The position numbers were made by a program, and so were the translations under genes. Below are positions 1 through 12,451 of a DNA stretch of 12,451 bases, piece after piece. How positions within the stretch are numbered: the first letter of the stretch is position 1; every line of letters starts with the position of its first letter. The DNA lies in the NCBI GenBank assembly GCA_002794465.1, contig MTSL01000134.1:107830-120280 (forward strand). The letters are read 5' to 3'. The DNA is from Paramicrosporidium saccamoebae KSL3 (Eukaryota > Fungi > Cryptomycota). The notes beneath the pieces are model-generated. The model searched no databases and was not told where the DNA came from. It was given only the letters and a program-made list of their open reading frames with translations.

Positions 1-240
1 GTACGATCCTCTATCTGGTATATCTGCATGAGGTAGTGGAATGATTGTCTGAGAACACTCGTTACTAAAGAGCATCCGCTCGGCATTGGTGTCCGACCCA
101 GGTAGCGGTCCCAGGCCAGTTTGTTTGTATTAAGAATGGCTACCTATAAAGAAGCCATATACTTTGATAAAATTGTGTTCACTCATCAACAAGGGGGTTA
201 CTTTCAACCTCACAATAACCATGTATTTAGTTGTGTGCTA

Positions 241-1869
241 TTAGCGGATCATGGCATTGGTCAATGTGCGGGCACGGCATGGACCATGCGCCGTCATAAG
301 GGGTGTCCCTCTATATTCAGCAATGCCAGTGGAGGATGTCTTCAATTCAGCCAAAATTGCTGCAAAGGCGGCTGCATCCTTCTTTTTGCAATCTAGTTGC
401 TCGTCGGGCTTGCCCTCTAGTGCCACAACAGTCACTCGATCGCCCACGTTGGATCCTTCGGCCGGCTCAAGCAATTCAATAGTGATTGTTCCATCCTCCT
501 TGGTGGCATCGGCACACAAGACCATTCCTTGTGATACAATTCCACGCATTGCTGCGGGCTTCAGGTTGGCCAAGATTAGAACCTTCTTCCCAAGCAAGTC
601 TTCGGCAGTCATATACGGAACAAGGCCGCTGAGGATAGTACGAGGACCAGTGGATTCGCCTAGATCAATCTTTTCAACGAACAACTTGTCAGCATCAGGA
701 TGTCGGGAAACCTCTACGACCTGTCCAACACGTACATCAAATCGCGAAAAATCATTTTTCACTGGAACGCTATCTTCAATTTTGGTAGAGGCCATCTTGG
801 CAGCAATCGAGGCGGCGGCTTCGGCAGGGTAGGCTTCGCGGAGAAGCGCCTGGAGCTCCGTGCTCGTCTCAAATTTCTTTCTAATAGGCTCCAGGAGGAT
901 ATTAATGTAGCTGGCCACTGCATTCTTCAAATCTAACGGGAAGATTTCTTTTGCTGCAAATGCAGCCTCCAATGCCTGGTAGGTTTCGAAAGAAACATTT
1001 CCACCAAACTTGTCGGGTCGCTTGATATCAAACGAGACAATTCCTTTCAGCTTGAACACGGGGAAGAGTACAAACTTTACAAAAGGCAAGACACCATTTT
1101 GCTCAATGTTTCCCTCCTCGCAGAATGCCTTACGAATCTTGTTTTCTACTGCGCGGGGTTCGTCCAAGAGATCGATTTTAGAGTCTGCTTCAGAAGAACT
1201 CATCTTTCCACCAGTCAAGCCAGGAACCATGGGATTCATCAGATGGATACGTTTTTTGAAGCCAAGAGCAGGCATGTATTTTTCAGCAAAGGTAAAAATC
1301 TTGCGTTGGTCGACTCCACCAAACTGGGCATCGCACTCGAGGAACTCTTCATCCAAAGCTTGCATGCATGGATAGATGAGACCGGAAAGGAGGGGACTGT
1401 CTACTTGTTTGACTACTTCGCACCCAGCCTTTTTGGCATCGTGCTCAGTGACGACTGAGGCCATACGGAAAATCTCCAAGGTAAAATCACGGTTAAGCTG
1501 GTAATCAGACCCTTTGATGAAGCGCAGCTTGTCCAGAGGGACACCAATAGACTCTAGCATACCCTTGATAACTACTTCGTAGTAATCGGCACGCCGATTA
1601 AGAAGTTCCCAGGGAGCCTTCATGTTGTCCAAGTACGCATGGATGTCAGCAAAAAGAATGGTAACGTGGCAGCCTGCAGACAAGAAATCAGCCAGCTTGG
1701 TCATGGCCACGAAATAGGCGATATGAGGTTTGCCAGTGGTGGCAGTTCCCCAGTAAATCTTGGGGTCGCGTTCCTTTAGGATGCTCTTGAGTTGCTCTTC
1801 TCCAAGAACCTCTTGCAGGTTGTTCTTGATTATACTTAGCCTTTCTTCTACGCTTAGGTTTGATGACAT
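241..1869 (-). CDS. YARS1: Cytosolic tyrosyl-tRNA synthetase with C-terminal EMAP II-like (OB-fold tRNA-binding) domain, 542 aa, no introns seen
   Basis: Class I motifs [14 protein letters not shown] (HIGH-like) and KMSSS (KMSKS-like), plus [11 protein letters not shown] and [13 protein letters not shown] as in eukaryotic TyrRS. C-terminal [48 protein letters not shown] is EMAP II-like. The ORF-track start at 1950 is TTG. The first ATG is 1869 ([11 protein letters not shown]), which matches where the human homologue begins. Confidence 0.97.
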
Positions 1870-2247
1870 TTGCCAGATGCTGTCTTTGCTTCTTTGACCC
1901 CTGTTCACTTTTTGTAAGGTTCGGAACCATGACTCATACACAGTGTCCAATTATATGGCTTTAATAACATGGTCCAGTCACAAAGATCCGCATTGGGGAA
2001 GGTTGCAGATCTTGTAGACTTTATATGGAATGACTTTATATAAGTACTATGGGGTGAATCGATTATTACGGGTGAACAAAGTGAGAGTCTAGTGCTAAGG
2101 TCTGAGTGAGCAGTGTTGAAATTCGAGTAAAAGACCATGTTAATCAAAAAAGCCTCTATTTTACAAGTGACCACCCTCAACACATTGAATATCGTCTTGT
2201 AATGCCATGCATCCATACTATGCAATAAATCTACATTTCTGCTTCAT

Positions 2248-2287
2248 CACTTGGTCACTTGGTCACTATGCCACTGTGTCACTGTTT
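2248..2287. repeat. Degenerate 8-bp tandem array, five CACT-anchored units
   Basis: cacttggt cacttggt cactatgc cactgtgt cactgttt, with CACT at 2248, 2256, 2264, 2272 and 2280. Confidence 0.8.
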
Positions 2288-2380
2288 TATAACATAACCC
2301 ATCCAAGCTACTATTGGTTGGGCAGATGAATGGCGGCAGTATGAGATTATCATGTAGTACTCATGAGTTGATAGAATTTA

Positions 2381-4720
2381 ATGTCACGGGCAGCGACAGT
2401 AGTGGCTCTCAACCAGATTTGCCGTATTGGGTCACTAATTGCATCGAACAAGGAATACCCGTGTCTTTGGGTACCCTCAAGGACAACATTGATGTCTTTA
2501 GATGAATTAGATAACCCACTTGTAAGAAATCCGTCTGCTGAGCCAGACGGCACTGTGAATCCAGGTTCGCTTCGCTGGGAATTCATAAAGAGGGATTTGA
2601 AGGAAAAAGAATCTGAATTTATCCGCTGGCAGGAGTACACGTTTCTGGTGGGCACTTGGAATATCAATGGACAGGAAGTGGGTGGTAGTTTGCTTCCGTG
2701 GTTACAACCTGGTCCCGACTCGCCGGACTTTGTGTTCATCACCCTGCAGGAGATGGATCGGAGGGCCGAGGCATTTGTTGTCTCAGTTAGCAGCAAGGAA
2801 GCCACTTGGAATGCCCTCTTGTTGCAAAACTTGCAAGTTGCATATCCAGATTTCAAGTATTCCCTGGTAACATCTCGCTCGTTGGTGGGTATCTATGCAG
2901 CCATGTTTGCAAAGGATGAACTTTTGCCATCCATCACCAACATCAGCTCTGCCACCGCAGCGTGCGGCATGATGGGTATGATGGGCAATAAAGGGGCCGC
3001 CGGGCTGCGTGTCAAGATTAAGCACGAGTACGTATGCTTTGTGGGATCACATTTGGCTCCTCATCTTGAAAATGTCTTGCGTCGCAACCAAGACTATGCT
3101 GACATTTCACGGCGCCTTTTGTTTCCGTCATCTGCCCGCGGCATCTACGAATCCACAAGTGAAGAGCTGCTACACACGTGGAGCGAAAGGTTCACACCTG
3201 CCACCATCTGGGATTGCGGAATACTAATTTGGGCTGGTGACCTGAATTACCGAATTTCCTGTCCTGCTCTTGAGACTAGAGATCTGGCCCTCTCGGGAAA
3301 TTACGATGAAATGCTAAAGGCGGATCAGCTGGGTAAAGAGATTGAGGCTGGACGTGCATTTCAAAACTTTACAGAAGGCCTGATTAGCTTTGCGCCAAGC
3401 TACAAGTACGACACCGGGTCTGACTGCTTTGACTCTAAACCAGAGGGGCGGGCGCCTGCATATACGGACAGAATTTTATTTAGGAGAAGCGATCAATTAA
3501 CTCCTGTCAAGTATTACTCGGCAATGAGTCTCAAGAGTAGCGACCACAAGCCAGTGGGGTGTGTCCTCCGTGCCCAATGTCGGGTTATCAACACGAATGG
3601 CTTTGAGTCGGCTCTCTCAGAAACGCTTCGTAAGGTGGACGTCTTTGAAAATGAAGCAATGCCAATAACTGTTGTATCTGCAAACGTTCTCGACTTTGGC
3701 AGTGTAGTCTTTCAACGAGCAACCCGACGTTCTTTTGAAATTCTCAATACTGGCCATGTAGTGGCAAGGTTCAGCTTTGTCCCACGTCCCCAGCAAAATG
3801 GCATATCGGCTCCCTGGATTCACATTCAGCCTCATCGAGGGATTGTTTTACCCGGTATAGGCTGTTGACCAATTCGCCTAACGCGCTTTTAGGCTCTTCG
3901 GCTGAGATTCAAGTTTATCTGTCCATTGACAAAGATGCAGCCAGTCAGATGAACGCAGGTCAGGCCGCTCCCGAAGACGTTCTCATCCTCCACGTCGACA
4001 GCGGACGTGACCACTTTATAAGTATCGAAGGACAGTTCCGTAAAACGCCCTTCTGTCTATCTTTGGATGAGTTATTCAACAACGACTACATTGTGAGACT
4101 TGCAAATGTACAGGGCGAAGAGTTTTTCTTCCGCGGGATTCCAAAGCCTGTCACGAGACTTGTAGAATTTCTGGTGCAACATGGAAAAACCGTGCCAAAC
4201 CTGTTCCTCGAGTCAGGACAAGCCGAGATGCTTCGCGCTATACAAGACGCTATAGATGCCGACGAGCCGTTGTCTGGTGAGTTGTGCACAGATATCGGCT
4301 TGTATTCTGTGGCTGAGACTTTGTTGAGATTTTTGGACACCCTTAGGCAGCCGGTCATTCCGTTTGGCTTTTTCGCGCGATGTATGGAAAGTTACAACAG
4401 TGCCGGTGCAGCTCTAGAGGTTATATTTTCTCAAACAGGCGCATTTACTCGTAGTTGGTTGACGAATTACCGCCGATACACTTGCAAGTCTTTGAATACC
4501 TAAGGGTGTTCATACGTGATATTATACTTCCCGCTAACACGAGCTTAAGGGCAGAGGATTTATGTATTGCGCTAGGCTATGGCTTACCTGTTTAGCCGCA
4601 GTTTTCGGAAAGGTCCTTGTGAAGCCTCCACCACGACCGACGACCCTGAACAAGGAGTACCGGCAAATAGACCAGAAACGAGCAGTATTCCTGCTACACT
4701 TTTATACTACATTCATTTGA
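2381..4720 (+). CDS. OCRL: OCRL/INPP5B-family inositol polyphosphate 5-phosphatase (5-phosphatase + ASH + RhoGAP-like). Exons 2381-3854, 3893-4419, 4455-4563, 4596-4720, ~744 aa. 5' end uncertain.
   Basis: Catalytic motifs GTWNING, WAGDLNYRI, FAPSYKYD, PAYTDRILF and SDHKPV. ASH: FEILNTGHVVARFSFVP and EDVLILHVDSGRDHFISIEG. RhoGAP-like: IPKPVTRLVEFL, SVAETLLRFLDTLRQPVIP, ELPPIHLQVFEYL, AVFGKVLVKPP. Three GT-AG introns restore one frame to TGA at 4718-4720. Confidence 0.92.
2471..2501 (+). other. Candidate 31-nt intron linking upstream frame (ATG 2326/2341) to the OCRL main frame
   Basis: GTACCC...TTGAT...TTTAG. Removing it gives ..IPVSL-D-ELDNPLVR in frame. Size matches the other introns, but the unspliced ATG-2381 model is equally open. 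Confidence 0.35.
3855..3892 (+). other. Spliceosomal intron, 38 nt (OCRL)
   Basis: GTATAG donor, CTAAC branch motif at 3878-3882, TTTTAG acceptor. Joins IVLP-G-SSAEIQV inside the ASH domain and removes stop TGA 3866-3868. Confidence 0.93.
4420..4454 (+). other. Spliceosomal intron, 35 nt (OCRL)
   Basis: GTTATA...TTTAC...CGTAG. Joins AALE to LVDELPPIH, restoring RhoGAP homology. Confidence 0.85.
4564..4595 (+). other. Spliceosomal intron, 32 nt (OCRL)
   Basis: GTATTG...CTTAC...TTTAG. Joins RAEDL-S-AVFGKVLVKPP and removes an in-frame TAG. Confidence 0.88.
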
Positions 4721-4741
4721 TTTTGTTATATATGGGGGGGC

Positions 4742-4953
4742 ACCAGTCAGACTGCACAGCGTCCCTGCCGTTGGATGGAATAATCCAAGGCACGGTCATC
4801 AAGCAGACACCTCGACCAAGGTCGAGGACATCTGCAGCTTCGCTCTCAGGACACCGCGCTATCCATCCTCATCCTGGTTGGTTTCATGCTCTTTGATTAT
4901 GATGTCAAAGAGGAATATCTACTGTACACATGATCCTGTAGAGTACAGTCGAT
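4742..4953 (-). ncRNA. U3: U3 snoRNA (box C/D, ~212 nt, intronless)
   Basis: Minus strand reads ATCGACTGTACTCTACAGGATCA (GAC box, box A', box A). CAGGAUCA is complementary to the conserved 18S 5' UGAUCCUG. Then a CTCTTTGA..TCAAAGAG hairpin, box C' GATGAGGA (4873-4866), box B GAGAGCGA (4847-4840), a ~15-bp hairpin (including CCTCGACC/GGTCGAGG), box C TGATGA (4801-4796) and box D CTGA (4750-4747). Terminal stem ACCAG (4878-4874)/CTGGT (4746-4742). Box order and length match known U3 RNAs. Confidence 0.95.
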
Positions 4954-4977
4954 ACTGTCCCTGGGCTGCAGCCCTGG

Positions 4978-4984
4978 TTTTATA
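4978..4984 (-). promoter_or_regulatory. TATA box of U3 (TATAAAA at -31)
   Basis: TATAAAA starts 31 nt upstream of the predicted U3 5' end (4953). Confidence 0.75.
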
Positions 4985-5009
4985 CTCGAGCGGCCGCGGC
5001 AGTGGCCAC

Positions 5010-5023
5010 GGATTCTATGGGAT
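5010..5023 (-). promoter_or_regulatory. Candidate upstream (PSE/USE-like) element of U3, ATCCCATAGAATCC
   Basis: Similar to GTCCCACAATTCC upstream of the second snoRNA and to the plant USE core RTCCCACA. The function is inferred. Confidence 0.4.
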
Positions 5024-5063
5024 AGGACTTTTCAATATAATTTTCACATTTTGATTGGTCGAA

Positions 5064-5807
5064 ATGAAGAAAGCAGTGGCTCATGCCGCATTGGACGAAC
5101 TAAAGGGTTTCTTTGACCAAGGATTTACAGAAGAGAGGCCCTTTGTGTTTGGATTAGGCACTGGTAGCACAGTCGCCGAGTTTTGGCCCATTTTTCACAA
5201 GTATTTGCAGACGACTAATCAAAAAAATGTGGTAATTATCCCAACCTCACACCAAAGCAAACAGCTCGTCTTGTCCAGCTCTTGCAGGTATCCTTTGGTA
5301 GAGCCACAGCAGTATCCGACAGTTGACTGTCTCGTGGATGGGTTCGATGAAATCGAATTATGCCAAGGTGGAATGCTCAAAGGCGGCGGAGGAGCACACA
5401 CGCTTGAAAAGCTGGTGGCCCAATGCTCCAAACACACCATATATATTGGAACATACGAAAAGGTTGGCGAGAAACTTGGAAACCGCGAGGTCGCAATACC
5501 CGTCGAAGTAATCTCGCCCGCTGTTCATTATATCATGTCGCAACTTTCTGATCTAGGCGGAACATGTGAGATTCGCGAAAGCAATAAAGGCAAAGTGGGA
5601 CCTGTCACTACTGACCTGGGCAACCTAATCGTGGATTGGCATCTTCCGCCTGCCCACCCGCTATGGGATAATATTGATGATCTAAGTAAGCAGATCCAAG
5701 CCATCACAGGAGTTGTTGCCTGCGGCATCTTTGTCGGTCAAGTTGAACTGGCCATCATGGCTCGAGAAGACGGTAGCCTGCTTTACAAACGTTACGCCAG
5801 ATGGTAA
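5064..5807 (+). CDS. RKI1: Ribose-5-phosphate isomerase A, 247 aa
   Basis: GLGTGST, DG(F)DE, KGGGG..LEKLVA, IPVEV and GPVTTDLGNLIVD motifs, with RpiA length. The track start at 5055 is TTG; the first ATG is 5064. Confidence 0.93.
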   Translation: MKKAVAHAALDELKGFFDQGFTEERPFVFGLGTGSTVAEFWPIFHKYLQTTNQKNVVIIPTSHQSKQLVLSSSCRYPLVEPQQYPTVDCLVDGFDEIELCQGGMLKGGGGAHTLEKLVAQCSKHTIYIGTYEKVGEKLGNREVAIPVEVISPAVHYIMSQLSDLGGTCEIRESNKGKVGPVTTDLGNLIVDWHLPPAHPLWDNIDDLSKQIQAITGVVACGIFVGQVELAIMAREDGSLLYKRYARW

Positions 5808-5834
5808 TGTAAATAGATCGAAAGCGGCATCTAA

Positions 5835-5909
5835 TAGCAAGAGTACTTTTGTCGCATAGTAGGGATAATACCACGGACCTTGTCAGGCGGGAACCCGTTC
5901 ACTATTAAT
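5835..5909 (+). repeat. Dispersed repeat, copy 1 (partner at 12358-12451)
   Basis: Three collinear blocks: TAGCAAGAGTA 11/11; GTCGCRTAGTRGGGATAATACCACRGAC 25/28 (5851-5878 vs 12397-12424); GTTCACTNNTAAT 11/13. Confidence 0.85.
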
Positions 5910-6080
5910 CCAACAGCCTAATTCAGGCGAGAAGAGACAAGGTGAGAAAGTAACTTATCCACTGTTCACTCCTCACCATTCGCTATTCACTTTTCACTGC
6001 TTGATGCTAATCTCAAACTCGCAAGGATACAGATTTCACTGTTCTCACATACACACCTAATCAATCCTCTACATCACACT

Positions 6081-6086
6081 TTTATT
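6081..6086 (-). promoter_or_regulatory. Candidate AATAAA polyadenylation signal of the WD40 gene
   Basis: AATAAA about 90 nt after the WD40 stop, followed on the minus strand by G/T-rich sequence. Confidence 0.45.
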
Positions 6087-6176
6087 AAGGTATCGGACGC
6101 CTTTACACGCTACCATCCTCAAACACGCCGGATTATGGGATCGCTATCAGGATTACCAGTCATAGGCGGATATTAT

Positions 6177-7865
6177 CTAACAGGATGTAGTAAAATCTAC
6201 AAAATTGGCAGAATTGTCCGTTCCAATAGCAACTATAACATTTCCGGACGGCCAAAATTCACAGCCAAGAAAGCGCTTCTCGCCGCTAAATTCTATCGAC
6301 CGTACTGGAGCGGCTGCCTCGTTCATGTACCTCAGATCCCATATATTGACCGCAGAGATGCGGGAATCTGGTGCAGAGGTTCCAAAGGCAACAAGATTGC
6401 CGTCAGGGGACCAACCCGGACGCATGTACCGTGTGGGAGATTGTTCAGCATGTCCAAACGCTTTAAATCCTTGCCCAAGAGGGCCCCGGTGGTCCAAGAG
6501 ACGTAGCTGCTGCGATCGGCTGCAAAAAGTGACTATAATGCTATTTGGATGGTGAGCATTGGTGAGCAGCTGTGAAATGCGAAACTCGTATCGATGGCTG
6601 AATGTTGGACGAGACTCTTTCAACGACCATCCCAACAGCCGACAATCGGCTCCGCCGCTCCATAGAATTTCGGGAGACGCGGCTACTTGCGTTATTGCCT
6701 GGACAGCAGATGTATGATAGCGATGGACTTCCTTTGTACTGGTCACATGAGCCTGGTAATCCAATTCCCATAGAGTGATAGTCTTGTCTAGCCCTCCCGA
6801 CAGCAACTTTGCCCGGTTCGACCGCATCGGCTCATATAGAGAGCTGAGTGTACTTATACTCTTCTGATGAGGTGAGTTGGCTGAAGTGAGCACTATTGGC
6901 ACTGGCTCTGAATCGTGCCGGTATGGCAAAAATAGCAAAGATGACGCTTGACCTGAGGAGTCTGTCTCTACACTGCTACCATTTGATGTGCTAGCATCTA
7001 CAGTGGAAAATACAAATCCATCTAATAATGGCGCAGAGCACATATTTTCAGGAAAGCATGGTCTTTTCAAATAGGACGGTAGAAATACTGTGCGAGTTGT
7101 CATCTGTTTTCGGACAGAATTGTACTGAACAGAACCATCTAGGGAGGACGTAATCATTAAATCGTCATGTCCAGCACCAGCAAACATCAGGCATCTGGGC
7201 TTTCGAACGAAAAACTTTGTTTTAATCGCCACTGACACATCTCGGATCAGTCCTTTATCTCCACTCAAATTCTTCGGTTTGGTCTCTGACAGCATGGGAG
7301 AGTTTAATTCAGTGAGCCTTGGGAGAGCATCAAGAGATTTTTTCGGCATGGGAGAATTCAATTCATTAAACCTTGGAAGGGCATCAAGGGACTTTGTCGA
7401 TATGGAAGAGTTTGGTTCATTAAGTCTTGTAAGAGGATCAAGAGACATGGATTGGGCAGTGGACCCAAATTCTCGCGATAGACATTCCATAGAGTCGCTC
7501 TCAAGAAGAACAGTAAGCTCACCCATCAGCACGCTAATTCGTTCAAAGCTTTTAGCCGCAGCCGAAGTATGCATAGTATACAGTTCGCGCTCCTTTTCTA
7601 GCTCAAGTTGGATAGCACGGAAACGAGGATTAGGCGAGGATAACGAGCCCCGTGACGCTGGTGCCGACCTGATGGAGGGAGACATGGAAGTTCTATCTAG
7701 TAGCGGGGAGGCAGTCCTCTTCCCAGGGACAGTAGAGCGAGAAGGCTGTCCGACTAGAGCCGCTCTTTTAGTCGATGAATCAGATAGGTGAGGCTTCTCC
7801 GTTTTGCCCGAAATTGGGACCAGCATGCTGGAGCCGAGAAGCTCATCGGGAAAGGACAAATTCAT
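6177..7865 (-). CDS. Uncharacterised protein, 562 aa: low-complexity N-terminus, short predicted coiled coil, 18-aa x3 repeat, C-terminal WD40 propeller
   Basis: WD40-like units TSSLDGSVQY, LLSGGLDKTITLW, HTSAV..WSGGADCRLLGW, QLRLLDHR and WSPDGNLVAFG..NIWDLRY. The track start at 7904 is GTG; the first ATG is 7865. Confidence 0.88.
   Translation of the reverse strand: MNLSFPDELLGSSMLVPISGKTEKPHLSDSSTKRAALVGQPSRSTVPGKRTASPLLDRTSMSPSIRSAPASRGSLSSPNPRFRAIQLELEKERELYTMHTSAAAKSFERISVLMGELTVLLESDSMECLSREFGSTAQSMSLDPLTRLNEPNSSISTKSLDALPRFNELNSPMPKKSLDALPRLTELNSPMLSETKPKNLSGDKGLIRDVSVAIKTKFFVRKPRCLMFAGAGHDDLMITSSLDGSVQYNSVRKQMTTRTVFLPSYLKRPCFPENMCSAPLLDGFVFSTVDASTSNGSSVETDSSGQASSLLFLPYRHDSEPVPIVLTSANSPHQKSISTLSSLYEPMRSNRAKLLSGGLDKTITLWELDYQAHVTSTKEVHRYHTSAVQAITQVAASPEILWSGGADCRLLGWSLKESRPTFSHRYEFRISQLLTNAHHPNSIIVTFCSRSQQLRLLDHRGPLGQGFKAFGHAEQSPTRYMRPGWSPDGNLVAFGTSAPDSRISAVNIWDLRYMNEAAAPVRSIEFSGEKRFLGCEFWPSGNVIVAIGTDNSANFVDFTTSC
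7292..7446 (-). repeat. 54-nt (18-aa) coding tandem repeat, ~3 copies
   Basis: SLDPLTRLNEPNSSISTK / SLDALPRFNELNSPMPKK / SLDALPRLTELNSPMLSE. DNA units start at 7292, 7346 and 7400 on the + strand. Confidence 0.9.
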
Positions 7866-7897
7866 GCTAGAATCCACTAGAGATGAACAATGAGGCC

Positions 7898-7932
7898 GTC
7901 CCACAATTCCCCGACTCTGGCTAGGGTATAAA
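7898..7932 (+). promoter_or_regulatory. Candidate snoRNA promoter: GTCCCACAATTCC (7898-7910) plus TATAAA (7927-7932)
   Basis: The same two-element arrangement is seen upstream of U3, and it lies ~30-40 nt before the box C/D RNA. Confidence 0.5.
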
Positions 7933-7965
7933 GCACTGGAGACCCTGGTACTTTTTCGATTTGTA

Positions 7966-8106
7966 ACTGACCTTCACAAGGTTTTAGTGGCCAAGGATGA
8001 GTACGAACGTGCGGTATGACTGTGTCCTCGGCATATGTCTATGCCTTTGGTGTATTCGTATTGCCTAGTAGGATACCACTGGAGATACAAGTCTCTGAGG
8101 CCACTA
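7966..8106 (+). ncRNA. Box C/D snoRNA with 5' leader; candidate U13/snR45 (18S helix-45 ac4C guide). 5' end approximate (7958-7968).
   Basis: Perfect 8-bp terminal stem TAGTGGCC (7985-7992)/GGCCACTA (8099-8106), 3-nt bulge AAG, box C GATGA (7996-8000) and box D TCTGA (8094-8098): canonical kink-turn geometry. Internal stems TACGAA/TTCGTA and GGCATA/TATGCC. Leader TGACCTTCACAAGGTTT pairs with the conserved 18S 3' sequence GAACCUGCGGAAGGAUCA. T5 at 8111-8115. Confidence 0.7.
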
Positions 8107-8277
8107 CCCATTTTTAACAAAATCAACTGTTCGCGAGTACTACCTGCACGTCAGTGTATTATGCATGTGTATTGGCTATTGTCTCAATAAACTCGTTACT
8201 TCTTGTCATAGTAAAGTGCGGATGTCTTTCTGAATATTACAAAAATATGAACCCTTGTTAATTGGCACCGTTTTCGA

Positions 8278-11200
8278 ATGTTGGGCGGTGGACTGTCAGG
8301 AGGTCATGACTCGGAAAACCGTGCCGCCCAATTGAGACAAAGCGCGCGCACAGTTACTGCATGCCTTACAAGAGACGAACAACAGATACCTGACCCATGG
8401 GATCTTTTACAATCCTCGTACTCTCGAGACTACCTCCCGCCAGGTAGCGCGGGAGAAATGCATCTTCAAGTTCGCCAGGTCCATGTGATACCTGATATCC
8501 TTATGGCCCAATTCGAAGGACAAGAGTGTCGTTGCTTTATGGGACTATTTGCTCAAATTGGCCGCGTATGGATGACTGTGGACAATAGGCTGTTCCTGTG
8601 GGATTATGCCACTGGGCGCGATTATACCTGTTTCGACGAACTGGATCAAGTAATCATTGATGTGGCGTTGGTAAAGCCCAGAGCTGACATTTTCATTTCA
8701 TCCATCAAGCACCTGCTTGTAGTAGTTACTGCCGCAGAAATTGTCATTCTTGGAGTCTCCTTCAATTCTTCGGGAGCTGAGACTGAAGGCGACCTGGTTA
8801 TCCATCGCACCGGACTGCACTTTCCAAGCGACGAAATAAACATGCTCTCGGTCGTTGGAACGAGAACTGGACGAATATTTGCTGGAGGACAGGATGGGAA
8901 TATATACGAATTTACTTACCAGTCTGACGAGGGCTGGTTCACTCGGAAATGCCGAAAAGTCAACAAAACCTCTTCAGCATTGGCTTACTTGACTCCTACT
9001 TTTCTTCGCATGGCGCAGTCTGGTTCGGCTATTGTGTCACTGGCCTTTGATGCTGGCAGGGATTTGCTGTATGCTCTTGGAGAGGATTCCTCTATTCAAG
9101 CGTTCCATTTGGGGAAATTTGACAATGCTTTTGACAAGATTGGACATGCATCGGATATATTTGAAAGGGCCTCAAGTCTCTGTCCCACTGGCGTGCTAAA
9201 CAAAAAGTCATTCAAGGTGGCGGCAATTTCTGCAGTGGGGCTAGAGGATTCCGCATTTGTTCATCTAGTGGCCATCACTACGTGTGGAATCAAGTTGTAT
9301 TTTACAACTTTGAAAAGAGACGAGAGGGCTTATTCGAGGAATCAGATCATTGCCTCATCAAGCCTCCCTGTAACGTTTGAAATGATCCATGTGCGGCTTC
9401 CAGCCGAGGAGGGAAGACAGCGAGATGCTCGACGGATGTTTAATGCATGGAATCCCAATATTCACACCGCCTTGTATCGAAATGGAGTCATGCTGGCAGC
9501 CAGTGCAATTAGTAACCAAGAAGACATTGTGCTTGCCACGATTCTGAACCAGTCCGTTGCCATGACTTCGGGTAGAGGAGGCTCATTGGAATGTGTCTCT
9601 GAAGTCAAGATTGAGGGCAAAATCTGGGACATTGCTGAGCTCTCCCAACCCGAATGCAGCACGGTTCCAAAGGTATCGGCTTCCTTCCACGAAGCCACGT
9701 CCCCTCTTGTCACTCAATTTCGTCGCTTTTTGCTTCTCTCCAATTCTGGTGTCTATTCTGTTTCAAAATCTAGTCCCGTTGAAGAGTTGCAAAAACTTTT
9801 AGTCGACTCTAATGGTAATATGGAGAGTGAACATCTCCGCCATTTCTTCGAGTCCTATTCTGCCGACCAAGGCTGCTTCTTGTCAATAGTTTTGGCGTGC
9901 TCGGTGCAAAGTTCTTGGAAGTCTTTTGGCTCTTCCTCCTACCGTCCAAGTATGGACTCAAAGACGTCTGCCAATCTTGCTCTCTGGTCAGTCAATGCCA
10001 TGATCCGGCACGGAGGTGAACCGCGTGTTGCCCAAACGGCCATATCCGGCGTGGACTATATCGGCACGGGGAGTGTTCTGAACTTTCCTACCTATGGTAG
10101 TAGAATTGAGTACGAATTCTCAAATCTTCATCGTGGTCTTTACTTGTATTTTGCACGTCTTGTTGGGTCTTTCTGGAATCAGCCTGTTCAATCCTTCTCA
10201 GAGCCACAAACTGATATCCTGATGGCCCTTCATTCGTATTGCGAATTTCTTGAACGAAATCCCGGCCTTGCGTCCCGCACTCTGTTGACTTCTAACGCAC
10301 CCGCCAAGCACATTGTTTCACGAGAAATCCAGATGAAACTCGACGAAGCCTACAACGCTGAGAATCAGTCCATTAGAACGCTAGTTTGGCTAGTCAAGGC
10401 TACTCTGGAGCTCTTGTCCTTCCTGTCCATCTGTCGCGACTATCATATCCTGGAGCCTGCCTTGAGATCAAGCCACGATATTCAAAAAATTGAATTTGAA
10501 GAATTAATCGCAACACCCAGAGGACGCGATCTCGTTTCAGACATTGCCACGGCCTTGGTGCAAAAGCAGCTTAAAATGCGTGCGTCTGTGGATTCATTGT
10601 GTCAAATTCTACTGCAAAGGTGTCCCACATTCTTTGGGGAGGGCGAAATTGTCATATTCCAGGGCACTGAGTGTCTGGAGCGCGCACTCCAAACGCGAGA
10701 CTCGGCGGAACGCAATTTACAGCTTCAGGAATCCTTAAAACTTTTCCTCCGTGGATGCTCCTCAATGTCGCTTGCGACATTGTCCGAGATTTCTCAAAAG
10801 TACCAGAGCTTAGCTTTTTTCCCTGGCCTGATCGAGCTTGGCCTGTGTTCCGCCCAATCCCGTGATACCGACAATATTGCATTGGCCGCTTTCCGCGCGC
10901 CCAACATTCAGCTCAATACACAGCAGCAAGAAATTATCAACTCTCGGGAAGGGATCTATTCCTTTATTTTCGAAGCGCTCAAAGCCGTGCACGGAATCGA
11001 AGCACGAAGCATTTCTGCGCTCGTGGGGCAAATTGGTACTTTTGTCTTTATTGTCTTTATGGTTTAGATGTTGAAAGGTTACAAAAGGAGACCCTTGGTC
11101 GTGCGGTTAAATCAAGGGACGAGCTTTTCCATCTAAAGCTGTATGATTGGATGGTTTCAGAGCATTTGGGTTCGCTTCTTCTTGATATGGAGACTCCATA

Positions 11201-12131
11201 CTTGCTCGCGTATCTGGAATCGAGATTTTTGGATCATTCTGAGGCTTGCAGAGATTTGCTATGGAAGTATTTAGCCCGACATGGTCGGTTTATTGATGCG
11301 GCAAAGATCCTTGATCAGCTGGCTTCGTCTCCCGAATTCAAATTGAATCTGCCAGAAAGAATTGAACGACTTTCCTTGGCATTGGGAAATGCTAGGAGTG
11401 AGGCTGGAATGACTCTGGAGGCTGCAGAATATATTCAAGACTTGGAGGAAAGGCTGGACGTTGCAAAACTCCAAAACGAAGTTCTTGAACACGTTCTGTC
11501 GCATTTTGGGCAGGTTGCCGAAGTTACCGAACTGAATTGTGTTCTTTTCGACATTTCCCAGCTGTTTAATCGTTTCACTCGTCCCCTCAAACTATACGAG
11601 TGCTCTTTGCGAATTATCCATTCATCGTCATACCAGGATCCGCTCCTTGTACATCAGTTTTGGTCAAGCATTCTGGCTCAGACCGGGAAGCACTTTGACT
11701 CTCTGTCTCAAAAGATTGCTGAACTGGCAAAGAAGCTTTACCCGTCTCCTTTTGCTTTTCCATTAAGTATGAAACGCCGTTGCATGTTTAATATCTTTGT
11801 AGACTTTGTGCTGGACTCGGTTCTTGTACTTGCGATAAAAAACTCGCAATCTGAAGAGTGGGTTGCATCGACATTTATTCATTCCGGCATCCCACCAAAA
11901 GATGTCTTGGAGCAATTCTGCGAGTTTGCTCACTCGCAGTCAACGTTTTGGTCCAATGTGGAGAATAGAGCGTTCCTCGTTTCTGTATTTAGTAGCTTGG
12001 CCGACAGAGCCCTCACTAGGCAACTAATCAAGGGAGCTGATCTTTCCATGATCATTAACTTTCTTCTGAAAAGCTCAATTCCAGAATCGCAATCGTCAAA
12101 AATAGCTCTACTTAAGGATCGATGCAAATAA
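8278..12131 (+). CDS. NUP155: Nucleoporin Nup155/Nup170 family. Exons 8278-11035, 11068-11766, 11803-12131, ~1261 aa.
   Basis: CFMGLFAQIGRVWMTVDNRLFLWDY, GRIFAGGQDGNIYEFTYQ..GWFTRKCRKVN, IYFTT-like IKLYFTT, HRGLYLYFARL, DELFHLKLYDWM (restored by splicing), DLLWKY and LPERIERLSLA are all typical of Nup155/170. Confidence 0.95.
11036..11067 (+). other. Spliceosomal intron, 32 nt (NUP155)
   Basis: GTACTT...TTTAG. Joins GQI-D-VERLQKETLGRAVKSRDELFH and fuses the two track ORFs. Confidence 0.92.
11767..11802 (+). other. In-frame stop-free intron, 36 nt (NUP155)
   Basis: GTATGA donor, TTTAAT branch-like motif, TGTAG acceptor. Removal turns FPLSMKRRCMFNIFVDFVL into FPLNFVL, matching the family FPL(D/N)F motif. 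Confidence 0.8.
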
Positions 12132-12196
12132 AGTTAAGAATCAAATTTTCTTCCTTGGCCTATTTCAGATGTAAGTTGTAGACTGACTGTGAAAGG

Positions 12197-12236
12197 GTGG
12201 TTATGAGGGGTTAACTGCGGTCATGAGGGGCTGACT
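12197..12236. repeat. 2 x 20-nt imperfect tandem duplication
   Basis: GTGGTTATGAGGGGTTAACT vs GCGGTCATGAGGGGCTGACT, 16/20 identical. Confidence 0.7.
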
Positions 12237-12357
12237 GATTTTGTCTGGACAATTGGCACAGACGCCAAATTGAGATGTGCCCATATCCACCCGTACGCAT
12301 ATCTATCTATGTCTTAACAAGGCAACGATATCCCATTTGAGCAAATAGTCCGTTGGT

Positions 12358-12451
12358 TAGCAAGAGTATATTTTTATTAAAGCATATGGCACATATGTCG
12401 CGTAGTGGGGATAATACCACAGACGGGAAGGGGGGCTTGTTCACTGCTAAT
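12358..12451 (+). repeat. Dispersed repeat, copy 2 (runs to the window edge)
   Basis: Same three blocks as 5835-5909, in the same order and orientation. Spacers are 28 and 14 nt versus 5 and 18 nt in copy 1. Confidence 0.85.

Follow-up and report, generated by a model that had tools for sequence, protein, structure and literature searches.

The window, a 12,451-nt stretch of the genome of Paramicrosporidium saccamoebae, carries two small-RNA genes. This species is an amoeba parasite belonging to Rozellomycota (Fungi). The first gene, located on the minus strand at 4952..4742, was identified by Rfam as a full-length U3 snoRNA (RF00012, model positions 1-219) with 78 bits, the gathering score being 34. 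The second, here termed RNA2, lies at about 7959-8106 on the plus strand and appears to code for an unclassified box C/D-like RNA with a predicted 5' end. The features of both genes are listed in Table 1.

Table 1. Features of the U3 and RNA2 genes and their flanks in the window.
Feature	Position	Strand	Remarks
U3 snoRNA gene	4742..4953	-	A of ATCGACUGUACU (4953) is the likely start; Rfam RF00012
U3 upstream element ATCCCATAGAA, at -70	5013..5023	-	Consensus RTCCCAYAAA; TCCCA.A.A columns invariant in the alignment
U3 TATA box TATAAAA, at -32	4978..4984	-	T at 4984; TATAAA invariant in the five-lineage alignment
CCAGGG immediately past the U3 TATA box	4972..4977	-	Kept in 5/9 lineages
3' box AACAAAATCAA, 14 nt beyond the U3 3' end	4717..4727	-	Matches the AAYAAAATYAA pattern
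RNA2	7959..8106	+	5' end predicted from TATA +32; conserved body 7968-8106
RNA2 internal T4	7982-7985	+	Within RNA2
RNA2 box C-like GGAUGAG	7995-8001	+	Within RNA2
RNA2 box D CUGA	8095-8098	+	Within RNA2
RNA2 terminal stem	7985-7992 with 8099-8106	+	Within RNA2
RNA2 upstream element GTCCCACAATT	7898..7908	+	RTCCCACAA before RNA2 in 8/9 lineages; ACCCACAA in L130
RNA2 TATA box TATAAAG	7927..7933	+	28 nt past the T of TCCCA; TATAAA at 7927-7932
CCCTGGT element, 16 nt past the RNA2 TATA box	7943..7949	+	CCCYGG at TATA +16..19 in the lineages measured
T5 directly upstream of the predicted RNA2 start (TATA +25..29)	7952..7956	+	T4-T6 or pyrimidine tract likewise in L130, L131, L132, L133
T5 after RNA2	8111..8115	+	Read here as AT-rich lead-in of the 3' box; absent in L005, L002, L008, L129, L131, L132, L133
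3' box AACAAAATCAA, 9 nt beyond the RNA2 terminal stem	8116..8126	+	Identical to the U3 box of the same genome

The window was compared with the syntenic loci of eight divergent relatives (L002, L005, L008, L129 and L130-L133). Among these nine lineages, identity is no higher than 47-67% for the RpiA and Nup155 proteins. An exact look-up of the full RpiA ORF of the window gave no record, and the annotated 171-aa model took its place. U3 orthologues were present in all eight relatives, with 70-82 bits for those scored by Rfam (seven scored). The U3 genes of L002 and L133 were recognised via the conserved U3 5' sequence, not by an Rfam score.

Orthologues of RNA2 were found in the relatives with nhmmer (E 9e-30 to 9e-12). 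A box C-like motif and CUGA, comparable to the canonical RUGAUGA and CUGA, were kept in all of them and are joined by a terminal stem, which is the organization of a box C/D RNA. The box C-like motif is GGAUGAG, replaced by GGAUGAA in L133 and GGAUGAU in L130; the GGAUGAG variant is also the C' box of U3 in P. saccamoebae. The core of the terminal stem (4-5 bp) was kept, with C-G changed to U-G and U-A, and an internal hairpin showed compensatory changes in 6 of 14 pairs, with 96% of cells paired. The stretch directly 5' of box D varied among the orthologues. Neither the window copy nor its most divergent orthologue (L130) matched an Rfam family even at E up to 10, the hits being at chance level only. 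A weak nhmmer match to U3 (E 0.013) had raised the possibility that RNA2 is a U3 paralogue; this was rejected, the local alignment score being equalled by 63 of 1000 shuffles.

The first-pass annotation had proposed that an RTCCCAYA element and a TATA box precede both genes. Its coordinates were exact (T of TCCCA at 5022 and of TATA at 4984 for U3, 7899 and 7927 for RNA2), and the elements proved to be conserved in the nine lineages. The U3 element is contained in ATCCCATAGAATCC, the reverse complement of 5010-5023, and that of RNA2 in GTCCCACAATTCC at 7898-7910. The U3 TATA box is placed at -32 because of the Rfam position of U3 on the minus strand; it lies at -32 to -34 in all lineages, including L130-L133, which also carry TATAAA, and the upstream element lies at -70 to -74. 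The only invariant columns of the U3 upstream alignment were those within TCCCA.A.A, TATAAA.CC.GGG and the U3 start, the CC.GGG part holding for 5/9 lineages, since TATAAA[AG]CC[AG]GGG is lacking in L130-L133. The RNA2 upstream regions kept TCCCACAA (ACCCACAA in L130) followed by a TATA-like box, which reads TATAAAG, TATATC, TTATAG, TATTTG, TACAAG or TATAAG. Across the lineages the element is located 65-87 nt from the RNA genes. These elements, their positions and their conservation were observed directly in syntenic loci whose spacers are otherwise unalignable, and such phylogenetic footprinting is the strongest evidence against chance. As is typical of snRNA-type promoters, different small-RNA genes have in common an element conserved at about -55 to -75. 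Our results thus support a gene-external promoter of the USE/PSE plus TATA type that is common to U3 and RNA2.

The specificity of these signals lies in their combination. The TCCCAYA 7-mer alone is frequent in the window (11 matches, 2.9 expected), and nine of the 11 matches are in or near protein-coding ORFs without a TATA box, one of them about 40 nt beyond the WD40 stop codon. In 138 kb of clade sequence searched on both strands, TCCCAYAR followed by TATA 24-46 nt downstream and by the 3' box 120-450 nt downstream was found solely at the U3 and RNA2 genes, and no third gene with the same signals was detected in these loci. In addition, Rfam revealed no spliceosomal snRNA genes (U1, U2, U4, U5, U6) in about 166 kb of clade loci, and no tRNA genes, sought as a Pol III yardstick, were found in the clade loci.

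The gene order of the locus could suggest a different origin of these signals. In all lineages seen, Nup155 follows RNA2 directly, so that the conserved block might be the 5' UTR or promoter of Nup155 instead of an independent gene. Likewise, both upstream elements of the window are situated 34-42 nt from a divergent ATG, and TCCCAYA might be a promoter element of the divergent RpiA and WD40 genes. However, the distance between the U3 element and the RpiA ATG ranges from 42 to 287 nt among lineages, but that between the element and U3 is constant, and L008 and L130, which have no WD40 neighbour, retain the element upstream of RNA2. Moreover, the box C/D-like ends, terminal stem and compensatory changes in the hairpin of RNA2 speak against its being a part of Nup155, and so does the 3' box that it has in common with U3. 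We therefore consider it highly improbable that RNA2 and the TCCCAYA elements belong to the neighbouring protein-coding genes.

The two promoters differ in the distance between the upstream element and the TATA box. From the T of TCCCA to the T of TATA, this distance is 38 nt at the window U3 (ATCCCATAGAA to TATAAAA), and it was 38-40 nt at the U3 genes of all nine lineages (38, 39, 39, 39, 40, 39, 39, 40 and 38). At RNA2, it was 28, 28, 29, 29, 30, approximately 30, 31 and 31 nt in 8/9 lineages, values uncertain by 1-2 nt where the TATA box is degenerate (TATTTG, TACAAG, TTATGA). In the remaining lineage, L130, some 10 nt inserted between the element and the TATA box place RNA2 at 41 nt, inside the long class. 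None of the 18 promoters had a spacing of 32-37 nt, and the two classes are about one helical turn apart. The first-pass annotation had noted a one-turn difference (38 and 28 nt) in the window, and the comparison among lineages confirmed that the classes are conserved. Through the common ancestry of the nine lineages, part of this constancy in spacing is inherited, and it does not amount to nine independent observations. The signals have been kept across eight divergent relatives; thus both the shared promoter and the one-turn offset between the U3 and RNA2 promoters are real and under selection, and the offset is evolutionarily maintained.

Alternatively, the start site of both genes might be set by the upstream element about 70 nt away, with the TATA-like sequence of RNA2 displaced or irrelevant. 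The four lineages compared first have a conserved RNA2 body that begins 65-70 nt past the element, as in U3, and CCWGG occurs about 45 nt past the element in both genes, a fixed distance that led to the idea of a start set by the element. With nine lineages the fixed distance of CCWGG was rejected: the RNA2 body begins anywhere from 65 to 87 nt past the element, and CCCYGG tracks the TATA box (+16 to +19), not the element (+44 to +58). A start determined by the element is accordingly very doubtful.

A second conserved signal was found downstream of both genes. The pattern AAYAAAATYAA has two matches in the window, where 0.05 are expected, one after U3 and the other after RNA2, and a slightly looser version gave 7 matches in five clade loci, each directly after U3 or RNA2. 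The element begins 9-15 nt beyond the two RNAs. This corresponds to the snRNA 3' box, which is conserved at sn(o)RNA genes with a transcription unit of their own and lies 9-19 nt downstream of the mature 3' end. Because AAYAAAATYAA departs from the consensus of metazoans and from that of plants, the resemblance is one of functional analogy, not of sequence membership. The boxes of U3 and RNA2 were also observed to change in parallel within each genome (AAGAAAATCAA and AAGAAAATTAA in L130, AAAAAAGTCAA and AAAAAAAGCAA in L131, AAAAAAGTCAA and AAGAAAAGCAA in L132), implying one 3'-end pathway for both genes.

It has been reported in plants and ciliates that the spacing between the upstream element and TATA selects Pol II or Pol III. 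A code of this kind had been proposed for this locus, with the long spacing directing U3 to Pol II and the short spacing directing RNA2 to Pol III, ending at the T5. The two discrete classes, one turn apart and conserved across lineages, are in line with it, and so is the T5 at 8111-8115; the first-pass annotation was right that this run follows RNA2 and that no T-run follows the window U3 (none of at least 4 T in 200 nt). However, a T-run directly follows RNA2 in only 2/9 lineages, namely the window (T5, spacing 28) and L130 (T4, spacing 41). No run of at least 4 T was present after RNA2 in L005, L002, L008, L129, L131 or L132 (scans of about 80 nt, some reaching 200 nt), nor for about 200 nt in L133. 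Among the eight U3 genes with a visible 3' flank, one is followed by T-runs (T4 and T6 in L133), and its spacing is 38. T-runs thus do not follow the spacing class. Furthermore, all nine RNA2 (eight aligned orthologues and L133) contain an internal T4-T5, which in L005 is a T5, equal in length to the supposed terminator, and several lineages have a T4-T6 tract just 5' of the point where RNA2 is predicted to start. RNA2 therefore lacks the pattern of a type-3 Pol III gene, having a terminator-like run after 2/9 copies and internal runs in 9/9. From a comparison of the window flanks (CCCATTTTTAACAAAATCAA after RNA2, CCCATATATAACAAAATCAA after U3), the T5 is read as the lead-in of the shared box, and the same 3' box occurs in both spacing classes instead of marking the long one. 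Because the T5 is unconserved, a T6 follows the L133 U3, internal T4-T5 occur in RNA2 and both genes have the same co-varying 3' box, the equation of short spacing with Pol III is not supported, and we regard selection of the polymerase by spacing as improbable. It also seems unlikely that RNA2 is a Pol III box C/D snoRNA without a canonical T-run terminator, a variant in which the spacing code of plants and ciliates would be ancestral to eukaryotes and survive in Rozellomycota.

Our results are better described by two independent snRNA-type units, most likely transcribed by Pol II, in which the two spacings are permitted helical phases and not a polymerase selector; we hold this explanation to be probable, with some reserve. 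A SNAPc-like factor would bind the upstream element RTCCCAYAAA, with the TATA box some 32 nt ahead of the start and a gene-specific GC-rich CCWGGG element near it. The spacings of 28-31 and 38-41 nt would be two rotational phases, about one helical turn apart, that let TBP and the upstream factor share one face of the DNA, three or four turns from each other. RNA polymerase II would then most likely transcribe both U3 and RNA2, a class assignment read solely from terminator and 3'-box logic in two gene families, and the box AAYAAAATYAA 9-15 nt beyond the mature 3' end may direct 3'-end formation. In the window species itself, however, the T5 after RNA2 is usable as a terminator, which counts against this explanation.

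The promoter resembles that of plant snRNA genes (USE, RTCCCACATCG) in its TCCCACA core, a TATA box at about -30, control that is exclusively gene-external, two spacing classes one turn apart and, as on plant Pol II genes, a 3' box. The likeness to plants drawn in the first-pass annotation holds for the core, the TATA box and the two classes; it is not specific to plants, as elements of the same type are the DUSE and the USEs of protists. The 3' half of the element reads AAA here and TCG in plants. Published spacings between USE and TATA in plant snRNA genes are 23-24 bp, which corresponds to 34 nt in plant-like U6 genes measured identically. As the first-pass annotation had cautioned, the absolute spacings differ, both classes being 4-5 nt shorter here. 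In addition, the short class here has a 3' box and no conserved T-run, and the link to the polymerase seen in plants was not observed; U3, which Pol III transcribes in plants, looks here like a Pol II gene.

The Dictyostelium DUSE ([AT]CCCA[AT]AA) has been described about 60-63 nt upstream of ncRNA genes of the Pol II as well as the Pol III class, snoRNA and snRNA genes among them, and USEs of the CCCAYA type have been listed for many protists and plants. The agreement of the motif with these known elements of the SNAPc type favours the snRNA-type explanation. The TCCCATAA variants match the DUSE exactly, TCCCACAA differs from it by one base (C for W), and the distances are similar, with the element here at -60 to -74. 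The two systems belong to Amoebozoa and Fungi, respectively, and the binding factor is putative in both; TATA spacing classes and a 3' box are not described in the DUSE literature examined. Similarly, metazoans have a proximal element (PSE, SNAPc) at about -55 that is common to Pol II and Pol III small-RNA genes, and their Pol II small-RNA genes carry an Integrator-dependent 3' box 9-19 nt past the RNA. However, the metazoan box (GTTTN0-3AAARNNAGA) does not match AAYAAAATYAA, and in vertebrates it is the presence of TATA, not spacing, that marks Pol III.

Budding yeast, also a fungus, transcribes U3 (SNR17) and other snoRNAs by Pol II from independent genes that have TATA boxes. Its snoRNA 3' ends use Nrd1/Nab3 sites (NNS termination), and its Pol III snoRNA snR52 has internal A and B boxes; none of the budding-yeast snoRNA signals resembles the U3 and RNA2 elements described here. 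To our knowledge, budding and fission yeasts lack small-RNA promoters of the PSE/SNAPc type. Our literature search returned nothing on snRNA promoters of Paramicrosporidium or Rozellomycota, nor on the distribution of SNAPc in fungi. The presence of a DUSE/USE-like element with TATA, a strict helical-phase spacing rule and a dedicated 3' box in this clade of Rozellomycota, relatives of microsporidia, bears on how far the snRNA transcription system of ancestral eukaryotes persisted in the deepest fungal branches.

The USE has already served to find small-RNA genes in plants and algae. The three-signal signature, being specific to U3 and RNA2 in the 138 kb searched, could likewise locate independently transcribed small RNAs in poorly annotated parasite genomes, namely snRNAs and snoRNAs, and perhaps telomerase RNA. 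When metagenomes were scanned for U6 genes that have TCCCAYA 85-115 nt ahead of ACAGAGA, at least 120 stretches of DNA matched. Among the matches listed, no U6 gene was attributable to the Paramicrosporidium clade; the majority came from plants (AGTCCCACATCG, with TATA 34 nt on), and the rest were algal- or stramenopile-like and cnidarian-like U6 genes and a few fungi, the cnidarian-like ones among them carrying GTCCCACAAGG 35 nt before TATA.

The U3 snoRNA gene and the gene for RNA2, a box C/D-like RNA, share a TCCCAYA-type upstream element and a TATA box (see the table). This had been claimed for both genes in the first-pass annotation, and the comparison of nine lineages strengthened it; the coordinates given there for the elements, the TATA boxes, the two spacings and T5 were all correct on re-check. 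The gene order in the window is TyrRS, OCRL-like phosphatase, U3 (minus strand), RpiA, WD40 protein (minus strand), RNA2, and Nup155, and the genome, earlier called opisthokont-like, indeed belongs to Rozellomycota within Fungi. The RpiA ORF of the window shares 100% identity with a ribose-5-phosphate isomerase annotated for Paramicrosporidium saccamoebae, which is encoded on contig MTSL01000134.1 of GCA_002794465.1. Syntenic contigs of eight further lineages were reached via homologues of RpiA (47-50% identity) and Nup155 (50-67%). They were obtained from public read-archive assemblies (L002, L005, L007, L008/L134, L129, L131, and L132), NCBI assembly GCA_047514055.1 (L130), and an ENA metagenome (L133). 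The position of U3 is syntenic in every lineage with a contig extending that far.

Table. Promoter and 3'-end features of the U3 and RNA2 genes in the window
Feature	Position	Strand	Remark
U3 snoRNA	4952..4742	-	Rfam 78 bits
U3 upstream element ATCCCATAGAATCC	5023..5010	-	38 nt before TATAAAA
U3 TATA box TATAAAA	4984..4978	-	32 nt before U3 nucleotide 1
3' box AACAAAATCAA	4717-4727	-	14 nt after U3
RNA2 upstream element GTCCCACAATTCC	7898-7910	+	28 nt before TATAAA
RNA2 TATA box TATAAA	7927-7932	+	28 nt after T of TCCCA
T5	8111-8115	+	after RNA2; supposed Pol III terminator of the first-pass annotation
3' box AACAAAATCAA	8116-8126	+	9 nt after RNA2 stem

In an alignment of five regions upstream of U3, only TCCCA.A.A, TATAAA, and CC.GGG were invariant outside U3 itself, and the 30 nt between the conserved blocks were unalignable. 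Across the nine lineages, the TATA box is located 32-34 nt before U3, and the spacing (T of TCCCA to T of TATA) amounts to 38, 39, 39, 39, 40, 39, 39, 40, and 38 nt. The upstream element is anywhere from 42 to 287 nt away from the RpiA start codon, depending on the lineage, so the element belongs to U3 and not to RpiA. The spacer between element and TATA box (4985-5012 in the window) is unconserved and carries a short palindrome that differs among the lineages inspected, namely GTGGCCAC and GCGGCCGC in the window, GGATCCGGTTGATCC in L005, CTTCTCCC..GGGAGAAG in L007, and CCGGC..GCCGG in L002.

RTCCCACAA was present upstream of every RNA2 orthologue, with the variant ACCCACAA in L130. The spacing is 28, 28, 29, 29, 30, ~30, 31, and 31 nt, and 41 nt in L130; the TATA-like boxes are TATAAAG, TATAAAG, TATATC, TTATAG, TATTTG, TACAAG, TATAAG, TATAAG, and TTATGA. 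A CCCYGG motif follows 16-19 nt after the TATA box, and its distance is kept to the TATA box and not to the upstream element. Thus, TATA and CCCYGG constitute the RNA2 core, relative to which the upstream element can shift. The conserved RNA2 body begins 35-46 nt past the TATA box, and a predicted start about 32 nt past TATA, as in U3, would give a variable leader of 3-14 nt. In the RNA2 promoters of L131 and L132, GCCAGGG/CCCTGGC versus GCCGGGG/CCCCGGC represents an inverted repeat with compensatory changes.

The bare TCCCAYA 7-mer exceeds its expected count in the window about fourfold (11 observed, 2.9 expected). Nine of the 11 copies are inside or close beside protein-coding ORFs and have no TATA box, one of them about 40 nt past the WD40 stop codon, and therefore the 7-mer alone proves little. 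Trp-Asp codons in WD-repeat genes, read as TGGGAT on the opposite strand, may account for part of the excess.

RNA2 is kept in all nine lineages (nhmmer E values from 9e-30 to 9e-12), while its flanks are not conserved. Its box C-like motif is GGAUGAG, a variant that also forms the C' box of P. saccamoebae U3, its box D is CUGA, and the two are joined by a short terminal stem. In its central hairpin, 6 of 14 pairs have compensatory double changes and 96% of cells are paired, clearly more than in shuffled and slid controls. These features indicate that RNA2 is a real box C/D-like RNA with a defined structure and a length of about 145 nt, with predicted ends near 7959 (5') and 8106 (3') on the plus strand. 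It is unclassified, since neither the window copy nor the most divergent orthologue matched an Rfam family at E values up to 10. A relationship with U3 was suspected and then dropped, as the similarity was not significant. At the 5' end, a hairpin, ACCUUCACAAGGU, is followed by a tract of four to five U.

The two genes also share a 3' box. The 11-mer AACAAAATCAA is identical after both genes and occurs exactly twice in the window, against 0.05 expected, and the sequences around the two copies are nearly identical (CCCATATATAACAAAATCAA vs CCCATTTTTAACAAAATCAA); in the AT-rich lead-in to the box, T5 is a variant that differs by two bases. With both strands counted, the strict pattern occurred 7 times at five loci, each time immediately downstream of U3 or RNA2. 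In more distant lineages the box has drifted, in parallel between the two genes of each genome, to AAGAAAAT[CT]AA in L130 and to AAAAAAGTCAA with AAAAAAAGCAA or AAGAAAAGCAA in L131 and L132, as two targets of one putative recognition factor would show. The box is clade-specific. The shared 3' box and the recognition of RNA2 as a conserved RNA without a described family are additions to the first-pass annotation.

The offset of one helical turn between the two promoters proved to be conserved across lineages. All 18 promoters (U3 and RNA2 in nine lineages) have spacings of 28-31 or 38-41 nt, with none between, corresponding to about 2.7-2.95 and 3.6-3.9 helical turns. U3 stays in the long class in all nine lineages. 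RNA2 departed from the short class a single time: in L130, about 10 nt were inserted between the upstream element and a GAAAATTT block common to L130, L131, and L132, which brought the promoter into the long class. This pattern is expected under same-face phasing, in which a factor on the upstream element would have to be positioned on TBP's side of the helix and three or four turns would be tolerated. Shared ancestry of the lineages and the degeneracy of several RNA2 TATA boxes make the evidence for phasing weaker than it may appear. The spacing could in addition carry regulatory meaning, such as promoter strength, with which the pattern is compatible; the U3 TATAAA is always perfect, and that of RNA2 is often imperfect.

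The spacing had also been interpreted as a possible polymerase switch, with the short spacing of RNA2 and the T5 behind it marking a Pol III gene. As had been noted, U3 has no such T-run: no run of four or more T is present within 200 nt downstream in the window. T5 is not conserved among lineages. No run of four or more T follows RNA2 over about 80 nt, or over up to 200 nt in the longer scans, in L005, L002, L008, L129, L131, and L132, or for about 200 nt in L133. T-runs follow long-spaced genes too: the long-spaced RNA2 of L130 has T4 after the RNA, and CTTTTCATTTTTT directly precedes the 3' box of the long-spaced U3 in L133, and therefore T-runs at this position occur in both spacing classes. 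Moreover, every RNA2 has an internal GGUUUU(U) tract, which in L005 reaches five U, the same length as the supposed terminator, and the same 3' box stands behind both genes. These results make a polymerase switch with RNA2 as a Pol III gene improbable. In fungi and animals, U3 is transcribed by Pol II, and here 7 of the 8 lineages with a visible U3 3' flank have no terminator-like T-run behind the gene. Most simply, U3 and RNA2 would both be Pol II units whose 3' ends form in the snRNA manner.

The upstream element has no specific plant character. Its variants match the Dictyostelium DUSE, [AT]CCCA[AT]AA, exactly or differ from it by one base (C for W); the DUSE precedes many ncRNA genes, of the Pol II as well as the Pol III class, by about 60-63 nt. 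The element also falls within the CCCAYA-type USEs tabulated in green algae, Blastocystis, Stentor, and Plasmodiophora. In plants, the spacing code is 23-24 versus 32-34 bp between elements, or about 34 and 43 nt in our T-to-T measure, so both rozellid classes are 4-5 nt shorter. As known here from U3 and RNA2, the system of this clade putatively functions in the manner of a SNAPc-type promoter combined with a 3' box. The literature searched contained no description of such promoters in Rozellomycota. They represent a new lineage-specific example of a known promoter kind, and offer a clear, inexpensive route to a decisive test of the spacing code.

Among the matches listed in a metagenome scan, TCCCACA-type elements were located 33-36 nt before the TATA box of plant and cnidarian-like U6 genes. 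The animal-type U6 genes of metagenome contigs L032, L074, L109, L117, and L127, which are probably from corals, have GTCCCACAAGG 35 nt before a TATATATA box; some animals, therefore, also use a proximal element of the TCCCACA type.

Several minor observations concern the locus. The WD40 gene, which separates RpiA and RNA2 in the window, is missing in L008/L134 and L130, where RNA2 and its promoter are still directly upstream of Nup155. Three independent assemblies of one relative (L002, L003, and L004) end at one and the same base within U3, suggesting that U3 is multi-copy in that relative. The public RpiA model of 171 aa (5064-5628, with an intron) looks truncated; the uninterrupted plus-strand ORF in the region 5064-5807 codes for 247 aa, and 90-99% of its length is covered in alignments with homologues of 237-258 aa. 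Two ORFs each make up the OCRL-like and the Nup155 reading frames, which are interrupted (3865-3868 and 11067-11151), probably by short introns or frame changes, and Nup155 is entered as two genes in the public annotation.

Follow-up and report, generated by a model that had tools for sequence, protein, structure and literature searches.

A box C/D snoRNA gene of Paramicrosporidium saccamoebae that is probably a rozellid counterpart of snR45 and U13 reduced to its 5' guide

Introduction

In yeast, the snoRNA snR45 guides the formation of ac4C1773 in 18S rRNA. Sharma et al. (2017) determined that a first guide sequence (GS1, nts 1-15) pairs with 18S positions 1781-1798 and that a second (GS2, nts 120-127) pairs with positions 1760-1767; mutation of GS1 abolishes ac4C1773 and mutation of GS2 cuts acetylation by 82%. 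The sequence of yeast snR45 can be read from the oligonucleotides in S2 Table of that study (AUGACCUUCCAAGUUUUUAAAGAAUACGAUGA...GAUCUUGUUAC...AUUCUGAUUCUUUUU), and the RNA carries AAUGGAGAUA at the position that was named box C' by Dudnakova et al. In human SNORD13 (U13) the 5' element is likewise the most important one, and Drosophila SNORD13 functions with one antisense element. A survey of fungal snoRNAs recovered the snR45 family in the Saccharomycetaceae only, and the surveys of SNORD13 have been centred on animals and plants.

Here we describe a snoRNA gene of Paramicrosporidium saccamoebae, a member of the Rozellomycota for which a full-text literature search found no paper on snoRNAs. 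The gene lies at positions 7966-8106 of the plus strand of a 12,451-nucleotide stretch of genomic DNA, which is called the window in the following, and coordinates refer to this window and strand unless noted otherwise; rRNA positions use yeast numbering. We will examine the conservation of the gene and of its flanking signals, the pairing of its 5' leader with 18S rRNA, the loss of the second guide, and the functions that could explain an additional invariant element. Individual syntenic loci and contigs are denoted by L numbers.

The snoRNA gene and its orthologues

The snoRNA is 141 nt long and reads ACUGACCUUCACAAGGUUUUAGUGGCCAAGGAUGAGUAC...CUCUGAGGCCACUA. It is flanked by a WD40 gene on the minus strand, which ends at 7904, and by a Nup170-like gene, which starts at 8278 and leaves 170 bp between the snoRNA and the downstream ORF. 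The ORF list of the window contains no ORF of 80 aa or more that overlaps the snoRNA region. Homologues of the Nup170-like protein gave access to syntenic loci, which come from unannotated assemblies and metagenomes. In 14 further loci an orthologue of the snoRNA occupies the syntenic site; these comprise eight close and six more distant uncultured relatives. All eight close loci hold the snoRNA at the same place (nhmmer E values of 1e-34 to 1e-70). A covariance model was made from eight sequences and then run on the more distant loci; close relatives score 125-151 bits and distant relatives 22-63 bits (62.9 for L159/L160, 35 for L162, 29.6 for L163 and 22-24 for L157/L158).

The Nup170 locus of Coemansia has neither synteny nor a match to the snoRNA. 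A scan of metagenomes with the leader and box C pattern returned 28 matches, nearly all in bacterial coding sequence and none shown to be homologous. The matches on contigs L012/L022 and L033 are not obviously bacterial, and L033 has CCCTGGTC upstream of its match; none of these three contigs gave a covariance-model match at E values up to 10.

The RNA is closed by a terminal stem in which UAGUGGCC (7985-7992) forms 8 bp with GGCCACUA (8099-8106). The initial annotation had described a textbook C/D closure with an 8-bp stem; the stem and both boxes are where it placed them, but box C (AGGAUGA, 7994-8000) is not quite textbook because its position 2 is G and not U. This box is invariant in the close orthologues and reads CUGAUGA or UUGAUGA in distant relatives, with C at position 2 in L159. 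Box D (CUGA, 8095-8098) is invariant. The length of 8 bp is peculiar to P. saccamoebae, and the conserved core of the stem is 5 bp, which is 92% paired in 12 sequences and shows a double change from G-C to A-U in distant relatives. The elements that make up the kink turn required in snR45/U13 guides, box C, box D and the terminal stem, are thus all present, the last with a compensatory change.

A central hairpin (8022-8076), as predicted by RNAalifold, has a conserved base formed by GUGUCCUC and GUAGGAUAC and a variable top (8030-8067). It comprises 15 pairs, is 81% paired and has double changes at eight of the pairs. When the terminal stem and the central hairpin are taken together, 84% of the cells in the 12 sequences are paired as compared with 36-57% when the partners are slid, nine pairs show double changes, and none of 500 shuffles matches the covariation score. 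The folding energy of -47.5 kcal/mol (z = -2.5) is somewhat better than that of shuffled sequences. The hairpin is followed by a C'-like box, CUGGAGAU (8079-8086), in which CCnnUGGAGA is kept throughout the family with one substitution in L162 (CUGGUGA). The order of leader, stem, box C, central hairpin, C'-like UGGAGAUA, box D and stem matches the layout of snR45.

Putative promoter and 3'-end motifs shared with U3

A TATAAA box (7927-7932) lies upstream of the snoRNA and is followed by the promoter-proximal motif CCCTGG (7943-7948), of which CCC.GG is invariant in nine of nine close orthologues. The composite motif TATAAA-N(8-16)-CCCWGG has exactly two copies in the window, where 0.01 are expected. 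One is upstream of the snoRNA and the other (4960-4984) is upstream of the U3 snoRNA gene on the minus strand (4742-4952; Rfam RF00012, 78 bits). The promoter-proximal motif is also found in the form CCAGGG or CCCTGG upstream of the snoRNA in L159, L157 and L162, and again upstream of U3. Downstream, TAACAAAATCAA (8115-8126) begins 8 nt past the snoRNA; it too has exactly two copies in the window (0.13 expected), the second of which (4717-4728) is found 13 nt after U3, and it is probably a signal for 3'-end formation. A TAAnAAAAnnAA-like sequence is conserved downstream of the snoRNA in the close orthologues and recurs downstream in L157 and L162, and L159 has only the looser TAATAAAATAAA. Both of the shared motifs look like lineage-specific promoter and 3'-end signals of sn(o)RNA genes, and they could help to locate further sn(o)RNA genes in unannotated rozellid genomes.

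The flanking sequences show a gene layout that is of the capped-snRNA type as judged from these motifs. Because the snoRNA is conserved in syntenic loci, its helices covary and its motifs are shared with U3, the comparative evidence identifies 7966-8106 as a genuine box C/D snoRNA gene that is predicted to be transcribed independently. Vertebrate and plant U13 is a capped and independently transcribed C/D RNA; for the Paramicrosporidium snoRNA a cap is likewise predicted. In U3 the T of the TATA box is located 32 nt before the 5' end of the RNA, and the same spacing would place the start of the snoRNA near 7959, so the leader may be about 8 nt longer than had been noted initially. The possible extra leader sequence, AUUUGUAAC (7959-7967), is partly conserved, and in some orthologues a UAA in this region lengthens the pairing to the UUA-3' of 18S rRNA.

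Pairing of the 5' leader with 18S helix 45

The 18S partner used for the pairing analysis was the real 3' end of S. cerevisiae 18S rRNA and not that of P. saccamoebae, and it was taken from contaminant contigs in prokaryotic assemblies. Against this partner the leader forms three helices, UGA with UCA (1795-1797), CCUUC with GAAGG (1789-1793) and AGGUUU with GAACCU (1780-1785), which amount to 3+5+6 = 14 pairs with GAACCU-GCG-GAAGG-A-UCA and leave one bulged A in 18S. The 8+6 pairs that had been proposed earlier for UGA-CCUUC-aca-AGGUUU are therefore confirmed against yeast 18S rRNA. RNAduplex gives -16.7 kcal/mol for this duplex, and RNAcofold predicts the same three helices.

The first part of the leader, here termed GS1a (UGACCUUC, 7968-7975), is antisense to 18S GAAGG(A)UCA (1789-1797) and invariant in nine orthologues. 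It is identical to nts 2-9 of yeast snR45; the yeast start given in the initial annotation, AUGACCUUCCAAGUUUUU, is readable in the S2 Table oligonucleotides of Sharma et al. (2017). The spacer ACA (7976-7978) is unpaired and opposite 18S GCG. Among the close orthologues it reads AC, AA, ACA, GCAA or UUUU, with 3-5 nt to AGGUUU, and this variability is as expected for an internal loop. The second part, GS1b (AGGUUU(U), 7979-7985), is antisense to 18S GAACCU (1780-1785) with six pairs, and AGGUUUU is present in every close orthologue, shifted in L008 by an insertion of 2 nt. The paired bases of the leader are exactly those that are invariant in the nine close orthologues. In the distant relatives the leader variants keep or improve the pairing to the 18S 3' end: the leader of L159, GAUCCUUC, is a perfect complement of GAAGGAUC without the bulge, that of L157, UAAUGAUUCUUC, extends the pairing to the last base of 18S, and that of L162, UAAUGCCUUC, pairs at least as well. 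Across all 12 lineages the energies of the leader/18S duplex are -15 to -21 kcal/mol.

The energy of the leader/18S duplex alone is unexceptional, as the same G+C-rich target is paired equally well by 437 (1.8%) of the 24,860 21-mers in the window. The case for the leader rests instead on its position as the leader of a C/D RNA, on invariant paired bases beside a variable spacer and on the identity with yeast snR45. On this comparative evidence the snoRNA has a 5' leader, predicted to be single-stranded, whose antisense match covers the 3' strand of helix 45 and continues to the 3' end of 18S rRNA.

During the search for 18S sequences, contigs with the exact eukaryotic 18S 3' end turned up in more than 120 assemblies that are deposited under bacterial or archaeal names (L037-L156), which represents contamination of public prokaryotic genomes. 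At least five of these assemblies carry S. cerevisiae rDNA as judged by the start of ITS1, and several others carry putative plant or Aspergillus rDNA. Viral contigs were also scanned for the 18S 3' end, and nothing was found.

Comparison with known acetylation guides

A scan of the snoRNA against Rfam, at gathering thresholds and at E values up to 10, gave no match to U13/SNORD13 or snR45. The sole match was to SNORD93 at chance level (15.9 bits, E value of 3.8); the similarity covers the stem and box C only, and an identity as SNORD93 was rejected. Scans of L157 and L159 returned nothing relevant.

Like yeast snR45, the Paramicrosporidium snoRNA is a box C/D RNA whose 5' leader precedes the terminal stem and is unpaired, and it probably has an independent gene, as snR45 does. 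The leaders of both RNAs share UGACCUUC...AAG(G)UUUU and pair with 18S 1780-1798, position 2 of box C is not U in either of them (ACGAUGA in yeast), and both have UGGAGAUA in the C' region. Unlike yeast snR45, which is 172 nt long, the snoRNA is 141 nt long, has no helix-plus-loop domain after C', lacks GAUCUUGUUAC (GS2) and contains an invariant GAACGUGCGGnAUGA past box C that yeast does not have. It is like vertebrate and plant U13 in its 5' antisense to the 3' strand of helix 45, which in U13 is provided by the elements 18S-A and 18S-B, and the sequence similarity to U13 is limited to this antisense part. Unlike the snoRNA, U13 has an internal element, 18S-C, that pairs with GUCGUAACAAGG, as well as three short stems, and no such element is present here.

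The dipteran SNORD13 (Or-CD1) is a naturally reduced acetylation guide that functions with a single antisense element. The two RNAs are mirror images of each other, since flies kept the internal element and lost the 5' element and the reverse is true of the Paramicrosporidium snoRNA. Yeast snR4, which guides ac4C1280 in helix 34 of 18S rRNA, is similar in snoRNP class and overall architecture, but the snoRNA has no complementarity to 18S 1264-1271 or 1286-1290, and the invariant element would pair next to the other strand of helix 34 (1456-1462) and not around C1280. A role at helix 34 like that of snR4 was rejected because the flanking complementarity is absent and the weak, G-U-rich pairing over 1263-1285 would pair C1280 itself.

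The missing second guide

A second guide similar to CUUGUUAC is absent from the snoRNA and from its eight close orthologues, which agrees with the initial annotation, where the 3' antisense element was reported as missing. The weak candidate named there, GCCUUUGGUGU, did not hold up; it falls within the variable top of the central hairpin, is not conserved and was ruled out as a second guide. Only 8-9 variable nt separate the C'-like box from box D. In P. saccamoebae this short spacer, ACAAGUCU (8087-8094), is the apparent site of the lost second guide and has no complementarity to 18S. Another candidate, UUUGUAAC (7960-7967), directly precedes the leader and resembles GS2, since 7 of its 8 positions can pair with 18S GUAACAAG. 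This candidate was rejected because it is not kept in L002, L003 and L008 and because the pairing would need a non-nested topology.

Remnants of 4-6 nt are found ahead of box D in distant relatives: CUUGUU in L162 (six pairs with 18S 1762-1767), UUUGUU in L157 and ACUGUU in L163 (four pairs). In L159 the 6-nt CUUGUU is located within CUUGUUUU in the central domain. Since the element is absent from the Paramicrosporidium clade and only short remnants are seen in the distant relatives, the second guide appears to be weak across the rozellid snoRNA family and gone from the Paramicrosporidium clade. In L157, ACGACU in the D'-guide position (7150-7162 of that locus) and UUUGUU ahead of box D (7236-7243) complement the adjacent halves AGUCGU and AACAAG of 18S 1756-1767. 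These two segments may be a split second guide, part of which may be retained in L163.

A search for a hidden second guide with RNAduplex was compared with shuffled sequences and gave 70 of 300 and 9 of 300 for the snoRNA, depending on the flank length. The same test applied to the proven yeast GS2 gave 22 of 300 and 88 of 300. As the proven guide does no better, the test has little power; RNAcofold likewise misses the yeast GS2.

An invariant element in the D'-guide position

The initial annotation missed the invariant GAACGUGCGGnAUGA in the D'-guide position. The D'-guide-like element, GAACGUGCGGU (8005-8015), is invariant and precedes a putative D'-like box, AUGA (8016-8019), in which AUGAC is invariant; relatives have UAGA, UCGA or AUGA. 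In the Paramicrosporidium clade and L159 an invariant GAACGUGCGGnAUGAC extends over 8005-8020, from 4 nt past box C to the hairpin. Ten lineages, L159 among them, have ACGUGCGG without variation; it is missing from L157, L162 and L163. When it is read as part of a C/D RNA, the element would be a D' guide with 15 nt from box C to AUGA that faces the C'-like UGGAGA. GAACGUGCGGnAUGA may replace the lost guide or may add a second function.

There are three candidate pairings of the invariant element, and none of them is statistically secure. In the first, CGUGCGG is a perfect 7-nt complement of 18S CCGCACG (1456-1462) with an energy of -15.9 kcal/mol. Of 24 diverse rDNA units, 20 contain this site, at about 1444-1459, and it is just 3' of the 3' strand of helix 34. 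Since roughly one in three random 7-mers is present in rRNA, the agreement is not significant. In the second, GAACGUGCGG is a sense copy, at 9 of 10 positions, of 18S 1780-1789 in the 3' strand of helix 45, a likeness that 8% of shuffles equal, and it could pair with the 5' strand of helix 45, CCGUAGGU (7 of 8 pairs, -10.0 kcal/mol). In the third, the 18S segments 1756-1762 and 1768-1771 are bound by UAUGACU and GAAC at -9.6 kcal/mol for the element by itself, or at -13.4 to -18.4 kcal/mol if the next helix strand is added, and the invariant core stays unpaired.

Because GAACGUGCGG is nearly a copy of the strand that the leader would sequester, a strand exchange is conceivable in which the leader takes the 3' strand of helix 45 and GAACGUGCGG re-pairs the freed 5' strand CCGUAGGU. 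We regard this as doubtful. If it were true, the CCG would be shown to Kre33 in a native-like helix and not in an open bubble, and the lost second guide would have been replaced by a mode of RNA-guided acetylation that is new.

Proposed function and alternatives

It is probable, although by no means certain, that the snoRNA is the rozellid counterpart of yeast snR45 and animal/plant U13 (SNORD13), reduced to its 5' guide. The identity with GS1 of snR45, the conservation of the leader, the absence of GS2 and the architecture all support its first description as a divergent or reduced acetylation guide, and Drosophila SNORD13 offers a precedent for guidance by one antisense element. In this model the leader would invade helix 45 during the assembly of the small subunit and hold the 3' strand, which would free the 5' strand with the CCG cytidine (C1773 in yeast). 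The snoRNP would then bring or position Kre33/NAT10 so that this cytidine is acetylated. The usual second guide, a clamp on the 5' side of the target (18S GUAACAAG), would have been lost in the Paramicrosporidium clade, so guidance would depend mainly on the leader. The sequence GAACGUGCGGn ahead of the D'-like AUGA could replace the clamp, for example by pairing with the freed 5' strand CCGUAGGU, or could give the RNA a second task in pairing with 18S CCGCACG next to helix 34.

Several observations stand against the assignment to snR45/U13. The snoRNA lacks the second antisense element, a defining feature of the family in yeast, vertebrates and plants, and in yeast the loss of GS2 lowers acetylation by 82%. 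The assignment also leaves the most conserved internal element unexplained, the energy of the leader/18S duplex is unremarkable by itself, and in P. saccamoebae a conserved site in 25S H92 scores slightly better than the 18S site as a partner of the leader (-19.4 versus -16.7 kcal/mol). The snoRNA therefore most likely works like snR45 but is not called a proven member of the family, both because of the missing element and because Rfam gives no match to U13/SNORD13 or snR45. A rozellid counterpart near the base of the fungi and beside the Microsporidia would support an ancient origin of snoRNA-guided acetylation of helix 45. A natural guide with only the 5' element, together with the fly guide with only the internal element, would bracket the minimal requirements for guiding Kre33/NAT10, and the clade-specific invariant element would provide a handle on how a lost guide segment is compensated.

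A rather unlikely alternative is that the RNA is mainly a 2'-O-methylation guide, in which GAACGUGCGGn and the D'-like AUGA would aim Nop1/fibrillarin at CCGCACG and the leader would be accessory, or the RNA bifunctional. The best conserved site is 18S 1456-1462, where the D'+5 rule points to C1459. No other part of the RNA is as conserved as this element, an invariant 8-10 nt. It occupies the canonical guide position 15 nt from box C to D' and has a perfect G+C-rich complement of 7-8 bp in the widely shared 18S site described above. However, 7 bp is shorter than the usual 10 or more, the D' and C' boxes are degenerate, and the element is missing from related RNAs that keep the leader. We also know of no methylation at the position equivalent to 18S C1459 in yeast or human, which counts against this function.

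It is unlikely that the snoRNA is a non-modifying chaperone or processing factor that binds the 18S 3' end and delays the folding of helix 45, its dimethylation or 3'-end cleavage, the acetylation itself possibly having been lost in a reduced parasite lineage as in C. elegans. Such a role would suit an RNA in which the 5' element alone is conserved and in several relatives reaches the last base of 18S, and it has been published that C. elegans is without 18S ac4C although NAT10 is present. Against it stands the strong similarity to a guide with a proven role in acetylation. There is also no precedent for such a role, since yeast snr4/snr45 mutants have no growth defect and the loss of human SNORD13 leaves pre-rRNA processing intact, as published.

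It is very improbable that the leader targets the conserved region of 25S H92 and the A-loop (UAGACCGUCGUGAGACAGGUUAG) and not 18S. By RNAduplex the H92 site is the better partner in P. saccamoebae, as given above, and in L003 (-18.9 kcal/mol), but there the variable spacer takes part in the duplex, the invariant UC is left out of it, and the energy falls to -7.6 to -13 kcal/mol in L157, L158 and L162, where the 18S pairing holds at -15 to -21 kcal/mol. H92 was ruled out as the target of the leader because the pairing is not conserved. Least probable of all is that there is no RNA gene and that the region is conserved promoter or regulatory DNA of the Nup170-like gene, as its position 170 bp upstream of that ORF would allow, in view of the compensatory changes in two helices, the C and D boxes, a TATA box of its own, the 5' and 3' motifs in common with U3, and the copies in L157 and L163, which lie about 2.7-3.3 kb ahead of the Nup170-like gene and are separated from it by other called genes.

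Other features of the window

The remainder of the window contains several protein-coding genes. A tyrosyl-tRNA synthetase with a C-terminal EMAPII-like tRNA-binding domain is encoded on the minus strand (241-1950). Its best named relatives are from animals and Capsaspora (55-68% identity), with no named fungal tyrosyl-tRNA synthetase among the best 120 matches. The ORF at 2381-3868 (plus strand) encodes an inositol 5-phosphatase of the OCRL/INPP5B type and is 100% identical to PSACC_01957 of P. saccamoebae, which establishes the origin of the window. The Nup170/Nup155-like gene consists of two ORFs on the plus strand (8278-11067 and 11151-12131), separated by a gap of 83 nt that probably reflects a short intron or, failing that, a frameshift.
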